A stretch of 64,000 nucleotides of DNA. Source: Phormidesmis sp. GTDB taxonomy: Bacteria > Cyanobacteriota > Cyanobacteriia > Leptolyngbyales > Leptolyngbyaceae. The DNA is taken from NCBI GenBank assembly GCA_965248535.1, contig CBDFJR010000005.1, forward strand, positions 1,440,001 through 1,504,000, in the 5' to 3' direction. Every line of letters begins with the position of its first letter. Positions within the stretch are counted from its first letter, which is position 1. Below are positions 1 to 64,000 of this stretch, in pieces. The translations under genes and the position numbers were made by a program. The notes beneath the pieces were generated by a model. The model was given only the letters and a program-made list of their open reading frames with translations, made no database searches and had not been told where the DNA came from.

Positions 1-641
1 ACGCTGACGCTGCGAAGCAAGTTACTGCTGGGCATTACGCCAAAAACTTGGATGCCGTGCTTTTCTAGAAAGGGCAGCATTAAGATATTGATCACATTAA
101 GCTGGTCGCTAGACACGTCATTGATGATTACTCCAAGGAGGCGATCGCCAAGGTGTTGCTTGGCTGAAATCAGCCCATCTAGCAGCAGCAGAGAATGAAA
201 TCGAGCCACCAACAGCACCGACGCATCAACCGTTTCAGCCACTTGCAGGATAGACAGATCAAATAGCTTGCCTTCGTCTAGAGTGCCTGAGCCTTCTAAG
301 ATCACCAGATCGCCTTGCTGCTGCTGAGCCTGTTGCGCCAGCAGTTCTTGGTAGTTGGTTTGGTCTTCTTCCAGCAGGCGCTTTTGGACGGTTGTGTTGT
401 CAAGCGTGAGCAGAGTCGCTTGCAGGCGATCTTTAGAAAGCTCTAACGTTTGGGCGACAAACTGGGCATCGCCATCATTATCATCCATTTTAGACTGCCC
501 CCACCCGCCTGCGATCGGCTTGCCATAGGCGATGTCTAGCCCTCTGGCTTTGAGTTGATGAGCGATACCCAAAATCGTTGCTGACTTACCGCTGTAAGCT
601 TCTAGCGATCCAATCAGTAAATGCTTCGCGGACTTTGGCAC
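1..641 (-). CDS. Phosphotransacetylase-family (BioD-like N-terminal/DRTGG) protein, 3' end outside window
   Basis: Manual translation from GTG at 641: MPKSAKHLLIGSLEAYSGKSATILGIAHQLKARGLDIAYGKP...LVILEGSGTLDEG...LLGVIINDV. Open to the window edge; not in the ORF track. Confidence 0.85.
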   Translation of the reverse strand, partial: MPKSAKHLLIGSLEAYSGKSATILGIAHQLKARGLDIAYGKPIAGGWGQSKMDDNDGDAQFVAQTLELSKDRLQATLLTLDNTTVQKRLLEEDQTNYQELLAQQAQQQQGDLVILEGSGTLDEGKLFDLSILQVAETVDASVLLVARFHSLLLLDGLISAKQHLGDRLLGVIINDVSSDQLNVINILMLPFLEKHGIQVFGVMPSSNLLRSVS

Positions 642-951
642 GTCCTCACTCCGTTTAAATGTTTAGTGGGCAAGTTAATTGAGGGCAGCAAAAAGCCAGA
701 TAGACTTCTGGTTGCCGTTGACTGCTGACTTAAAAACGCTGTTTCATCGGGTCAAGACGACGAACGCTTAGAAGATCAGGGTGAACTACTGCATAGCTTA
801 ATGCTTATTCTAGAATGATAGAAATATTTATAGCCATAAAAAATAACTGTAGTGATGACTCTGAGCAAAATGTGCTCTACGCTCTAGAGAAATCAGTACA
901 GTTATTGTATTGTATGCAACACCGCTACTGAGCATTTCAAACCGTCAAGGC

Positions 952-1329
952 TCAGTCTTCAAGTCGCAGCAGTTTGCGATAAAACGATTGCGAGAAATCA
1001 GCCAGACGAGCGCGCTTAAAGTTCATAATGACTTCGATCAAAAAATCGATGAATTCAAAGTTTGCCATCATCACTTCGTAGCTCAGTTCAGCATTGCCGT
1101 CAAATTGGATGCGGCATCGGCACAGGTCGGCAGGCAGCGAAGACACATTCCAGGTAGCAATGAAGGGAATGCTCTCACCGCCCTCAATTTTGCGTTGACC
1201 TTCTAGGGCACCTTTGTGATGCAGGCTGATGGCAAAAGGCAGCATCTGTTTTTTGCTAGACTGAGGATAGTAAGGCACATAGACTCCCACTTGCTGGGGC
1301 GGTGCGGGCTGTAGTTGCTCGATAGACAT
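952..1329 (-). CDS. ebsA: Type IV pilus biogenesis/secretion protein EbsA
   Basis: MSIEQLQPA...VYVPYY...LPFAISL...GALEGQRKIEGGESIPFIATW...DFSQSFYRKLL; start taken at the ATG at 1329. Confidence 0.85.
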   Translation of the reverse strand: MSIEQLQPAPPQQVGVYVPYYPQSSKKQMLPFAISLHHKGALEGQRKIEGGESIPFIATWNVSSLPADLCRCRIQFDGNAELSYEVMMANFEFIDFLIEVIMNFKRARLADFSQSFYRKLLRLED

Positions 1330-1446
1330 ACTAAATTTACCTGCTTCGTCGATCTGAGAGGGCGATTTGAGGGAGTGAGAAAGGACAGGACGGTGCTTGC
1401 TAGTATGCCCCAAGATTTTCTCTGTCGCGCAATTGTTTATCGAATT

Positions 1447-3381
1447 CTAGAGGTTTGCGGTCAAGTCTTGACGGTTGGGGCGGTGATCTTTAATGTAGTG
1501 TTCAAATCGCGATCGCAGTTGCTCTGCGGTGAGAGATTGCGTCCAATATTCGGTCAGGGCGTGACCAAAGGCCCAGGCATTATGCTCTGGTGAGGCAGAA
1601 TTTTCGATGAGTAACCCCCAAAGGTTCCGCAGGTCAAAGCTAGGCGGATTGGGTTGATGAGCCGTCAGCAGATCAAACAGATCGTAGGCGAGTTGCAGTT
1701 TGCCAATCACCGCCGGAAGCTGCTCGATCGGGATCTTTTCAGCTAGCAATAGCGCTAGGGTAGGTGATCCCGTCGCTAGGGTCGAGAGAAAACCCAGAAC
1801 GGGACTTTTGAGAAAAGCGGCTAGACCCTGGGTAGTGGCCATCTGAAAGGTGTAGTGGTCGATGATTTTGGCAGCGCCTACGGTTCGAGCATCCAGATTT
1901 TTAAAGAAGCGAGCCAGCCGAAGCTGCTTTGCAGGCGCGATCGCATCCAAGATAGCCAGCGATAGCGCGTCGATGCCCCAGGGTTGACGAGTTTCACCAC
2001 CCGTCACGATCGGCAGCACTAGAGGACAAATTTGATTGAGAAGACTGGCTCGATAGTGGGTGGCTTCTCGAATGGAGACTTCTTTGGGACGATCGCCCGT
2101 TTGCCAATTGTAGGGCGGCTGCCACTCGCGGATGGGCCGAAGACGATCGACCTGAGTGACGATGGCGATCGTGGGCAGATCTGGGATCTCAGCCCGCAGG
2201 TCTTTGAGAAAATTCAAATCCATCTGCATCGCGGGATCAAGGGCTGGAGTTGCCAGCAACACGAGATCGGCGTGGGCAGCATGATCGAGAACCTGATCGC
2301 GGAGGTCTGCCCGATCAACTTGCTCATAGCCGGGAGAATCCCACAGCGTCAGCGTTTCGCCAGTGGCGGTTTGCCAGTGATAATCTTGGATGCGATCGGT
2401 GCTGGGCAGGGCATCAACTTCGGCTTGAGCTTCGATAAATAGAGTGTTGATCAGGCTGCTTTTTCCGGCTCCGGTGCGACCCACTAAGAGCAAATTTACG
2501 GGCGCTTGTTCGACCGATTGAGAGGGGTTGGCTTGAGAAATGATTTCTCGTAGGGTTTGGGTTTGGGCTTTGGGCAAGATGGGCGGGGCGATCGCTCGTG
2601 CTTCTAAACTGGGATTGGCGCTGCCGCTATAAAGCACGATCGCTTGTCTGCCCAAATTTCTCAAAGCGGCTTCTCGCATCAATTGGCCGAGATTAGACAG
2701 AAGTTCTTGGGTGGCGCGACTGCTGGTGCGCTGAGTCGCCGTTCTCGCGACTGCCGCGGCCGGGTTGAGGAGCCATTGCGCCCAGTTCCAAGCTTGCCAA
2801 ATCTTGCGGGCTGAGGGTTCTAGCTTTTGATAAACCTCGTAGGCTTGATAAGCTTGCCCGATCGTGACTTGATTTAGGGCCGGAGCCAACCGCTGCATCC
2901 ACTGATCGAGGTCATCGATCGTGCCGCGCAATAGCTGATAAGCCTGGGGAATATAGATATTTAGCAAGGGCTGCTTAGTCTGGGGATAGTAGACCTGAGC
3001 AACGGCGCTGATCAAAGCCTGGCAGCGTTGCCAAAATACGTTCCAGTCTTCCCACATGAGTGGATCAGTGCGGGCGGCTTGCAGGATTTCTTGGAGGGCG
3101 GCTTCGGCTTGTTGAAGTGAGGGGTTGGCATCGAGGGCGGGCGTTTGATCCTGCAAGTCGGCAGAGAGTTCGGTGACGATCGCTTCGACTTGGGCGAGGG
3201 CGGGCTGAGTCCACTTCACCAGCAGCCAGCGCCAGCCGACAAAAAGCAAGCCCACGATCGCCCAGATCCAGCTAATGCCCCAAGCGTGAATTTGCAATCC
3301 GGCGGAGATCAGCAAAAAACTGACGACGAGGACGATCGGCAATCCTAAAACTGCCCACTGCCAAGGTTTGAGGCGCACCAT
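1447..3381 (-). CDS. Membrane-anchored Era/YeeP-like P-loop GTPase
   Basis: Two N-terminal TM helices; G1 GRTGAGKSS, G3 DSPG, G4-like TQVD; start MVRLKPWQW. Confidence 0.8.
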   Translation of the reverse strand: MVRLKPWQWAVLGLPIVLVVSFLLISAGLQIHAWGISWIWAIVGLLFVGWRWLLVKWTQPALAQVEAIVTELSADLQDQTPALDANPSLQQAEAALQEILQAARTDPLMWEDWNVFWQRCQALISAVAQVYYPQTKQPLLNIYIPQAYQLLRGTIDDLDQWMQRLAPALNQVTIGQAYQAYEVYQKLEPSARKIWQAWNWAQWLLNPAAAVARTATQRTSSRATQELLSNLGQLMREAALRNLGRQAIVLYSGSANPSLEARAIAPPILPKAQTQTLREIISQANPSQSVEQAPVNLLLVGRTGAGKSSLINTLFIEAQAEVDALPSTDRIQDYHWQTATGETLTLWDSPGYEQVDRADLRDQVLDHAAHADLVLLATPALDPAMQMDLNFLKDLRAEIPDLPTIAIVTQVDRLRPIREWQPPYNWQTGDRPKEVSIREATHYRASLLNQICPLVLPIVTGGETRQPWGIDALSLAILDAIAPAKQLRLARFFKNLDARTVGAAKIIDHYTFQMATTQGLAAFLKSPVLGFLSTLATGSPTLALLLAEKIPIEQLPAVIGKLQLAYDLFDLLTAHQPNPPSFDLRNLWGLLIENSASPEHNAWAFGHALTEYWTQSLTAEQLRSRFEHYIKDHRPNRQDLTANL

Positions 3382-3495
3382 AATCGTTGATCCATCCGTA
3401 ATGGATAAGACAGAGAGACTTGCTCTATTTGACAGCAAAGTTTACGCTACTGTCCATAACCGTGCTCAGAATCCGTGCAAGCCACCGAGGTCATT

Positions 3496-3536
3496 TAATC
3501 CACGATCGACCCGAAGCACTCAGCGATCGTGGATTA
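3496..3536. terminator. 13-bp inverted repeat hairpin downstream of the catalase remnant
   Basis: TAATCCACGATCG (3496-3508) pairs with CGATCGTGGATTA (3524-3536). Confidence 0.4.
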
Positions 3537-3595
3537 TTTACCGTCAACTCAACCGTAACCGTAACTTAAACGGTAATGGGCTGAGGATTATCCTG

Positions 3596-3904
3596 TTAAT
3601 TTTGTCGAAGCATAGCGGGGTCAATCTCAATGCTCAATGCTTGAGCAACCCGCCGACCGTAATCTGCATCAGCCCGGAAAAAGTGACACAGTTGTCGCAT
3701 TTGGATGTCTTGGCGAACACCACTCAACGCCCCTACGATCGCGGTCGCCGTGCGGTCTTTTTGAGCGTCATCTAAAAACCGCCAGAGATTGCCCGCTTGG
3801 GTATAGTCATCTTGATCGCGAGAATCGTAGCGATCGGCAACCACATCTCCCAAGGTCAACCCAGGCTCTTTATGGTCAGGGGCTTCTTTAGGAGCATTGT
3901 CATA
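3596..3904 (-). pseudogene. C-terminal remnant of a monofunctional heme catalase
   Basis: YDNAPKEAPDHKEPGLTLGDVVADRYD...DDYTQAGNLWR...RQLCHFFRADADYGRRVAQAL resembles the catalase C-terminal helical domain; the catalytic domain is absent. Confidence 0.8.
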
Positions 3905-3908
3905 AGTA

Positions 3909-3957
3909 GTAGTCGTTATGAGTCTGTCTTGTCAAAGAGTATACTCATAACGACTAC
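3909..3957. repeat. Perfect 15-bp inverted repeat
   Basis: GTAGTCGTTATGAGT (3909-3923) pairs with ACTCATAACGACTAC (3943-3957); 19-bp spacer. Confidence 0.85.
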
Positions 3958-4048
3958 GTCTTGAAAAGCATTTTTTGGATCTTTTTGCGAGAGCATTCAC
4001 CGACTTAGACGCGCTCGCCGCATTTCCCCCAATCTCTTCTCATTATTT

Positions 4049-4867
4049 CTAACTAGTCGCAGCAAATTGCAGCACTTGATTGAGTTTGCCGCTGCGATAA
4101 CCTTCGAGATCCAACGTCACGTAGAGAAACCCATAGGACTGAAGAGCTGAAACAAGTTTTGGCAAATCGGTTTTAATCACAAACTCTTTAACCTGATCGG
4201 GCAGCACCTCAATGCGGGCCGTGTCGCCCTCTGAACGAACGCGCAAATTTTGCCAGCCCAGCTTTCGCAAATAGACCTCCGATCGCCCAACTCGCTGAAG
4301 TTTAGCGACCGTAATCTCTTCGCCATAGGGAAAGCGGGAACTCAAGCAGGGTTGAGACGGCTTATCCCACCAAGGGAGACCGAGATGTTTTGAGAGTTCG
4401 CGCACTTCGGCTTTGGTGACTCCGACTTCGGCAAGGGGCGATCGGGCACCGCGCTCTTTGGCCGCCTGAATGCCCGGACGATAATCATGCAAATCATCAG
4501 CATTCACACCATCGATCACATAGGGGTAGCCCCACGCGATCGCCATCGGCTTGAGCGTGTCGTGCAGTTCACTTTTGCAAAAATAGCAGCGATTGACCGG
4601 GTTGCTGCTGTAGTTGGGGTTGTCCATCTCGTGGGTCTGCACGATTTTATGAGCAATGCCCATCTCGGTCGCCTGAATTCGCGCATCTTCTAAATCTTCG
4701 GGCAACAGAGACGGAGACTCAGCGGTGACGGCGATCGCCCGATCGCCCAAAGCATCATAGGCAATCTTGGCAACTAAGGTGCTATCAATGCCACCAGAGT
4801 AGGCGATCAGTGCAGTCTCCATTTCGGCAAACAGAGCGGTCAATTGTGCTAGTTTTTGCAGCAGCAT
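4049..4867 (-). CDS. larE: ATP-dependent sacrificial sulfur transferase LarE-like (PP-loop)
   Basis: AYSGGIDS PP-loop, NRCYFCK, DYRPG, PCLSSRFPYG; the start could be 4873. Confidence 0.9.
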   Translation of the reverse strand: MLLQKLAQLTALFAEMETALIAYSGGIDSTLVAKIAYDALGDRAIAVTAESPSLLPEDLEDARIQATEMGIAHKIVQTHEMDNPNYSSNPVNRCYFCKSELHDTLKPMAIAWGYPYVIDGVNADDLHDYRPGIQAAKERGARSPLAEVGVTKAEVRELSKHLGLPWWDKPSQPCLSSRFPYGEEITVAKLQRVGRSEVYLRKLGWQNLRVRSEGDTARIEVLPDQVKEFVIKTDLPKLVSALQSYGFLYVTLDLEGYRSGKLNQVLQFAATS

Positions 4868-5147
4868 GGGCATGAAGGGAAAACTCAAATCTCTTTTCTA
4901 CCCTACACTCTAGACCCTAGTTCCTGCCTCGCTCTGTTGGGGTTAAAAAGGAACGATAAAACTTGGGCACCCGACGTTCTATTGGTGCCTCATCCCTGTA
5001 ACCTATATCTTTAAGCACCCGATTTTATCGGCGGCCGTATCTGGCGAAATCACGATCGGGTGCCTGATTTCAGGGGTTTGTGCAATCTAGTTCAGGCAAA
5101 GTTACAAGATTTTTTATACAGTGTACGGGATTTGGGCATCGGCAAGC

Positions 5148-6668
5148 ATGAAGGCACCTCGATATCTCCGCCAGCGAATGATCAGCGCGATCGTCGCTAT
5201 CACCTTGATCGGTCAAGGAGTCTGGAGCCATCCAGCCCAGGCAGAATTTCTTCCCTACTGTCAGCAAACCGCAGAGGGCATTGCCCGCAAAGAGACGGCT
5301 CGTAAAGCCGCTCAGACATCTGATAAAAACGCCCAAAAGCACTATCAAACTCTCGTAGTCGAGCAGGCTGATCAACTGCGTCAGTGTCGCAATCAGAATT
5401 GGCTAAAAACTCAGGCGATTTGGATTCGGCTCTATGCGTGTGATGTGCAGCCAGGGGCGATCGAAGAAGTGCTCGATCGGATTGTCAATCGGGGCTATAA
5501 CCAGATCAATGTCGAGGTTTTTTATAACGGTCAAGTCTTGCTTCCGCAAGCCGATAATCCGACTGCGTGGAATTCGGTCGTTAAACTGCCAGGTTCAGAA
5601 AATGTCGATCTTCTGGCCCAAGTTATTCAAAAAGGGCGAGAGCGAGGGCTATCGGTTTATGCGTGGATGTTTAGCATGAATTTTGGCTATACCTACGCCA
5701 TTCGACCCGATCGCGAAGCGGCGCTGGCTAAAAATGGGCAGGGGCAAACCAGCTTGACGGTCAACACGATCGCAGGGCTGAGTACTGATTTGGGAGTGTT
5801 TAATCCCGATGAGGCGTTTATTGATCCCTATAGCCTGCAAGCACGGCAGGACTATGCTCAACTGGTGGCGGCGATCGCTAAACGTCGCCCTGATGGGATG
5901 CTGTTTGACTATATTCGCTATCCACGGGGCACGGGCGGTGCCTCTATTGCTAACAAAGTCAAAGATCTGTGGATCTATGGAGACGCAGCCCAGCAGGCCA
6001 TTCTGCAACGAGCCTTAAACGATAAAGGACGCGAGTTAATCAAGCGGTTTGTTCAACACGGCTCTATCAGTGCAGCCGATGTGGTGGCGATCGATAAACT
6101 CTATGTCAATCAATCTGATCCACCGATGTGGCAAGGGCGCAGCCCGGCTGTTAACGAAAATAAACTGCCGATCGCGCAGCGCACCGAGCTTTTGCGCTTA
6201 GAGCTATGGCGATTTAGTGTGGCCCACGCCATGCAGGGCGTTGTAGACTTCTTGACGGCTGCTGCTGCCCCGGCTCAACGGTTGGGCATTTCTACCGGAG
6301 CCGTCTTCTTTCCTGAAGCCAATCAAAATGTGGGGCAAGGGTTTGACTCGCGCTTGCAGCCGTGGGATCGGTTTCCTGCGTCGCTAGAATGGCATCCCAT
6401 GGCTTATGGCGTGTGTGGCGACACAATCTGCATCGTTAATCAGGTGCGGCGTGTGTTGGGTCAAGCGCCTTCTTCAACGCAGGTAAAGCCAGTTTTAGCC
6501 GGAATTTGGCAGCAATCAATTAGCAACCGACCGCCCTTAGAGGTGCAGATGGAGGCGATCCGACTGGCTGACCCGCAGGTGCGATCGATCAGTCATTTTG
6601 CGTATTCGTGGCAAGAGCCGCAGTCCGATCGTCAGCGCAAGGCTTGCCGGGTAGATAGACGATTTTGA
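5148..6668 (+). CDS. Glycosyl hydrolase-like 10 (DUF187) family protein, secreted
   Basis: Signal peptide (…HPAQA-EF); GYNQINVEVFYNG, GLSVYAWMF, PDGMLFDYIRYP. Confidence 0.8.
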   Translation: MKAPRYLRQRMISAIVAITLIGQGVWSHPAQAEFLPYCQQTAEGIARKETARKAAQTSDKNAQKHYQTLVVEQADQLRQCRNQNWLKTQAIWIRLYACDVQPGAIEEVLDRIVNRGYNQINVEVFYNGQVLLPQADNPTAWNSVVKLPGSENVDLLAQVIQKGRERGLSVYAWMFSMNFGYTYAIRPDREAALAKNGQGQTSLTVNTIAGLSTDLGVFNPDEAFIDPYSLQARQDYAQLVAAIAKRRPDGMLFDYIRYPRGTGGASIANKVKDLWIYGDAAQQAILQRALNDKGRELIKRFVQHGSISAADVVAIDKLYVNQSDPPMWQGRSPAVNENKLPIAQRTELLRLELWRFSVAHAMQGVVDFLTAAAAPAQRLGISTGAVFFPEANQNVGQGFDSRLQPWDRFPASLEWHPMAYGVCGDTICIVNQVRRVLGQAPSSTQVKPVLAGIWQQSISNRPPLEVQMEAIRLADPQVRSISHFAYSWQEPQSDRQRKACRVDRRF

Positions 6669-6943
6669 CGAGCTACCAGTGGTAGTCTCACCCAGTTTGC
6701 AATCCGTTAAAAAGCTGACCTCTAGAGTTATTACTTAAGAACCTTTCTTAACCTTCTGCTTATAAAGAGTAGAGAGCGAGATCGCGAGGTTTTGATAGGT
6801 CAATGGGAGGGTTACCCTTTCTTACTCGGTCAGCAGACTCATCTAGCGGTGCAGATTGCGATCGCTCTAGTCCAAACACTCAACGCGATCGGGTCGTCTT
6901 TTAGATGTCAAAGCTTAAGTTTTTATAAATCACCCCTCCTAGA

Positions 6944-7594
6944 GTGCAGTTGGCAATGAATCTATCCCCATTTGCTCAATATTATGTTAGAAAGCTTCTG
7001 CGCCAAAACGTCGATCGAGTGAGTCATTCTTTTCCTGAAGATCTCTATAGCTCTGTTTTTACTAAACTAAATCTCAACCGAATTCTGGCCTATCAATATC
7101 AAACCCAATCGGAACTATCGATTAAAATATGGGAGTTAGAAACCCTCACTAACGTCTGTCAAGAGCTTGAAAAAAATCAATATAATCAAGATAGTTTGAC
7201 TGAAGTTAAAGAGCGAATCTTTCAACTATTAGGGTTTAAGATGGGGGTGGCTCTGCCGTCTAAACTGCCAAAAATTCTGCAAGAAAAGCTCTTGTCTCCC
7301 TTCTATTTTTATAGTCAAGGAACTATTTCAGAAGCGGTCACCTATGAAGGTGAAATTCATGGGCTGGTTAAGCAGCTTGACATTGCTCAAAGACTGCAAG
7401 CCTATCAGCTTTCTTGGGCGCTTTCGGCCAAAGATATCCCTCATTTGATCACGGCATCGTCTTCTAGGGTGTCTATTTGGATACGACTGCGATCGCCGAC
7501 CTATTCAATTTGGCGTGACCAAGAAAAGGTTCTTTCTAACATCATCATCATTCTTTATTCAGTGTTGAGCCGATCTAGACCATTTCACCAATAA
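6944..7594 (+). CDS. Hypothetical protein (cyanobacterial; C-terminal PFYF...SIWIRLRSP segment)
   Basis: 216-aa AT-rich ORF followed by a terminator; no functional motif recognised. Confidence 0.6.
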   Translation: MQLAMNLSPFAQYYVRKLLRQNVDRVSHSFPEDLYSSVFTKLNLNRILAYQYQTQSELSIKIWELETLTNVCQELEKNQYNQDSLTEVKERIFQLLGFKMGVALPSKLPKILQEKLLSPFYFYSQGTISEAVTYEGEIHGLVKQLDIAQRLQAYQLSWALSAKDIPHLITASSSRVSIWIRLRSPTYSIWRDQEKVLSNIIIILYSVLSRSRPFHQ

Positions 7595-7769
7595 AGAATC
7601 GTCGGCTACGATCGCTGGGCCAAGATTAACGAGGCCCAAACGCCGTAATTCAACACTACCCTTGAGAGTGTCACTTTATTCTCTGAGCACAAAAGTCACT
7701 GGAATGAGTGATGGTCATGGTGGCTGAGATTTGCTTTTATAAGAACAGACTTGCTTCGGAGCGTTTTCG

Positions 7770-7797
7770 GCAGCCTTTTATAGGCTGTTTTTTTTTA
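7770..7797 (+). terminator. Rho-independent terminator
   Basis: GCAGCCT-TTTAT-AGGCTGT followed by a T-run, between convergent genes. Confidence 0.7.
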
Positions 7798-10023
7798 GAT
7801 GGATGCGTTTAGATAGTGCGCGATCGCGCATTCCAATGAAGGCAAAAGGATGCCCCGTTCGCTGGTGAGGGCTGAATAGATCGGGCGCGGTGCCGCCAAA
7901 CCTAGCGACTCAGTAGAACAAGCCTGAACCTGAGACGGGTCAAACCCGGCGAGATCGGCCACCACTTTGGCAAACGCTGCCCAGCTAATGGCTCCCAGAT
8001 TTGCCAGATGCCAGAGTCCGCATTCTCGATCGATCAGCAGATCAAGGGTTGCATTGACCAGATCAGGCACATAGGTCGGAGAAATCACCGTGTCTTCGGC
8101 GGCAAAAAAAGGCTGCCCAGTGGCTAGGGTGCGTCGAGCGATCGCGAGAAAGTTATCGTCGTCCCACGGCCCAAAAAAGGCGCTAGTGCGGATCACGAGA
8201 GCACGAGCATTGAGATCTAAAACCCATCGTTCGGCGATCGCTTTGCTCTGCCCATAGACATTGAGCGGCGCAACTTTATCGCTTTCAACATAGGGAACTG
8301 TGCGATCGCCATCAAAAACTAAATCCGATGAAAACGTCACAAATGCGATCGCTTGCTCGGCGCAGGCTTTGGCTAACAGGGCGGCTCCGTCTGCGTTGAC
8401 TTGCCGACACAGGTGAGGGTGATGCTCGGCCTCGTCAACTCGCACATATCCAGCCGTGTTGATCACCGCCCAGGGCTTGAGATCGGCTAAGACCTGAGTA
8501 ATTGACTCTGGTTGGGTAATATCTAGATCTTGCCGCATCAGCAACCGATAGGGCAGACCCCGAATCTCGCAGAGACGGGCAAAGGCACGGCCCAGGGTGC
8601 CACTAGCGCCAGTGATCACGATCGGAGTTTTTGAGCCGTGGGGTTTGGCGATCGTTGCCTGACGGGGTGAATAGATCAAGCGTTGAGCACGTCTCCACCA
8701 GCCCAATTCTTGCAAAACGGGATGGGTGTAGTCTTGATGATTGCCCAAGTGACGCAGCATCTCGGCAAGGGCCGTGGGGCGGGGCGTGGGCGATCGCAGG
8801 TCAAAAACGCCCGGCTCATAAAATCCGTCGCTCTGGGTGAGCAGCGTGTTCCAATCATAGGCACCGAGCAGCGACCAAGCGGTGACGGCTCTAATATCCG
8901 CTCCTGATTGGCGAAGCTGGTCTGCGGCATCCCAGGCTTCTTTAAACCAGCGCAGTTGTTCTTCACGAGTGCAGCCTAAATGCACCTCGGTCAGGGCGAT
9001 CGAGCGGCCATAGCGATCCCACACTTCTTGAAGGAGATGGCGATGCCCAAAAATGCCTTCAGGACAGACCCGCACGGCTTCGACATCGGCATATTGATGT
9101 CTGCCGTTGCCGCCGTGAAGTTGGGGCGGGTAGCGATCGAGGCGTTCGTCTAGGAAGCGATCGCTGGTCAAATAGTGGTTAATGCCAAACACATCCGGCG
9201 GACAAGGGTTTTCGAGAAACCACTCTAAATCGGATTCTAGAATTCCAATTTTGCATAGCTCATGCCAAAAAAAATGAGTGCGATCGAGCCGCCCACACAG
9301 CAGATCAAAGCTTAACCAACGACGCTCGTTTTCAAACTCTGCCTGATAGTTGAGTAAAGATGTGCTGGACACTTTGCCCAAGTCTTCGGTTTGAATCAGT
9401 TGGGCATCGGGATTGATCTGGCGAATCGCCTGCATTGAGAGCACGATCGCTCGGCACTGATTCAGCAATGTGTGGGCAAACGTCAGGGGATCTTGCCCGT
9501 GGGGATACCAATGACCATACAATCCGCTAAATCGGGCCGTGGTCAGTGGCTCATTGATGGGTGTATAGCGCCTCACCCAGGGATAGCGGGCAGCTACCGC
9601 TTGGGCAAATTTGGCCAGTTTTTGAGCAAAGGCAGGATCGATCAGGCTGGTGTGAGCGGGCCCGCTGCCGTGATGAACTAAGCCTACGATCGGTTCAATT
9701 TCCAATTCTCGCAGTCGTTGCAGTCGCTGATCAACCCACGACCAATCGGCTTGATCGAGATTTCCGGGTGCGATGCGTTCCCATAGCACCGGGTAGCGAA
9801 TTGCTGTCACCCCCAGTGATGCAAATAGCTCTAGATCAGTGATGCGATCGGCGTGTCCGTTGCGTTGAAGTTGATCAAAATATTGATTGCCAACGCGATT
9901 GACCGTGCATTCCACGCCTGCCCAAAGTTCTACTTCAGATTTTTGCACCACAGCATTCGCAATCTGTGCTCGATCGTGAGGGTGCCAGCGTTCCACGGGC
10001 TGACTGATTATCGAGGTTCTCAT
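7795..10023 (-). CDS. Fusion of a GH1-like glycoside hydrolase and dTDP-4-dehydrorhamnose reductase (RmlD-like SDR)
   Basis: N-terminal ELWAGVECTVNR, AIRYPVLWE, TPINEP, ALTEVH; C-terminal ITGASGTLG, FSSDLVFDG, YGQSK, SPTYVPDL. Confidence 0.85.
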   Translation of the reverse strand: MRTSIISQPVERWHPHDRAQIANAVVQKSEVELWAGVECTVNRVGNQYFDQLQRNGHADRITDLELFASLGVTAIRYPVLWERIAPGNLDQADWSWVDQRLQRLRELEIEPIVGLVHHGSGPAHTSLIDPAFAQKLAKFAQAVAARYPWVRRYTPINEPLTTARFSGLYGHWYPHGQDPLTFAHTLLNQCRAIVLSMQAIRQINPDAQLIQTEDLGKVSSTSLLNYQAEFENERRWLSFDLLCGRLDRTHFFWHELCKIGILESDLEWFLENPCPPDVFGINHYLTSDRFLDERLDRYPPQLHGGNGRHQYADVEAVRVCPEGIFGHRHLLQEVWDRYGRSIALTEVHLGCTREEQLRWFKEAWDAADQLRQSGADIRAVTAWSLLGAYDWNTLLTQSDGFYEPGVFDLRSPTPRPTALAEMLRHLGNHQDYTHPVLQELGWWRRAQRLIYSPRQATIAKPHGSKTPIVITGASGTLGRAFARLCEIRGLPYRLLMRQDLDITQPESITQVLADLKPWAVINTAGYVRVDEAEHHPHLCRQVNADGAALLAKACAEQAIAFVTFSSDLVFDGDRTVPYVESDKVAPLNVYGQSKAIAERWVLDLNARALVIRTSAFFGPWDDDNFLAIARRTLATGQPFFAAEDTVISPTYVPDLVNATLDLLIDRECGLWHLANLGAISWAAFAKVVADLAGFDPSQVQACSTESLGLAAPRPIYSALTSERGILLPSLECAIAHYLNASI

Positions 10024-10064
10024 CCCTATATTTCAATCCAAATTAACCGAGCGATCGGGTGACA

Positions 10065-11210
10065 CTATCGAACGGTTCCTGCCAAGGCGTGACCGTTTTT
10101 TTCTTCGGGCTGCCAGCGGGTGCGATCGCTGAGTTTTGCATAGGTCGCAAGAGCCTGAGCCACCACTTGATCCATGTTGTAATACTTATAGGTGGCGAGT
10201 CGCCCGACAAATTCCACATTAGGGGTGGTGTCGGCTAGGGCTTTATATTTTTTGTAGAGTTCGGCATTTTCGGGGCGCGGCACCGGATAGTAAGGATCGC
10301 CCTCTGCTTTCGGAAATTCGTAAACAATGCTGGTTTTAGAATGCTCCTGCCCGGTGAGATATTTAAACTCAGTGATGCGCGTATAGAGATGCTCATTGGG
10401 ATAGTTGACGACGGGCGCTGATTGATGAACGGATTCGTTCAGAGTCTCGTGTTTAAAGTCCAGCGATCGGTAGGGCAATTTGCCAAACCGATAGTCAAAA
10501 AATTCGTCTACGGGCCCGGTGTAGATCATCTCCTTGTAGGGAATCATGTCGCGAATTTCTCGATAGTCAGTGTTAAGCATCACCTTAATATTGGGATGAC
10601 TCAGCACATTCTCAAACATCCGCGTAAACCCGTGCAGCGGCATGGCTTGATAAGTGTCAGTGAAGTAGCGATCGTCGCGATTGGTGCGAGTCGGCACCCG
10701 CGCCGTGACCGATTTATCCAACTCTGAGGGGTCAATGCCCCACTGTTTGCGGGTGTAGTTGCGAAAGAATTTTTCATACAATTCTCGCCCAACTTTGCTC
10801 ACCACCACATCTTCAGAGGTGCGAATTGAGTCTTTGGGTTCTGCGACTGACTCAAAGAATTTCTCAAGCTCAAAGGCGTTGAGATTCAGTCCGTATAATT
10901 TGTTAATCGTGTTGAGATTAATGGGAATCGGCACCAACTGTCCATCGACACTCGCCAAAACCCGATGCTCATAGCGTCGCCACTCGGTGAAGTGAGACAG
11001 ATATTCAAACACGTCGCGAGAATTGGTGTGAAAGATGTGCGGGCCGTATTTGTGGACTAAAACCCCGGCTTCGTTGTAGTGATCATAGGCGTTGCCGCCG
11101 ATGTGGTTGCGACGATCGACGATCAGCACTTTTTTGCCAGACTGATTAGCAAGCCGTTCTGCCAGAATGCTGCCAGCAAATCCGGCTCCTACAATTAAAT
11201 AATCAAACAT
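10065..11210 (-). CDS. glf: UDP-galactopyranose mutase
   Basis: GAGFAG FAD motif, HIGGNAYD, YGPHIFHT, PYYP, GRLATYKYYNMDQVV. Confidence 0.97.
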   Translation of the reverse strand: MFDYLIVGAGFAGSILAERLANQSGKKVLIVDRRNHIGGNAYDHYNEAGVLVHKYGPHIFHTNSRDVFEYLSHFTEWRRYEHRVLASVDGQLVPIPINLNTINKLYGLNLNAFELEKFFESVAEPKDSIRTSEDVVVSKVGRELYEKFFRNYTRKQWGIDPSELDKSVTARVPTRTNRDDRYFTDTYQAMPLHGFTRMFENVLSHPNIKVMLNTDYREIRDMIPYKEMIYTGPVDEFFDYRFGKLPYRSLDFKHETLNESVHQSAPVVNYPNEHLYTRITEFKYLTGQEHSKTSIVYEFPKAEGDPYYPVPRPENAELYKKYKALADTTPNVEFVGRLATYKYYNMDQVVAQALATYAKLSDRTRWQPEEKNGHALAGTVR

Positions 11211-11246
11211 CGCAAGACCTTTTTATAAATGATTGAGACAGAGCAA

Positions 11247-12512
11247 CTAGAGGTCTGAGGGCGACCTAGAAGAGGTCTTGACCGTTGAGACGACCGACCC
11301 GATCAGGTGGTTCATGCTGTCCCAGGTCTGATCCCACGAGTTTTGAGATAGAAAGGCATCGACGCGATCGAGCCATTCAGAATCTTGTTGAGCGATTTGC
11401 AGCGCAGTTTCAATGGCTGCCACAAACTCAGCGGGATCATCAGCAATTTGCACCAATCCCAACTCTCCATAGGGACGCACCACATCACAGATTGAGGTCG
11501 AAACCACGGGCTTTCCGGCCGCAAGATATTCGGGCGTTTTGGTGGGGCTGATAAATCGAGTCGATTCGTTGCGGGCAAAGGGCAAGAGGGCGACATCCCA
11601 CCCGGCTAGATAATTAGGCAATTCTTGGTAAGACTTGCCGCCAAGATAATGAAGATTAGAACGCTGCGGTAATGTAGCAGGATCAATTTTTACAACGGGG
11701 CCGATTAAGACAAAATGCCAGTCAGGGCGGGCATCTGCAACCCCTGCAAGCAGGTCGATATCCATGCGTTCGTCAATCACACCATAAAAGCCGAGACGCA
11801 GATGGGGAATGTTGACCTGATCGGGAGGTTCGGCGATCGGGTGACGGGCCCGGGCAAAATGAGGGGCATCAATGCTGCTCGGAAAAGCATAGACATTGGG
11901 ATGCTGATGTCGCTTAACCTCATAGAGGCTTTGCCCCCCCGTAAACACCAAATCTGCTTTTTGAAATAGCTCCAGTTCTCGCTCTCTCAACGCTGGGGGA
12001 GCACCTTGAAATGCCGAGAGTTCGTCCATGCAGTCGTAAACGATCGCCAACGGCTGAAGATGATCGGTAAACGCCAGCGCCATCGGCGTGTAATACCAGA
12101 AGACATAATCACAAATTTTACAGGCTGCGAATAAGTCATCTAATAGCTGTCTTTGAAGCGCGATCGTGGCTTCGTGCTCTAACCCTTGGGGCAGATGAGG
12201 CACCACCACCCAAACGCCACACTCGCGCCGACTCAAAGCTAGCCAAGCGTGATCGTCTGGGCCAAACAGGGGTTCTTCAATCAAAAAAACTCGTCGATCT
12301 TGGACGCACCGAGTCAACAAATGCTGAGGGCGTTGATAGACAAAATCCCATCGCAGGTGAGATAGACAAATCAAATCAGGTGTGCCTGGAAAAGCATTTT
12401 CTAAGCTAGAACTATCTTGATTTATCCAGTGCAGTTTTGAATGTTTAAGGTCTGCTTTTGTAGATGGGTTTTGGGACAGATTGTGTACAGTCTGTTGATT
12501 AGATTGGGACAT
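11247..12512 (-). CDS. Glycosyltransferase (GT-B) associated with glf
   Basis: SHLRWDFVYQRPQHL, VYDCMDELSAF, ISPTKTPEYLAAGKPVVST. Confidence 0.9.
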   Translation of the reverse strand: MSQSNQQTVHNLSQNPSTKADLKHSKLHWINQDSSSLENAFPGTPDLICLSHLRWDFVYQRPQHLLTRCVQDRRVFLIEEPLFGPDDHAWLALSRRECGVWVVVPHLPQGLEHEATIALQRQLLDDLFAACKICDYVFWYYTPMALAFTDHLQPLAIVYDCMDELSAFQGAPPALRERELELFQKADLVFTGGQSLYEVKRHQHPNVYAFPSSIDAPHFARARHPIAEPPDQVNIPHLRLGFYGVIDERMDIDLLAGVADARPDWHFVLIGPVVKIDPATLPQRSNLHYLGGKSYQELPNYLAGWDVALLPFARNESTRFISPTKTPEYLAAGKPVVSTSICDVVRPYGELGLVQIADDPAEFVAAIETALQIAQQDSEWLDRVDAFLSQNSWDQTWDSMNHLIGSVVSTVKTSSRSPSDL

Positions 12513-13186
12513 AAGTTGTCTCAATAAATTAGATTATTGGAGGGTTTATAAGTTGCTTAAGTCGTAAAAGTTGAGATGAACTAGAGCGCTCAACTAACAA
12601 GCTGTAAATAGATAGATACGCTTTCTACTGAGAGTTGTCAACGTGGTCACAGGATTAAAAAGGCTCGATCGAGATTTTTAGCAATCATTATTGACTCGAT
12701 ACCATGTTAATAACCAATCTGCTATTTTGGCTTCCATCTAAAGTCCAAAATCACTTCTCTCTTGAGATAGATAGTTTTGTCTCGCAAAATGATATTCTCG
12801 TTTAATTTTTAATTTAATACCGTGCTGTCATATACGAAATGCAGTGAGCCATTTCTTTGCTATGCCGTTGCTTAAAGAGTCAAGCAGATTGGGTCTAGGC
12901 AACTGATGGCAATCCAGATATTTGTGCGATGTAGCGTGAAAATCTAGCATGACCACTCATCTCTAATTAGGTTCAAACTATGCCCAAGATGCTAAAAGTG
13001 TTGCTAAGAACAACCACCACAAGTTCTAGAATTGTCGGTGGCATCTCAACCTCTCTTGGGGGTAGGACTCTGGTTAGAAGGCTTCAAGCTATACTCAGAG
13101 CTAGAGGCTAGGAATTAGGAATTAACTCATTTTTTGAGTTTTGAGCGGACAGCGATCGCGACATTTGTACAAAAGGGCTTGACGCA

Positions 13187-14247
13187 ATGGTTCAAAAAAT
13201 TGCCTTATTCAACAACAAGGGCGGAGTCAGCAAGACGACAACCACCTTCAACCTGGGCTGGATGCTTGCCTCTAAAGGGAAAAGAGTAATCCTTGTAGAC
13301 AGTGACCCCCAATGTAATCTCACAGGCATGGCTTTGGGAGAAGAAACTGAGGATGACGAGGCGAGAATTCAAGAAATCTACAACACAACTTCAAACATCA
13401 AGACAGGATTGGCTCCCGCGTTTGAGTCACAGCCTAGAGCCATTGAAGCGGTTGATTGTATTCCTATACAAGGTCGGGACGGCTTATTTCTCTTGCCTGG
13501 TCACGTCGGCTTTGCTGAGTATGAAGTAACACTAGGTATTGCTCAAGAATTAAGTGGCTCAATCCAAGCGCTTAAGAATTTACCAGGTGCTATCAATGAT
13601 CTGCTTGAGAAAACAGCGTCCAAATTCAGCGCTGATTATTTGCTGATCGATATGAGTCCAAGCTTAGGATCAATCAATCAAAACTTGCTGATGACGAGCG
13701 ACTTCTTTTTAGTACCTACCACGGCGGATTTCTTCTCTGTTATGGCAATTCATTCCTTGGCAAAAGTTTTACCAAGATGGAGCGCTTGGGCAAAATCGGC
13801 AAGCTCACTTCCAGCGCTGAAAGAAGCTAACTATCCGTTCCCCAACTTTAACCTGCATTTTCTAGGAACTATCGTTCAAAACTATCGCATCATACGAGGT
13901 AAGGAGACTACGGCATTTCAAACTTGGATTGAGAAGATTGAGCAAGCTGTTTCTGAAAATTGATTCCAACCCTGCGTCAAAGTAATATATTGCTACCTGA
14001 CCATCTTTATAAAGAGCAAAGGGTTGAGGATAGTTTTACGCTGACGAAGATCTCAAACTTCAATAGTCTGATTGCTTTGTCTCAAAAACATCGCACCCCG
14101 GTCTATGCCTTGACTCCTCAACAGTTAAATCAGACAGGAAAGGTATTAGAGAATAATAAGGAGAAGCAGAAAGAGTTTGAAAAAACCTTTTCTGACCTAG
14201 CAGACAAGATTATTGCATTGAGTTCCGCGTATGCAGTCAGCGCTTGA
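13187..14247 (+). pseudogene. ParA/Soj-family ATPase split by a 1-bp frameshift near 13955-13960
   Basis: Deviant Walker A NNKGGVSKTT, DSDPQCNLT, IDMSPSLG. TCTGAAAATTGA needs one extra A to read ...VSEKLIPTL... into the 13960-14247 ORF (NFNSLIALSQ). Confidence 0.8.
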
Positions 14248-14974
14248 CCAATTTCGCATCAGCATTGGTCGCGTCCGAGACCTGATTGCGCTTCATAACT
14301 CTGTCAAATCTCAAGCTACTGGCGCACTTGATGTGTCAGATATGCTGCGTGCTGCGCTAGTGCTGGCTGTGAGCGCACTGGCTCATTACGTTCATGAAGT
14401 TGTGACGTTGGGAATGCTAGAAATCCACCGAGGACAACGTTCTGAGCCAAAGGCGTTCTCCCGCTTCCAAGTGTCTTTGGGTAGTGCACGTCAGGATCGA
14501 CTAACCGCGATCGCGATTGCAGGTTGGCTTGAAAATGAAGTTCAACAAGCTCACGACTATACATTTCTCCAGCAATCCCACACGGTCTCAGCTTTAATCC
14601 CTGCAATATCAGATGGTGTTCTAAATCGGCTCAATAATACATCTTGGCTAGAGAGTGAGATTCGAGAACGTCTAGGATATCAGAGCTTTCAGCAAGCAGA
14701 CAAAATTGCTGAGGCCATCAGATACATCTCAGACAAAAAATTGTGGGATAAGATTGCAATCCAGATCAATAAACCTGCGAAAGATATCAAGCAACAACTA
14801 AATTCGATTGTTGATCGGAGAAATAAAATTGCTCATGAAGCCGACATAGACCCAACGTTTAATCTTGGAAGTCGATGGAACATTGATGAAGTGCTGGTGA
14901 CTGGTGCGGTTGACTTTATTGAAATGCTTGTTGAGAGCATCCATCAAGTGTTGCAGCAACAGCACACGGTATAA
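14231..14974 (+). CDS. HEPN-domain putative RNase (RiboL-PSP/MAE_18760-like)
   Basis: DMLRAALVLAVSAL, Rx4H motif RNKIAH; overlaps the upstream ParA stop. Confidence 0.8.
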   Translation: MQSALDQFRISIGRVRDLIALHNSVKSQATGALDVSDMLRAALVLAVSALAHYVHEVVTLGMLEIHRGQRSEPKAFSRFQVSLGSARQDRLTAIAIAGWLENEVQQAHDYTFLQQSHTVSALIPAISDGVLNRLNNTSWLESEIRERLGYQSFQQADKIAEAIRYISDKKLWDKIAIQINKPAKDIKQQLNSIVDRRNKIAHEADIDPTFNLGSRWNIDEVLVTGAVDFIEMLVESIHQVLQQQHTV

Positions 14975-15072
14975 GCAAGCACAAGTTATTTGAGTTAATA
15001 AACAAATCTTTACAATTCAAGCAGGCGCGATAAAATCGGACAGTGAGCCTCATTAAGTCCGCCAGAGTTTCC

Positions 15073-16488
15073 ATGAATTTAGAAGACAGAATTTCAGCGA
15101 TCGTGCCCCAACTTTCCCCTAAAAACAGCGCATTTGCAGCCGGAGGCAGTGACCCCACGCGCTTTGACTGGCAAGAAGCCTGGCACCCGATCGCTTATCT
15201 AGCAGACCTCGATCGGGCTGCCCTCACCCCCTTCACGCTGCTCGATCGCGATCTCGTCATCTGGTGGGATCGTCACAGTCAAGCTTGGCGAGTGTTTGAT
15301 GACCAGTGCCCACACCGACTCGCCTCACTTTCTCAAGGCAGGGTTGCCGAAGACGGACTGTTAGAGTGTCCCTATCACGGCTGGGCGTTTGCCGGAGACG
15401 GACAGTGCGATCGCATTCCTCAACAGCCCGCAGAGGGTGTAGCTCATCTCGCTCAAAGAGCCTGTGCTGCGTCGCTGCCCACGGCTATGGCTCAGGGTTT
15501 GCTGTTTGTCTATGCAGGTCAGCCCGAAAATGCTGAAAAAGTCACCGTCCCGATCGTCGCAGCCCTCGAAGAATCGCCTGAGGAGTGGGTGTGTCTCAAC
15601 ACCTTTCGCGATCTGCCCTACGACGCGCTGACGCTGTTAGAAAACGTGCTCGATTCTAGTCATTTGCCTTTCACTCACCACAAATCAGTGGGCAATCGTG
15701 TCAATGCTGCCCCGGTTGAGTTAGAGGTGGTTGAGTCCGATCGTCAGGGCTTTAGAGGCGTGTGGGCAGAAGGGCCGCGCCGAGGCACGTTAGGGCGACA
15801 AGATACTGCATTTGTTGCGCCGAATTTAATGTGGCACGATCTCACCTCCAAACAGTTTGGCAGAACGCTAACCGTGGTCTATGCCACCCCCACCCGCAAG
15901 GGAGAATGTCGCCTATTCGCGATTTTTCCGTTTAAGTTTTCGGCCAAAATTCCTGCGTTTTTCATCAAGCTTACCCCGCGCTGGTATTCGCACACCAATC
16001 AAAACGCCATTCTCGAAGATGACCAAATTTTTCTGCATCTCCAAGAGCGCTATTTAGAAAAGCGGGGCGGCAGTCCTAGTTTTGCCAAAGCGTTTTATTT
16101 GCCCACTCGCGCCGATCGCTTTGTGAGTGAGTTGCGTCAATGGGTCAACCAATATCACGCCAATCCGTTTGAGGGTCAGGCGCTGACTCCGGCGTTATCT
16201 AAAGAGCAATTGCTCGATCGCTATCACTCTCACACCAAAAACTGCGCGAGTTGTCGCACGGCCTTGGCAAGAATTCAGCAAATTCGAGCCGTTTGTATCG
16301 GGATTGGTGCGATCGCGCTAGCAATGGTTCCGATCGCGTCCCTAAGTCTCAATCAACCTGCTGCTTGGATTGAATCAGCGACCATCTCCCTAGCTGCCCT
16401 GGTCTGGTTTGCGCTAGGTCGATTTGAACGGCGATTTTCTCAAGGGCAGACTGTGCCGCCGCGCAACCTGCCCGAAAAGCGGCGATAG
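15073..16488 (+). CDS. Rieske 2Fe-2S oxygenase with PaO domain (pheophorbide a oxygenase/Tic55-like)
   Basis: CPHRLASLS...CPYHGW, ENVLDSSHLPFTH, HTKNCASC, C-terminal TM helices. Confidence 0.9.
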   Translation: MNLEDRISAIVPQLSPKNSAFAAGGSDPTRFDWQEAWHPIAYLADLDRAALTPFTLLDRDLVIWWDRHSQAWRVFDDQCPHRLASLSQGRVAEDGLLECPYHGWAFAGDGQCDRIPQQPAEGVAHLAQRACAASLPTAMAQGLLFVYAGQPENAEKVTVPIVAALEESPEEWVCLNTFRDLPYDALTLLENVLDSSHLPFTHHKSVGNRVNAAPVELEVVESDRQGFRGVWAEGPRRGTLGRQDTAFVAPNLMWHDLTSKQFGRTLTVVYATPTRKGECRLFAIFPFKFSAKIPAFFIKLTPRWYSHTNQNAILEDDQIFLHLQERYLEKRGGSPSFAKAFYLPTRADRFVSELRQWVNQYHANPFEGQALTPALSKEQLLDRYHSHTKNCASCRTALARIQQIRAVCIGIGAIALAMVPIASLSLNQPAAWIESATISLAALVWFALGRFERRFSQGQTVPPRNLPEKRR

Positions 16489-16497
16489 CGCGTGAAT

Positions 16498-17079
16498 CTA
16501 GTGATAGAGCCAGCTTGTCCAGGCATATTTTCGCCCCTGAGTGACTGGCAGCGACTGATGAGGATGGGTGTAGCAAGCAGGAAACACGATCGCGCTGCCC
16601 ATTTTGGGTTTGACTTTGATGTCTTGACGATCGAACAACGTCTCGCCGCCCTCACAGTCGTTGAGATAGCCCACCACACTCACGTCTCGCGTCGGAATGC
16701 CTTGTTCAACTTCTTGAAAGCGGCTGGTTAACAAAATGTTATCGACGTGACGCTTATAGTGCTGTCCGGGCAAATAACGCAAAATTGAGCAGGTTTCGGC
16801 ATAGGGAAACTTCACCCCATAATATTTGAACAGCGCTTGCTGCACGATCGCGATTTTGCCTACTAACAACTCGTTGGTTGATTTGAGCAGCGAGTTTTTG
16901 GGGTCAAGCCGCAGTAAGCCACTGCTGCGAACATCGGCATCGACGGTTTCGAGCAAAATTGAAGCAGGTGCAAAGTGAGCCGACTCTGCCACGTCAATAA
17001 TGTGGGCACAGAGCGACGGCTCTAAAAAATCTTCGATCAGCAAAATCTCTGCGCCTAGATCTCTGACAGAATAACTCAC
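16498..17079 (-). CDS. 2OG-Fe(II) oxygenase
   Basis: HVD...YLND.EGGET...HPHQSLPV...KY; GTG at 17079 follows GGAGAG (the ORF extends to 17187). Confidence 0.8.
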   Translation of the reverse strand: MSYSVRDLGAEILLIEDFLEPSLCAHIIDVAESAHFAPASILLETVDADVRSSGLLRLDPKNSLLKSTNELLVGKIAIVQQALFKYYGVKFPYAETCSILRYLPGQHYKRHVDNILLTSRFQEVEQGIPTRDVSVVGYLNDCEGGETLFDRQDIKVKPKMGSAIVFPACYTHPHQSLPVTQGRKYAWTSWLYH

Positions 17080-17354
17080 AGGGTTCTCTCCAATCGCCGC
17101 ATGGGGCCGTGACTTCCTCAATCTACCCTCAAATATTTGCAGAATCCCACCCCCGATCGTGACATTCTTTAAAGTGCTCAGAGTCATGAGAGCGATCGCG
17201 CTTCTCGACCCAAAGCTTCACAAAGCTGGGATAATGCGGGTTTCCTCATAAAAGATACTGAGACTTATAGGGTAGAGGAACACTTCTACCCTCAGTGTCA
17301 AGTGTTTTAATAGAAACTTAGGTAGTCTAAAAGCAACTAGAGCAGTGATCAATT

Positions 17355-17696
17355 ATGAATTTTCCTGGCAGAATTATCGGGGGTACGCTGGTGGCGATCG
17401 CAGTCGCCTGGATCTTAAACATTGCTGGAGTGTTTCCCTTCAACAATCGGGGCACTAATCAGATTGACGCAACCAACCCCAACGCCCCAAAAACGGGAAC
17501 CCAATCGTTTACCGCCAGCAACTCAGCCAACCGTCCCGGCACTCAAAATTATGGGGCGGTCAGTCAAAATGGTGGCGCTACCAGTCCCACCGCTACCACT
17601 ACTTCTCCGGCATCTTCTGCCAATTCTGGCACCGCTAACCCGGCTGTGGGAAGCACAGTTCCTGCTCAAACGCCTGCGGTGAGAGCAGCATGGTAA
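17355..17696 (+). CDS. Hypothetical membrane-anchored low-complexity protein
   Basis: N-terminal TM helix, T/S/P-rich tail ending AVRAAW. Confidence 0.65.
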   Translation: MNFPGRIIGGTLVAIAVAWILNIAGVFPFNNRGTNQIDATNPNAPKTGTQSFTASNSANRPGTQNYGAVSQNGGATSPTATTTSPASSANSGTANPAVGSTVPAQTPAVRAAW

Positions 17697-17721
17697 CTCG
17701 TTGTAGAGCCTAAGCAAAACC

Positions 17722-18801
17722 ATGAAGTCTACCTGTGACGTGCTGGTGATGGGCGGCGGCATCATCAGTTTAACGATCGCGCTAGAGCTAAAACGACAGG
17801 GTGCCTCGGTGACGATCGTGTGCCGCGATTTTGCCGAAGCTGCCACCCACGCTGCCGCCGGAATGCTCGCCCCTCAAGCCGAAAAAATGCTCCCCAGCCC
17901 CCTGCTAGATCTGTGTCTTCGCAGTCGTGCCCTCTATGCTGACTGGGTTTATAAGCTAGAAGAACTCACTGGACTCAACACGGGATATTGGGACTGTGGA
18001 ATTTTGGCACCTGCCTATCTAGAAAACCCAGACTTTAAGGATCACGATCTAGAATCATGGCTCGATCGGGCAACTATTCACCAGCGTCAACCGGGGTTAG
18101 GGGCTGATGTCGCTGGCGGTTGGTGGTTTCCTGACGACGCGCAAGTAGACAATCGGCTGCTGGCCAAAGCGCTATGGGTTGCCGTTCAAGAATTGGGGGT
18201 CAACCTCCAAACTGGGGTGACGGTAGAGGAGATTGTGCAGAACGGCGATCGCGTCACTCATCTTCAAACATCCGCCGGAATCTTGCAAGCGCATCACTAC
18301 GTTCTAGCTACCGGAGCTTGGTCACAGAGTCTTTTGCCTATTCCCGTGACTCCCAAAAAAGGACAAATGCTATCGGTGCAGGTGCCAGCCGACGCAATGC
18401 CGCTAAAAACGGTGCTGTTTGGGGCAGACAGCTATCTCGTGCCTCGACAAGACGGACGAATCATCGTCGGCGCAACCAGCGAAGAAGTTGGATTTACTCC
18501 CGGCAACACGCCCCTAGGAATTCAAAAACTTTTGTCGGCTGCGATTCGGCTCTATCCCGCCTTGCAGAATTATCCGATTCAAGAACTTTGGTGGGGGTTT
18601 CGCCCTGCTACGCCGGATGAACTGCCGATTTTAGGAGCGAGTCCCTATCAAAACTTGACCCTGGCAACGGGACACTACCGCAACGGAATTCTATTAGCAC
18701 CGATAACCGGAGTCACGATCGCCGATCGGGTGCATCAAAAGTCTGACCCGTTGCTAGATGCCTTCCACTGGTCACGGTTCAGCCATAGCAACTCCAACTG
18801 A
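17722..18801 (+). CDS. thiO: Glycine oxidase
   Basis: GGGIISL, AAAGMLAPQAE, GFRPATPD, ATGHYRNGILLAP. Confidence 0.93.
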   Translation: MKSTCDVLVMGGGIISLTIALELKRQGASVTIVCRDFAEAATHAAAGMLAPQAEKMLPSPLLDLCLRSRALYADWVYKLEELTGLNTGYWDCGILAPAYLENPDFKDHDLESWLDRATIHQRQPGLGADVAGGWWFPDDAQVDNRLLAKALWVAVQELGVNLQTGVTVEEIVQNGDRVTHLQTSAGILQAHHYVLATGAWSQSLLPIPVTPKKGQMLSVQVPADAMPLKTVLFGADSYLVPRQDGRIIVGATSEEVGFTPGNTPLGIQKLLSAAIRLYPALQNYPIQELWWGFRPATPDELPILGASPYQNLTLATGHYRNGILLAPITGVTIADRVHQKSDPLLDAFHWSRFSHSNSN

Positions 18802-18911
18802 CCCAATTTCTGCCTCAGCCTGCGGAAGCACAGTCGGTCAGTCTCGATTTCAGCCATAATTGAGACTCTCACTCGTGCTTCAACCTGAAAGCAAAAGGCA
18901 GGAAAAAGCCA

Positions 18912-19595
18912 ATGGTCGCCACCCCTTCATTAATCCTCTATCCCGATTCTGACGGGTTGCCCATGTCAGATAACACCCGACAGTTTGAGTATATTGTCTA
19001 CGTCAAGAAAGGCGTGGACTGGTTATTTAGCGACGATCCACAGATTTTTGTGGGGGGAGATCTGCTGTGGTATCCCGTCGAAGGCAACAACAAGCTGCGC
19101 CAAGCGCCCGATGTAATGGTGGCGTTTAACAGACCCAAAGGCGACCGAGGCAGCTATCAACAGTGGAAAGAAGACAATATTCCTCCGCAAGTCGTCTTTG
19201 AAATTATCTCTCCAGGCAACACCATTCCTGAAATGACGCGAAAGTTTCAGTTTTATGAGCGTTACGGAGTGGAAGAATATTATATTTACGATCCCGATCG
19301 CTTAAGTCTAGGAGGATTTCTTCGCCAAAACGATAGGCTAGAAGCGATCGAAGTAATAGAAGGCTGGGTGAGTCCTCGCTTAAACGTGCGCTTCACCCTC
19401 AACCAAGACGGAGGTTTAGAACTCTATCGGCCCGACGGGCGACTGTTTGAGCGCTATGAAGAAATCGCCGCACGAGCAGACCGAGCCGAGCAAAGAGCAA
19501 CTCAGGCAGAAGCTGAGGTCGATCGCTTAAAAGCGCAACTCAGAGCAATGGGTCATAACCCAGACCATGTGATAGGAACCGAAGGAAGAGAATGA
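18912..19595 (+). CDS. Uma2-family (DUF820) endonuclease-fold protein
   Basis: [43 protein letters not shown]; coiled-coil tail. Confidence 0.92.
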
Positions 19596-19596
19596 T

Positions 19597-20424
19597 ATGC
19601 AGACACTCGACAAACCTACCGAACGTCCGATAGAAGATGGCTTAGTGATCGCCGGCCGGACGTTTCGATCGCGCCTCATGACCGGAACCGGAAAATATCG
19701 CACCTTTGAGGAAATGCGCCAGAGCATCGCTGCTAGCGGTAGCGAAATCGTCACCGTTGCCGTTCGTCGCGTGCAGACCAGCGCCCCAGGGCACGAAGGA
19801 CTCGCCGAAGCGTTGGATTGGACAAAAATCTGGATGCTGCCCAACACCGCAGGCTGTCAAACGGCCGAAGAAGCGGTGCGAGTCGCTCGTCTGGGTCGAG
19901 AAATGGCAAAACTGCTCGGTCAAGAAGACAACAACTTTGTCAAGCTCGAAGTGATTCCTGATGGGAAGTATTTGCTGCCCGACCCGATCGGCACCCTTGA
20001 AGCCGCCGCCCAATTAGTCAAAGAAGGCTTTGCGGTCTTGCCTTATATCAATGCCGATCCTTTATTAGCCAAGCGATTAGAAGAGGTTGGCTGTGTGACG
20101 GTGATGCCGTTGGGTTCCCCGATCGGGTCAGGGCAGGGCATCAAAAATGCTGCCAATATTCAGATCATTATTGAGAATGCGAAGGTTCCGGTGGTGGTCG
20201 ATGCAGGCATTGGTGCCCCTAGCGAAGCCGCCCAAGCGATGGAAATGGGAGCCGATGCGCTGTTAGTCAACACGGCGATCGCCCTGGCGACCAATCCACA
20301 GGCGATGGCAAGGGCGATGAATCTCGCCACCGAAGCGGGTCGTCTTGCCTACCAAGCCGGGCGGATTCCAGTCAAGGCTTATGCCAGTGCAAGCTCACCG
20401 ATGACGGGCACGATCGGCAGATAA
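19597..20424 (+). CDS. thiG: Thiazole synthase
   Basis: [47 protein letters not shown]. Confidence 0.97.
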
Positions 20425-20466
20425 AGAGTCTGAGATACATAGGATTGAGCCGAGTCAGCTTCTTTG

Positions 20467-20706
20467 TTAGGGCTTTTGCTGATCAAAGAGCTTCTCAAAC
20501 ATCTGAGTTTGACGATCGACGATCGCAACCAAGCGCGTAATGTTGTCTGCCTGCTGCTGACTGATTAATGCCTGCTGCTGAGTGGTTAGCCTAATTTCTG
20601 TTATTCCCTCAGTGAGTCGCCCCACTTGCTCAGTCAGCATCTCAAGATTCTCAGTGATGCGATCGAGCCGAGGATAGATGCCGCTAGATTCATTGGATGG
20701 GTTCAT
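20467..20706 (-). CDS. Small coiled-coil hypothetical protein
   Basis: RLDRITENLEMLTEQVGRLTEGITEI... heptad pattern; GGAG upstream. Confidence 0.6.
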   Translation of the reverse strand: MNPSNESSGIYPRLDRITENLEMLTEQVGRLTEGITEIRLTTQQQALISQQQADNITRLVAIVDRQTQMFEKLFDQQKP

Positions 20707-20898
20707 TATTCAGTTGCTTCTCCAGGGGTGAGATCTTCGATTGTTTCAGTCAAGTAGAGGGCTGTCAACCGCTTCACAACTCCCTGAATTTTCGGCTATT
20801 GTGTCCAGATAAACACAAGGTTAAAATTTCTTACCTCAGACTGAGAATAATGGCTAAAAGTTTGCTAAACTTAACAAAACACCTCAGGAGACGTTCCT

Positions 20899-21069
20899 AT
20901 GCGCTACACCGTTGAAGAAGGCGGCCGCTTAAACAACTACGCGATCGAGCCTAAAATCTATGAAGCGACCCCTCCAACCGCCTCACAAAAGCGTAACTAT
21001 TTGATTCTAGGCACGGTTGGCGCGCTGTTGGTGGGTGGTCTGATCTTTGTTGCGGTTTCTGTCTCATAA
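20899..21069 (+). CDS. psb34: Photosystem II assembly factor Psb34 / Ssl1498-family protein (56 aa)
   Basis: MRYTVEEGGRLNNYAIEPKIYEATPPTASQKRNYLILGTVGALLVGGLIFVAVSVS; AGGAG RBS; below the ORF-track cutoff. Confidence 0.88.
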   Translation: MRYTVEEGGRLNNYAIEPKIYEATPPTASQKRNYLILGTVGALLVGGLIFVAVSVS

Positions 21070-21343
21070 GATTTTCACTTTAAAATATCCCCTTTACGAT
21101 CGCACCTCAGACTTTAGCGAGTTTGAGATAGCCAGGTTACTTACGCACAGTGAGCACCTGGCTTTTGCGTGCTCACCATCTCGCGATCGCATCCAGGGCC
21201 GCACAGACCGCTTAACATGGGGGATAGTTGCGTGTTTAGACAGTTTTTTAAGTGTCTATTCCATCCTGACCTCGGCAAAACCGAGTCGAAAAGAATGGCA
21301 TCTCAATCTACACCGTCATCTTGCGTGACATGGATGATCACTG

Positions 21344-23434
21344 ATGCCACTCGTTGATGCTCAACCTGCCTCTAGCAACCTAGTGACCGAGCTTGTTTCT
21401 CAAAATTTCTCAAGCTTAAACCAACCTATCTACTTGCGCTTGAGGCTGGCGCTGAGTCTAAACCTCCGTCGTCAGATTTTGATCGCAGTCTGTGATGATG
21501 TGCGGCTGCGCGATCGCTTTGCGACCCGACTTCAGGCAGATTTAGAAACCTCGCCGCTTAACTTTGAGCTTAAACCAAAACCTAGTTACAACAGTCAGAC
21601 AGACGACGTTCCCAAGTTAGTGACGCTCAATCTCAGTCTAGAAAACCCAGATGTCTTAGCGCAAATTCATCAGTGGCGATCGTCAAAACCCAGGCGCATG
21701 AAATCAGCCTTTGACCTGACTACCAGTTTTCAAATGGTTGGGGTTGAGTCTCTGACGCGTCAGCCTGTCCAGATTCAGCGTGAGTTTCTCAACTCATTGC
21801 AGCAATTAGCCGAGCAGTTAGCCACCGTAGACTTTAACCTAGTGCTCTGGGTGTCGCGCCCCTGGTGTCGAGCGATTTTGCAATCAGTGCCCGAATTTTG
21901 GCAGTGGCACACCGGAGTGTTTGAATTTGAAGGCGACCCAACCCCGGTTGGCACCGATCAGCGAGCCAGAAAAATCCGTCAACCCTCTACGCTTGCCTCT
22001 CAGCCCGCGATCGTCCAACTGTCTGCTCCCCTTCCCCAACCGTCTGCTCCTGTCTCAACGCGATCGCAAGCAGAACTCGATCTGGCTGATCTGGTTTTAG
22101 CGGCCGTCGAACAGGCCGTTTCCGAGTCTGACTCCAAGTCTTCTTTCAATCTAGAGCACACGGGTGAGCCGCTCCGCATCTTGCAACACGTAGAGGAATT
22201 GCACCGCGATCGGGCCCCTGCCGCCGTGCTTTCTTTGACCTATCAACAGCTAGGAGACTGCTATCGAGCGCAGGTTGAGCAGGGCAATTCATCGCTGCAA
22301 TGCCTGACGATCGCGTGTCTCGCCTATGAGCAAGGGCTGAGGTTTTTAGCGTCAGATTCGTCTGACCGTCCTGATCTGCTCAACGATATTGGCAGTCTTT
22401 ATTGGATGCTGTCTCGCCAATCGCCCGATCAGGCCCTGCCCAATTTAGAGAAAGCCATCAGCGCCTATCAATTGGCTTTAGAGCCGATCGATCCCGAAGC
22501 GCGATCGCAGACTTATGCCATGATTCAAAACAATTTGGGATCGGCTTACAGCGATCGGGCTTATCATCAAGATCCCGTCGAAAACTTGCAGCAAGCGATC
22601 AGCGCTTATCAACAGGCTCTGAAACATCGCCCGGCAAACGATGATCCCTCTCGCTATGCTGCAACGCAAAATAATCTGGGCACGGCTTTCTGGAATCTGG
22701 CTCAACACAAAGCATCGACTCTAAACTTGCAGTCGGCGATCGGGGCTTATATAGAAGCGCTCCATCACTATGACCCAGAGCTAGAGCCGCTGCACTATGC
22801 CATGATTCAAAACAACTTGGGCACCGCTTATTGGAATCTGTCTCAATGTCCACGTCATGAGCCGTCTGAACTGCTCAACGCCACCCCAGAAGACTTTTTG
22901 ATGCTGGCGATCACCGCCTATCGCATCGCTCTCATTTATCGCACGTTAGAAATAGTGCCTGCCGCCAATGCCGCCACGCAAAATAATCTGGGCACGGCCT
23001 ATTGGCATCTAGCAACCCTATCGTCTACTCACCCCGCCGATCGATCGCAGCATCTGCACAACGCAATCACGGCTTATAAAGACGCGATCGCCGCCGTCCA
23101 TGCTCTCTCATCGACCATTCCCTCCCCTATAGCCTTGACCTTTGATTTGTATGCAGCCCATAACAATTTAGGCTCGGCTTATCATCAGTTAGCCACTGAC
23201 GATCGCGCCGCTCTAGAGTCAGACACTCGATCGCACTATCTAGAAGCAGCCCTTTCTCACCAAGTGCAGGCTGTGCAAGGCTGGCAAGAAAACCCGGAGT
23301 TTTGTGAAAGTGCGATGGCCCATCTAGTTCAAACTGTGAGAACGCTGCACGATCGCCAGGGCATTCAAGGTCAAACCCTAGCATTTTCAAAGATTCCGGC
23401 GCAGTTGCTCCCCACGGTGATGAAGCAGATTTAG
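21344..23434 (+). CDS. Tetratricopeptide-repeat protein
   Basis: Repeated YA(M/A)(I/T)QNNLG(T/S)AY(W/S) TPR units. Confidence 0.85.
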   Translation: MPLVDAQPASSNLVTELVSQNFSSLNQPIYLRLRLALSLNLRRQILIAVCDDVRLRDRFATRLQADLETSPLNFELKPKPSYNSQTDDVPKLVTLNLSLENPDVLAQIHQWRSSKPRRMKSAFDLTTSFQMVGVESLTRQPVQIQREFLNSLQQLAEQLATVDFNLVLWVSRPWCRAILQSVPEFWQWHTGVFEFEGDPTPVGTDQRARKIRQPSTLASQPAIVQLSAPLPQPSAPVSTRSQAELDLADLVLAAVEQAVSESDSKSSFNLEHTGEPLRILQHVEELHRDRAPAAVLSLTYQQLGDCYRAQVEQGNSSLQCLTIACLAYEQGLRFLASDSSDRPDLLNDIGSLYWMLSRQSPDQALPNLEKAISAYQLALEPIDPEARSQTYAMIQNNLGSAYSDRAYHQDPVENLQQAISAYQQALKHRPANDDPSRYAATQNNLGTAFWNLAQHKASTLNLQSAIGAYIEALHHYDPELEPLHYAMIQNNLGTAYWNLSQCPRHEPSELLNATPEDFLMLAITAYRIALIYRTLEIVPAANAATQNNLGTAYWHLATLSSTHPADRSQHLHNAITAYKDAIAAVHALSSTIPSPIALTFDLYAAHNNLGSAYHQLATDDRAALESDTRSHYLEAALSHQVQAVQGWQENPEFCESAMAHLVQTVRTLHDRQGIQGQTLAFSKIPAQLLPTVMKQI

Positions 23435-23531
23435 CCAGATTCAGATCAGCCTCGACGAAATTTTAGATTAGCGATCGTCGTTTCGTCGTTGCAGGCAGCA
23501 TAATTTGCATAGCCATCTTTCTACTTTGCCC

Positions 23532-24431
23532 ATGCTTAACGAAAGCGAATACTTTGAAAAGGCCGAAGCTACACGAGTCCGGGTGCTGAGTGAGGCGCTG
23601 CCCTACATTCAACAATTTGCCGGACGCACGATCGTCGTCAAATACGGCGGCGCAGCCATGAAAGATGCTGCCCTCAAAGAAAAAGTCATCCGCGATGTCG
23701 TGTTTATGTCGTGCGTGGGGTTGCGCCCGGTGCTCGTGCACGGCGGCGGGCCTGAAATCAACTCATGGCTTGACAAACTAGGCATTGAGCCGCAGTTTAA
23801 AAACGGGCTGCGCGTCACCGATGCCGCCACAATGGATGTCGTCGAGATGGTGCTGGTCGGTCGCGTCAACAAAGAAATTGTCTCACTGATCAACCAGGCA
23901 GGCGGCTCGGCAGTCGGACTCTGCGGCAAAGATGCCAGTCTCATCACCGCCCGCCCTGCGGATGAAGAAGGCATCGGGTTTGTGGGCGAAGTCACTAACG
24001 TCAACATCCAGATTCTAGACTCGCTGGTTAAAACGGGTCACATCCCCGTCGTCTCTAGCGTCGCCGCCGATGAAACAGGACAGGCGTATAACATCAACGC
24101 CGACACCGTGGCCGGAGAGCTTGCCGCCGCCCTAGGGGCCGAAAAGTTAATCTTGCTCACCGACACAGCAGGAATTTTGCGTGACTATAAAGATGTCGCC
24201 ACCCTGATTCAACGGCTAGATATTCAAGACGCTCGGCGACTGATCGAAGACGGTGTGGTCTCTGGCGGCATGATTCCAAAGGTCAATTGCTGTGTGCGAT
24301 CGCTAGCCCAAGGCGTTCGGGCGGCCCACATTATCGATGGCCGCCTCCCCCACGCCCTGCTGCTTGAGATCTTCACCGATGCCGGGATCGGCTCAATGAT
24401 CGTCGCGTCTGAGTTTATGGGCAACCGTTAG
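23532..24431 (+). CDS. argB: Acetylglutamate kinase
   Basis: [32 protein letters not shown]. Confidence 0.97.
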
Positions 24432-24498
24432 GGAGCCACTAGAGAAGGAACTTTAAAGTTCGAGATTCTGAATTGCTGACCCTCCTCATCTGCACTCT

Positions 24499-25542
24499 AT
24501 GCCCAACTTTCTCTCACGCCTCAGTTATCCCATCGCCTCGATCAACTTGGCTCAACGGGTCAAGAGCCAAGAAGACAAGCTGCCTGTCAAAAATGAGGGC
24601 TGTCGATCGCTGTTTCTGCTGCACGCGGCTCCGACTTCTAAAGTCTGTTTATTTTTTCACGGCTTTACGGCGGCTCCCTACCAGTTTTTGCCGATGGGGC
24701 GCACGCTCTATCAGGCTGGCTATAACGTTCTGATTCCTCGGATGCCGGGTCACGGTCAGGCAGGTGACTGGAATCGCGACAACCCTCCCCCTCTGCCCAC
24801 CAGCGCCGACACCTATAAGCAATTTGGGCTGGATTGGCTGCAAAAAGCTCAGACTTTGGGCGATCGTGTCGTCGTTGGCGGTCTATCTGGCGGCGGCACT
24901 CTAGCAGCATGGCTGGCGATAGAGCGTGCTAAAGACATCGATCGGGCCCTGCTGTTTGCCGCCTATCTCAGCAGCAGTAACAAAGTGATCGATCTATTTG
25001 TCAAAACCTTCAACACTTATTTTGAATGGATTGATGACACCCCGCCTGAGAAAACCATTGGCTATAAAGGCTTTATGGTAGCGGCTCTGCGGGTCTATCT
25101 CGATATAGGCAAAGAGATTCTTCAGCGCTCAAAAGATCAGCCTTCTGCCCCGATGTTTATCGTTTCGACTGAGGCGGATAAAGCCGTCAGCAACCCCGAT
25201 CACCAGGCTCTATTTGAGAATATTGTCAAGCGACAGCCTAAATCTTGGTATTACGAGTTCGATCGCATCCTCAACATTCCGCACACGATGTTGACTAAAG
25301 CCGAGGGCAACAAATGGGAAAATCTGCTCAACGTCATGGCCAAAGCCTATGTGCAGAGCGATCTCACTTGGGCTGAAGTCGAAGAAATTGCCTATCGCAT
25401 GACCGATGGCAAGACCTTTAACCAGGTCGTTGCAGAATTGAAGGTCGGCGATCGGGCCTCCCCTGATATGCCCGCTTTCATCACTATGATGGATAAGCGA
25501 GCGATCGTGCTCAAACGCAATCCCAGTTTGGATCAGGTCTAA
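24499..25542 (+). CDS. Alpha/beta hydrolase (carboxylesterase-like)
   Basis: FFHGFTA, PRMPGHG, GLSGGG nucleophile elbow. Confidence 0.85.
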   Translation: MPNFLSRLSYPIASINLAQRVKSQEDKLPVKNEGCRSLFLLHAAPTSKVCLFFHGFTAAPYQFLPMGRTLYQAGYNVLIPRMPGHGQAGDWNRDNPPPLPTSADTYKQFGLDWLQKAQTLGDRVVVGGLSGGGTLAAWLAIERAKDIDRALLFAAYLSSSNKVIDLFVKTFNTYFEWIDDTPPEKTIGYKGFMVAALRVYLDIGKEILQRSKDQPSAPMFIVSTEADKAVSNPDHQALFENIVKRQPKSWYYEFDRILNIPHTMLTKAEGNKWENLLNVMAKAYVQSDLTWAEVEEIAYRMTDGKTFNQVVAELKVGDRASPDMPAFITMMDKRAIVLKRNPSLDQV

Positions 25543-25561
25543 ATCCTATTTGGAGGTGCCC

Positions 25562-26098
25562 ATGCTATCGACTCCCGATGCTCCCACCGTTTCTCTCGAA
25601 GAGTTTTTGGCAAACCCACCCGATCGCACAGAGTGGATCAATGGGCACCTCATCAAAAAACAAGCCATGACTGCAAAAACAGGACGAATTCAAGCCAGAC
25701 TCGCTCGTTATTGGGGCAACTACGCAGCCTCTAGTGGTCAAGGAGGAGAAGTGTATACCGAAACCTCGTGCCGAACGGTTGGACGAACCCGCTGCCCTGA
25801 TGTCGCCTATCTAACGCCCGATCTCGTGGCTGAATATGGCGATTTTAAGATTTTGCCCCGCAGTTTCTCGCTAATTGCTGAGGTGGTTTCGCCCAACGAT
25901 GAAGCCGAAGAGGTGTTCACCAAAGTTCGAGAATATCTTGCCTCTGAGTGCGAAGAGGTCTGGCTAGTGTTTCCAGATAGTCAGTGGGTGCTGGTGATCA
26001 CCAGTCAACAGCAGGAGTTACGGGGGCTAGAAGATGCCGCCACTACTCACAGCGTTTTGTCTGGTTTTAGCGTGGCGGTCAAAGAATTAATTGCCTGA
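25562..26098 (+). CDS. Uma2-family endonuclease-fold protein
   Basis: EWINGHL, RCPDVAY, IAEVVSPND, EEVWLV; GGAGG RBS. Confidence 0.88.
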   Translation: MLSTPDAPTVSLEEFLANPPDRTEWINGHLIKKQAMTAKTGRIQARLARYWGNYAASSGQGGEVYTETSCRTVGRTRCPDVAYLTPDLVAEYGDFKILPRSFSLIAEVVSPNDEAEEVFTKVREYLASECEEVWLVFPDSQWVLVITSQQQELRGLEDAATTHSVLSGFSVAVKELIA

Positions 26099-26182
26099 TG
26101 ACGACCCTGCCAGCCTAGAGAGGTGGAATTTGGTTCTCAGATATCCTAGGATGCAAGAGTAGCCACATCAATTCATAAACCT

Positions 26183-26719
26183 GTGAGTTCTGAACAGTTA
26201 GATCTTGCGACCACTGACTATGAAACCGGAAAACACGCCTTTGAGCGCGGTGAATACCGCAAGTCAGTGCAGTTTTTAGAACGCGCTAACGCTTTAGCCG
26301 AGCCAGGTTCGCGCTTTGGAGGAGAGGTGCAGATCTGGCTCGTGACGGCCTACGAAGCCGCCGGACAGCGATCGGACGCGATCGCCCTCTGCCAAAAAAT
26401 TAGTCGTCATCCTGACATTAAAACTCGCCAACAGGGTAAGCGACTGCTCTACATTCTTGAAGCCCCTAAGCTGCAAACTCGCCCTGAGTGGCTGACTGAG
26501 ATCCCTGATCTGTCATCGCTGTCAGACAGTGAAGCTAAAGACAATCGAGGCGTTTCTAAATTTGGCTCGGCGACTCCGCCCAAACTTACTCAAAAGCCCC
26601 GTCCGGCTATTCCAGAACCTGTGGATTTAAGTCAGGTCAATACCCAAGACAATTTCTTTATTTGGGTCGCGCTGATTGCCGCCGCTCTAGTCGTCGGTGG
26701 GCTGGCTTGGGCGAGTTAA
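26183..26719 (+). CDS. TPR-like protein with C-terminal TM anchor
   Basis: GKHAFERGEYR, GGEVQIWLVTAYEA, LYILEAPKL; hydrophobic C-terminus. Confidence 0.8.
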   Translation: MSSEQLDLATTDYETGKHAFERGEYRKSVQFLERANALAEPGSRFGGEVQIWLVTAYEAAGQRSDAIALCQKISRHPDIKTRQQGKRLLYILEAPKLQTRPEWLTEIPDLSSLSDSEAKDNRGVSKFGSATPPKLTQKPRPAIPEPVDLSQVNTQDNFFIWVALIAAALVVGGLAWAS

Positions 26720-26833
26720 GTTCTTTACTTAGACAATGCCAGGGTCATACCGAATCTTTTGCGGGCGATTTTGTAGCGAGTTGTGTTGGTTAACGCCTTA
26801 GCTGCTGCGATTTTTCTGAAAGTAGTGTTAGAT

Positions 26834-27679
26834 ATGATTGGACTCCCGACTCTGTTCACGATGCCTTACAGAATTGCCAGCGCTGTTTCCCTCACCGATC
26901 GCGCACTGCGTTTTTTGCGACAATCGAGCCTAATTTGGGTTCTCTTCGCTAGTTTGCTGCTGTCAGGCTGTGTAAAATCTGAGGTAGGCATCAATTTTGA
27001 AAGTCCTAATCGCGGCACGATCGTGCAGCACATTCGCCTTGATGAGCGACTGACCAGTTTTAGCAGTGGCACGGCTCAAAAATGGCTTGACGGCATTGAG
27101 AAACGAGTTCGCAGAATTCAGGGAAAAACTCGTCGCCTCTCAAACCAAGAGATTTTAGTCACGATTCCGTTTGGCAACGGTAGAGAATTAGAGACCAGAT
27201 TTAACGAATTTTTCAGCCCGATCGCTGATCTCCCTTCTCGCACTCGCAAAGAGTTTGACTTGCCCAAACTCGATTCTCATCTTAAAGTCCAAGAGGGCAA
27301 TTTCATTCTCCTACAGCGTCACCGCTTGATTTATGATCTAGACCTGCGATCGCTAGGAGTTCTTGCTCCAGATGGCAGTTTGCTGGCCAGTCCAGGTTCG
27401 CTATTAGAGCTAGAGTTTGGGCTGACTGCACCCTGGGGTGCGCGTAACGTCGGGACACGATCGCAGGTGGGCACCCCGATCGTGTCCCGACGAGAAGGCA
27501 AGCAGCTAATTTGGAAGCTGCAACCAGGGCAAAGCAACCATCTAGAAGCGATTTTTTGGCTCCCTAACCCGTTGGGCATCGGGGCGGCTGTGATTGGAGC
27601 GATCGTAGCAGGTGGAATCTATTTCAGACGCGCCATGCCCGCCGCGACGATTTCACCCCCTCTAGTGCCCAACTCCTAA
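26834..27679 (+). CDS. DUF3153-family lipoprotein
   Basis: Lipobox LLLSGC, YDLDLRSL, WKLQPG...WLPNPLGIG; start uncertain. Confidence 0.75.
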   Translation: MIGLPTLFTMPYRIASAVSLTDRALRFLRQSSLIWVLFASLLLSGCVKSEVGINFESPNRGTIVQHIRLDERLTSFSSGTAQKWLDGIEKRVRRIQGKTRRLSNQEILVTIPFGNGRELETRFNEFFSPIADLPSRTRKEFDLPKLDSHLKVQEGNFILLQRHRLIYDLDLRSLGVLAPDGSLLASPGSLLELEFGLTAPWGARNVGTRSQVGTPIVSRREGKQLIWKLQPGQSNHLEAIFWLPNPLGIGAAVIGAIVAGGIYFRRAMPAATISPPLVPNS

Positions 27680-27703
27680 CGATCCCCTCATCACCCTTAC
27701 CGG

Positions 27704-28795
27704 ATGTCTCGCCGTTCAGCCGACCTACAACGACTAATTATCTTAGGTCTGAGTGGGCCTATTGTTGCCCTCAACGTCTGGCTGGTAGCGTTGATGCTGC
27801 ACTATTTTGAGCATCTTGTGACGGTGCTGGTGGTGTCGGCAATTTTGGCGTTTTTGCTCAACTACCCCGTCGAGTTTTTTGAGCGGGCTAGAATCAGGCG
27901 CGTTGGGGCAGTGGTGATTGTGCTGCTGGTAGCCGTCACCATCTTGGTGATTTTAGGCGTGACGCTGGTGCCCGTTTTAGCCGCCCAGACCACCCAACTG
28001 CTCGAAAAAATTCCGGGTTGGCTAGAGGCAACTCGGCAAAATCTCGACTTCTGGGATGCTTGGGCAAAAACGCGCAGCTTTCCGATCGACCTCAAGAGCG
28101 CTGGCGGTCGAGTCAGCACCCAGATTGAGAACCAGATTCAAGAAGTCGCAACCCAAGCCCTCGGATTTGCCCTGGGAACCGTTTCTGGCTTGATCGACAG
28201 CATCTTAATCATTGTGTTGGCCTCCTATATGCTGCTCTATGGGGCGAGGCTCTGGCAGGGGTTGATCAATCTGCTGCCGCCCAAGTTTGGTATCCCCTTT
28301 AGTGAGTCGCTGCGGCAAAATTTTCACAATTTTTTTCTCAGTCAAATTCTGCTGGCGCTGTTTATGGCGGGCGGGCTGCTGCCGATTTTTTTGGTACTCA
28401 AGGTTCCCTTTACGCTGCTGTTTGCCCTGATCATCGGCATTGCAGAACTGATCCCCTTTATTGGGGCGGTGTTGGGCATCGGAGTGGTGACGATTTTAGT
28501 GATGTTTCAAAGTGTTTGGCTGGCGTTTCAAGTCGCGATCGCCGCCGTCATTTTGCAGCAAATCCGCGACAATGTGCTGGCTCCTAAAATGATGGGCGAG
28601 TTTACGGGGCTAAACCCTTTATGGATTTTTATCGCGCTGCTGATGGGGCTGCAAATCGGCGGTTTTTTGGGGGTGGTCGTGGCCGTGCCGATCGCAGGCA
28701 CCATCAAAGGCACGATCGACGCGATGCGAGGCGTTTCCCCCACCCAGGTGATTGTGACGGAGGTCGTTCATAAAGACTATCCGCCGATCGAGTGA
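27704..28795 (+). CDS. AI-2E family transporter
   Basis: AFLLNYPV, IPFIGA, QQIRDNVLAPKMMG, GLNPLW, multiple TM helices. Confidence 0.9.
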   Translation: MSRRSADLQRLIILGLSGPIVALNVWLVALMLHYFEHLVTVLVVSAILAFLLNYPVEFFERARIRRVGAVVIVLLVAVTILVILGVTLVPVLAAQTTQLLEKIPGWLEATRQNLDFWDAWAKTRSFPIDLKSAGGRVSTQIENQIQEVATQALGFALGTVSGLIDSILIIVLASYMLLYGARLWQGLINLLPPKFGIPFSESLRQNFHNFFLSQILLALFMAGGLLPIFLVLKVPFTLLFALIIGIAELIPFIGAVLGIGVVTILVMFQSVWLAFQVAIAAVILQQIRDNVLAPKMMGEFTGLNPLWIFIALLMGLQIGGFLGVVVAVPIAGTIKGTIDAMRGVSPTQVIVTEVVHKDYPPIE

Positions 28796-28891
28796 GTGAG
28801 GGAATGCTAAACTCGATTCCAGCTTCGATGCTCAAGCAATTTTCTATCAAAGACGGTGAACCTCTAGCTGCGTGATTGGAGACAACCCAAG

Positions 28892-29251
28892 ATGCGACAA
28901 GTTAATTTCTTAATCATTTTCGTGATCTGTTTAGCCCTCGTGTTGTTTGGCATTCAAAACACAGAACCAGCCGTGATTCGTGTCATCGAAGGCGTGCAGG
29001 TGCAGGCACCGCTCTCGATCGAGCTAATCTTAGCGATGGGAATCGGGGCAGTCATGGCCTGGGTATTTAGTGTCTGGAGTCAGATCCAGCGGATGTTAGA
29101 CACCCGCAAAGAGCTTCAGGTGCGAGAAGAACGCATTGATGAGCTTGAGCAAGATGTCGAACGCTATAAGGCAGAAATTCAGGAACAGCAGCGCTTATTG
29201 CCCCAGGGCATGACCCAAGATGCTGAGTCTACTGAAGTGTTTGCTCAATAA
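28892..29251 (+). CDS. LapA (DUF1049) family membrane protein
   Basis: LVLFGIQNT, two TM helices, coiled-coil tail. Confidence 0.8.
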   Translation: MRQVNFLIIFVICLALVLFGIQNTEPAVIRVIEGVQVQAPLSIELILAMGIGAVMAWVFSVWSQIQRMLDTRKELQVREERIDELEQDVERYKAEIQEQQRLLPQGMTQDAESTEVFAQ

Positions 29252-29270
29252 GTCAGGTCTGAGGGGCGGC

Positions 29271-29372
29271 ATGACCGATCCGGCTAGTCTTTGGAGTCTT
29301 GTGGTTCCGCTGCTGCTGCTAGGGCTGATTGTTCTGGCAGCCGGGTATTTTGTGCAGATCAAAATTAAGTAG
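29271..29372 (+). CDS. Putative 33-aa single-pass membrane micro-protein
   Basis: MTDPASLWSLVVPLLLLGLIVLAAGYFVQIKIK; GAGGGG RBS; fills the gap between lapA and scpA. Confidence 0.6.
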   Translation: MTDPASLWSLVVPLLLLGLIVLAAGYFVQIKIK

Positions 29373-29425
29373 TCGATTCCGCAAGATCGTGTCACCATAA
29401 AGCATTCACCCCTCCCCTTGCCTCC

Positions 29426-30277
29426 ATGACCCTTTCTTTAGCACAGGATGCGATCGCCCTCCTGATTGACCTGGCAGAACAGGGAGAGATCGACCCTTGG
29501 GATGTCAAGGTCATTGATGTCATCGATCGGTTTTTGAGCGAGTTGACTCCCGCAGCGATCGCCGGTCGAGAGCACTATGAGTCTAATCTCTCTCAGTCGG
29601 GGCAGGCGTTTCTCTACGCCTCGATGCTGCTGTTGCTCAAAGCCGATAGCTTGACCCAGCCCGAAGCGATCGTGGCCGACCTTGAGGAGTTCGACGGGGC
29701 AGACTTGCTCGACGGGGCGGTTGCGGGTGAAGCCTTGCCACCTCACTTAGAGCGTCAACTGCGGCGCAGAGCCGTAGCGCGACCGCCTCAAAAGCGGCGA
29801 GTCACCCTCAAAGAACTCATCGACCAGCTACAGCTAATCGCCACCACCCTAGAAGATGCCACGCCGCGCAGTCGATTGCGTCGCCCCAAACCTCAGTCTC
29901 GCGCTCAGGCCGTGCGAACGATCGCCGAACTCGCTCACCAAGAAAATCTCTCAGAAATGGCGGTCGCGATCGAGCAATTCTTTCACGACTATTGGACAGA
30001 AGTGGCCCAAGATAAAGAATGGATCGACTTCGATCTAGTGCTAGAGTTTTGGGTCGCCTTAAAAGATCAAAAACCTAAAGGAAGCGAAGAAAATCTCCAC
30101 GACGCTCACCCCAATCATGAGCGAGTCGGCGTATTTTGGGCACTGCTGCTGCTGTCGGCGCAAAACAAAGTCGAGCTAGCTCAAGAAGAATTTTACCAAG
30201 ATTTAAAAATTCGCTCTCTGCTGCAACTTGCCCAATCGGGACTGAGCGAACTTTCTGCAAGCGTTTTGCTCGATTGA
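29426..30277 (+). CDS. scpA: Segregation/condensation protein A
   Basis: GEIDPWDV.VIDVIDRF, SGQAFLYASML, VGVFWALLLLSAQNKVEL.Q. Confidence 0.9.
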   Translation: MTLSLAQDAIALLIDLAEQGEIDPWDVKVIDVIDRFLSELTPAAIAGREHYESNLSQSGQAFLYASMLLLLKADSLTQPEAIVADLEEFDGADLLDGAVAGEALPPHLERQLRRRAVARPPQKRRVTLKELIDQLQLIATTLEDATPRSRLRRPKPQSRAQAVRTIAELAHQENLSEMAVAIEQFFHDYWTEVAQDKEWIDFDLVLEFWVALKDQKPKGSEENLHDAHPNHERVGVFWALLLLSAQNKVELAQEEFYQDLKIRSLLQLAQSGLSELSASVLLD

Positions 30278-30567
30278 GAGGCCGAGGTGGGCAAACTGGG
30301 GACGTTAAACCTGGCGATCGCAGCTTCGTCTAATTCGTTTTTTGGGACAAATGGCGGAATTAATCGGACTAAACCTTGCGAGTGTGTCACTTCTTACTCA
30401 GAACCGTTATAGTCACAAAAGGTTACGTCAAGGTCTGGTATTGCCGATCTTCTGTTTAAACCTTAGACTTGCCTCAGATTGATTAAGATTCAGTGCGGGT
30501 TGGAGATTCCTCCCGTCCAAGGCTCAAACGCTTGCAATATATCGGTGTAGGGTAGAGAGAACAATCT

Positions 30568-31746
30568 ATGAAAGCCATGATTCTGGCAGCCGGGAAGGGA
30601 ACGCGGATTCGTCCGATCACCTATACGATTCCCAAGCCCATGATTCCCATTCTGCAAAAGCCCGTGATGGAGTTTTTGCTTGAGTTGCTTAGGCAGCACG
30701 GCTTTGATGAAATCATGGTCAATGTGAGTCATCTAGCCTATGAGATTGAGAGCTATTTTCGCGATGGGCAACGGTTTGGTGTGCAAATCGGCTACTCTTT
30801 TGAAGGCAAGATCGTTGATGGTGAGCTAGTCGGCTCGGCGGTTGGCTCGGCGGGCGGCATGAAAAAAATCCAAGATTTCTCCCCGTTTTTTGACGACACG
30901 TTTGTGGTGCTCTGCGGCGATGCCCTGATTGACTTAGACTTGACTGCTGCGGTTAAGTGGCACCGAGAAAAAGGCTCGATCGCCACGGTGATCATGAAAA
31001 CCGTGCCTCGCAATGAGGTCTCTAGCTATGGCGTTGTGGTCACCGACGAAGATGGCAAGATCAAGGCCTTTCAAGAAAAGCCGTCGGTCGAAGAAGCCCT
31101 GAGCACCACGATCAACACGGGAATTTATATTTTTGAGCCTGAAATTCTTGACTACATTCCGTCTGGGCAAGAATATGACATCGGCAGCGAGCTTTTTCCG
31201 AAGCTAGTCGAAATGGATGCCCCATTCTACGGTTTGCCGATGGACTTTGAGTGGGTAGATATCGGCAAGGTGCCTGACTATTGGCACGCGATTCGCAGTG
31301 TTTTGAGTGGTGAAGTCAAAAACGTTGCCATTCCCGGCAAAGAAGTTGCTCCGGGCATCTACACCGGGCTAAATGTCAGCGTCAATTGGGATAAAGTCGA
31401 TATCCAGGGCCCCGTTTATATTGGCAGCATGACCTGCATTGAAGATGGAGCCAAGATCGTTGGCCCGGCCATGATTGGTCAAAATTGCTGGGTGTGCAGT
31501 GGCGCAACCGTTGATAACAGCGTGATTTTTGAATATTCTCGTCTGGGCCCTGGGGTGCGACTGGTAGACAAACTGGTGTTTGGTCGCTATTGCGTTGATA
31601 AGACCGGGGCGACGATCGATGTGCAAGCCGCTTCCCTTGATTGGCTGATCACCGATGCTCGACAAGAGCTTCCGACTCAGCTTCCGGCCGAGCATCAAGC
31701 GATCGCCGAGCTTTTGGGCACTGATCACAGAGTCGCTCATTCTTAA
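30568..31746 (+). CDS. cugP: NDP-sugar pyrophosphorylase, cyanobacterial UDP-glucose pyrophosphorylase type
   Basis: MKAMILAAGKGTRIRPITYTIPKPMIP, FQEKP, left-handed beta-helix C-terminus. Confidence 0.85.
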   Translation: MKAMILAAGKGTRIRPITYTIPKPMIPILQKPVMEFLLELLRQHGFDEIMVNVSHLAYEIESYFRDGQRFGVQIGYSFEGKIVDGELVGSAVGSAGGMKKIQDFSPFFDDTFVVLCGDALIDLDLTAAVKWHREKGSIATVIMKTVPRNEVSSYGVVVTDEDGKIKAFQEKPSVEEALSTTINTGIYIFEPEILDYIPSGQEYDIGSELFPKLVEMDAPFYGLPMDFEWVDIGKVPDYWHAIRSVLSGEVKNVAIPGKEVAPGIYTGLNVSVNWDKVDIQGPVYIGSMTCIEDGAKIVGPAMIGQNCWVCSGATVDNSVIFEYSRLGPGVRLVDKLVFGRYCVDKTGATIDVQAASLDWLITDARQELPTQLPAEHQAIAELLGTDHRVAHS

Positions 31747-31948
31747 ACCAGGTTGATCAAAAATGATCAGATCTACCCGATTGGAGGAAGTTCGCAGCAA
31801 TTTTCTCTCCTACTCTAGTAAGTGAATAGAGCACAGACTCCTTGGAGAGCGTTGGATGGGGGCATTCGGCGATCTCCAGGGACTTTTTTTGAGAAGTCTG
31901 ACCAAGACAGTCAGCCAAACTATTGAACCTAGCCAAGCTAGCTGAACC

Positions 31949-32779
31949 GTGGGCGTTGACGATGAAGGTTGCCAATTTTTGCAGAGCAGGGACACGGACT
32001 TGAATTCATCAAAACCGCCTCAGATTAGCCTCAAACAGGTCAGTTTTGCCTCAAAGGGATTCGTTAGCCAGAAGTTGGGATCACGGCCGATCGGGGCCCA
32101 CTCTTTGCTGCGCGATATCTCATTTGAGGTGTTTCAAGGGGAGCGGGTCGCGATCGTCGGCGCATCTGGGTCAGGCAAAACAACGCTGCTGCGATTGCTC
32201 AATCGCTTAAACGAACCCACTCAGGGATCGCTCTATTTAGAAGGTCAAGACTTTCGGCAAATTCCGGTGCTGCAACTGCGCCAGCAAATCACCTTAGTGC
32301 AGCAAGAATCAAAATTGTTGGGGATGACGGTGCAAGAGGCGTTGCTCTACCCCCTCAGGCTCAGAGGCATTCCCTTTGCTGTCGCCGAGCAGCAGGTGAG
32401 TGAGTGGGTTGATCGGCTGCATGTGCCTCAAGATTGGCTCGATCGCACCGAACTCCAGCTATCAGTTGGGCAACGGCAACTCGTGGCGATCGCCCGCGCT
32501 CTAGTCATTCAACCCAAAGTTTTGCTTTTAGACGAACCCACGTCGGCCCTAGATTCGGGACGCAGTGATCACGTTCTCAGCGTTCTCAAACGTCTGTCGG
32601 GGATCACGATTTTAATGGCCAATCATCAGCTAGATTTGGCGCAATCCTTCAGCGATCGGGTGCTGCATTTGCACCGAGGCGAACTGGTGCAAGACGCATT
32701 GAGCGATCGCCTAGACTGGCAGGTGTTGAGATCTACGATCGTCCAATCAGATGCTCAAGAATCGGCGGAGTGGGAGTGA
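31949..32779 (+). CDS. ABC transporter ATP-binding protein
   Basis: GASGSGKT, LSVGQRQ, LLLDEPTSALD; start uncertain. Confidence 0.9.
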   Translation: MGVDDEGCQFLQSRDTDLNSSKPPQISLKQVSFASKGFVSQKLGSRPIGAHSLLRDISFEVFQGERVAIVGASGSGKTTLLRLLNRLNEPTQGSLYLEGQDFRQIPVLQLRQQITLVQQESKLLGMTVQEALLYPLRLRGIPFAVAEQQVSEWVDRLHVPQDWLDRTELQLSVGQRQLVAIARALVIQPKVLLLDEPTSALDSGRSDHVLSVLKRLSGITILMANHQLDLAQSFSDRVLHLHRGELVQDALSDRLDWQVLRSTIVQSDAQESAEWE

Positions 32780-32780
32780 A

Positions 32781-33566
32781 TCAAAGTCTACGATCGCTCA
32801 CCACCATCCGATCGCTAGGACGACTCGCCGCCTTGCGATGATTGCCGCTAGTATAGTCAGACTGGGGCGGCAGAGGCGCACTGAGAACTTCTAAATTGAG
32901 CCGATAGCCCACATTCCGCACAGTTTGAATCAGGTTAGGCTGTCGGGGATCTAGCTCTACCTTTTTTCGCAGCGAAAGGACGTGAGTATCGACCGTGCGG
33001 GGATTATCGATCGCATCGGGCCAAGCTCGCTGCAACAGATCTTGACGGCTCAACGGTGCGCCGCCTGCCTGGGCCAACACATAGAGCAAGCTAAACTCTT
33101 GGGGGGTTAACTCGATCAACTGACCCTTAAACCGCACTCGACGATGCACCAAATCGATCTTGAGATCGCCATAGTCAAGATGAGCCGGAGGAGCCGATAG
33201 CCGAGTTCGTCGCGTTAGCGCCTCGACTCGGGCCAAAAACTCCTGCATCCCAAAGGGTTTGGTCAGATAGTCATCTGCGCCAGCCCTGAGACCCTCGACG
33301 ATATCAGACTCGGTGGTGCGCGCCGAAAGCATGAGAATCATCGCCTGCTGCTGTTGACGCAGCCAGCGGCAAAACTCAATGCCGTCTCCATGAGGCAATT
33401 CTGAATCGAGGATCACCAGGTTAGGTTGCCGGGTTGAGAAGACCTCTCTCGCTTGATGCAGGTCTGCCGACTGATGCACATGGTGTCCTGCCTGCTGTAA
33501 GTGCCACCCAAGTAGCGATCGCAGGTGCGGATTTCCTTCAATAATCTGAATGTTTACGGCTCCCAC
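32781..33566 (-). CDS. nrrA: Nitrogen-regulated OmpR-family response regulator NrrA
   Basis: EGNPHLRSLLGWHLQQ N-terminus and AWPDAIDNPRTVDTHVLSLRKKVELDPRQP; preceded by a canonical NtcA promoter. Confidence 0.88.
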   Translation of the reverse strand: MGAVNIQIIEGNPHLRSLLGWHLQQAGHHVHQSADLHQAREVFSTRQPNLVILDSELPHGDGIEFCRWLRQQQQAMILMLSARTTESDIVEGLRAGADDYLTKPFGMQEFLARVEALTRRTRLSAPPAHLDYGDLKIDLVHRRVRFKGQLIELTPQEFSLLYVLAQAGGAPLSRQDLLQRAWPDAIDNPRTVDTHVLSLRKKVELDPRQPNLIQTVRNVGYRLNLEVLSAPLPPQSDYTSGNHRKAASRPSDRMVVSDRRL

Positions 33567-33599
33567 GGGGGCTGGCTTTCCTGAGACTGCTTGACCTTA

Positions 33600-33641
33600 A
33601 GAGTATCAAAGCGATCGGGATGGGTTTGTAACGACTGCTAC
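33600..33641 (-). promoter_or_regulatory. Class II NtcA-activated promoter of nrrA
   Basis: Minus strand GTA-GCAGTCGT-TAC (33641-33628), then 22 nt, then TACTCT (33605-33600). Confidence 0.85.
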
Positions 33642-33865
33642 CCTAGATTTCTCTGGTTCTAGATAAATCAAAAACTGGGTCACGACCCCAAGCGCCGATC
33701 CTGAGCGAATGTCCAGACATATCAACACAAAGATAGGGAGGAATCTAAAAGGTTGATGTTAAGATCAGGTTATAAGTTCCGTGTAGTTAAGCTACGCCTG
33801 TGTATCAACCTGTCCACATTTGAAACGTTTCGATCAAAAGGCTGTTCACGATTTAGCGACACACT

Positions 33866-34111
33866 ATGCTTCAAGATACGCTCACCATTCGCTACTACCA
33901 ACGACTGACTGATGGCTTGGTGGGGTTGTGGAACCGGGGATACCGCTTCGATGACCTGCGCCTTTATCTCGACGGCTATTTGGCTGCTTTGAGACACACC
34001 AACTCCTTAGAGCCTTATCAGGTCAACCGTCTTGAAGAAGAAATGACTCGATTTGTCTACGACTCGTCTAATTTTGAGAATCCAGTCGAGCCGGAACGAG
34101 ACTATCGTTAA
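33866..34111 (+). CDS. Conserved cyanobacterial protein (DUF6761-like)
   Basis: MLQDTLTIRYYQRLTD...LRLYLDGYLAALR...RLEEE..RF.YD.SNF. Confidence 0.8.
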   Translation: MLQDTLTIRYYQRLTDGLVGLWNRGYRFDDLRLYLDGYLAALRHTNSLEPYQVNRLEEEMTRFVYDSSNFENPVEPERDYR

Positions 34112-34216
34112 AGGGTTAGAGGGTGCGTCGCAGACGTGCCCTTTTTGCGTTTATAGCCCTCAAAAAGGGGCAGCAGATTTTTTCTGTTACCCCCACTTAT
34201 TCAACTATGGCTAACC

Positions 34217-34540
34217 TTAGGAAGCCATGGCAACTTCGACCATTTGCTGAAGTTCGCCTTTTTGATATAGCTCGATCAGAATGTCGGAGCCTCCTAGAAA
34301 CTCACCATTGATATAGACCTGGGGAATGGTGGGCCAGTTTGAATATTCTTTGATGCCCTGACGGACTTCGGGATCTGCCAAAACGTCGATCGTTTCATAG
34401 GGCACCCCCAACGTGTTGAGAATCTGCACCACGTTGTTTGAAAACCCACACTGGGGCATGAGTTTATTGCCCTTCATGAAGACCATGATCTTGTTGTCTT
34501 TGATGAGAGTGTTGATACGATCGTGGGTTGCTTCTGTCAT
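34217..34540 (-). CDS. grxD: Monothiol glutaredoxin Grx4
   Basis: [19 protein letters not shown]. Confidence 0.96.
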
Positions 34541-34583
34541 GATTTGCTCTCTGAGAATTGTGAACAAGTAAACAACTAAATAG

Positions 34584-34835
34584 CTATTGGGCGGTGGCCC
34601 ATTCTTCAGGCGTGTAAGTGTTGAGCGCTAGGGCATGGATGGCTTCTGATGCCATTGCCTGCTGCACAGCACCATAGACCAGTTGATGCTGTTGCACTCG
34701 CCGCTTTCCTGCAAACAGCGATGAGACGACCGTCACCTGGTAGTGATCTCCGCCCCCTGTCAGGTCTTGAACCTGCACCTGAGCATCAGGCAATCCAGCT
34801 TTGATCAATCCTTCAACCTGATCTGGGCTAATCAT
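34584..34835 (-). CDS. bolA: BolA family protein
   Basis: [20 protein letters not shown]; adjacent to grxD. Confidence 0.93.
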
Positions 34836-34910
34836 CCATTCTCCTGGGGCTATTACAAACTCTTTTCTTTAGTCTAACCGTTGACCGCGCATCATTTTGT
34901 GAAAGAAAGG

Positions 34911-35822
34911 CTAGGAATTTGCCTGGGCAGCCTGCACCGATCGCTGGGCAAAGTCTCTAATTATCTGCAAATTTTCGGGTTTGTCAAACGCGGCTTCTCG
35001 ATGATTGTGCCCCGCGTGGGGGATCAGCAGCAGTTGTTTGGGCTGAGGGGCAGCTTCATAAAGCGCTTTGCCGATCGCGACCGGAATCAACTCATCATCC
35101 ACGCCGTGAATAAACAGAGACGGCATTTTGAGCGATCGGACTTTTTTCACCGAGTCGAATTTTTGGGTCAGAATCCATTCGATGGGAAACAGTCGAAATT
35201 TCCAATCTTGCGCGGCCACCTGCTGAATCGAGGTGAAGGAACTCGACACGATCACCCCGGCGATTTTTGGATTTTGACTAGCGAGATTGATGGCGATCGC
35301 GCCCCCTAATGAGTGCCCATACGCAACTATTTTTTGAGGTGAAATCCGCCGTTCTTTGACCAGATAATCCAACGCGGTTTGAGCATCTTGATAGACAGCC
35401 GCCTCTGATGGAAAACTGCCCTGACTGCGACCATAGCCCCGATAATCGATCATCAAAATTGAAAACCCCAAGTCATAAAAGCGCCGAGCTTTGACCTCAA
35501 CGCTGATATTGCCGCCGTTGCCGTGCAGATAAAGCATCGTCGCTAAAGGGCGAACACCTCCGGTGCAGGGAACCTGTGCGTGGGAAATCCACCAGCCATG
35601 AATGTGTTCTATTTTGCCCGCTTGAGTTGAGACAGGCAACCAAACCTCTTGACGAGGCAGATTGAGGGCATCCAAGTCTTTATAGTCATGGGCATCGGGC
35701 ACAAAGAGCAGGCGACTTTGGGCAAAAAATAGGATGAGGCAGATCGTGAGATAAGCGATCGCTAAAAACTTCCCCAGGTTCGCCAACAACCGCCGCCCTC
35801 TCGGTAAAATTCTCACCGTCAT
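34911..35822 (-). CDS. Alpha/beta hydrolase (ABHD13/17-like)
   Basis: LHGNGGN, DYRGYGRS, GHSLGG, IHGVDD, AGHN. Confidence 0.9.
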   Translation of the reverse strand: MTVRILPRGRRLLANLGKFLAIAYLTICLILFFAQSRLLFVPDAHDYKDLDALNLPRQEVWLPVSTQAGKIEHIHGWWISHAQVPCTGGVRPLATMLYLHGNGGNISVEVKARRFYDLGFSILMIDYRGYGRSQGSFPSEAAVYQDAQTALDYLVKERRISPQKIVAYGHSLGGAIAINLASQNPKIAGVIVSSSFTSIQQVAAQDWKFRLFPIEWILTQKFDSVKKVRSLKMPSLFIHGVDDELIPVAIGKALYEAAPQPKQLLLIPHAGHNHREAAFDKPENLQIIRDFAQRSVQAAQANS

Positions 35823-35828
35823 GATGCC

Positions 35829-37512
35829 CTAACGAAGTCGCTTTTGCCAGTCGGCGATTGCTTTTTGCGCCTCGGCATAGGCTTGAGGACGCTCTTTGGG
35901 CACTAGTTGAGCCGCCGCGATCGCTTGCTTATAGGATCGGTCTGCTGCCCGTCTCTTAGCAATGTCTAAAATGTCGCGGCTCCAGCGCTCAATATCGATT
36001 TGAGCTTGAGCATAGAGCGGATCGGTCTCAGGCACTTGGCTAGCCCGCTCGATCGCCCTATTAGCATCAGAGGCCGAAATCGGTTTAATCAATCCTCTCG
36101 CTTCGTTGAGAATCGCCTGACTGTCTCTGACCGGAGATAGACTCGCTGTAACAGCCGGAGACGGACTTGCGGACGCGACAGGCGAAGGACTCACGGCCGC
36201 GATCGGAGAGGGCTTATTCAGCAGGTAGCTTGGTTGAGTTGGGCACGATCGCTACACTGGGTTTGGGAGAAGTTGGCGCTTCGACTAGGGGCACGATCGG
36301 CTGAGAACTCGTTGCCGATTTTTGCCCCCAAAACGTTGACCAATTGCGAATAAACACTCCCGCCAACAGCAGCAAGAGAATGGCACTGCCGCCAAACAGC
36401 AGCCGCTCCCAAAACATCTGATCCTGTGCCTGGGTCTCTTCAGGAGCACTCGGAGTCACCCCAGGCTTTGGAACCTGCGGAACGGTAGAGATAGGAGCAA
36501 CCTCATCGCTTAACGCTTCTTGACGAGATTCAACAGGCATGGTTTTCTCAAGCTCTGGCTCAAGCGGGGCAGTTTGAGAATAATCAGCAGGCAACTCATA
36601 GGGGTTGGGCAACCCGTCTGAAGTCGGGGCAACGTTGAGGTTTGAGTCAAACAAATCCTCTTTGATCAAAAATGGATTTGCCTCACCGGGATCTGCCTCA
36701 GTCAGAGCCATCTCACTCGGAGTCGTTTCACTCGGAGTCACCCAAGAATCTGCCTCCGTCCAATTAACGGGAGTAATCACTAAATTCAGTTGATCCAGTG
36801 ACGCGAGGGCGATCACCGGGTCTTGAATCGGGCGATCGTTGTGCTCACACAATTCTGGCAGACGGCTGTTGAGAAACTCTTCTAAATTTGCCAGCGTCGA
36901 GCATTGGTGAGCGCGCAACCCTTCTAACAGCGTGGCGGTAAACAAGCCGTGACCTAGCTCTAGCGCCTCATGAGAAAACTGGTCAGGTTTGCTGGCTATC
37001 ACCGTCGCGATGCGAGTTGCGCGGGCAAGATCTGCGATCTCAAGCCCCACCTTCTCACCCGAAAAAGCGGCTTGGCTGTGGTTAATATCCATCAACACCA
37101 AAATGTCTTGAGTCGGCAAGGTTTTGAGGCTGTCAAACAGAGATCGCACCGGAACGCCCATATTGGCGATGTCTGACGGGTCAGCCTCGATCGGCAGCAA
37201 ATAATCCTGTCCTTTCCAACAGACCCCATAGCCGCTAAAAAACACCCACACCAGATCGCCCGGCTGAATTAATTCTCTACCAAAATAATTGAGCCAGCCC
37301 TGAAGATTGCCGCGACTGGGGTAGGTCGATCGCCCCGTCACTGAGGGAGATGTGTCTGTAAAGAGAATGCAGCGATTGGGCAAAAATCCGGCTTCACTCA
37401 CCAAACATTCACACAGCGCCTGGGCATCTTGTTGTGCAAATTTTAGGGGCTGAAGAAATTGATAGTGATTGATTCCAACGGCGATCGCCCAATGGTTGGC
37501 CATTTCAGACAC
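35829..37512 (-). pseudogene. Peptidase C14 pseudo-orthocaspase with TM and C-terminal helical domain, split by a 1-bp frameshift near 36214-36219
   Basis: WAIAVGINHY, FFSGYG, MDINHS, GHGLFT. GCTGAATAAGCCC minus one base reads on into KPSPIAAVSPSP of ORF 35829-36194. Confidence 0.75.
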
Positions 37513-37724
37513 CTCACATGAGTTAGCAAAGACAGATAGCAGGGAGTTAATCGAGGCTGATCAGGTCAGACAGTTGGGCTTGCCTCTCGATCAAGAGTGA
37601 TCCGAAGGGCATAACTGCTGACATGATAGAAAAATGAATTCACTGGAAATATTAAAGACCAGATTGTTGATTCTGAAGTAGAAACTGTTGCCGAGACTAA
37701 ACTCACATCACCCAGGAGTTAAAG

Positions 37725-38228
37725 ATGGTTGCCGATCGCTCTTGCCAAAAGCCCCGTCGATTTGTTAGACCAAGACCCACGGCGATCGGGGTCGCTGTTT
37801 GGCTGGGGGTGACGGGCGTGATGTGTTCTGTTGCAGGCACGATCGCGCCGCGAGTCGTTCAAGCTTACACGACTAGGGTTGATGTGTCCCTCGATCGCTT
37901 GCCTGACGAAAGCTATGATGCACTGATTCGCAGAGCCGATATTGTTGCTAGGGCGGCGGCGCAGCGTGGCTTCGATCGAGACATTCTCACCAGCGAGGTC
38001 TCGGTGATTGTGATCGGGCGCAATCAAGGCGCAGAAACTCCCATTTTGACTCTAGATGTCAGTCGAGTGCAGTGGAGCGGCCGCCCAGATACGAGACGTT
38101 GGGCAACTTATTACAAAACGTCGGCGGTGCTGTTGGGGTTTGAGAAACTGTCTCCGCCTCCTATAGCGGTGACTGCTCCCACTCCGGTTGTGGCACCGAC
38201 TCCTGGCACCAACGCACCCAAGCGGTAG
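37725..38228 (+). CDS. Conserved cyanobacterial secreted hypothetical protein
   Basis: Signal-like segment, then AYTTRVDVSL...ARAAAQRGFDRDIL...RRWATYY. Confidence 0.75.
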   Translation: MVADRSCQKPRRFVRPRPTAIGVAVWLGVTGVMCSVAGTIAPRVVQAYTTRVDVSLDRLPDESYDALIRRADIVARAAAQRGFDRDILTSEVSVIVIGRNQGAETPILTLDVSRVQWSGRPDTRRWATYYKTSAVLLGFEKLSPPPIAVTAPTPVVAPTPGTNAPKR

Positions 38229-38450
38229 GCTAGGACTCCGATAGAGCAACACGAGGCTGCTCTTAAAGACCCGCAGTGGAATGTGCTGGGTGGGTTTGGG
38301 CGCGAGGTGAAGACAATCTCCGATCGCTAGACTGCGTTCATGCAGTTTTCTAATTGCCAACCTGCTCAATATGATGTCAACACGCAAGCATGAATGACAT
38401 CAGAGAGTCGAGACTCAATGGGATCAAGATGCTCTCCATAATCGATCTAC

Positions 38451-38693
38451 CCGATCGCAGGTCACATTCCCGGAGCGGTTAACTATCCCTGGCAAGACGC
38501 GACTGACGCAAATGGGTTGATTCGTTCGGCGCGAGAACAGCGCGATCGCTGGGCATCCTTGTAATCTGCGGATGAGATTGTGGTCTATTGTGGGTCAGGG
38601 GTCACGGCTTGCGTCAATCTGTTGTCTTTAGCGATCGCAGACATTGACACCGGAAAGCTCTATGCAGGTAGCTGGAGTGATTGGTGTTCTTAT
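38451..38693 (+). pseudogene. C-terminal fragment of a rhodanese/3-mercaptopyruvate sulfurtransferase (SseA-like)
   Basis: PIAGHIPGAVNYPW...RWASL*SADEIVVYCGSGVTAC...LYAGSWSDWCSY; in-frame TAA at 38562-38564; 5' half not found. Confidence 0.85.
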
Positions 38694-39213
38694 AGAAACG
38701 GGAGAGCCTGAGAACCCGCAAAACCCATCGTGCTTCAGCCGTGGGATGTAGCGAGGGTTCTCGCGCCTGCGGCAGCAGGCAGAGTCCAGCAATCTTCATG
38801 AAATCGCACTCCGATTTGTGATAATTTTGTACTTGTGGAAAGGTAATCAACCACTTTAAAAACCTTGCTGTCGAGAGACACGCTGAACCTTGAAAATTGA
38901 ATCTATGCGGTTCTACTGCATTTTTCTAGACTCCCCCTCGCAGTAGGTAAAAGATTTAGAGGAGCTAGACAAACAGCATTTTGAGGCCTATCTGCTTCAA
39001 ACTTAAACAGGACTTGCGGCGCTCAGTGCTGAAGACGGGTTTCCCGTCGCAGGCAACTGAGTAAGAGAAAAGCAAATAGGGTAGGGCATACCCGAATTAA
39101 CGCTTGGGGAGAATCCCACCTCTGGTCTAGATGACGCAAGGACTCTAGGTTAAGTGGTTTCATTGAACCAAGAATCCCACGGCTCCGCAAAGCTAAAGCC
39201 GTGGGAGTGTCAA
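38694..39213 (+). mobile_element. Non-autonomous IS200/IS605-family element (no tnpA/tnpB ORF)
   Basis: Preceded by TTAT; left hairpin 38724-38745 with 5' AAAA; right hairpin 39175-39206 with 5' GAAT; ends TCAA; no target duplication; removal restores both flanking gene ends. Confidence 0.85.
38885..38896 (+). promoter_or_regulatory. boxA-like antitermination motif
   Basis: GAACCTTGAAAA, the same as the boxA of cyanobacterial rRNA spacers; an extended -10-like TGTGATAAT lies at 38817-38825. Confidence 0.5.
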
Positions 39214-39233
39214 CTTTGACTAACCAACCGCAG
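39077..39233 (+). ncRNA. Putative TnpB omega-RNA scaffold plus flanking guide
   Basis: GGGTAGGGCATACCCGAATTAACGCTTGGGGAGA...TTGAACCAAGAATCCC...GGGAGTGTCAA resembles cyanobacterial tnpB 3' ends; the guide would be the ~20 nt after TCAA. Confidence 0.6.
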
Positions 39234-40376
39234 CGATCGCACAGTTTCGAGGATCACGTCAGCGGCGCGATCGAGGTCTTCACCCGTGTTGAATCGCCCA
39301 ATCCCCACCCGAATCGACGCATAGGCTAGCTTGTCAGAAAGCCCCAACGCTTGAAGGACATGAGACGGCTCAATCTTGGCAGATGTGCAGGCAGAACCCG
39401 ACGATACCGCGATCGCTGGCTGCACGCCCAACAAAAGAGCTTGCCCATCTACGCCGTCTACGCTGAGGTTGAGATTTCCCGGTAGGCGTTGGGTCGGGTG
39501 TCCATTTAAGTGAACGCCGTCTAGCTGACACACTCGCTGCCACAGACGATCGCGCAATTTGGTTAAGCGCAGTGACTCGGCTGGCATCTCTGCGATCGCT
39601 AGCTCAACCGCTTTGGCAAACCCGACGATCTGGGGCGGATAGAGAGTGCCCGATCGCAGCCCCCGCTCGTGGCCGCCGCCGTGCATTTGAGGCGCGATTT
39701 GAACTCTAGGATTTCGTCGCCGCACATACAACGCGCCGATGCCCTTGGGGCCATAGACTTTGTGAGCCGTCAGAGACATTAAATCGATCTGCATTGCCTC
39801 GACATCTAGCGGAATTTTTCCGATCGCTTGCGCTGCGTCAGTGTGAAATAGCACATGGTGCTTGTGACAGAGATGCCCGATCGCGGCTAAAGGCTGCAAC
39901 ACGCCAATCTCATTATTAGCCGCCATGATCGACACCAAAATCGTGTCCGATCGCAGGGTCTTTTCTAACTCATTCAGATTGACTAAACCATCGGGTTCTA
40001 TGGGCAAAATGGTGACTTCAAACCCTAACAATTGCAGATAACGACCCGGATCAAGAACAGCATTATGCTCTGTCTGAAGGGTAACAATGTGTCGTCCTCG
40101 ATCGAAAGACGCTTCAGCAACACCCTTAATCGCCAGATTGTTGGCTTCGGTGGCACCACTCGTAAACACAATCTCTTTAGGGGTCGCGTTAATCGAATCT
40201 GCCAGAGTGGTTCGGGCTTGCTGAATCGCGGCTTCTGCCTCCCACCCATAGAGGTGCCCCCCGCTCGACGGGTTGCCAAACTGTTGAGTGAAATAGGGCA
40301 CCATGGCGGCTAGCACCCGATCATCTACGGGCGTAGTCGCTTGATTATCAAGATAGATCGGACGTTGAGCCATCAT
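39210..40376 (-). CDS. iscS: Cysteine desulfurase (IscS/NifS)
   Basis: YLDNQATTP, FTSGATEANN, AHKVYGPKG, SSGSACTS. Confidence 0.93.
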   Translation of the reverse strand: MMAQRPIYLDNQATTPVDDRVLAAMVPYFTQQFGNPSSGGHLYGWEAEAAIQQARTTLADSINATPKEIVFTSGATEANNLAIKGVAEASFDRGRHIVTLQTEHNAVLDPGRYLQLLGFEVTILPIEPDGLVNLNELEKTLRSDTILVSIMAANNEIGVLQPLAAIGHLCHKHHVLFHTDAAQAIGKIPLDVEAMQIDLMSLTAHKVYGPKGIGALYVRRRNPRVQIAPQMHGGGHERGLRSGTLYPPQIVGFAKAVELAIAEMPAESLRLTKLRDRLWQRVCQLDGVHLNGHPTQRLPGNLNLSVDGVDGQALLLGVQPAIAVSSGSACTSAKIEPSHVLQALGLSDKLAYASIRVGIGRFNTGEDLDRAADVILETVRSLRLVSQS

Positions 40377-40509
40377 TCACTCATTCTAGCTCAGGGCCCG
40401 TTAGCGACAGATTGCCGTTTTGCGGGTGTCAATCGCACCTAGTTCAACGTCAGTCTCCCAGGCAGGTGCATCCGCTCTAAACAAATGCACCCTGCCAAAA
40501 AACGAGCGA

Positions 40510-42123
40510 CTACTTCGCGGGTTTAAGGGCCAGCACTGCTTCAAACTGGCTCGTGACTTGATCGGTTTGAATGGTCGTGCCACCCACCCCCAGAATAGAG
40601 TTTAGAATCGCAGTTGTCTCTGGTTTTGTGGCTGACTTTTGAGAAACTGGCGTAGCTTTGTTGACTAATGCCATTGTTTTCTCTACATCCATATAAAAGT
40701 AGCCGATGTTTTGCTTAGGCAGAGAAGCTGTCACTGCCTTAAAGCGATCGCTGGTTTCTAACGACGCATTGGCGTGACTGGACACCGCGCTCACCAGTTG
40801 ATCGCCCATTGCTATAAACAGGGTGTTGTCATCTAACCAGCCATGACCCAAAAGCGCGCCTTTAGGGGTTTGCCACTCAGTGACTTTTTTGCCGTTGATC
40901 TCGCGTTGAGCGATCGTCAGAGATTGGCTCTTGGCCAACGTGTCCAGTTTACTAATTGTGGCTTCGGCAGTTTTACGATCGCTGGTGTTAAACACCATCA
41001 CCCCTCCCACTCCAAACTGAGACAGCAGTCCTTGACTTAGGGGTGCCATGCCGATCGCAAACTCGCCATTCATCCAGCCAAAGATGTCGCGATCTAGGTC
41101 AAGACCAATCAGTTGGCTGCCGCCCCGCATCATATCGACAGACTGCTTGACCTCTGGGCTGTCTTTAGCTCGTGCCGTGACCTGACTCCAATAAGCGTTG
41201 AGGTCAGCGCCAGACACCAGCGCCAAGGTGTCGGCCGGAAACTGGGACACCACTTTGCCCGGAGACGGTTTAAACGCGATCGCGGTTTGGGGGTCAACCT
41301 TCACCGTTCCTTTGAGACGCAGACCGACCCCTTCAATGCTGACGGTGCTAACCACTGACTTCACTCGCCTGAGCGACTCTAAAGGCGATGAATTAATCCG
41401 GGTACTAGGGTCACTGCTCATGGCTTGGGCCACGTCAGCATAGTTAGGCACATAAAAGCGGGCTACAACAGCTTCTCCGTCACGCTCCGCCAATAGCGGG
41501 GTCACGTCTGATCGGCTGGCAAACGAGGGGCTGCCTTGGAGGGTCTCGATCGAGCGCTCGATCGCGGCTTTGTCAGACGACAGCACGAGATAAGCATCTT
41601 TGAGCACGGCCGTGTAGCCAGGTTTTTTGCTTTTGTCGTCAATCGCTTCGCTGATTTTGACCCCTTTATACTCAGTTTCAGTGCTTTTGACTTTTGCATT
41701 GCTCTTGAGCTTGTTGGCAAAGCTGAGGGCGCTCACTTTGTCTTTGATGGCGATCGCCATGAGCACCTCTGGTTTTTTAGGATCGGAGCCTGGCATCACC
41801 GCCACCATCAGGTTGCCCATCCAGGGTTTTAGGTCTTTGTCTACATCGACGTTGGATTCAGTCAGCATTTTTTGCTGGAAGTCTTGAAAGCTTTTATTAA
41901 CTGCCTGTTGAGCCTCTGGGGTGCCGAACTGCTTGAGCTTGTCCCAATTTTTTTCGTCTGTGGAGACAAAGGCTGCCATATAAGCTTTATCAGGAATCAC
42001 TTTGGCGATTCCTAACGGGGTCGCGGTGTCTCCGGGTGCCCCGTTGAGATAGAAATATCCGGCTACGCCGCCTGCCAGAGCAGTCACCGCTACAGCAGGT
42101 AAAATCAGCTTTTTCACAGACAT
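40510..42123 (-). CDS. DUF3352-domain protein
   Basis: N-terminal TM anchor, DKDLKPWMG, DLDRDIFGWMNGEFAI. Confidence 0.8.
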   Translation of the reverse strand: MSVKKLILPAVAVTALAGGVAGYFYLNGAPGDTATPLGIAKVIPDKAYMAAFVSTDEKNWDKLKQFGTPEAQQAVNKSFQDFQQKMLTESNVDVDKDLKPWMGNLMVAVMPGSDPKKPEVLMAIAIKDKVSALSFANKLKSNAKVKSTETEYKGVKISEAIDDKSKKPGYTAVLKDAYLVLSSDKAAIERSIETLQGSPSFASRSDVTPLLAERDGEAVVARFYVPNYADVAQAMSSDPSTRINSSPLESLRRVKSVVSTVSIEGVGLRLKGTVKVDPQTAIAFKPSPGKVVSQFPADTLALVSGADLNAYWSQVTARAKDSPEVKQSVDMMRGGSQLIGLDLDRDIFGWMNGEFAIGMAPLSQGLLSQFGVGGVMVFNTSDRKTAEATISKLDTLAKSQSLTIAQREINGKKVTEWQTPKGALLGHGWLDDNTLFIAMGDQLVSAVSSHANASLETSDRFKAVTASLPKQNIGYFYMDVEKTMALVNKATPVSQKSATKPETTAILNSILGVGGTTIQTDQVTSQFEAVLALKPAK

Positions 42124-42311
42124 TCAAGTTCCTCAGTGTTGTAAATATCATTACGGTTGTTTTTAACATCACCCTGACACTGAGCAAATTCGGACGATGG
42201 AGCAATCTAATCGCCGCGAAGTCTTTGGACTGATGAATTACCCTGTGAGCACTTCTCAGCTATTCACTCTGGAGAATTGAAGCGATCGCGTTCATCAGTC
42301 ACAATAGGATC

Positions 42312-43298
42312 ATGAATCGAGTTGATTATCTCCGAATTAGTTTGATCGATCGCTGCAACTTCCGGTGTCAATACTGCATGCCGGAAGGGGCAGAGATTGA
42401 CTATGTGTTGCAGCAAGACTTGCTGACTCAAGCAGAACTCTCAACCCTGTTGCGCGAAGTCTTTATCCCGGCTGGGTTTACGCGGTTTCGCTTAACGGGC
42501 GGTGAGCCGCTGATCCGTCCGGGTGTGGTAGAAATTGTCAAAGAAATTGCCCAGTTTCCTGAAACTCAGGATCTCTCGATGACTACCAATGCCTTTCTGC
42601 TCGAAGGGCTGGCGCAAGATCTTTATAACGCGGGGCTGCGGCGCATCAACATTAGTTTAGATTCTCTAGAACCAGAGACCTTTGATAAAATCGTCGGCAA
42701 TCGCGGGCGATCGCGCTGGCAGCAGGTTTGGGCTGGCATTCAAATGGCTCACCAGGTTGGGTTTGACCCCTTGAAGCTGAATGTGGTAGTGATTCCTGGA
42801 GTCAACGATCACGAAGTCTTGAATCTGGCGGCGTTGAGTCTCGATCGAGAATGGCACGTTCGCTTTATCGAATTCATGCCGATCGGAAATGGCGATCTGT
42901 TTGATCACCACGGTTGGGTCAGTTCGGAAGACTTGCGGCAGCAGATTCGCGATCGCTGGGGGCTGACTTCTTCACAGGTGCAGGGCAACGGCCCCGCCGA
43001 TGTTTTTCAAATTCCGGGGGCTAAAGGCACGCTGGGATTTATTAGCCAAATGTCAGAGTGCTTCTGCGATCGCTGTAATCGGATGCGGCTTTCGGCTGAT
43101 GGCTGGCTGCGCCCCTGTTTGCTCAACGAAGACGGGCAGCTTGACTTAAAAACAGGGCTACGATCGGGGGTGCCGATTTCCCACCTGCGAGATCAGGTGA
43201 GTGAGCTTTTAGGCTTAAAGCCAGAGATCAACTACAAACAGCGTCAGTCTGGCACCGCCGGAGCCTATAGCCGCACGATGTCGCAGATTGGAGGGTAA
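42312..43298 (+). CDS. moaA: GTP 3',8-cyclase
   Basis: [35 protein letters not shown]-terminal IGG. Confidence 0.97.
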
Positions 43299-43376
43299 CT
43301 CAGGGGTTTAGCGCTTCAAAATTGAACAATGGGCGACAGTGACAGTCCCCTACGGTTCCCTCTCAAAGCGCCCTAG

Positions 43377-44198
43377 CTAGGAGATTTCTACTTCTGTCTG
43401 CCGAATTTCTTCATCTAAAAACTCAGTCACTTGCTGAATGGCTTGATAGATCTGCTGAAAGCGCTCCTGCTTTTTAACCGCAGACCACTCATAGTGCTCT
43501 AATAGCTCTGCGGCGGTTTGCACGATCGTCAAAGGAGTCCGAATTTTGTGAGAGACCGTTTCAATCAACTGCGTTCTGAGCCGCTCAAACTCAGACTGAC
43601 TGTAAAACGGTTTGGGAGGTGGCTCGTGGCGGTCAGAGTCAGTCAGCGATCGCGTCACGCCCGACACCCGCAGCGGCTGGTTGTGACAATCGCAAAACAC
43701 TCGCCCTTCGTTTTGCAACCAGCGAAAGCTGCCGTCGGGTTGCAGCATTCGATAATCGTTGGTGCCTTCGCCGTTGGTCACGACGATAAAGGCGGTCGTT
43801 AGGGTAAAGCGCAGGCGATCGTCAGGGTGCACCTGCTGCATCCAGGCTTCATAGGTCACAGGCAGCAGATCGGCTGACCACCCTAACAGTGGCTCAAGGT
43901 TGCACGACCAGCAGACTTCACCCGTCACAACGTCCCACTCCCAGGCAGCTAGGTGAGTGGTTTCTAATACCAGTTGCAGTCGGCGCTCAGACGATCGTAG
44001 GGCAGACTCGGCCCGCTCTAGCCGAAGCTCTAACTCAGCCTGCTCAGACGGGGGATGAGGGTCTACAATCGCTGAACGCAAGTCTTCAGCGCACGCCTGG
44101 GACACATAAGGGGACTGGGGTTGAGAAAATTTGTTGGGATTGGTGACGATAGAGCCATCAGGTGCTGGCTTACGAATGATGTTAAAAGATGCAGCCAA
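43377..44198 (-). CDS. PAS-domain protein ending in a HisKA-like helix pair (no ATPase domain)
   Basis: AWEWDVVTGEVCWS, VHPDD, DGSFRW; SHKIRTPL, then a stop about 50 aa later. Confidence 0.7.
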   Translation of the reverse strand: MAASFNIIRKPAPDGSIVTNPNKFSQPQSPYVSQACAEDLRSAIVDPHPPSEQAELELRLERAESALRSSERRLQLVLETTHLAAWEWDVVTGEVCWSCNLEPLLGWSADLLPVTYEAWMQQVHPDDRLRFTLTTAFIVVTNGEGTNDYRMLQPDGSFRWLQNEGRVFCDCHNQPLRVSGVTRSLTDSDRHEPPPKPFYSQSEFERLRTQLIETVSHKIRTPLTIVQTAAELLEHYEWSAVKKQERFQQIYQAIQQVTEFLDEEIRQTEVEIS

Positions 44199-44358
44199 AG
44201 AATTAGCACCCTTGAAACTTCAGTGGACGTTTAGCATAAGTGTCGTACTGATATCAATCATAACGGGTAAGCCACTGAGTAATCTTGCCAAAAAATTTTA
44301 ATATCTCCAATAATTAATAGATGTAGCCTAGATTACAGCGCCCAGAAAAGTTTTCCCT

Positions 44359-47300
44359 TTAGGGGGCTGTCAAGTCGCTCAGATCAATTGCTCCCAAGGT
44401 TTTGAGCGTGGCTTTCTGTGCGTCGGTTGAGCCAGTCATCCCGGTGATATTCATGCCCTCATAGGGTCGCGGATTTCTCAATACCTCTAGACACGCCCCG
44501 GTTTTAGCATCCCAGAGGCGCAGCGTTTCGTCTTCGCTGCCGCTGGCGATCGCGGTGCCATCACTGCTGCAAGCCACTGACCAGATACGATCGCGGTGTC
44601 CCTGCAAGATCTGCTCACAGGCTCCGGTCGCAGTGTTCCAGACTTTGAGCGTGTGATCGAGTCCACCACTAATAATAGTGTTGCCATCAGCGCTAAAGAG
44701 AGCAGATTTGACGCAATCTCGATCGTGCAGCGTTTGCAAGCATTCGCCCGTTTGTAGGCTCCAGCGCTTAACCGTGTGATCGTCACTGCCACTAAGAAGG
44801 GTTTGGCGATCGCGGCTAAACGTGACCGAGCAGACGCGCCCTGTGTGTCCTTTTAAGGGGGACAGGTGATCGGTGCTCAGGTTCCATAGCTGAATATGGT
44901 GATCTTCTAGTCCGATCGCCACTCGTGCTCCATCGGGGCTAAAAGCCACTGACCAGATGCGGCTTTGGGTGTTTAAGACGCGCAGACAGGTGCTTGTTGC
45001 CAGATCCCACAGTCGCATCGTCTGGTCAAAGCCTGCACTGACTAGCTGTTGACCATCGGGGCTAAAGGCCACTGACCAGACCCAATTACTGTGACCGCGC
45101 AGAATTTTGAGGCACTGCCCAGTTTGCCGATCCCACAGTCTGATGGTTTGGTCAAAGCTGCCGCTAGCCAGGGTTTGACCATCGGGGCTAAAGGCCACTG
45201 ACCAGACCCAATTGCTGTGACCGTGCATCGTTTTAAGACACTGACCAGTTTGCCGATCCCACAGTTTGAGGGTGTGATCAGCGCTGGTGCTGGCGATAGT
45301 TTGGCTATCAGGGCTAAAGGCCACCGACAGCACAAAATTGGTGTAGCCTTGAAACGTTTTGAAGCAGTCCCCGGTTAGAGAATGCCACAGCCGCACCGAT
45401 TGATCGGCGCTGCCGCTCGCCAACATCTGCCCGTTGGGGCTAAAGGCGACCGATCGCACGGGTGCCGTGTGTCCCTGCAAGGTTTTTAAACACTGTCCCG
45501 TTTGCCGATCCCACAATCTGACGGTGAGATCGAAGCTGCTGCTGGCCAACTTCTGACCATCGGGGCTAAAACTGACGCAGCGAATCTCATTGGTGTGACC
45601 CGTCAAGGTGGTTAGACAGCAGCCTGTTTGGAGATCCCAGAGCTTCACAGTGTGGTCTTGACTGCCGCTCAATCCCGTTTGCCCATCGGGGCTAAAGGCG
45701 ACTCCGCGCACGCCGCTCGTGTGTCCTGTTAAGGTTTTGAGACAGGCTCCGGTGTGGATATTCCAAAGTTTGAGGGTGCGATCGTCGCTGCCGCTGATCA
45801 AGGTTTGCCCATCGGGGCTGAAGGCGATCGAGCAAACCCAGTGTTGATGCTCATCCAAACTGCGTAGACAGTGCCCGGTCTGAAGATCCCAAACTCGAAT
45901 GGTGCCATCCACACTGCTGCTCGCCACCAGGGGATCAATCGGACTAAACGCCACCGAGACCAGCCAATCGCTGTGACCCTCCAAGGTCTGCAAACATTGC
46001 CCCGTAGTGACATCCCACAGTTTGACGGTTTTATCGACGCTGCCGCTGACGATCGTCTGCCCATCAGGACTAAAGGCGATCGAGCAAACCCAGTGCTGAT
46101 GCCCCTGACAGGTAAACAGCTTAACTCGATGGCGCAATAACGTGCCGTCACGATCGCACAGTTGCCAGAGATGAATGTCTCCTGCCGTGTCGCTAGCCGC
46201 CAGCACTTGACCATCGGGGCTAAACGCCACTGACCAGACATTGCCCAAGGTGTCAGAAAAGACCGATTTGCTTAAATCAGCGTGGCTGAAGTTGACCTGA
46301 CGCAAATTTGCGCCGCTGAGATGGGCTTGCCACACCGCCAGATGAGAAAAGTCATAGCCCGTCAGGTCGGCGTTGAGTTGCCGCAGCAAATTGATCACGT
46401 TTCCGGCTCCATAGCCTGCGGCACAATCCACCTGTTTCTGCAAGGTTATGAGCACTTGCTTGAGCTTTTTTTGAATCTCTGATTTGCAGTGAGTATGAGT
46501 TGTCAAGCGATCGAGCAAGGGTTGCACAATCATGCGAATTTGACGATCGCGCACCTGGTCTTCGACATCTGCTTTGATCAGGGCATGGCTCATCAATAGC
46601 CGCAGATCTTGCGTGATGATTTCTTGATGCACTTGGTCAATCAAAATTTCAGCGACATACTCCATCACAACAGGTTGCAGGGTAAAGCTTGCGCCGTGCT
46701 TTTCGATCAGAGGTCGGCGGGCGAGAGAGGCCAGAGCCTCAATGAGATGCCGCTTTTGCACCGTGGGCACTAAGTCTGCGGCCAAGTCAGAGAGCGAAGT
46801 TCCTTCTCGGTTGATCGCCAACCAATACATGATTTGCTTTTCTAACTCAGAAAGGCGATCGAACTGCTGCTCTAACAGGTCAGAAATGTCGCCAAACACA
46901 GCCGTGCCCTGTCTGAGAAACTCTGCCACGTCGTGATCAAACAGGTCTTGAATGGTGGCCGCCGCAATCTTGAGCGCCAAGGGGTTGCCGTCATAGAGGT
47001 TGATCAACTGATCCAAAATAGGAGCCGTCGCCGCCAGAGATTTTGGCTTTAACAAGTCTCTAGCGTCTGACTCATCTAACCCGGCTAGTTTTAACGATCG
47101 CACCGCCGTTCCTTCTAGAGTGGCAGCTTCTCTGGGTTTTTCTCGACTGGTTAACACCAGACAGCTTTGATGCACCGTCTCACCCACTCGCCGAAACAGT
47201 TCGCCATAGGCTTCATACCCGATCGGGTAATGTCCCGCTTGTTCGCCACTGCCTAAAATAGATTCAACGTTGTCGAACACTAGCAGGCATCGGTGCTGGC

Positions 47301-47955
47301 GCAGATAGTGCAGCAGTCGCCCTAGCTTGCTGTCTACCGAGTCGGGCAACTCAGTTTCTTGCTGATTAGAGAGAGATTGAATGAGGTCAGACACTATGGT
47401 GTCGATCGGGGGCGCATCTCGCAGCGATCGCCAAATCACAAACTCAAAGGTGGCTTGCAGCCGCTCGGTGAGTTTGATCGAGAGCACGGTTTTGCCGATG
47501 CCGCCCATGCCCAGCAGGGTGACTAAGCGACAGCGATCTTCACCGATCCACTGCTCTAGCTCGGCAAGCTCTGACGATCGCCCACAAAAGCCAGAGGTGT
47601 CAATCAACTCGCCCCAATCAGTAGTAGGTGAGGGACGATCGAGAAGACTGGCTGCATGGTCTGCCGCAGCCGTGTCTAAGCGGGCTTCTGCCTCTGCCCA
47701 GGCTTTTTGGGCCCACTGCCTGAGCACGACTCGAAAGTTGTGCTTGGTCACCCGTTGACCGAGTTGATCAGAGAGGGTTTGCCAAAGCTGAGAGCCAACT
47801 AGCTTCACATAGTCAGAGTCATAGCCCACGGTGCCCGCAATTTGCTCATAGGTTTGCCCGTCCCAGGCTTGACAAAACACTGTTTCTTGGAGATGGGTGA
47901 GTTGTTCTCGACCCATTAGGCTGTCTAGCACTACCAGTGCTTCTTCAATGGTCAT
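44359..47955 (-). CDS. STAND protein: wHTH - NB-ARC - pentapeptide - about 14 WD40 repeats
   Basis: GMGGIGKT, LLVFDNVE, TSREKP, GNPLAL; GH...V.SVAFSPDG...LWD repeats. Confidence 0.93.
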   Translation of the reverse strand: MTIEEALVVLDSLMGREQLTHLQETVFCQAWDGQTYEQIAGTVGYDSDYVKLVGSQLWQTLSDQLGQRVTKHNFRVVLRQWAQKAWAEAEARLDTAAADHAASLLDRPSPTTDWGELIDTSGFCGRSSELAELEQWIGEDRCRLVTLLGMGGIGKTVLSIKLTERLQATFEFVIWRSLRDAPPIDTIVSDLIQSLSNQQETELPDSVDSKLGRLLHYLRQHRCLLVFDNVESILGSGEQAGHYPIGYEAYGELFRRVGETVHQSCLVLTSREKPREAATLEGTAVRSLKLAGLDESDARDLLKPKSLAATAPILDQLINLYDGNPLALKIAAATIQDLFDHDVAEFLRQGTAVFGDISDLLEQQFDRLSELEKQIMYWLAINREGTSLSDLAADLVPTVQKRHLIEALASLARRPLIEKHGASFTLQPVVMEYVAEILIDQVHQEIITQDLRLLMSHALIKADVEDQVRDRQIRMIVQPLLDRLTTHTHCKSEIQKKLKQVLITLQKQVDCAAGYGAGNVINLLRQLNADLTGYDFSHLAVWQAHLSGANLRQVNFSHADLSKSVFSDTLGNVWSVAFSPDGQVLAASDTAGDIHLWQLCDRDGTLLRHRVKLFTCQGHQHWVCSIAFSPDGQTIVSGSVDKTVKLWDVTTGQCLQTLEGHSDWLVSVAFSPIDPLVASSSVDGTIRVWDLQTGHCLRSLDEHQHWVCSIAFSPDGQTLISGSDDRTLKLWNIHTGACLKTLTGHTSGVRGVAFSPDGQTGLSGSQDHTVKLWDLQTGCCLTTLTGHTNEIRCVSFSPDGQKLASSSFDLTVRLWDRQTGQCLKTLQGHTAPVRSVAFSPNGQMLASGSADQSVRLWHSLTGDCFKTFQGYTNFVLSVAFSPDSQTIASTSADHTLKLWDRQTGQCLKTMHGHSNWVWSVAFSPDGQTLASGSFDQTIRLWDRQTGQCLKILRGHSNWVWSVAFSPDGQQLVSAGFDQTMRLWDLATSTCLRVLNTQSRIWSVAFSPDGARVAIGLEDHHIQLWNLSTDHLSPLKGHTGRVCSVTFSRDRQTLLSGSDDHTVKRWSLQTGECLQTLHDRDCVKSALFSADGNTIISGGLDHTLKVWNTATGACEQILQGHRDRIWSVACSSDGTAIASGSEDETLRLWDAKTGACLEVLRNPRPYEGMNITGMTGSTDAQKATLKTLGAIDLSDLTAP

Positions 47956-48365
47956 GGCTCAATGCACCCTTGAACGTCTTCTCTGATTTGCCCCGATCTG
48001 GCGGAGGGTTGCCATTTTTCTACGATCGTAGGGCGCTCTGTCTAAAGATTCAGCAGCGCTTAGGTAAATTCCCGGTCAGTTTTTCTAAGGGGTCAAATTT
48101 CTCCATATAAATACTGTAGCGAGATTATAGGGCTGATTTCATCAGGGTTTCGAGCCGTGAACTAACGTTTTATGACGTTGCGGCGATCGAAGTCCTAACT
48201 TTTTCTCACGGGCAAGCGGGAACAACTCGTTTAGCTTTTATGTAGAGCGTCAGGCGGTGCTTCAACCTGAACGCCCAAAAAATAGTTCAGCGCTGGGCAG
48301 TGCATAACAGCCAACTCTCAGACGTAGTGAAGCAATAGTTATCGTTCATTCAAGCCCCCAGGAAA

Positions 48366-48911
48366 ATGAACATGAGTTCCTTAGAAAATAATCATTTTTT
48401 GACTTCTGTGCTGGAAGGATTCGTGGATGGCATTTTGATTTTGAATGTGCAGAACGAGTTAGTCTATGCCAACACACCTGGTGCACGCATTTGTCAGCAT
48501 TTGACCCATCGTGAAAACGCGGTGCCTGACGAAGTGCTGCGATCGTGTGAGGCGCTGATTGAAAGTCGTGAACTGTATGGTGATCGTCCGTTGGTGATTG
48601 AGTCAGAAGTCAGCAACGAGCAATCTCAAACCTTTCGCATTCGGGTGCAGTGGCTCAAGCTCGATGATTTGCAGCAGCCTTATCTATTGGTCAGGCTCGA
48701 AGATCAGCAGCAGGCCTTGCAAAGTTTGGCGGTGACAGAGGCAAAAAAATATGGTTTAACGCCCCGTGAGGCAGAGGTCTGGTTTCTCAAGCGCTGCAAT
48801 TTGCCCCGCAAAGAGATTGCGGCTCGGCTTTATATCACGATCGATACCGTCAAGAAGCATCTGGGCAACATTCAGTCTAAAAAACAGGCGCATCAAGAGA
48901 GTTGGTGCTGA
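48366..48911 (+). CDS. LuxR-type HTH regulator with PAS-like N-terminus
   Basis: LEGFVDGILIL; GLTPREAEVW...KEIAARLYITIDTVKKHL. Confidence 0.88.
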   Translation: MNMSSLENNHFLTSVLEGFVDGILILNVQNELVYANTPGARICQHLTHRENAVPDEVLRSCEALIESRELYGDRPLVIESEVSNEQSQTFRIRVQWLKLDDLQQPYLLVRLEDQQQALQSLAVTEAKKYGLTPREAEVWFLKRCNLPRKEIAARLYITIDTVKKHLGNIQSKKQAHQESWC

Positions 48912-48933
48912 AAGGATCAGTCGCGATCGTAGA

Positions 48934-50184
48934 TTAGCCCAACTCCAGCAGGGTTTGCACAAAGTCATATAGCTCGACTTCGGACTGATCTTGCTGCTGC
49001 AACTCTTTGAGGTCGATCAGCCCTTGGGCAAGCTCGGTCGATCGCCCTTTATAGGTGTTGTGGGCCGCTAGCAAATCGATAAAAACTTCTCGCTCAATGT
49101 GCAGTCTAGACATTTCTTCTGACAAAGGAGAGGCATATTCAACAGCATCGACTTCATACTTCAGCAGAAAAATCAAAGCTCCTGTGAGTTCTTTGAGATG
49201 CTGCTGAAGTTTTTTGGTGTCGAGATCTAAGCGATCAAAGCCGACTTGTCCTTCGATTCTCAACTCCACCATCACGGCCCGATCCACTTCAATGCGCTTG
49301 GATTGGATCGCGGATTGCACTTGGGCGATCGCTGCCGCTTCAAGCTGCTCCAAGCTTTCGTTGCCCCGTGCTTTCACCTGCAACCGCACCCACGGGCGCT
49401 GATAATAATCTTGTTTGAGGTCGGCGTGAATGCCGTCTGGGGTTAGCTCGACGAGATAAGCGCCCCGATCGTATTTTGACTCTTCGACGCTGTTGGCCTC
49501 GGTTGAGCCGGGGTTAAACACCCAGCCTTTTTCGCTATAGCTTTTGTGAATGTGACCCAGCGCCAGATAGTCAACGCCAGCTTCTTTGAGGGGCAGCAAA
49601 TCGGTGTAGCGCAAGGCTCCTTGATATCGGGCGATCTGCCCTTCTAGCCCGTGGTGAAACAGCATGACTGAGTAGCCCGGACTCGCCGGAAGCTGCTGAA
49701 TCGCGGTGGCTAGGGACGCGATCGCTTTGGGTGCAGACGCGCCATACCACTGTGACCCCAAGACCCGCACGCCACAATCGAGATCGATATAGCCACCCGA
49801 TTCGCCGTCCCACATGTCGTAGATGACTTTGCCATCAGTGGTTTCCGGTTCGAGGAGAATCAGCAACTCATCTTGAGCGAGATATCTCAGCCAGTTGGTT
49901 TGAGTGCCATAGGGTCGATTGTCGTGATTGCCTTCGATGACGATCGCCGGAATCTGGTGATCTTTGAGCATCTGAAAGCAGATTTTTGCCTGGTTGAGAA
50001 TATTGGGCTGAATGGTGCGGTGCTCAAACAAATCACCCGCAATCACCACAAAATCAACCTGAGCCGCGATCGCATATTTTTTCAGCGCGTCTTCAAACGC
50101 TCGATAAAAATCTTTGGTGCGTTCTTTGCTGTCGTAGCGATCGAAGCCCAGGTGAACATCGGCCAAATGGAGAAATCGCGGCAT
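48934..50184 (-). CDS. sbcD: SbcD/Mre11-like DNA repair exonuclease
   Basis: HLADVHLG, AGDLF, GNHD, ALGHIH, NPGS. Confidence 0.9.
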   Translation of the reverse strand: MPRFLHLADVHLGFDRYDSKERTKDFYRAFEDALKKYAIAAQVDFVVIAGDLFEHRTIQPNILNQAKICFQMLKDHQIPAIVIEGNHDNRPYGTQTNWLRYLAQDELLILLEPETTDGKVIYDMWDGESGGYIDLDCGVRVLGSQWYGASAPKAIASLATAIQQLPASPGYSVMLFHHGLEGQIARYQGALRYTDLLPLKEAGVDYLALGHIHKSYSEKGWVFNPGSTEANSVEESKYDRGAYLVELTPDGIHADLKQDYYQRPWVRLQVKARGNESLEQLEAAAIAQVQSAIQSKRIEVDRAVMVELRIEGQVGFDRLDLDTKKLQQHLKELTGALIFLLKYEVDAVEYASPLSEEMSRLHIEREVFIDLLAAHNTYKGRSTELAQGLIDLKELQQQDQSEVELYDFVQTLLELG

Positions 50185-50240
50185 GGCAACTTAGTACTTC
50201 AGCATTGGTTTAACGGCACGTAACCCCTAAGATAACCCTA

Positions 50241-50686
50241 GTTAAGCATCGTGGATTAAATCGTATCGGTAACTGGCACAGACCTGGGGCACAGCAGTGC
50301 TATGCCCTTACGCAGTGATACCTCGACCCCTAGATTACGACGCTGTTAAGAATCGTGGATTAAGTCGTATCCGTGACTGGCACAGACCTGGGGCACAGCA
50401 GTGCTATGCCCTTACGCAGTGCTGTGCCCTTACGCAGTGCTGTGCCCTTACGCAGTGATACCTCGACCCCTAGATTACGACGCTGTTAAGAATCGTGGAT
50501 TAAATCGTATCCGTGACTGGCACAGACCTGGGGCACAGCAGTGCTATGCCTTTACGCAGTGATACCTCGACCCCTAGATTACAACGCTGTTAAGAATCGT
50601 GGATTAAGTCGTATCCGTGACTGGCACAGACCTAGGGCACAGCAGTGCTATGCCCTTACGCTCAGCAGTGCTATGCCTTTACGCTC
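50241..50686. repeat. Tandem array of 104-bp units with a REP-like palindrome (BIME-like)
   Basis: Units start at 50241, 50345, 50485 and 50589 (partial); core GGGCACAGCAGTGCT(A/G)TGCCC; unit 2 has two extra 18-bp copies. Confidence 0.95.
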
Positions 50687-51204
50687 AGAGCGGCTCGAAT
50701 GGCTTCGACTCGTTGGCGATTGACTCCTAGATCAGATTTGCCTAAGCGAGCAGCCGATCGAACGTGGATCACGCCTGCCGTTTTGTCTAAATAAAACTCA
50801 ACGTCATCGACAAACCCCATCAGGCTGCTGGCAAACTCGGCATACAAATAATTCTCGCTCTCTGTCACGATTTTAGTGCGCGGCATTGATTGAATGGTTT
50901 GCTTTAAATCAGCAAACGCTTTTTCTGGCGCTGAGGTGTAGCGGATCGGGTCAATCTTGTGCTCGGCATCGGTGCTAAAGCTGTTGACGCAGTTGGGCGA
51001 GTCGGGGCAGGCAGCCAGCGCGCCGTTTTGAAGACCCAGATTATTGGGGCGAGTGCCCGAAAATGAAAATAGTGCCATAAGGGGAGGATGTAATAGGGTG
51101 GTAGAGCCTGCGGCGACTGGCGTTGAGGCAGATAGCCAAGTGGCGATCGTTAAAATTAATGAGAGCAAAGAAGCCCAAACTCGCTTAAACGTTAGATACC
51201 GCAT
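50671..51204 (-). CDS. DUF1499-domain protein
   Basis: LAACPDSPNCVNS, GFVDDVEF, RSAARLGKSDLGVNRQR. Confidence 0.9.
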   Translation of the reverse strand: MRYLTFKRVWASLLSLILTIATWLSASTPVAAGSTTLLHPPLMALFSFSGTRPNNLGLQNGALAACPDSPNCVNSFSTDAEHKIDPIRYTSAPEKAFADLKQTIQSMPRTKIVTESENYLYAEFASSLMGFVDDVEFYLDKTAGVIHVRSAARLGKSDLGVNRQRVEAIRAALSVKA

Positions 51205-51244
51205 GGAAGTTTTTGGATAGAGCTAGCTTTAGTAGTCTATCGGA

Positions 51245-51496
51245 TTAATTTTGTGAATTGGGCTTGAGGCGTTTGACCACCCAGCTAGCCGCACCGCTCA
51301 CGATCGCGCCTGCCATGAGAATTCCGATCGCGGGGGTAAACACAGGCTCCCAAAGCTTATACCAAAGATCTAATCCTAAAGGCACCTTAGCGCCGCGACC
51401 AATCACCGCCACCATCAGCCACGCAAAGCTAAACAGCACCAAGAACAGATCTAACATCAAGACAAAATTAAGCCATTTCAAGAACTGATCTTTCAC
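51245..51496 (-). CDS. Small conserved membrane protein
   Basis: Two TM helices; LGLDLWYKLWEPVFTPAIGILM. Confidence 0.75.
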   Translation of the reverse strand: MKDQFLKWLNFVLMLDLFLVLFSFAWLMVAVIGRGAKVPLGLDLWYKLWEPVFTPAIGILMAGAIVSGAASWVVKRLKPNSQN

Positions 51497-51545
51497 GAGG
51501 GGTTTGCGCTCTCTGCGGCGGGGAAGGGTTCTTCTTTAGACTACC

Positions 51546-51583
51546 AAAAAAGAGGGCTGCGCTGAAATTCAGCGCAGCCTTTT
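51546..51583 (-). terminator. Rho-independent terminator (possibly bidirectional)
   Basis: GGCTGCGCTGAA pairs with TTCAGCGCAGCC; flanked by A- and T-runs. Confidence 0.75.
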
Positions 51584-51617
51584 AAACGTGATTCAATCAT
51601 TTATCTGATCAAAATCT

Positions 51618-51824
51618 CTACAACTCTTCAAAGGTTAGAAACTCTTTGTGATGCGATCGCTGAAGATTTTCTGGGTCTACGTAGTGACAGACCGAATCGC
51701 TGATGCAAATCACTGCCCAACCCGACTCTTGAATCTCCATCAGTCGATATCCTGAAGCTTTCTGAACAAAGTAACCTTTGTGATTGCGTGTTCCTGGTTT
51801 GACCCCAATATACTCAACAAACAT
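51618..51824 (-). CDS. Small hypothetical protein (68 aa)
   Basis: AAGGAG RBS, downstream terminator, own long upstream region. Confidence 0.65.
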   Translation of the reverse strand: MFVEYIGVKPGTRNHKGYFVQKASGYRLMEIQESGWAVICISDSVCHYVDPENLQRSHHKEFLTFEEL

Positions 51825-52296
51825 GGCACTCGCTCCTTAAGTTAAGAATACTTGCATGAGAAATCTTCACTCCTATTCACCGTTGAAATGGAAATGGTTG
51901 AGTTGATTAAACAGAACTTTTTTAGATAGCAAATGACAGGTTTCTTGAATGTGCTTCTCGCACGCAGCACTCAAAAATTATCCTGGATGCTAACTGTAAA
52001 AGTGGGATGAAAATAGCTCATTACCTAATGTATTGAATACTAGCACTCCCTTTCTGAGATTCTCATTAAGTTATTAACGTAATTATTGCGTAAGGTGAAC
52101 TTGAGTATTGCAATCTAGAAATAGAAAATATGGCTGCTATTGGACTAGCCAGCTTGTGTTTCAACCATTTGGGGTGATCGGTTTTGAGAAATGGGGGCGC
52201 GATCGGGCCTCATCACGCGTCTAAACTGATCGATGTCTGCTCACCATTTCTGAGAAAACGGCTTAATCTTAAGTCTAGATCTGGATTTAAACGTCT

Positions 52297-53232
52297 ATGG
52301 CTCTTCCTCATGTGGTCGTTTTTGGCAGCATTAATATGGATCTGGTGGCCAATGCCCCGCGTCTGCCCGTGCCCGGAGAAACGTTAATCGGGCATCATTT
52401 TTCTATGGTTGCAGGCGGAAAGGGAGCAAATCAGGCCGTCGCGATCGCTCGTCTCAATGTTCCAACGGTGATGATTGGGCGAGTCGGAAACGATCGCTTT
52501 GGGCAAGCACTTCTACAAAGTCTAGAATCCGAACATATTCAAATCGAGAATGTTTTAGTAGATGGATCAGTTAGCTCTGGTGTGGCGCTAATTGCCATTG
52601 ATGATCGAGGTGAAAACACAATCATTGTGATTCCAGGTGCAAACGCACGGGTAAATGACTCCGACATCGAAGCATTATCGCTTCATTTAACGGGAGCAGA
52701 TTCACTATTACTGCAATTAGAAAGTCCGATCGCGGCCGTCCAAGCTGCTGCTCAAGTGGCTAAAAAACTCGGCGTTCGGGTGATTCTCGATCCGGCTCCA
52801 GCGCGGTCTGACCTGCCGATCGACCTCTATCCGCTCATTGATATTTTGACCCCAAACGAGGTTGAAACTGCCCAACTGGTTGGCTTTCCGATCGAGAGTC
52901 CGGCTCTGGCTGCCGAAGCCGCCACCGTTTTGCAGCAGCGCGGAGTCAACACCGTCGTGATCAAACTGGGGGCAAAAGGCGGATTTTGCGCCACACTTGA
53001 CGAAGCTTTCTTTTTCCCAGCGTTTGACGTAGCCGCAATCGACACCGTAGCCGCCGGAGATGCCTTCAACGGTGGACTTGCCGCTGCCCTCGCCGACGGA
53101 AAACCGATTCGAGAAGCCGTGATTTGGGGAGCCGCCGCCGGAGCACTCGCCACCACAAAACCAGGGGCACAGAGTTCACTGCCCGATCGCGCCACCTTGA
53201 TCACGTTTCTTGAGCAACAAACCAATCGATAA
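52297..53232 (+). CDS. rbsK: Ribokinase
   Basis: GSINMDL, GGKGANQA, PNEVE, DTVAAGDAF. Confidence 0.95.
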   Translation: MALPHVVVFGSINMDLVANAPRLPVPGETLIGHHFSMVAGGKGANQAVAIARLNVPTVMIGRVGNDRFGQALLQSLESEHIQIENVLVDGSVSSGVALIAIDDRGENTIIVIPGANARVNDSDIEALSLHLTGADSLLLQLESPIAAVQAAAQVAKKLGVRVILDPAPARSDLPIDLYPLIDILTPNEVETAQLVGFPIESPALAAEAATVLQQRGVNTVVIKLGAKGGFCATLDEAFFFPAFDVAAIDTVAAGDAFNGGLAAALADGKPIREAVIWGAAAGALATTKPGAQSSLPDRATLITFLEQQTNR

Positions 53233-54022
53233 GCTTGCGCGCAATGCTCAGTTTTGGCGGAATGTCGGGCAAATTGTGTTTGTGAAACCAGGCAGCTTCG
53301 GCGATTTCTGCTGGCTCGATCGCAATCTCTCCCCCCGCATAAACTGCCGTAAACCCAATCATCAACGAGTTAGGAAACGGCCAAGGCTGAGAGCCAAAAT
53401 AACGAATGTCCTTCACCTCAATGCCCACTTCTTCACGCACCTCGCGAATCAGCGTCTCTTCGAGCGATTCACCTGGCTCCACAAAGCCCGCCAACACGCT
53501 AAACATTGACGACGGAAACCGGGGCGCACGCGCTAACAAAACGTCTTCACCGCGAGAAATCAACACAATAATCGCAGGCGACAACCGCGGATAGTTGACC
53601 AACTCACAGCTAGGACAGCGTTTGGCTCGGTCTCCGATTAACTGGATCATGGGCGTGGCGCAATGTCCACAATATTGATGCGTGCGATCCCACTCCATGA
53701 TCTGAAAAGCGCGACCGCCCACGCCAAACAGATCATCATCTAACTTCCCATACAGTTCACGAAGCCCCTGAGCAGCCATATCTGGGGGGATTACGGCATC
53801 TTGACTCAACTCGGCAGAATAGCAGGGACGCGCATCTAGCGTGCCTAAAAATTGGGTGCGAATGGGGGACAGCCCGATCGTGGTCAGGCTGGTTAGATGC
53901 GGAATCTGATAGTCATCGTTTTTGGGGTAGACGAGTAATTTATTTCCTATAAATGCAAACCACCAGGCAACCTGTGATGGCTCTGCGGGAGGAGTCGAGC
54001 TAGAAACAAACGTTCGGTGCAT
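53201..54022 (-). CDS. nudC: NAD(+) diphosphatase
   Basis: Zinc finger CGHC...CPSC, Nudix box GFVEPGESLEETLIREVREEVG, SQPWPFPNS. Confidence 0.95.
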   Translation of the reverse strand: MHRTFVSSSTPPAEPSQVAWWFAFIGNKLLVYPKNDDYQIPHLTSLTTIGLSPIRTQFLGTLDARPCYSAELSQDAVIPPDMAAQGLRELYGKLDDDLFGVGGRAFQIMEWDRTHQYCGHCATPMIQLIGDRAKRCPSCELVNYPRLSPAIIVLISRGEDVLLARAPRFPSSMFSVLAGFVEPGESLEETLIREVREEVGIEVKDIRYFGSQPWPFPNSLMIGFTAVYAGGEIAIEPAEIAEAAWFHKHNLPDIPPKLSIARKLIDWFVAQET

Positions 54023-54082
54023 GATGAGAGGCTCAGAATCGCCCTCATAGTAACACTTGTGCAGATGGAGCATGGCGAACCA
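53976..54082. repeat. 107-bp direct repeat, copy 1 (nudC 5' end, upstream region, MFS 3' end)
   Basis: Identical to 55627-55733; diverged similarity continues for about 26 bp. Confidence 0.95.
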
Positions 54083-54396
54083 ATCAGCGATGCAGCCCGA
54101 TCATCACGCTTCACTACACTGTTGGCGATCGAGTCTTCTGTACCGATATAAATCAGCAGCAAGAGACAAGAGACGAGCACGATCGGAGTATTGAACGCCC
54201 GACGAAGATTGGCTTTGGTGCTGTCTCTTGCACTACAGTGCTCGATAATACAGGGTGCTTCAAGTCAGAATCTTTCTCTATATCTTGTCAGCTTGCTTAC
54301 GATATAGGGTGCAACGAGCAAATACCTGAAACTCAAGGTCATACTCCTCTGTCATCCCTCGGCGTTACAGTGCAAAATCTAACCATGCTTACCAAC

Positions 54397-54858
54397 TTAC
54401 TTAAAACCTTCCTGCTTAATGATCTGCCCTGATGACAACTTGTGGAACTCACCTAGCCGCATTGGAGATCCATCTGGCTTGTAAAGTTGAACACCTGATG
54501 GCTCACCGTTTTTGACAATGGGCTTCATAGAACATCCTTCCATGCCAGGAAGCTCCAGTCTACCGTCGGGATAAACCGTAATCCCATTCGGGAGTTGAAC
54601 AGGTTTGTCTCCTCCTGGCATCACTGCCCACGCTCCGGCAGAAACTCTCTCGACTTCTCCAGGTTTCATCCGATTTGCTCCTCCGACTCTGGATCTGCTT
54701 TTTAATTCACACAGTTTGTTTAGCAATACTACTTGCCCAGAGGCTGTCTTCATGTAGCAACCTTCAACCTCGTCAGCGATTGATGACTTGCTCAGAACCA
54801 TGAAGGTGCCAGCACACCCTAACAAAATACTTGCAACTCTACATATCAGTGAAACCAT
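54397..54858 (-). CDS. Secreted hypothetical protein (paralog of 54945-55421)
   Basis: AGGAG RBS, signal peptide, CYMKTASGQVVLLNKLC, PNG...YPDGR, LSSGQIIKQ. Confidence 0.75.
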   Translation of the reverse strand: MVSLICRVASILLGCAGTFMVLSKSSIADEVEGCYMKTASGQVVLLNKLCELKSRSRVGGANRMKPGEVERVSAGAWAVMPGGDKPVQLPNGITVYPDGRLELPGMEGCSMKPIVKNGEPSGVQLYKPDGSPMRLGEFHKLSSGQIIKQEGFK

Positions 54859-54944
54859 CAGAACGACTCCTGCAAAAGACTGGCATCTTATCCTCGAACA
54901 ATTGCTTATCCAAGTGTTAGTCAAGCCCATACAAATCAAATACT

Positions 54945-55421
54945 TCAGAAAGGCAGTTGCTCGACCACATCTCCAGAGGACAATCTTAATTTCTCACCGG
55001 GTTTCAAAGGTGTAATCTTGTCTAATTTGAAGTGTTGAATCCCTACGACTTTGTTATCTTTAAGAACTAATTTAACCGTGTGTCCATTTTGCTGAGTTAC
55101 TCTTCCGTCAGGCCAGATAATTCCTCCGTCAGGATTCTTAAAAGGTCGTTGTCCTCCTTCTCTAACTATCCAAATACCATTGGAATTATCACGTTGCACG
55201 AAATTGGGATCGTAGTTGTTCTCATCCCACATCTCATCATTCATTTTTCTTTCCTCCGATTTCCCACAAATCTTGCTCAAAGGAATCCTCTGCCCAGGGG
55301 TTGTTTCCAAATAGCAAAGCTCTTCCTGTTGCGCTTGCACAAAATCCCTTGCTGACACCATCGCGACCACAACTAAAGGTAGGAATACTGACCAAAGCTT
55401 TAATGGAATTCTAAACCTCAT
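54945..55421 (-). CDS. Secreted hypothetical protein
   Basis: AGGAG RBS, signal peptide (VQA-QQ), CYLETTPGQRIPLSKIC, PDG...WPDGR, LSSGDVVEQ. Confidence 0.8.
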   Translation of the reverse strand: MRFRIPLKLWSVFLPLVVVAMVSARDFVQAQQEELCYLETTPGQRIPLSKICGKSEERKMNDEMWDENNYDPNFVQRDNSNGIWIVREGGQRPFKNPDGGIIWPDGRVTQQNGHTVKLVLKDNKVVGIQHFKLDKITPLKPGEKLRLSSGDVVEQLPF

Positions 55422-55626
55422 GAAAGTCTCCTAGTAGAGAGAGTTAGAGCAAACTTTTAATGCAAATGTTGACCTCGTAGTACACAAATACAGCAAACAA
55501 CAGTTCGCCAATGAAAGCGATTAATTGGCGTTAGTTAAAGCCATATTTGATAGGATACCTGCGCTCTTAACTACTAGCGAAACCATTAAAGCTTTCCTTT
55601 TACAAGGAAACCAGCACGATCGCTAA

Positions 55627-55733
55627 GATGGCTCTGCGGGAGGAGTCGAGCTAGAAACAAACGTTCGGTGCATGATGAGAGGCTCAGAATCGCCCTCATA
55701 GTAACACTTGTGCAGATGGAGCATGGCGAACCA
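55627..55733. repeat. 107-bp direct repeat, copy 2 (contains a truncated nudC start, MHRTFVSSSTPPAEPS*)
   Basis: Identical to 53976-54082. Confidence 0.95.
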
Positions 55734-55895
55734 GCCAGCGATCTAGCCCGCTCATCACGATCGTCAACGGCACCAGCAGTATCGGAATGATTTCTAGCCC
55801 GGCTCGATCGGCCGCCCAGCCCACGATCGTGGGAATCAAGGCAGAACCCAAACTGCCCATGCTGGCGAGAAAGCCAATCGCAGCAGGCACGATCG
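55696..55895 (-). pseudogene. 3' remnant of an MFS transporter
   Basis: IVPAAIGFLASMGSLGSALIPTIVGWAADRAGLEIIPILL...; cut off by transposase sequence. Confidence 0.7.
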
Positions 55896-56488
55896 GGGTG
55901 CAGAAGCGACGAGGCAGACCGCGCAAGTACAACGGCAAAGTTGACCTCCAAGACCTGACCCGCTTCACCTTTGTGGAAACCGTGCACCCCCAGGTTGACC
56001 TTTACACTGCCCGACTCTGGCACGTCTCGTTGAAACGGGAGATTCGAGTCGTCTACCTGATTGACCGTCGCCTTCCCAATCGAGTTCGTTCCTGCTTGCT
56101 CTTCAGTACCGATGTCGAGCAAGACCCCAAGCAGATTTACCAGTTCTATAAATTGCGCTTTGGGATTGAGTTTCTCTTCTGCGATGCCAAGCAATTCACG
56201 GGATTGAGTGATTGCCAAGCCCGTGACCTCTTGAAGCTAGACTTCCATTTCAATGCCAGTTTTACCGTCCTGAATCTTGCTAAACTCGATGCCTATCAAC
56301 CGAATGCTAGACAACAACCCTTTGTCTTTTCGAGGGCGAGTCTCAAGCGACGGGCGCTCAACGACCCTTTGCTGAACCTCTTTATTTCAAAGTTAGCGCT
56401 GTTCCCCAGGGCGATTAAATCCCATCCTAACTACGAAAGCCTTCGCTCCTACGGCGTTATCGCTGCCTAATTCTGTCCGAAGTATTAG
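55896..56488 (+). mobile_element. 5'-truncated DDE transposase (IS4-like superfamily) with putative right end
   Basis: GRPRKYNGKV, LLFSTD, YKLRFGIEFLFCDAKQFTGL; stop at 56470, followed by TTCTGTCCGAAGTATTA (IR-like). Confidence 0.85.
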
Positions 56489-56777
56489 TTTACAGAAAAT
56501 GAGGTAGAAAGCGCCCTTGACCAGCTTTCTGAAGCTGAACTGGCGGCTTTATTTAACCCCGGTGTAGGAGGTCGCGAACGATTAGTTCCCCGATAGCGGC
56601 GAAGGGCGGCCACAGCCCACAGATTTTGGGTCGAGAGTCGTCGATTAAATCCTATCGGTTACTCAACACTTTAGAACATTTGTTCTATAAATCTGGAAGA
56701 AATGTGTTTTGGTGACGGGCGATCGCGTAGCATATCCTGAGAAACTCTGTGATGCTGTGGCAGCCCTCGCTAAAATC

Positions 56778-58103
56778 ATGCTCAAATCTTGTTCTGTTTG
56801 GTCGGCATTCATCATGCTGGGATTGACGGCTGGCTGCACAGCAGAAGCCTCTAAATCAACGGCTCCTGAAGTGACTGTTGCGCCCGTTGAGGCAAAGCCT
56901 GCTGCCAGCCAAAGTCCGTTTGGGCTGGTGTCGCCAACTGCGCCCGATGCTGCCACCACTCGCACCCTTGAGCAATATCTCAAAAAACTGGCAAATCAAG
57001 GATTTTCAGAGCGATCGCAGGGCGTTTGGATGCAGTCTGGCACCACCCTGCTGGCCAATCATCAAGGCACTACGCCGCTTTCGGCCGCTTCTTTGACAAA
57101 AGTGGCGACCTCGTTAGTGGCTCTGCAAACGTTTGGCGTTGATCATCGGTTTGTGACCGAAATCAGTTCAACCGGGGCGATCGAGAACGGCATTCTCAAA
57201 GGCGATCTGATCATTCAAGGCGGAAACGATCCCCTCTTTGTCTGGGAGGAAGCGATCGCGGTTGGCAACTTGCTGAACCAGCTACAAATTCGTCAGGTGA
57301 CGGGCAATTTGATCATCGTCGGCAGGTTTTATATGAATTTTGACACCGACCCACAAGCGTCGGGCGCGTTGCTCAAGCAAGGGCTGAATGCCGCAACCTG
57401 GTCAGAAGACATCAAAACTCAATATCTCACCCTCCCCGCCGGAACGCCGCGCCCGCAACTCACGATCGCAGGGTCTGTGAAAATCGCCAACGCTGCCCCG
57501 GCCAAAGCTAAGTCGCTGTTGCGGCACCAGTCACTGCCGCTAGCAGAATTGCTTAAAAAGATGAATCGCTATAGCAATAACGTGATGGCAGAAATCATTG
57601 CCAGCGCGGTCGGGGGAGCCAAAGTCATCTCGTTTAAGGCAGCGCAGGCAGCAGGCGTTCCGCAATCAGAAGTGCTGCTGATTAATGGATCAGGGTTAGC
57701 CGCCGAAAATCGCCTCTCTCCCCGGGCAGTCTGCGGAATGTTTTTGGCGATCGAGCGACTTCTCGAACCTTCTAAACTCACGGTTGCCGATATTTTCACG
57801 GTCGTTGGGCAAGATAGCGGCGTTCTCGATGCCCGCAAAATTCCGGCGTTGGCAGTCACCAAATCGGGCAGTTTGGATGCCGTCAGTGCCTTAGCAGGCG
57901 CTTTGCCAACGACCCAAAAAGGGGTGGTTTGGTTTGTGGTGATCAACGGGGGAACCAATCATTTAGAGGAGTTTCGAGCCGAGCAAGAGTCTCTATTGCA
58001 GAGTTTGTCTAGTCAGTGGGGAGCGGTGCAGACGGCTCCGGCAGAGTTGTCTGTTAACTCAGAGAGATCGGGCAAAGCATCCGTGAATGAGCGGGTCAAT
58101 TAG
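56778..58103 (+). CDS. dacB: D-alanyl-D-alanine carboxypeptidase (peptidase S13), lipoprotein
   Basis: LTAGC lipobox, SLTK (SxxK), SNN (SxN), KSG, NGSGL. Confidence 0.88.
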   Translation: MLKSCSVWSAFIMLGLTAGCTAEASKSTAPEVTVAPVEAKPAASQSPFGLVSPTAPDAATTRTLEQYLKKLANQGFSERSQGVWMQSGTTLLANHQGTTPLSAASLTKVATSLVALQTFGVDHRFVTEISSTGAIENGILKGDLIIQGGNDPLFVWEEAIAVGNLLNQLQIRQVTGNLIIVGRFYMNFDTDPQASGALLKQGLNAATWSEDIKTQYLTLPAGTPRPQLTIAGSVKIANAAPAKAKSLLRHQSLPLAELLKKMNRYSNNVMAEIIASAVGGAKVISFKAAQAAGVPQSEVLLINGSGLAAENRLSPRAVCGMFLAIERLLEPSKLTVADIFTVVGQDSGVLDARKIPALAVTKSGSLDAVSALAGALPTTQKGVVWFVVINGGTNHLEEFRAEQESLLQSLSSQWGAVQTAPAELSVNSERSGKASVNERVN

Positions 58104-59085
58104 CCTGACTCTGAGGCGATCGGGGATCGACCGGACGGGCCACCAGAATGCCGATCGCGCCATCAAGTCTAGCCACATAGCGTTGAAGATCGGGCGAAAT
58201 CATCACCCCTCTGATAGGAGCCGCATGGATCAAGCCAAGTTCCCCGGTGGGGCTGCGATAAACCAGCCCGGTGTGAGTCACATCTAAACCCGGAACTTGA
58301 GTCGCGATCGCAATCACATCTCCAGCTTCTAAAGCGGCATAGTGGCTCTGAATCTGCTGGGTGGGAATGTAGCGAATGCTGGCGCTATCTAGGTTTGACT
58401 CCATTTGATCAATGCACTGACGATTGGCAGCACTGTGAGCAAGCTGAGGATAAGCCTGCCAATGGACACTCATAAAATTTAGCGTCTTATTGATCGGAAC
58501 GCCGTTTAAATCTGAGGTGAGATCTTTGACGATCGTGCGGTTTTGATTATCGGCCAGCCATTGTGAAAAATAGTGCAGCCGACTGCAATAGCCATTCATC
58601 TCACCATTAACATAGCGTTGCTCACGGATATGAGCGACGAATGTAGCTACTGAATAATCTTGTTCAGCCACTCCTCGCGCTATGGCTAATACGCTTTCAA
58701 TAAACAATACACAGTCAAATTTTTGTAGTGATAGTGTGAGCGTTTCATGAGGCGTTGCATCCAGCAAGTCTTCTTGATAGGGCGTGGTTAATAACTGCTC
58801 AGAGATCGCTTGCATCACGTCTCCGATCGGACGCTGATATAAATGACGATCGCGAGCATAATTCATCACCTGTTGAAATTTGATTTCATCCAGAGTTGAT
58901 AAACCTGTTTCAGTTGAGACTTTTAGCTCTGCAACCGGAGCTTTTGAGAGGTTGAAGGACGCTAAAGGGGGTGCGGTCTGGCTAGAAAAGGTCTGAAACG
59001 GCTGCTTGGCATCCAAGATCCAGGGCACAGCCACCCCACAGCCCACCAGCACCCCCACTAAGGGAAGCCCAACTCGTTTTTTCAT
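58096..59085 (-). CDS. DUF1460 / AmiA-like N-acetylmuramoyl-L-alanine amidase
   Basis: FDCVLFIE, RLHYFSQW, GLDVTHTG, IHA. Confidence 0.87.
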   Translation of the reverse strand: MKKRVGLPLVGVLVGCGVAVPWILDAKQPFQTFSSQTAPPLASFNLSKAPVAELKVSTETGLSTLDEIKFQQVMNYARDRHLYQRPIGDVMQAISEQLLTTPYQEDLLDATPHETLTLSLQKFDCVLFIESVLAIARGVAEQDYSVATFVAHIREQRYVNGEMNGYCSRLHYFSQWLADNQNRTIVKDLTSDLNGVPINKTLNFMSVHWQAYPQLAHSAANRQCIDQMESNLDSASIRYIPTQQIQSHYAALEAGDVIAIATQVPGLDVTHTGLVYRSPTGELGLIHAAPIRGVMISPDLQRYVARLDGAIGILVARPVDPRSPQSQAN

Positions 59086-59425
59086 AACCCGATGTTTTCG
59101 TCGATCACCTCTGGGAGACTAACACACGATCGCCGCTTCAACCTTGTCAAATCAGATACCCGTTCTTTCTACTGTTAGAGAATTTACTGATAGATCCTTA
59201 GTGTTCACCCCAAACACTGAACCGGGATCTTGTCTTTTAGAATTAATTTGCAGAAACTTCCTGATTTCGCCTCCGCTTGATGAACTTACAAGGTAAGGCT
59301 GCTCAACTTTATATAATTTTGATGAAAACTCAGCAATTTCCTCTAGTCTGTGTTTCACGACTAATCTTCCTGTGGTAGGCTCGGAACAATAAGGCTAGGA
59401 AAATGTTTTATAGATAGATCCAGCC

Positions 59426-60514
59426 ATGCTTGACACAGGTCGTCTTCCGCTAACGGGTGACGCGCTTACTTGTTTCCGCCAGGGGCTTGACAGCGCCGCA
59501 GCCGGGGAGCATGAAAGAGCGGTTGCCCTCTACAACAAAGTTTTGCAAGCGCGATCGGACTTCTGGGAAGCCTGGTATGAGCGCGGCTTGTCTCTAGACA
59601 GTTTGGGGTTTTATTCTGAAGCGATCGCTAGTTACGATCGAGCTTTAGAAACCAACCCCAGCCGAGAGGCCCTTGACGAGATTTTGCACGATCGCGGCAA
59701 TGCCCTTCACTATGGGCTGGGCGACTATGAGGCGGCAATTCGCTGCTATGACCAGACGCTGCAAGTCAATGATGCTCATGCGATGGCCTGGCAAAATCGC
59801 GGCAATGCCCTGCTCTATGGGTTGAGCCATTATCAAGCGGCGATCGCCAGCTATAACCGTGCCCTACAGCTTAACGCTGACAACTATTTGACCTGGCGCA
59901 ATCGCGGCAACGCCATGATTGAGCTAAAGCGCTACACCGAAGCGATCGCCAACTACGATCGGGCGCTGTCTCTGCAAGCCGATGATCAGGTTTCCTGGCA
60001 GGCGCGTCTGCTGGCCTCTCAGCAGCTTGGGCTAAATTCTCTCAAGCAGCCAACCACCAAGCCAACCTGGTGTGGCGAGGGCTATGACGATCCGCTTTTG
60101 CTAGAAGACTCGCCGTTGCTAGAAGAGTCGCATCCGCCCAAGATCCAAGATTGTGAAGCGGGCTACCAGCGACCGATGCTAGTCATTGAAGACGATGCCG
60201 GGCAGCATGAGATTGAGCTAGAAAAAGAGCACTATACGATCGGGCGAGATCCTAAAAACGACATTTGTTTAAAATCTCAGTTTGCGTCTCGACATCATGC
60301 TGTGCTGCGGCGCATCAACGGTGAGCCTGGAAACTACACCTACGTGATTAGTGATGGCAATCTAGCGGGCAGACCCAGCACCAATGGCTTGCTGGTCAAT
60401 GGGCAAAAGCAGCAAAATTCTTTGCTCAAAACAGGTGACTTAATCGTGTTTGGCCCCCACGTTCGGGCGACTTATCAAGCGGCGATCGAGCCAACCGATC
60501 TAAATTTTTGGTAG
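59426..60514 (+). CDS. TPR plus FHA domain protein
   Basis: AW.NRGNAL TPRs; IGRDPKNDI, SRHHA, STNG FHA motifs. Confidence 0.9.
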   Translation: MLDTGRLPLTGDALTCFRQGLDSAAAGEHERAVALYNKVLQARSDFWEAWYERGLSLDSLGFYSEAIASYDRALETNPSREALDEILHDRGNALHYGLGDYEAAIRCYDQTLQVNDAHAMAWQNRGNALLYGLSHYQAAIASYNRALQLNADNYLTWRNRGNAMIELKRYTEAIANYDRALSLQADDQVSWQARLLASQQLGLNSLKQPTTKPTWCGEGYDDPLLLEDSPLLEESHPPKIQDCEAGYQRPMLVIEDDAGQHEIELEKEHYTIGRDPKNDICLKSQFASRHHAVLRRINGEPGNYTYVISDGNLAGRPSTNGLLVNGQKQQNSLLKTGDLIVFGPHVRATYQAAIEPTDLNFW

Positions 60515-60668
60515 CGATTCGGCAGCGATCGCAGTTCCTTTCGTTCACCTAGCACAGATAGCTCACCACCCTTCTCTTAGGCTAGAAGGCGACCTGCGGA
60601 GAACCTTTAGATTCTGCAAGGCTCATTCAATCTAAGATCTAAAGCTCTCACCCAACCCTTCTACAGCT

Positions 60669-62061
60669 ATGGCGAATCTGACCCCAAACTCCAGTTTTAG
60701 TCTGTCCATCCGTTTTGAAGTACCCAATCGACCGGGTATGTTAGCCAGCGTAGTGCAGGCGATTTCTACCCTGGGCGGCAGCATCGGGCAGATCGATCTC
60801 GTCGAACAAACCCGCGATGTCTCCCTGCGAAACATTGTCGTAGATGCCGCTAGCAGCGACCACGCTGAGGCGATCGTGCAATCGCTCAAATCACTCCCAG
60901 AGGTCAAAGTTCTCCAGGCAGACGATCGCACGTTTGCGCTGCATCAAGGCGGCAAAATCACCGTTCAGAGTAAGGTGCCCTTGAGCAGACAATCTGATTT
61001 GGCGATGGCCTATACGCCAGGGGTGGGTCGGGTGTGTATGGCGATCGCTCAAGACCCCGATCGCGTTTATGAATTGACCGTCAAAGGCAACATGGTCGCG
61101 ATCGTCACCGATGGCAGCGCTGTCTTAGGGCTAGGCAACCTCGGCCCCGAAGCCGCCATGCCCGTGATGGAGGGCAAAGCCATGCTGTTTAAAGAATTTG
61201 GCGGCATTGATGCCTTCCCGATTTGTCTGGCGACTCAAGACACCGATGCGATCGTCGAAGCCGTCAAGATGCTGGCTCCGGTGTTTGGGGGCGTTAATTT
61301 AGAAGACATTGCTGCCCCGCGCTGCTTTGAGATTGAGACGCGCCTTCAGCAAGAACTCAATATTCCCATTTTTCACGATGACCAGCATGGAACCGCGATC
61401 GTTTCTCTGGCGGCGCTCTCGAATGCGCTGAAAGCTGGTTAAAAAATCTATCAGTGATGTGAAAATTGTGATTAACGGGGCTGGGGCGGCCGGAGTCGCG
61501 ATCGCTCGTCTGCTTCGCAAAGCTGGAGCCACTCAGATCTCAATGTGCGACTCTAAAGGCATTCTCTCGATCGATCGGGCTGACTTAACCGACCAAAAGC
61601 GAGAATTTGCCGTTGAGATGAAAGGCACCCTGGCCGACGCGATGAAAGGCACAGACGTGTTTTTAGGCGTGAGCGCCCCAGGAGTCGTGTCTCCTGAGAT
61701 GGTGAAATCAATGGCAAAAGACCCGATCGTGTTTGCGATGGCCAACCCAGTGCCAGAGATTCAGCCTGAGCTAGTGCGCGACGACGTGGCCGTGATGGCC
61801 ACCGGCCGCAGTGACTATCCCAATCAAATTAATAACGTTTTAGCATTCCCCGGAGTGTTTCGCGGTGCGTTAGACTGTCGTGCTTCTAACTTCACCACTA
61901 ATATGTATTTACAAGCGGCCTTAGCGATCGCCTCTCTGGTTTCTGAGAGTGATCTGAGCCGAGAAAATATTGTGCCTTCAGTGTTTGACGATCGCGTTGC
62001 AACCGTTGTGTCGGCTGCCGTCCAAAAAGCGGCGCGTGAAGATGGAGTCGCTAGGAAATAA
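60669..62061 (+). pseudogene. ACT-domain malic enzyme split by a 1-bp insertion at about 61431-61433
   Basis: AYTPGV, VTDGSAVLGLG, VMEGK, HDDQHGT, then GAGAAG, FAMANP, NNVLAFPG. CTGAAAGCTGGTT reads through as L-K-L-V-K-K if one A is removed. Confidence 0.85.
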
Positions 62062-62073
62062 CCCAGAAATTTC

Positions 62074-62109
62074 AGAAGTGAGAAGGCTTAAGGGCATCTT
62101 CTCACTTCT
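62074..62109. terminator. Hairpin between convergent genes
   Basis: AGAAGTGAGAAG pairs with CTTCTCACTTCT. Confidence 0.65.
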
Positions 62110-62116
62110 AGAATCT

Positions 62117-63007
62117 TTACTTCGCCCGCTTTGCAGCCGCATCTAATTGAGCGCGAACCGCCTGAGTTGCAATTCCATCAACTCGTAAACCAGACTGAGA
62201 CTGAAACTGACGCACCGCCGCTTTTGTCGCACCATCATAAAACGGCAAAATCGATAAGTTGTTTCTCAAGACGGTTCTTAAATTATTTCTGAGATTTCTC
62301 ACCACGATCGTCACCATTTGTTGAGTCGATTGATCGGCTCGACCCGTTTCTGACAGGCCATATCGCTGCTGAAAGTCTCGAATCGCTCGCACCGCTGGCC
62401 CATCGTTCAGCGCTTTTTGGGGATCTATCTCATACCCCAACCCCAAGATCACAGCCCGAAAGTCCGTTTCATCATAGAGGGTGCCGATCGCAACCGAACT
62501 CACGGGCGGAGCGGTTGGCTCGATCGGGGTCGGTTGCTCCGGCAGCGGAGTCGCATCACTAATGATTTCTTGAATTTTCTGATAGGTTTCTAGGGCAGCA
62601 ATCCCCGTCTCAGGCAAGCGATTGTGGCGCTGAAACAACGCGACTGCGCTTTTAGTCTGAGACCCATAAAACTGACTGCCCGGTAGCTGCGGGCTAGGCT
62701 GCAAGACGCGATTGAGAGAGGTCTGCAAATCACTGACTAAACTCGCTGCTCGATCTTGCGTCGGCGTGTTTAAAGTGCCATCGACAGGCAGCCGATATCG
62801 AGTCTGAAAATCTCGAATGGCTTGCTGCACTCTCCCATCGATCAACGGCGTTCCTGGCGTAACGGCATACCCCAACCCAAACAACACCGACACAAACTGA
62901 TCAGGCGTATAGTCTTGACTGCGAACTGCCCCCGCAGGTTGCCCACCCATCACCCAAGCCACACTGATCAGCGCGGTGGCGATCGCACCATTCCATCGAT
63001 TCAACAT
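62117..63007 (-). CDS. Secreted peptidoglycan-binding protein (four PG_binding_1-like repeats)
   Basis: Signal peptide; four A(I/V)..FQ...L..(D/T)G motifs. Confidence 0.85.
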   Translation of the reverse strand: MLNRWNGAIATALISVAWVMGGQPAGAVRSQDYTPDQFVSVLFGLGYAVTPGTPLIDGRVQQAIRDFQTRYRLPVDGTLNTPTQDRAASLVSDLQTSLNRVLQPSPQLPGSQFYGSQTKSAVALFQRHNRLPETGIAALETYQKIQEIISDATPLPEQPTPIEPTAPPVSSVAIGTLYDETDFRAVILGLGYEIDPQKALNDGPAVRAIRDFQQRYGLSETGRADQSTQQMVTIVVRNLRNNLRTVLRNNLSILPFYDGATKAAVRQFQSQSGLRVDGIATQAVRAQLDAAAKRAK

Positions 63008-63137
63008 CTCGCTCACTGCTTCCAATCTGCCTATAAGGAGAGCCACTCGATTTTAGAGCGAATACGACCCTATAGCACGCTGTAAACTACAGAATGGACA
63101 TCAGTGTGCCCAGATCTACCCAAGGAAGAGAACAGCA

Positions 63138-63404
63138 ATGCCCTGGTTTGTGAAGATCGAAGAAGGAATTGTCGATAAGTCTATCTTCGATCGCCATGTT
63201 GCCGCCCATAAAGCGTTTGTTAAAGAATTAATCGACAAAGGTCATGAAGCCAAAACTGGCTACTGGGCGCACTATGGAGGCGGAATGCTTCTATTTAGAG
63301 CCGCCTCAATGGATCACGCAAAAGCGATCGTGGCTCAAGACCCCCTCGTTAAAAACGGCTGCGTTCACTACCAACTTTATGAATGGCGAGTCGTGGTGGA
63401 ATGA
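63138..63404 (+). CDS. YciI family protein
   Basis: MPWFVKIE, HVAAH, GGGML, DPLVKNGCV. Confidence 0.88.
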   Translation: MPWFVKIEEGIVDKSIFDRHVAAHKAFVKELIDKGHEAKTGYWAHYGGGMLLFRAASMDHAKAIVAQDPLVKNGCVHYQLYEWRVVVE

Positions 63405-63418
63405 TGTTATTCTGATAA

Positions 63419-63516
63419 GTGACTCGGATCTATGCGATCGCGACACCCAAATCTTGTCAGGGCCGGAAGGCAGCAGCAATACGGGATGCTCACGGTAGGC
63501 GTAGTCTCCGGGTCAC
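63419..63516 (+). ncRNA. ffs: Signal recognition particle RNA (4.5S)
   Basis: TCAGGGCCGGAAGGCAGCAGC helix-8 motif; terminal stem GTGACTCGG/CCGGGTCAC; TATTCT -10 upstream and a T-run downstream. Confidence 0.95.
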
Positions 63517-63603
63517 TTTTTTTGGGGCGGTAAACCCCCGTGGTCAGTCCTTCAGCTTTTTGCGTATCCTGGAAGAAATCGACGACATAGGAGCCTAAAA
63601 CAG

Positions 63604-63972
63604 ATGGGTTTGGGAGATCTGGTTCAAAAAGCGGTTTATCTAGGCATTGGTGTGGCCTCCTACGCAGGTGAAAAAGCTGGCGAGAAGCTGGGAGAACTGC
63701 GGGTGCAGGTGCAAAAATTGGCAGACGAAATGGTCGATCGGGGCGAGATGACGGCCGAAGAAGGTCGCCGCTTTGTGGATGAAATGGTCAGTCGCGCTCA
63801 ACAACCCTCCACCGTTGCGCCCACTGCCAAGAAACCCACAGAACCTCGCAAAATCGAGATTCTCGACGACGAGGAGCCGACTACGCCATCTGCGCCCCCC
63901 AACAGCGTTGATGAAATGCGGCGGCAAGTGATGGATCTGCAAGAAGAACTGCGCCGCCTAAAGCGTGACTAA
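63604..63972 (+). CDS. Phasin-like family protein
   Basis: QKAVYLGIGVAS...QKLADEMVDRGEMTAEEGRRFVDEM; AGGAG RBS. Confidence 0.8.
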   Translation: MGLGDLVQKAVYLGIGVASYAGEKAGEKLGELRVQVQKLADEMVDRGEMTAEEGRRFVDEMVSRAQQPSTVAPTAKKPTEPRKIEILDDEEPTTPSAPPNSVDEMRRQVMDLQEELRRLKRD

Positions 63973-64000
63973 ATTTTAGAAACCCGGTAGGGGCATGGCG

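Follow-up and report, generated by a model that had tools for sequence, protein, structure and literature searches.

Palindrome-associated transposable elements (PATEs) were reportedly first named in Haloquadratum. Among the described transposons closest to the element considered here is IS608 of Helicobacter pylori, which is moved by a Y1 HUH transposase, TnpA, and in which the left guide AAAG is paired with the target TTAC and the right guide GAAT with TCAA, as set out in PMC5934647. The PATEs and PATE-like omega-RNA elements of Geobacillus stearothermophilus are presented in the preprint of Meers et al. (PMC10055086) as protein-less IS200/IS605 derivatives that keep both ends, rely on TnpA in trans and “often encode” omega-RNAs requiring TnpB in trans. 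The same source describes, for ISDra2 and ISGst, a TnpB/omega-RNA homing model in which the guide is the flank of the element and the TAM equals the TnpA target, so that the resealed donor site becomes the only target. Arc (ribbon-helix-helix, RHH) repressors have also been reported for IS605-family transposons (bioRxiv 10.64898/2026.09.24.754181).

We analyzed a window of 64,000 nucleotides, C5:1440001-1504000, from a 5.03-Mb genome in five contigs (of which C2 and C5 are cited below) that looks cyanobacterial, with kaiB and kaiC and abundant GCGATCGC words. Between the remains of a sulfurtransferase gene and iscS lies a 520-bp ORF-less IS200/IS605 element. We take it, with a probability of about 0.8, to be a PATE-type non-autonomous, IS608-like mini-transposon that has lost tnpA and tnpB and has kept both ends together with a guide-RNA-like gene.

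Ends, copies and a parent element

The element (38694..39213, plus strand) starts directly 3' of TTAT (38690..38693), its target/cleavage tetranucleotide and expected TnpB TAM, and its junctions read ...TGTTCTTAT / AGAAACGG...GGGAGTGTCAA / CTTTGACT, with breaks at 38693/38694 and 39213/39214. BLAST searches across the genome recovered two further full copies, C2:1792740-1793259(-) and C2:1965371-1965888(-); all three start right behind TTAT (TTAT/AGAAA...) and finish in ...GTGTCAA, in flanks that are unrelated to one another. The window copy differs from the other two at 3 and ~7 positions outside a 12-nt loop (~99% identity), and this near-identity marks the copies as young. The loop itself, 39185-39196 in the right hairpin, reads as the exact reverse complement of its counterpart in three other copies (two full and one truncated); this inversion between the hairpin arms is seen in the window copy only and leaves the stems unaltered.

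A 1760-bp IS at C2:2302815-2304574 shares the left end of the element (38694..38786; 96% identity over 93-99 bp), is preceded by TTAT, ends in TCAA, and qualifies as the parent. Its tnpA is an open 134-codon frame on the minus strand (C2:2302921-2303274; PF01797, 124.5 bits, profile positions 1-121) and its tnpB an open frame on the plus strand (C2:2304235-2304429; PF07282, 79.1 bits). In the three full copies and the parent alike, insertion is 3' of TTAT in unrelated flanks and the target is not duplicated. The initial annotation had proposed an ORF-less element of just this extent, with base-exact ends, no target duplication, further copies with the same ends behind TTAT and a parent bearing tnpA and tnpB; the copies and the parent bear this out, none of the three full copies having other ends or a duplication. 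They also support its assignment of the element as a non-autonomous, IS608-type member of IS200/IS605, which would be mobilized by a TnpA encoded elsewhere, the parent in the same genome being one tnpA-bearing source. Because the genome holds 11 PF01797 matches, the acting TnpA is not fixed as that of the parent; PF07282 matches number 28, of which 26 lie above the cut-off.

The left guide AAAA (38720-38723) is followed by an imperfect palindrome (38724-38745), recognized from the sequence and from a single-stranded DNA fold and letter-identical to that of the parent. The right end (39172..39213) comprises GAAT (39172-39175), a hairpin (39176-39205) and the cleavage tetranucleotide TCAA (39210-39213). 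Both guides had been assigned correctly from the start; the interval originally given for the right hairpin, 39175-39206, is reached once the T-A closing pair is included and then shares one base with GAAT. Folded as single-stranded DNA, the right hairpin is more stable than all shuffled versions (z -4.05; 0/200 equally stable), and the left hairpin alone is weak (z -1.41; 19/200). The two hairpins have the same orientation and a common foot, CCCA.../...GTGGG. Searching for left ends with an exact 7-mer of the right hairpin arm worked in one locus only, because the left palindromes are imperfect.

The genome itself offers a natural control in support of the earlier idea of TTAT selection by AAAA: AAAA goes with TTAT in the element and its parent, and a tnpB element just beyond the window, C5:1505230-1506658, has the left guide AAAG and is located after TTAC, the IS608 combination (PMC5934647). 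One exception to the guide rule is an older left end at C2:933290, which has AAAA but follows TCAT. A related copy, C2:982472-982828, is without a left end and terminates in TCAT.

The element contains no protein gene: its ORFs, at most 78 aa, are short and overlapping on both strands, all six frames are interrupted, and neither PF01797 nor PF07282 matches anywhere in it. Its description as ORF-less thus holds, but the element is not empty, for its interior comprises a promoter-like site and a conserved structured RNA.

A promoter-like site and a conserved RNA module

A promoter-like site search returned a single site within 38600-39400 (shuffle mean 0.3), at 38798..38825 on the plus strand, composed of ATGAAA, a 16-nt spacer and the extended -10 motif TG-n-GATAAT; among 30 aligned copies from other genomes, 24 have TGnTAnnnT at the identical offset. 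Downstream, from ~38835 to the right end, runs a structured RNA module of ~330 nt, which in relatives is always ORF-less, is 66-93% identical, and always stops immediately ahead of a variable hairpin, after which comes (G/A)GGAGTGTCAA.

The 5' domain of the module (38835..39018, plus strand), 184 nt long, is specific to ORF-less elements. In an alignment of 30 copies that was fitted to the covariance model, a procedure that favors that model, 93.3% of cells are paired, 13 pairs are changed on both sides, and pairing rises to 99% in two nested helices. The covariation score is reached by 0 of 500 shuffles, and pairing in slid controls is 29-46%. Applied independently to the same alignment, RNAalifold gives 17 pairs, 12 of them with compensatory changes. 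A DNA search located the domain in 27 of 401 genomes and 22 of 169 genera of the class. At most of these 27 loci both halves of the RNA are present, and they are contiguous there; tnpA or tnpB within 1.5 kb of the 27 loci is confined to two short partial matches at or near a locus edge. When this genome was searched for the domain (nhmmer, model R2), only the five module copies matched; R2 run without filters on 3 loci reached 9 bits at best, and tnpB lay over the match at 0 of 13 loci with weaker class-wide matches. The module is therefore not merely the left-over 3' end of a tnpB gene, since its 5' domain was not found in the tnpB genes examined.

The 3' domain (39064..39213, plus strand), supported by covariance model R1 and by compensatory changes, has relatives at the 3' ends of tnpB genes. 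Its last 142 nt contain 33 predicted pairs, 10 of them with both-side compensatory changes among 16 sequences. R1 yields 12 matches in the genome at E<1e-8: the five module copies at 150-154 bits, full-length matches (1-142) across the 3' ends of five tnpB ORFs at 52-90 bits (90 for the parent), and two other ORF-less right ends, C2:933290-933757 and C2:598364-598574, at 63 and 65 bits. Both of these are without the 184-nt 5' domain; the right end of C2:933290-933757 has as its partner a left end 89% like that of the window element and sited after TCAT. The R1 match ends on the last base of the element, 39213, and all 26 right ends listed, including the 5'-truncated TCAT copy, finish in GTGTCAA or GTGTCAT, with differing flanks where these are available. 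Judged from sequence and predicted folding, the position and nature of the 3' domain are those of a TnpB omega-RNA scaffold. The one omega-RNA feature that is absent is encoding in cis with, and overlapping, a tnpB gene, and that absence defines the PATE variant. An Rfam scan of 38000-40000 at E<=1 found no family for the element and only a chance-level match inside iscS, and protein-level searches gave no more than marginal traces of tnpB (blastx, E 0.02; hmmsearch, E 0.03 at best).

If the scaffold works as in the omega-RNA model, a read-through RNA would have its guide in the 20 nt that follow, 39214..39233 (plus strand), which are antisense to the 3' end of iscS. In a search tolerating <=3 mismatches, the first 16 nt of this predicted guide have their sole exact genome match in their own flank. 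Nor does the 16-nt flank of any other copy recur exactly in the genome, which fits the expectation for homing guides, and for four flank guides the genome holds no trans target with TTAT and <=1 mismatch.

A palindromic mini-repeat of 48 bp, recognized by comparing copies, is nested in the module at 39019..39066 (plus strand); it is missing there in several copies and occupies two other positions, in either orientation, in others. Both a locus elsewhere in this genome, C5:460122-460169(-), and a different species of the genus carry a 100% identical version, and the repeat looks like an independent, tiny mobile one. In a copy from a related genome (L028, G002:C93:1-1759), a group II intron splits the module at the position equivalent to 38899/38900 of the window; its reverse transcriptase/maturase ORF matches RVT_1 (E 2.1e-37) and GIIM, and the Rfam Intron_gpII match (50.8 bits) ends precisely where the module resumes.

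The insertion sites of the module have no common gene context among the loci inspected. One sister copy (L005, G000:C5:1702640-1703243), whose module is 93% identical and whose end hairpins are different, sits in the kaiB-kaiC spacer after ...GTTTAT. That spacer measures 20-45 nt in relatives and is occupied by a different miniature repeat in one of them (G007). Homology to relatives stops at ...GTTTA on the left and resumes immediately at the right; a base-exact empty site was not obtained for this copy, the relatives' spacers being too diverged. Some sister copies also bear a ribbon-helix-helix ORF of 41 aa, oriented divergently from the RNA promoter, namely L017:1826-1948 (G002:C37; Pfam RHH_1, E 9.5e-6) and two loci of G070 (L091 and L113), and copies with the RHH ORF have neither tnpA nor tnpB. 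In the kaiB-kaiC copy the divergent RHH ORF aligns with the 41-aa G002 query from residue 8 onward only, and its first codons may have been lost or changed.

From the observed ends, copies, parent, promoter-like site, RNA structure and scaffold homology we infer a cycle in which mobilization, read-through and TnpB use are the predicted steps. A TnpA, either the Y1 transposase encoded by the parent or another compatible one in the genome, would bind both hairpins on the top strand, use AAAA and GAAT to locate TTAT and TCAA, peel the element out as a single-stranded circle and paste this circle 3' of another TTAT. The internal promoter would drive an RNA of ~380 nt that extends past the right end and into the flank; a resident TnpB could take it up in trans as an omega-RNA, with the flank serving as guide. 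Once the empty site (TTAT plus flank) is resealed, TnpB would cut it, and the copy would be restored when the break is repaired from the sister chromosome. R1 scores 90 bits on the scaffold of the parent against ~150 on the module itself, so that the TnpB of the parent is a candidate partner of the module RNA.

Two other readings of the interior start from the same data. The RNA might be a functional RNA unconnected with TnpB that rides on TnpA-mobilized ends, for instance a regulator built on the 5' domain or an antisense/terminator cassette: the conserved, covarying 5' domain was found in none of the tnpB genes examined, the transcript would run antisense into iscS, the right end gives iscS a terminator-like hairpin, and one sister copy is located between kaiB and kaiC. 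We consider this improbable, since the 3' domain shares homology of sequence and structure with five tnpB 3'-end regions and, like omega-RNAs, extends exactly up to the cleavage site; the lack of an Rfam match and of a common gene context at the inspected insertion sites also speaks against it. Even harder to credit is the view that the copies are immobile, stranded relics and the RNA-like module decaying tnpB sequence devoid of function. Three copies ~99% alike outside the loop, alongside an intact-looking parent, are not what decay predicts, nor are compensatory changes that preserve the module in 22 of 169 genera of the class, never with an ORF, or a promoter whose offset is constant in 24 of 30 copies; what such decay would account for is the lack of a junction or circle in run contigs, the copy C2:982472-982828 that has no left end and stops at TCAT, and the weak echoes of a TnpB tail at the protein level. 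A PATE-type mini-transposon with a guide-RNA-like gene thus remains our preferred reading of the element.

The flanking genes and the insertion site

To the right of the element, on the minus strand, an iscS-type cysteine desulfurase of 388 aa occupies 39210..40376 (Pfam Aminotran_5, E 2.7e-85). As had been claimed, the TCAA end of the element supplies its stop codon, the TGA of the ORF being the complement of element bases 39210-39212 (TCA). The tail of the protein is LRLVSQS* in the window, compared with LRLVGKDLLV*, LRLT*, LDLKN* and LRLVGKDRLT* in relatives; its end ...VSQS* replaces the reconstructed ...VSQR*, and the length of the gene is kept. On the iscS strand, the right-end hairpin together with TTCTTGGTTC scores as terminator-like directly past the gene. 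The insertion would thus have cost iscS almost nothing: its stop appears to have been replaced in frame and a terminator-like hairpin gained.

The left flank is a different matter. Homology to the sulfurtransferase (rhodanese) genes of relatives is limited to 38440..38693 (plus strand), the last ~85 codons (254 bp), which end in TCT TAT, whereas the frames in six same-genus relatives span 276-305 codons from stop to stop. The fragment contains two in-frame stops, one of them at a Gln codon of the relatives, and its 43-aa tail matches no Pfam family. The original proposal that the element landed in the overlapping ends of two convergent genes consequently holds for iscS and fails for the sulfurtransferase, which is a 5'-truncated relic. 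The stretch between an upstream ORF (37725-38228) and the relic, 38229-38439, is unrelated to the sulfurtransferase gene; within it, 38381-38436 match another locus of one relative (G007:C403), which places a second breakpoint here. Further upstream, 36214-37512 (minus strand) is an ORF of 432 aa in which a caspase-like Peptidase_C14 domain (E 5.6e-13) is combined with a long tail of low complexity.

Removal of the element joins TTAT to a right flank that starts CTT TGA and gives a sulfurtransferase end ...WSDWCSYL*. The relatives' proteins end in ...WSDWCSY (one in ...CSH) followed by S*, *, LNP*, LNP*, LSDVNLNS* or LRDSVGRQN*; TTAT is ancestral in the gene, as the TCT TAT codon pair, in four of the six same-genus relatives, and a Leu codon, CTN, comes next in four of six. 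These features make the reconstruction reasonable. It is less evident that the two flanks were ever neighbors. The sulfurtransferase flank adjoins iscS at 0 of the 10 iscS loci of relatives examined, and no empty site was found in them: where sulfurtransferase and iscS matches share a contig they are far apart, and otherwise they are on separate contigs. The DNA flanking the two genes in relatives maps to scattered places of this genome, and gene order near both varies within the genus. The usual sulfurtransferase locus, C2 ~415130, now has other genes and no element. An exact 26-nt pattern of the right flank retrieved 0 records from metagenome_contigs and 0 from genome_contigs; neither collection yielded a conspecific sequence.

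These findings make it possible, though in our estimate rather unlikely, that the locus is a rearrangement junction and not a simple insertion, produced when a copy lying after TTAT at the 3' end of a sulfurtransferase gene recombined with another lying beside iscS. Deleting the element would then restore no ancestral site, and the overlapping gene ends would never have existed. Recombination is a live alternative because the sulfurtransferase and iscS homologies both end within a few bases of the element. In its favor are also the lack of the sulfurtransferase flank at all 10 iscS loci of relatives examined, the survival of only a 254-bp fragment of the sulfurtransferase, the position of that gene's usual downstream neighbor, which maps to C2:413651-415114, where other genes are present now, and the variable gene order. 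Its reciprocal product, on the other hand, was not found: the flanks of the other copies are unlike the DNA downstream of iscS or of the sulfurtransferase in relatives. The right flank CTT, moreover, resembles CTN, the Leu codon found after TAT or CAT in four of six relatives, a two-base match that weighs little. A simple insertion 3' of TTAT is, in our estimate, the likelier reading.

Contigs from two runs of one organism, possibly the source sample, contain the filled site only, with both junctions free of differences, and two low-share runs gave contigs with only parts of the RNA module. Neither an excision junction nor a circle was seen in the run contigs, which drop rare forms. The sole joint from 38693, to 39285 (depth 2), was considered as an excision junction and rejected, the joined piece being only ~88% alike.

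Comparison with known systems

The kind of element described here is known, protein-less IS200/IS605 derivatives with omega-RNA having been published already (PMC10055086). Less expected are the wide spread of the family among cyanobacteria and a conserved 5' domain that never occurred together with tnpB; in the open-access texts searched we found no published description of the cyanobacterial RNA module. One could go further and suppose that the ~330-nt RNA defines a cyanobacteria-wide, RNA-only mobile lineage that has evolved apart from any nuclease gene, a satellite borrowing TnpA for movement and TnpB for retention, with the 184-nt 5' domain as a new functional RNA module. We offer this as a speculative and somewhat doubtful proposal. 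If it were true, the 5' domain might recruit TnpB or out-compete other RNAs for it, direct processing, or regulate independently. Whatever its function, the conserved domain gives experiments a way into two questions: how elements with only a guide RNA persist, and what an omega-RNA acting in trans needs beyond its scaffold. The element also illustrates the IS608 guide/target rule, with AAAA/TTAT and AAAG/TTAC in one genome; the modularity of these systems, in which TnpA ends, guide RNA and TnpB are separable; and near-neutral insertion, with an element end that replaces a stop codon and adds a terminator-like hairpin.

With IS608, as described in PMC5934647, the element shares subterminal imperfect palindromes, a guide tetranucleotide 5' of each hairpin, the identical right pair GAAT/TCAA and insertion 3' of a tetranucleotide without duplication. 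It differs in its left pair, AAAA/TTAT in place of AAAG/TTAC, and in being gene-less; its left cleavage site, moreover, lies 30 nt from the hairpin and its right one 8 nt. Like the PATEs of PMC10055086, it is protein-less, keeps both ends and would need TnpA in trans, but its RNA has the additional covarying 5' domain, not found in the tnpB genes examined, and its family spans many cyanobacterial genera with differing end hairpins. In common with the TnpB/omega-RNA homing systems it has a scaffold at the right end that reaches the cleavage site; unlike them it has no tnpB in cis, and its RNA is predicted to come from a promoter of its own and not from a tnpB message. The Arc repressors reported for IS605-family transposons (bioRxiv 10.64898/2026.09.24.754181) find a parallel in the divergent 41-aa RHH ORF of sister copies (the kaiB-kaiC copy, G002:C37 and two in G070); the window copy lacks this ORF, which in the sister copies accompanies the RNA gene only, with no tnpA or tnpB. 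Apart from tnpB linkage on the side of the omega-RNA scaffold, the element appears, from its sequence, to combine the tested defining features of such a scaffold with those of an IS608-like non-autonomous element.

Follow-up and report, generated by a model that had tools for sequence, protein, structure and literature searches.

The window analysed here is the whole 64,000-nucleotide stretch C5:1440001–1504000 of a 5.03 Mb genome in 5 contigs. Between a rhodanese-type sulfurtransferase fragment and the gene for an IscS-subfamily cysteine desulfurase it holds a repeat whose extent is ∼38687–39213, as determined by blastn of 38000–40500 against the whole genome. Judged by its anatomy, the stretch 38694–39213 is a 520-bp gene-less, non-autonomous derivative of the IS200/IS605 family (PATE). 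Its parts and its immediate surroundings, in window coordinates, are as follows:

38440–38693, plus strand: 3′ fragment (254 nt, in-frame stops; pseudogene) of a rhodanese-type sulfurtransferase gene, reading into the left end
38690–38693, plus strand: TAM TTAT, directly before the left end and also within the last codons (TCT TAT) of the rhodanese fragment
38694–38786, plus strand: left end, with a subterminal hairpin at 38724–38745
38817–38825, plus strand: promoter-like extended −10 box, TGTGATAAT, 9 nt upstream of the start of the RNA unit
38835–39213, plus strand: conserved RNA unit of 379 nt, consisting of leader and scaffold
38835–39068, plus strand: structured leader (5′ domain), confined to the tnpB-less family
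39019–39066, no strand assigned: 48-nt hairpin repeat nested in the leader, within a ∼100-nt insert at 38971–39071
39069–39213, plus strand: omega-RNA-type scaffold, identical with the right end, recognized by nhmmer, covariance model R1, covariation and a TnpB ghost
39175–39206, plus strand: subterminal hairpin of the right end, with a 12-nt loop (39189–39200) that is inverted relative to three sister copies
39210–39213, plus strand: TCAA, the terminal bases of the right end, in which 39210–39212, in minus-strand reading, are the TGA stop of the desulfurase gene
39214–39233, plus strand: predicted guide, the flank adjacent to the right end, assigned by position only
39210–40376, minus strand: gene for an IscS-subfamily cysteine desulfurase, 388 aa

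No transposase or nuclease gene is present between the two ends, and the open reading frame list for the 520-bp element contains nothing longer than 78 aa. The sequence-only reading of this DNA had flagged 39077–39233, which is the last part of the repeat ending ..GGGAGTGTCAA at 39213, as an orphan omega RNA from which tnpB was gone. The gene is indeed missing, as all that the element retains of TnpB is a 13-residue C-terminal ghost, and no tnpB is attached; the flagged stretch, however, is not an orphan but the right-hand terminus of an intact mini-transposon whose left end is at 38694. The right end at 39213 and the guide start at 39214 were placed correctly: in an alignment that includes the flanks, every copy shares the right boundary (..GTCAA) and the sequence beyond it diverges, and a constant boundary followed by unlike flanks is what fixes the first guide position. 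The start of the RNA has to be revised, from 39077 to 38835, where the conserved RNA unit begins.

The ends of the window copy and its body appear to have separate histories. Its left end (38688–38786) is 96% identical over 99 nt to C2:2302809–2302907 (blastn), the left end of a resident element that carries both tnpA and tnpB, and its right-end hairpin has a 3′ arm and tail (GCCGTGGGAGTGTCAA) that recur unchanged in the C2:2304 and C5:1505 elements. The right-end hairpin gives 32-nt reverse-strand matches at 100% identity to the sister copies and covaries across the family, and the arms of the left-end hairpin, as read from the sequence, are similar to it. The window copy thus looks chimeric, with the left end and the right-end hairpin 3′ arm and tail of resident elements around the RNA body of a widespread family.

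Three full copies, counting the window copy, were found in the genome by blastn, at 97–98% identity, together with a left-truncated copy and a variant. The copies outside the window are:

C2:1792740–1793266, minus strand: full copy, 97–98% identity
C2:1965371–1965892, minus strand: full copy, 97–98% identity
C2:982472–982827: left-truncated copy (blastn)
C5:1702870–1703215 by blastn: variant copy, for which the model match extends to 1703243

The motif TTAT, proposed as the TAM from the window sequence, holds up in this comparison, as it stands directly before the left end in all four elements that have that left end, i.e. the three full copies and the tnpA/tnpB element at C2:2302809, and the empty sites of relatives show the corresponding arrangement. 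The flanks of the C2:1965371 copy lie within ∼90 nt of each other on one contig in 7/7 same-genus genomes, and those of the C2:1792740 copy lie 25 to ∼200 nt apart on one contig in 4/7, with the flanks on separate contigs in the other three. At each of the eight relatives' loci that were read (5 and 3), the empty-site junction falls directly behind an orthologous TTAC or TCAT. These empty sites indicate that the two other full copies inserted after the same-genus split, 3′ of a tetranucleotide and with no duplication. None of the six same-genus genomes compared for the window copy yielded an empty site. Related subfamilies in the genome have TCAT (at C2:933) and TTAC (at C5:1506).

To compare the right end with known genes, a nhmmer profile built from the terminal 240 nt of four copies was run over the whole genome. 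Profile positions 96/104–240 (39069/39077–39213) match the DNA that immediately follows the zinc-ribbon codons in five tnpB genes, with matches that start at profile position 96–107 (39069–39080) and reach the right end:

C2:2304439–2304573: tnpB 3′ end, E 2.1e-10
C5:1505374–1505230: tnpB 3′ end, E 6.9e-6
C2:2252314–2252169: tnpB 3′ end, E 7.3e-6
C5:1039258–1039380: tnpB 3′ end, E 1.3e-3
C5:921415–921275: tnpB 3′ end, E 3.1e-3

All five tnpB right ends terminate in GGGAGTGTCAA or GGATGTCAA, and their alignment with the tnpB-less copies displays conserved blocks and a terminal hairpin with co-varying arms. For 19 aligned sequences (15 tnpB-less, 4 tnpB-linked), RNAalifold predicted 32 pairs that are paired in 96.2% of cases versus 79.4% in shuffled alignments, with 0/500 shuffles reaching the observed value; compensatory changes occur in 20 of the 32 pairs, and controls slid by 1–3 columns give at most 9. 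The claim that the last ∼135 nt resemble the structured 3′ end of tnpB genes is therefore borne out both by the nhmmer matches (E 2e-10 to 3e-3 at five tnpB right ends) and by these compensatory pairs. Translated comparison with the six resident TnpBs also placed the C-terminal ghost inside the scaffold, where NRVGHTRINAWGE aligns with NTLGHKEIYAWGE of the C2:2304 TnpB, which points to exactly that TnpB lineage.

The same 19-sequence alignment was used to build covariance model R1, which scores the window scaffold at 144.7 bits and identifies 13 modules in the genome, six at tnpB 3′ ends and seven without tnpB (the five copies, C2:933552–933757 and C2:598364–598569). Across 40 related genomes, R1 recovers eight tnpB-linked modules outside its training set (L086, L102, L087, L104, L105, L089, L091 and L093), and since it finds such modules it behaves as a TnpB right-end model. 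The covariance-model check suggested by the sequence-only reading thus has a divided outcome: R1, built here, matches the six tnpB-linked modules and the window scaffold, but no Rfam family does. Rfam 15 yields no family at gathering score anywhere in the window except SRP RNA at 63421–63517, and over 38700–39500 at E up to 10 it returns only three chance-level snoRNA/lncRNA matches. The match is hence to a model of our own and not to a curated omega-RNA model, and Rfam 15 may lack a model for this clade.

The fold is also maintained among sequences that have no tnpB. Across 16 tnpB-less sequences, 35 scaffold pairs are 97% paired versus 89% after shuffling (0/500), and compensatory changes affect 12 of these 35 pairs, with slid controls reaching at most 3. 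When the whole unit was considered in 33 units, 71 pairs (63 predicted and 8 added by eye) were 96.9% paired versus 87.7% in shuffled alignments, and 34 of the 71 were compensatory, against at most 13 in slid controls. Sixteen of these 34 compensatory pairs fall in five leader helices, and the G-U pairs of helix 4 are consistent with an RNA of the plus strand. At the level of sequence comparison, these data show that the RNA fold is under selection in the tnpB-less lineage. Covariation of the hairpin could reflect recognition of DNA by TnpA and not RNA function.

The element belongs to a family that extends far outside this genome. A 25-base scaffold motif is found at at least 116 loci among cyanobacterial genome contigs, with record titles that include Planktothrix, Nostoc, Dolichospermum, Tolypothrix, Arthrospira, Scytonema, Nodularia and Leptolyngbyaceae, among others, and 80 of these loci were fetched. 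Positions 39074–39173 are covered in 75–80 of the 80 and the leader, about 38835–39070, in 46–58; identity is 74–84% in the example loci listed, which come from many genera, and the window copy retains every invariant column of the family. A tnpB gene ending at the motif was found in 0/52 loci with at least 1300 nt upstream (tblastn with the six resident TnpBs, E 1e-5), and a tnpB-bearing parent of the scaffold class in 0/4 relatives' loci with 1500 nt upstream. One TnpB-like fragment occurs in locus L130, away from the motif.

The usual form of the element begins with TTAC; then come a hairpin-bearing left end of ∼80 nt, A+T-rich DNA that includes a TATACT-like box, and the RNA unit. In relatives the unit starts with GTGGAAAGGTAATCAACCAC, and the arms of its first hairpin change together (GTGG/CCAC with CAGG/CCTG). 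Of 50 loci in relatives from other genera, 33 have a TAnAnT hexamer ending 4–12 nt upstream of the unit, versus 1/50 at two control offsets, and a consensus scan of the window copy reads ATGAAA-16-GATAAT with TG at 38798–38825. Unit length is 320–329 nt in 26/48 units elsewhere, and the window unit reaches 379 nt because it has an extra insert with the 48-nt hairpin repeat. This repeat has a 100% identical stand-alone copy at C5:460122–460169. Many relatives are without the ∼100-nt insert, and relatives' contigs contain joints from 38970 to 39072/39073. Depth is very high at 39005–39051.

The leader, ∼190 nt in length, has no counterpart in tnpB elements, and a leader profile finds only the five copies in this genome and zero tnpB genes. 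We considered and rejected two other accounts of it. An origin as a tnpB fossil is set aside because the leader profile misses every tnpB gene, and the single 69-residue translated alignment between leader and TnpB, at 27.5% identity with E 0.003 against a database of six proteins and interrupted by stops, is too weak to count. A small leader open reading frame (ATG at 38905) is also discounted, as not all members have its start and the sequence varies pairwise. In metatranscriptomes X1 and X3, relatives' contigs span 38840–39017 and 39065–39213, and these contigs are mute on starts, ends and strand. Contigs from X13 and X14 cross both element junctions with no differences.

Since the copy is gene-less, TnpA and TnpB must come from elsewhere, and the element that shares its left end offers candidates for both:

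C2:2302909–2303313: tnpA, 134 aa, divergent Y1 transposase, matching the whole Y1_Tnp profile at 124.9 bits
C2:2303362–2304516: tnpB, 385 aa, OrfB_IS605 and TNB, NF040570 guided_TnpB at 278.9 bits

The candidate tnpA, one of 11 Y1_Tnp matches in the genome, lies directly behind the matching left end at C2:2302809. The candidate TnpB contains the motifs GLDVGL, VYEDL and DRDHNAAINIL, which we take to be the RuvC triad. At the level of the coding sequences, the TnpA and TnpB of this element look intact, TnpB by its motifs, behind the same left end and TTAT as the window copy, and the host genome holds a candidate for the TnpB, along with a TnpA, that the sequence-only reading had called for in trans. 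Homologues of the candidate TnpB at 68–74% identity are present in 4/5 relatives with units, three of them at 68–70% and the one in G007 a 176-residue fragment at 74%. In G002, a same-genus genome that is 98% complete and has at least six units, the candidate TnpB has no match above 39% identity. The closest tnpB-linked scaffold in the genome is only 60% identical to that of the window copy (88/146 columns), a point against cross-loading.

On its right side the element abuts the desulfurase gene, whose product matches Pfam Aminotran_5 over residues 7–370 and NCBIfam NF002806 at 304.6 bits (cut-off 304), with NF010611 at 539.7 bits, just below its cut-off of 548. The C-terminus reads ..RSLRLVSQS* here versus ..RSLRLVGKDLLV*, ..RSLRLT* and ..RSLDLKN* in relatives, and the last residue and the stop codon derive from the insertion junction. 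As the relatives' desulfurases differ by 1–6 terminal residues, the insertion replaced the extreme C-terminus only; what this changes for the host is that the IscS-type cysteine desulfurase takes its stop codon from the element. In the minus-strand direction, the right-end hairpin and the T-rich TTCTTGGTT after it score as terminator-like directly behind that stop, and the element probably supplies the desulfurase terminator. On the left side, only positions 241–494 of the rhodanese query align with the 276–305 aa genes of relatives, and the last 43 residues of the fragment reach E 0.0011 with Pfam Rhodanese, which falls short of the cut-off.

The predicted guide overlaps, in antisense, the final 7 codons of the desulfurase gene. 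The earlier description of a guide against the iscS 3′ end is correct to that extent, but the guide is merely the insertion flank and there is no designed targeting: the overlap with the desulfurase is an accident of the landing site, not a targeting function. TTAT followed by the guide sequence has no other site in the genome, where the best other 16-mer has one mismatch and lies behind CCGT, and at the occupied site the guide sequence is preceded by TCAA, not TTAT. The only TTAT-adjacent target of the guide would be the joint left after excision.

The motifs of the element can be compared with those of IS608, which inserts 3′ of TTAC and has the right end TCAA. Like IS608/ISDra2, the window element is inserted 3′ of a tetranucleotide (here TTAT), its right end finishes in TCAA, it has no inverted terminal repeats, and scarless excision would rebuild the motif together with the target. 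Unlike IS608/ISDra2, it is without tnpA and tnpB. A second point of comparison is Geobacillus stearothermophilus, for which the available text of Meers et al. 2023 (10.1101/2023.03.14.532601) describes minimal, PATE-like IS200/IS605 elements encoding omega RNAs, and proposes that PATEs use TnpA and TnpB in trans. As in the Geobacillus PATEs, the window element is gene-less, has subterminal hairpins at both ends, shares its ends with resident tnpA/tnpB elements, and is predicted here to encode an omega RNA across the right end with the flank as guide. In contrast to them, the cyanobacterial RNA unit has its own predicted promoter and an extra structured leader of ∼190 nt, its scaffold class is tnpB-less in every examined cyanobacterial locus (0/52), and the window copy looks chimeric.

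Stand-alone omega RNAs with neither effector nor transposase beside them, in genomes that have effector loci, work in trans, according to the available text of Altae-Tran et al. 2023 (PMC10691335), which summarises a 2021 study. The window element resembles these OMEGA stand-alone RNAs in being mobilised and effector-less, with effector-containing loci in the same genome, and differs from them in that the nearest effector-linked scaffold here is 60% identical and trans function here is an inference. PATEs and stand-alone omega RNAs are already known, and by its anatomy the window element is of that kind. In the literature searched, the general concept is found but no description of the cyanobacterial family, with the proviso that the supplements of the cited papers may list such elements; the available part of the Nezha MITE literature holds nothing relevant to the cyanobacterial family.

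The element is probably, in our view, a PATE with a left-end hairpin, a promoter, an RNA gene at 38835–39213 whose 3′ 145 nt are the omega-RNA scaffold, and a right-end hairpin, and is served by TnpA and TnpB in trans. On this reading, the TnpA encoded at C2:2302909–2303313 would move the element in trans as single-stranded DNA and insert it directly 3′ of TTAT. Transcription from the element's own promoter would continue past the right end into the flank, which would make the last 16–20 nt of the RNA (39214–39233) the guide, and the RNA would be bound by a resident TnpB, the best candidate being that of C2:2303362–2304516, whose own element sits on TTAT. Excision by TnpA would then rejoin the flanks and bring TTAT directly before the guide-matching sequence, at which point TnpB could cut the rejoined joint, and the element could be restored by recombination with a sister copy of the chromosome. 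This anatomy fits the published IS200/IS605 model, in which, as given in the available text, TnpA takes the element out as single-stranded DNA and puts it back 3′ of the motif, a guide RNA spanning the right end sends TnpB to the rejoined donor site and repair from the sister copy restores the element (10.1101/2023.03.14.532601). We infer the mechanism from five points: the resident element with the shared left end and motif, the ghost peptide, the selection on the fold, the predicted promoter, and the uniqueness of the TTAT-plus-guide site.

Part of this reading concerns a donor site that could be rejoined, and the history of the window locus can be told differently. The rhodanese and desulfurase flanks may have been brought together by recombination between copies or otherwise, in which case an element-free allele never existed; this seems to us somewhat unlikely. 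The two genes are on different contigs in 6/6 same-genus genomes checked, the rhodanese is here only a 254-nt 3′ fragment with stops, and the genes downstream of the desulfurase differ among six relatives, all of which would suit a rearrangement. However, precise excision, read from the sequence, would give plausible gene ends, a rhodanese frame ending ..WCSYL* (compare ..WCSYL.. in two relatives) and a desulfurase ending ..LVSQR*, with TTAT before the 20-nt flank. One X13 contig (depth 2, side 29) also joins 38693 to 39285 and may come from a relative in which the genes are adjacent. Whatever the history, precise excision today would still put TTAT beside the guide match.

The function of the RNA is a separate matter, and here the omega-RNA reading has two competitors. 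A functional RNA of ∼325–380 nt could act by a route other than TnpB, through another partner or alone, for instance in the control of transposition or as an antisense or terminator module for neighbouring genes, here the desulfurase, which has its stop codon and 3′ UTR within the element, and would accommodate several results: the scaffold class beside tnpB in 0/52 loci, the structured leader with no tnpB counterpart, the units of G002 in a genome with no close homologue of the candidate TnpB, the terminator-like minus-strand hairpin and TTCTTGGTT behind the desulfurase stop, and the guide region antisense to the last 7 codons of that gene. Yet the 3′ domain is homologous in both sequence and fold to the scaffolds at tnpB 3′ ends, the flanks differ at every copy and so offer no common antisense target, and 4/5 unit-bearing relatives hold TnpB homologues (68–74%, that of G007 a fragment) and this genome holds the gene itself; we therefore judge a route other than TnpB distinctly improbable. 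Still more doubtful is the idea of an inert relic, i.e. a defunct remnant left by deletion within a tnpB insertion sequence, simply copied or inherited, with a leftover, functionless fold. Compensatory changes in 12/35 pairs of the tnpB-less scaffolds and 34/71 pairs of the whole unit, including helices far from the TnpA hairpin, argue against it, as do the −10 box at a fixed distance in 33/50 loci versus 1/50 in controls, the 74–84% identity over many genera with all invariant columns present in the window copy, and the insertions gained after divergence from same-genus relatives. The lack of an Rfam match for the scaffold, the left truncation of the C2:982472 copy and the frameshifted small open reading frame of the C5:1703 variant speak for a relic.

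With the PATE reading preferred for the window copy, a broader proposal can be framed for the family, which we offer tentatively and consider unlikely as it stands: the 325–380-nt RNA may define a guide-RNA-only transposon lineage, present in many cyanobacterial orders and never with a nuclease gene, that has its own promoter and a covarying, non-tnpB 5′ domain and is a parasite of the TnpA/TnpB system, not a decayed copy. If this were true, the 5′ domain could let the RNA capture unrelated TnpBs, out-compete their guides, or use a different partner. More generally, gene-less guide-RNA elements test the trans use of parts of the TnpA/TnpB system, and the window element is a clean natural case, with a resident tnpA/tnpB element that has the same left end and TTAT, two sister empty sites, and a fold kept without a nuclease gene. 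The family may also interest those who mine genomes for TnpB guide RNAs, as it offers a promoter-driven RNA of ∼325 nt with a structured leader at at least 116 loci and no tnpB in the examined loci.

A second variant, at ∼C5:1702660–1703243 and in G002:C37, has a different left end and a 41-residue open reading frame on the opposite strand, the product of which is predicted to be ribbon-helix-helix-like. This small frame is absent from the 80 fetched cyanobacterial loci, and in the present genome it is frameshifted.

At the right end of the element, in the hairpin at 39175-39206, the 12-nt loop (39189-39200) is inverted relative to three sister copies elsewhere in the genome, reading ccgcaaagctaa in the window copy and ttagctttgcgg in the sister copies. 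The inverted loop is flanked by perfect 9-nt arms, and contigs from sequencing runs X13 and X14 match the window copy here. In the orientation found in the window, the loop gives a longer stem in the minus-strand RNA, and this RNA is terminator-like by score and lies directly 3′ of the stop codon of the cysteine desulfurase gene.

On its other side, the element abuts the remnant of a gene:

Window 38440-38693: 254-nt 3′ fragment of a rhodanese-type sulfurtransferase gene, with in-frame stops

Intact rhodanese-type genes are found in relatives, at other loci, and encode 276-305 aa; a DNA search of this genome found no second copy. A single X13 contig, of depth 2, joins 38693 to 39285, running from the rhodanese 3′ end into the cysteine desulfurase gene and skipping the element, and may represent a related strain in which the two genes are adjacent.

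The leader of the element carries a nested insert:

Window 39019-39066: 48-nt hairpin repeat

Solitary copies of this repeat occur elsewhere in the genome, at C5:460122-460169 (100% identical), C2:1641198-1641235 and other sites, and its summed contig depth in X13 is ∼14,500 versus 20-700 in the surroundings. Similar small palindromic inserts are present in other genera, at different positions of the unit (loci L147, L142, L144, L132, L182 and L169).

Related modules and elements lie elsewhere in the same genome (G000):

C2:933288-933757: tnpB-less module matching the same scaffold model (80.7 bits, about 206 nt)
C2:598364-598569: tnpB-less module matching the same scaffold model (73.0 bits, about 206 nt)
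C5:921274-921630: truncated tnpB, with an open frame of only 225 aa, that retains the full right-end scaffold (107.5 bits)
C5 ∼1702660-1703243: variant of the element with a different left end

The first of these modules is preceded by TCAT, and its left end is 89% like that of the window element. A second example of the variant lies in the same-genus genome G002 (L076, on contig C37). On the strand opposite the RNA, and oriented divergently from its promoter, the variant carries an ORF of 41 residues that looks like a ribbon-helix-helix protein. The reading frame is complete in G002 and broken by a frameshift in G000, and a search of 80 loci of other cyanobacteria did not find this ORF. G002 holds at least six tnpB-less units, but nothing in it exceeds 39% identity to the candidate TnpB (C2:2303362-2304516 of G000). 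Since several of these units lie at contig ends, a tnpB copy in G002 may have been missed by the assembly.

Separately, the window contains a bacterial small SRP RNA at 63421-63517 (Rfam RF00169, 57 bits).

Follow-up and report, generated by a model that had tools for sequence, protein, structure and literature searches.

The locus lies within a 64,000-nt stretch of DNA (the window, that is, the whole stretch that was analysed) and holds a mobile element that carries no protein gene (Table 1). Comparison of its ends with those of other elements in the genome indicates that it is very probably a non-autonomous member of the IS200/IS605 family, of the PATE type. The TTAT motif directly precedes AGAAA... 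in four of four cases, namely the three full-length copies of the element and a complete IS at C2:2302809-2304574 coding a Y1 TnpA (134 aa, PF01797) and TnpB, and over 99 nt the left end (LE) shares 96% identity with that of this IS. Subterminal hairpins are found at both ends with no terminal inverted repeats, as in PATEs; the hairpin of the right end (RE) pairs 39175-39184 with 39197-39206 (fold z = -5.1), and a 15-nt block is common to LE and RE. The genome carries five copies, three of them full-length with 97–98% identity at unrelated loci and two that have no LE with 93% identity. All full-length copies whose right end is assembled finish in TCAA (CCAA in one family member), beyond which the flanks are unrelated. 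This association of a short target with a right-end tetranucleotide, the absence of an internal transposase gene and the presence in the same genome of an autonomous relative with a matching LE are also features of PATEs. No ORF of the element resembles a known protein, and tblastx detected no protein-level similarity for 38790-39000, which rules out degenerate tnpA/tnpB coding there, and a scan of the window for tRNA and tmRNA gave none. The Nezha MITE was considered as a relative and set aside as unrelated; the part of PMC3184786 that bears on it presents a TIR/DR MITE of 130–170 bp. As delimited by these comparisons and by those reported below, the element is composed of an LE borrowed from IS605, an extended -10 promoter, a structured RNA domain (domain A), two dispensable hairpins and module B with the RE.

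Table 1. Features of the element and its immediate flanks (positions in the window).
Feature	Position	Strand	Description or basis
TTAT target / transposon-adjacent motif	38690-38693	+	just 5' of the element
Gene-less element, very probably of IS200/IS605 type	38694-39213	+	520 bp; directly after the TTAT target
Left end (LE)	38694-38786	+	nested imperfect hairpin (DNA fold); common to the element and the resident IS605
Predicted promoter	38798-38827	+	weak -35 ATGAAA and extended -10 (TGTGATAATTT); consensus scan and homologue comparison
Module A	38817-38977	+	conserved extended -10 promoter, then RNA domain of ~145 nt
P1 hairpin and pseudoknot PK1	38835-38865	+	P1 38835-38838/38851-38854; PK1 38841-38843/38863-38865; joined by an A-rich linker; covariation
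P2 hairpin	38869-38880	+	GNRA-like loop; 87.4% of cells paired; both-side changes in 4/4 pairs
Core multi-pseudoknot	38882-38977	+	closed by S4; holds S3, S0, S1 and S2
S4	38882-38885 with 38974-38977	+	80% paired; pair 38882-38977 GC 9 / GU 6 / UA 4 / AU 3
boxA-like 12-mer GAACCTTGAAAA	38885-38896	+	last S4 base, junction AACCUU, 5' strand of S3
S3	38892-38896 with 38921-38925	+	91.7% paired
S0	38898-38904 with 38952-38958	+	98.7% paired (75 distinct sequences)
Alternative hairpin	38905-38921	+	38905-38911/38915-38921, followed by a U-rich run; incompatible with S1 and S3
S1	38912-38919 with 38940-38947	+	stem 1 (CTACTGC 38913-38919 with GCAGTAG 38940-38946) extended to 8 bp; 97.8% paired (75 sequences)
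S2	38925-38939 with 38959-38969	+	stem 2 (TCTAGACTCC 38925-38934 with GGAGCTAGA 38961-38969, one bulged A) plus 2 bp; 97.3% paired, extension 95.8%
Variable hairpin P4	38980-39001	+	folds in 20/25 homologues
Linker hairpin P5	39014-39075	+	39014-39017/39072-39075; pair 39017-39072 CG 41 / GC 15 / TA 5
48-nt inserted hairpin repeat	39019-39066	+	in the P5 loop; most homologues have no 48-mer
Predicted omega-RNA scaffold (module B) and RE hairpin	39076-39213	+	homology to tnpB 3' ends; terminal TCAA
Presumed guide, from the flank	39214-39233	+	by analogy with TnpB omega RNAs; length inferred

The string TGTGATAAT, pointed out as an extended -10-like site in a preliminary description made from the letters of the window, is present at 38817-38825. 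It belongs to the sole promoter-like site returned by a consensus scan of 38500-39400 (ATGAAA, 16 nt, GATAAT with an upstream TG). Shuffled sequences give 0.7 +/- 0.7 such sites and this single-sequence site is not significant alone; the significance of the promoter comes from the homologues, since, of 88 distinct upstream stretches compared, 81 have TANNNT at the equivalent place (with TG in 50), where mononucleotide shuffles yield 29.9. The hexamer ends 3–7 nt before the start of the RNA model in 76 of the 81 stretches carrying TANNNT.

The same description had proposed two stems crossing each other downstream of this site. Both do lie there, do cross and covary. An initial test with a MAFFT-only alignment of 35 homologues found 91.8% of cells paired overall, versus 38–40% with slid partners; stem 1 was paired in 98.6% of cells, with changes on both sides in 5/8 pairs, and stem 2 in 96.3%, with changes on both sides in 4/7 pairs. 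A second test used 75 distinct sequences and an alignment model built without stem 2; that stem attains the value given in Table 1, with compensatory changes in 6/9 pairs, and none of 500 shuffles reached the values observed for the stems. Covariation reveals four further helices. P1 appears as GTGG/CCAC, ACAGG/CCTGT or GCGG/CCGC (pair types GC 29 / CG 18 and UA 25 / AU 20 in the 75 sequences), and the PK1 pair 38841-38865 alternates between AU 34 and GC 28. With compensatory changes in 23/32 of its pairs, domain A is well supported by sequence comparison as a compact multi-pseudoknot with some seven helices, of which three or four form pseudoknots, and its unpaired junction nucleotides are invariant. 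Frequent G-U pairs (e.g., UG 72/75, GU 74/75) place the fold on the + strand. Note that the single-sequence folding energy of domain A is no better than that of shuffles (z = +0.72), the support for the fold therefore coming from the comparison and not from energy. The alternative hairpin is part of the nested minimum-energy fold, is terminator-like in a scan and is itself conserved, with 91.8% of cells paired versus 26–61% when slid (75 sequences) and with CG 40 / GC 12 / GU 10 at pair 38908-38918; position 38918 covaries both with 38941 of S1 and with 38908 of the alternative hairpin. A long-range pairing of GAC (38968-38970) with GUC (39209-39211) suggested by RNAalifold was set aside: it would compete with stem 2, which covaries, and one homologue disrupts it. 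Domain A has no counterpart in Rfam: release 15 gave no match for 38817-39001 at the gathering score or at E <= 10, nor for domain A in eight homologous loci at E <= 1.

The rightmost 140 nt are identified as an omega-RNA scaffold, an omega RNA having been anticipated in the element, because they are homologous to the 3' ends of resident tnpB genes: the module B profile (nhmmer) matches five of these ends, all from a single TnpB subfamily (best E-value 9e-12, roughly 60–65% identity by eye). The alignment of B retains a remnant of the TnpB frame (...GTVGHTG..NAWGE..., here GHTRINAWGE). Of 62 predicted pairs, 38 show compensatory changes, chiefly within B, and the top mutual-information pairs fall in B helices. 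None of the resident tnpB genes has a 3' end closely like B, so that recognition of B in trans by a resident TnpB is a proposal; the genome does code for TnpBs sharing 62–75% identity with the TnpBs whose 3' ends most resemble B, and genes of the matching subfamily lie, for instance, at C5:1038114-1039361 and C2:2252260-2253399. The UGUC at the scaffold end (39208-39211) likely forms a pseudoknot with the hairpin-loop GGCA (39085-39088), situated ~125 nt upstream, a pairing that is inferred, given that both sides are invariant. One family member shows a weak RAGATH-18 match of 26.4 bits, the gathering score being 44.9. The five copies have different flanks, and for none of these 24-nt stretches does the genome offer another target except chance matches of 13–17 nt; regulatory (TldR-like) guides were discarded on this ground.

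Units composed of A and B occur in many cyanobacterial families, A being 70–90% identical across them. The family was found in 19 of 61 relatives, in 51 of 401 genomes of the class and, with the covariance model, in 13 of 151 genomes; about every eighth cyanobacterial genome sampled carries it. Culturable carriers include Lyngbya sp. PCC 8106, Calothrix sp. NIES-2100 and strains of Nostoc and Microcystis. A pattern scan located module B 30–110 nt downstream of A in 46 of 48 loci. No TnpB family match was found among 42 ORFs scanned, of 69 listed, in 22 A-bearing loci, and the A profile (nhmmer) detects in this genome only the five copies of the element and no tnpB-bearing IS. The possibility that domain A served a tnpB-bearing parent as promoter or 5' UTR was dropped, no A...tnpB...B arrangement being seen. 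In a single locus (G002:C93) the two halves of A stand 2.1 kb apart, and what separates them is a group II intron carrying an RT/HNH ORF. Mini-elements with B only exist in relatives, and A is thus not needed for mobility.

None of the RNA sequencing runs contains the locus of this genome itself (word shares of 0.04–0.05 in the RNA runs). Evidence for transcription was sought in assembled contigs of relatives, where uncovered parts such as the flanks and the 48-nt insert carry no meaning. Such contigs from four RNA libraries of four studies cover A and B, with a summed word depth of up to ~2500 in one run, and RNA-library contigs bridge the two modules. The relatives' contigs run past ...GGGAGTGTCAA into the flanks, with loose ends at 39178, contigs being unable to show ends and DNA carry-over being possible, and the RNA contig of one relative extends 255 nt upstream of the proposed start.

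A gene-less element lacks the tnpB mRNA out of which a guide is normally carved by TnpB. A promoter of its own and an extensive, conserved leader structure appear to be this family's way of producing one. On balance, the stretch flagged in the preliminary description is probably the knotted leader, with its own promoter, of a guide RNA; the mobile element that carries this RNA has no protein gene and is widespread in cyanobacteria. The explanation that best covers the whole locus, and which we moderately favour, associates a PATE element, TnpA and TnpB supplied in trans and domain A as a biogenesis and stability module. By extrapolation from IS608, ISDra2 and ISGst, three steps are proposed. 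Resident IS605 TnpA would mobilise the element in trans at TTAT sites. The internal promoter would yield a single RNA of ~380 nt running through the right end into the flank, from which the guide would come. A TnpB of the resident subfamily would bind module B in trans and cut the emptied TTAT site, whereupon recombination would restore the element.

The part played by domain A is a more tentative matter. A possible role, favoured without reaching an even chance, is that of a cis-acting module for guide-RNA biogenesis and stability. It would stand in for the setting that tnpB mRNA provided in the parent IS and that the element has lost. Close to the promoter, the precursor, which is not translated, would thereby gain a 5' end that folds correctly and resists nucleases. 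Binding of TnpB may lead to its removal, as with the ISDra2 omega RNA, whose 5' region is processed and dispensable according to the relevant passages of PMC10097598. Note that a simple stabiliser would have no obvious use for as many as seven helices, for invariant nucleotides in the junctions or for an alternative hairpin that is conserved, features that point towards a more specific function.

It is rather unlikely that domain A represents a new functional RNA class, be it a ribozyme that cleaves itself or a switch responding to a ligand or protein, which guide-RNA-only transposons would have acquired in order to make or regulate their TnpB guide without depending on tnpB mRNA; if it did, the alternative hairpin and the opposing double pseudoknot would be its working parts. 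The switch variant, a riboswitch-like or protein-responsive sensor in which the exchange between alternative hairpin and pseudoknot would set the amount of guide RNA, is improbable. The two mutually exclusive structures are both conserved, with 38918 covarying in each, and the junction nucleotides are invariant. However, the alternative hairpin lies inside the fold, which therefore cannot form in full before the polymerase passes the hairpin, the U-run is weak in most members, no conserved gene context hints at a ligand, and the three-way covariation comes from perhaps 2–3 evolutionary events and could stem from a base triple or a folding intermediate. Slightly less probable still is a self-cleaving ribozyme of an undescribed class freeing a guide RNA with a defined 5' end, which would suit the compact multi-pseudoknot fold with its invariant unpaired junction nucleotides, the failure of Rfam to match domain A and the location within a mobile element, immediately ahead of an RNA needing 5' processing. 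It is countered by the lack of a match to known ribozyme models and of an identifiable cleavage site, by the contigs of relatives that bridge A and B, and by the ability of TnpB itself to process the 5' end in ISDra2, as reported in a passage of PMC10278001.

The 12-mer within the core had been read as the cyanobacterial rRNA-spacer boxA and as a sign of antitermination. It matches the canonical cyanobacterial ITS boxA at 12/12 positions (as given in part of PMC8461337), and it is found five times in the 5.03-Mb genome, only in the five copies of the element (~0.6 expected by chance). The functional reading, where loading of NusB/NusE would render the polymerase termination-resistant and allow read-through into the omega RNA, is not supported and has about the same low probability as the ribozyme. 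It could draw on the match to 11/12 positions of this genome's ITS boxA, on the presence of NusB in the genome, on a terminator-like hairpin 9 nt downstream of the 12-mer and on the likeness to the rRNA-spacer boxB-boxA arrangement (Iteman et al. 2000, as used in part in PMC8461337), in which a small hairpin, here P2, precedes the same motif and a D4-like ...CTG continuation follows in some members. The 15-nt likeness of some members to rRNA boxA+D4 (GAACCTTGAAAACTG) can hardly be due to chance alone, and the structural reading gives no account of it. In contrast to the rRNA-spacer motif, the nucleotides of the element are mostly paired in a conserved fold and not an accessible single strand: position 1 (G38885) is in S4 and positions 8–12 are in S3, where position 10 covaries with its partner 38923 (CG 49, AU 18, UA 3; n = 75). 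The family consensus is CTG-M-ACCTTGA-M-AA, with variation at positions 2 (A, C or T) and 10, and insertions of hairpins and of a group II intron between CTGM and ACCTTG, after position 2, are tolerated in at least six copies. The boxA sequences of the host's own rRNA, GAACCATGAAAA and GAACCAAGACAA, differ from the 12-mer, its leader boxA agreeing at 9/12 positions. A termination threat from Rho was not found either, PF07497 giving no match in this 99.76%-complete genome, and the rationale of CRISPR-array antitermination is for this reason not transferable; a control search was positive in nine bacteria and negative in Synechococcus elongatus. Finally, the tail after the alternative hairpin is U-poor (3–4 U of 8 in 58/78). 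Our best guess from these comparisons is that the boxA-like 12-mer serves the structure of the fold and does not bind Nus factors. Even when all 12 positions agree with boxA, the match can be a structural coincidence or a mimic, which calls for caution in motif-based annotation.

That the interior is the functionless remnant of a decayed IS is hardly credible: the element is gene-less, retains a TnpB reading-frame remnant in B and has lost its LE in two copies, but this reading is contradicted by the compensatory pairs and the conserved -10 box, and also by the identity of A across families and the lack of protein-level similarity of the interior. The earlier proposal of an RNA-only cassette in place of a decayed IS is thereby borne out, together with the conserved promoter, the real pseudoknot and the omega-RNA scaffold.

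The preliminary description had moreover seen here a candidate for an undescribed system. This applies in part, as gene-less PATEs with stand-alone omega RNAs acting in trans are already in print (10.1101/2023.03.14.532601; PMC10691335, in the parts concerned). The element shares with the stand-alone omega RNAs of Altae-Tran et al. 2021, as summarised in a section of PMC10691335, and with the Geobacillus PATEs treated in sections of 10.1101/2023.03.14.532601 the mobilised ends without a protein gene, the omega-RNA scaffold abutting the right end and the supply of TnpA and TnpB by other copies in the genome. It differs from them by a conserved internal promoter and a multi-pseudoknot 5' domain of ~145 nt that is not tnpB-derived. 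The scaffold of ISDra2 (PMC10097598, in part) also consists of the tnpB 3' end and the RE, with sequence 5' of the core, and its pseudoknot pairs -5..-3 with -103..-105, the presumed counterpart here being that of the B core; the ISDra2 5' region is tnpB coding, disordered and dispensable, whereas here it is a conserved structured domain. IStrons, which combine a group I intron with IS605/IS607 and an omega RNA (10.1101/2023.11.20.567912), likewise have a structured RNA on the left and a guide RNA on the right, and PATE derivatives of them exist; unlike theirs, the domain of the element is only ~145 nt long and lies behind its own promoter, and the group I intron model (RF00028) had no match in 38300-39400 at E <= 10. 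The conserved 5' domain appears to be the new part, with a leader fold that appears undescribed: abstract-level listings and the PATE papers, as far as their accessible parts extend, hold no description of this family or domain, and one passage of a Nodularia transcriptome paper concerns IS families only. The leader could be a natural module for expression or processing of guide RNAs, of practical interest for TnpB editors, and it offers a clean test case for RNA conformational switching.

Between domain A and module B, the further hairpin noticed in the preliminary description is present as P4, and it is dispensable, since it is missing in 5 of 25 homologues. The 48-mer inserted in the loop of P5 is also found alone: C5:460122 has a copy of 100% identity, and relatives contain it in many places.

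The 520-bp element has a defined anatomy, homology at both ends, a conserved promoter box and RNA fold, and no linked protein genes. The flagged stretch is part of a repeat with five copies in this genome. Three span 38694-39213 at 97-98% identity, while two lack the left end (93% identity) and begin near 38832-38845. Full copies have TTAT directly before them and TCAA at their end, as does a complete IS605 (C2:2302809-2304574) that carries Y1 tnpA (134 aa) and tnpB and whose left end matches 38694-38786 at 96% identity. For the interior (38790-39000), tblastx finds no protein-level match in the genome, and a profile of it finds nothing there beyond the five copies. The loop of the right-end hairpin (39185-39196) reads CCGCAAAGCTAA, the reverse complement of TTAGCTTTGCGG found in the other three hairpin-keeping copies, which looks like loop inversion within the palindrome. 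On the left, 38400-38711 holds a rhodanese/sulfurtransferase gene fragment (...VVYCGSGVTACV...LYAGSWSDWCSY) with an in-frame stop and its N-terminal part missing; its reading frame now terminates within the element's left end.

By nhmmer and alignment, module B (the right 140 nt) shares homology with the 3' ends of five resident tnpB genes, all from one subfamily, and it keeps ...GHTRINAWGE... in one reading frame. It comprises a hairpin whose GGGCA loop is invariant, a long irregular stem with a GCAA tetraloop at its tip, the right-end hairpin and ...GGGAGUGUCAA. This layout is that of a TnpB omega-RNA core. By analogy with the ISDra2 omega RNA, where -5 to -3 pair with -103 to -105 (PMC10097598), UGUC 39208-39211 may pair with GGCA 39085-39088; both sides are invariant. 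This genome has TnpBs that share 62-75% identity with TnpBs having 3' ends similar to module B, and both tnpB-linked versions and B-only mini-elements occur in other cyanobacteria. IS607 TnpB guides derive from the RNA family RAGATH-18; a second-subtype module B of Lyngbya sp. PCC 8106 (L114:643-713) gives a sub-threshold match to it (26.4 bits; gathering score 44.9).

Units of module A (promoter plus an RNA domain of ~145 nt) and module B were found in 19 of 61 related genomes, in 51 of 401 genomes and 34 of 169 genera of the class (two candidates per genome scored), and in 13 of 151 genomes when a covariance model of module A was run with strict filters. A pattern scan of public genomes returned at least 120 matching stretches, and the DNA of 80 was examined. 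Among the matches listed, 48 of the 80 carry module A, all cyanobacterial (including Nostoc, Microcoleus, Lyngbya PCC 8106, Dolichospermum, Microcystis, Mastigocoleus, Pseudanabaena and Calothrix), with module B 30-110 nt 3' of it in 46. The other 32 are chance matches in other phyla. No tnpB adjoins module A at the 22 A-bearing loci examined, a Pfam scan of 42 of the 69 ORFs listed around them found no TnpB, and the genes nearby have unrelated housekeeping roles. The RNA-only cassette proposed in the preliminary description is borne out. Gene-less elements with omega RNAs acting in trans are already described (10.1101/2023.03.14.532601; PMC10691335). About 100 nt 3' of one unit (G056, L024:1952-2210) lies a group I intron (RF00028, 60.2 bits, above the gathering score), probably there by coincidence, for example as a tRNA intron.

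By extrapolation from IS608, ISDra2 and ISGst, TnpA from the resident IS605 would move the element at TTAT, a single transcript would run from ~38834 through the right end into the flank, and a TnpB from the matching subfamily, also resident, would use module B plus flank as guide to re-cut the emptied site. The flanks of the five copies have no other target in this genome, which fits homing rather than regulation.

A consensus scan of 38500-39400 gives one sigma-70-like site (ATGAAA, 16 nt, GATAAT, with TG upstream), not above the shuffle count (0.7 +/- 0.7). Among homologues, TANNNT occurs in 81 of 88 distinct upstream stretches (29.9 of 88 in shuffles), ending 1-11 nt, mostly 3-7, before the start of the RNA model; in 50 of the 81, TG fills the extended -10 position. 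Positions 1, 2 and 6 are kept and the middle is variable, the signature of a -10 box, in line with the extended -10 promoter suggested earlier. Contigs of relatives (not of the locus itself) in four RNA libraries, each from a different study, cover A (38840-38985) and B (39072-39178); such contigs do not show transcript ends or strand, and DNA carry-over is possible. Some bridge A to B with the 48-nt insert absent, one reaches 255 nt upstream of the proposed start, and summed word depth is up to ~2500 in one microbial-mat run.

Features of the RNA domain (domain A) and linker
Feature	Position	Observation
S0	38898-38904 with 38952-38958	98.7% paired (75 distinct sequences)
S1 (stem 1 of the preliminary description plus a U-G pair)	38912-38919 with 38940-38947	97.8% paired (75 distinct sequences)
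S2 (stem 2 of the preliminary description)		97.3% paired (75 distinct sequences); 6/9 pairs compensatory; absent from the covariance model used
S2 extension, 2 bp	38938-38939 with 38959-38960	AU 26 / CG 22 / GC 17 and UA 60 / CG 10
S3	38892-38896 with 38921-38925	central pair CG 49 / AU 18 / UA 3
PK1	38841-38843 with 38863-38865	AU 34 / GC 28
S4	38882-38885 with 38974-38977	GC 9 / GU 6 / UA 4 / AU 3 (25 sequences)
Alternative hairpin	38905-38911 with 38915-38921	excludes S1 and S3
48-nt GC-rich nested hairpin	39019-39066	separate small repeat, an insertion into the linker hairpin's loop

All strings listed in the preliminary description are present where it placed them, and its two crossing stems, S1 and S2, are both supported by pairing and covariation. 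When 35 sequences are aligned with MAFFT only, 91.8% of cells pair, versus 38-40% with partners slid. With a covariance model built from hairpins P1 and P2, S0 and S1 only, to which 78 type-I members (75 distinct) were aligned, the values are 93.9% versus 31-43%, and 23 of 32 pairs change on both sides; the observed values were reached by none of 500 shuffles. Further helices were suggested by a mutual-information scan of 66 full units and then counted. The 2-bp extension makes S2 abut both S1 and S0, so 38882-38977 forms a compact double pseudoknot that is closed; on its 5' side lie a small H-type pseudoknot (P1/PK1) and the P2 hairpin. Because G-U pairs are frequent, the fold can be assigned to the + strand. 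The second subtype (13 sequences) retains the promoter, P1, P2, the boxA-like run, S0, the junctions and S1, whose short loop can, judged by eye, base-pair with the tail (GCUU/AAGC or GCAC/GUGC). The alternative hairpin is also conserved (91.8% paired versus 26-61% slid; one pair CG 40 / GC 12 / GU 10) and belongs to the nested minimum-energy fold; it looks terminator-like in the window, but the run after it has few U residues in most members. Domain A matches no Rfam 15 family. Of the undescribed system proposed earlier, the element type is already known, while the conserved 5' domain is undescribed as far as the literature and Rfam searched reach. The 48-nt repeat is missing from most homologues and found alone elsewhere, with an identical copy at C5:460122-460169 and many in relatives (e.g., five in G006).

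Our best guess is that domain A would act as a biogenesis and stability leader replacing the lost tnpB mRNA context. A ribozyme or switch is also in play, given that the junctions are invariant, the core is a double pseudoknot and the alternative fold is conserved.

The earlier interpretation is supported in part: the cassette and the pseudoknot hold, and the proposed boxA antitermination does not. The sequence match itself stands: GAACCTTGAAAA equals the canonical boxA of cyanobacterial spacers, where D4 CTGCATA comes next (PMC8461337), and it occurs five times in the 5.03-Mb genome (~0.6 expected), only in the element copies. This genome's own rRNA spacer has GAACCATGAAAACTGCATAG after a hairpin and its leader GAACCAAGACAA; some family members read GAACCTTGAAAACTG. 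The family data nevertheless put the 12-mer inside the fold: base 1 closes S4, base 2 is A, C or T, and bases 8-12 form S3, with base 10 (A/C) matched by its partner (U/G). After base 2, the junction CTGM/ACCTTG (38885/38886) is a recurrent insertion site, with different small hairpins in at least six copies (homologues with insertions: L046, L047, L018, L087, L090, L096, L048) and, in the case of G002:C93, a group II intron of 2.1 kb that contains a 542-aa RT/maturase-HNH ORF. NusB is present; Rho was not found in this genome (99.76% complete), nor in the control Synechococcus elongatus. Because of the in-fold placement, the insertions and the failure to find Rho, a Nus-dependent function is improbable, though this reading leaves the boxA likeness unexplained.

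Just past the window end lies an IS that carries only tnpB (C5:1505230-1506662, 405-aa frame), its TnpB belonging to the subfamily that matches module B; the left end of this IS is 78% like 38690-38765 and its right end is B-like. The window also holds a bacterial small SRP RNA at 63421-63517 (RF00169, 57 bits).
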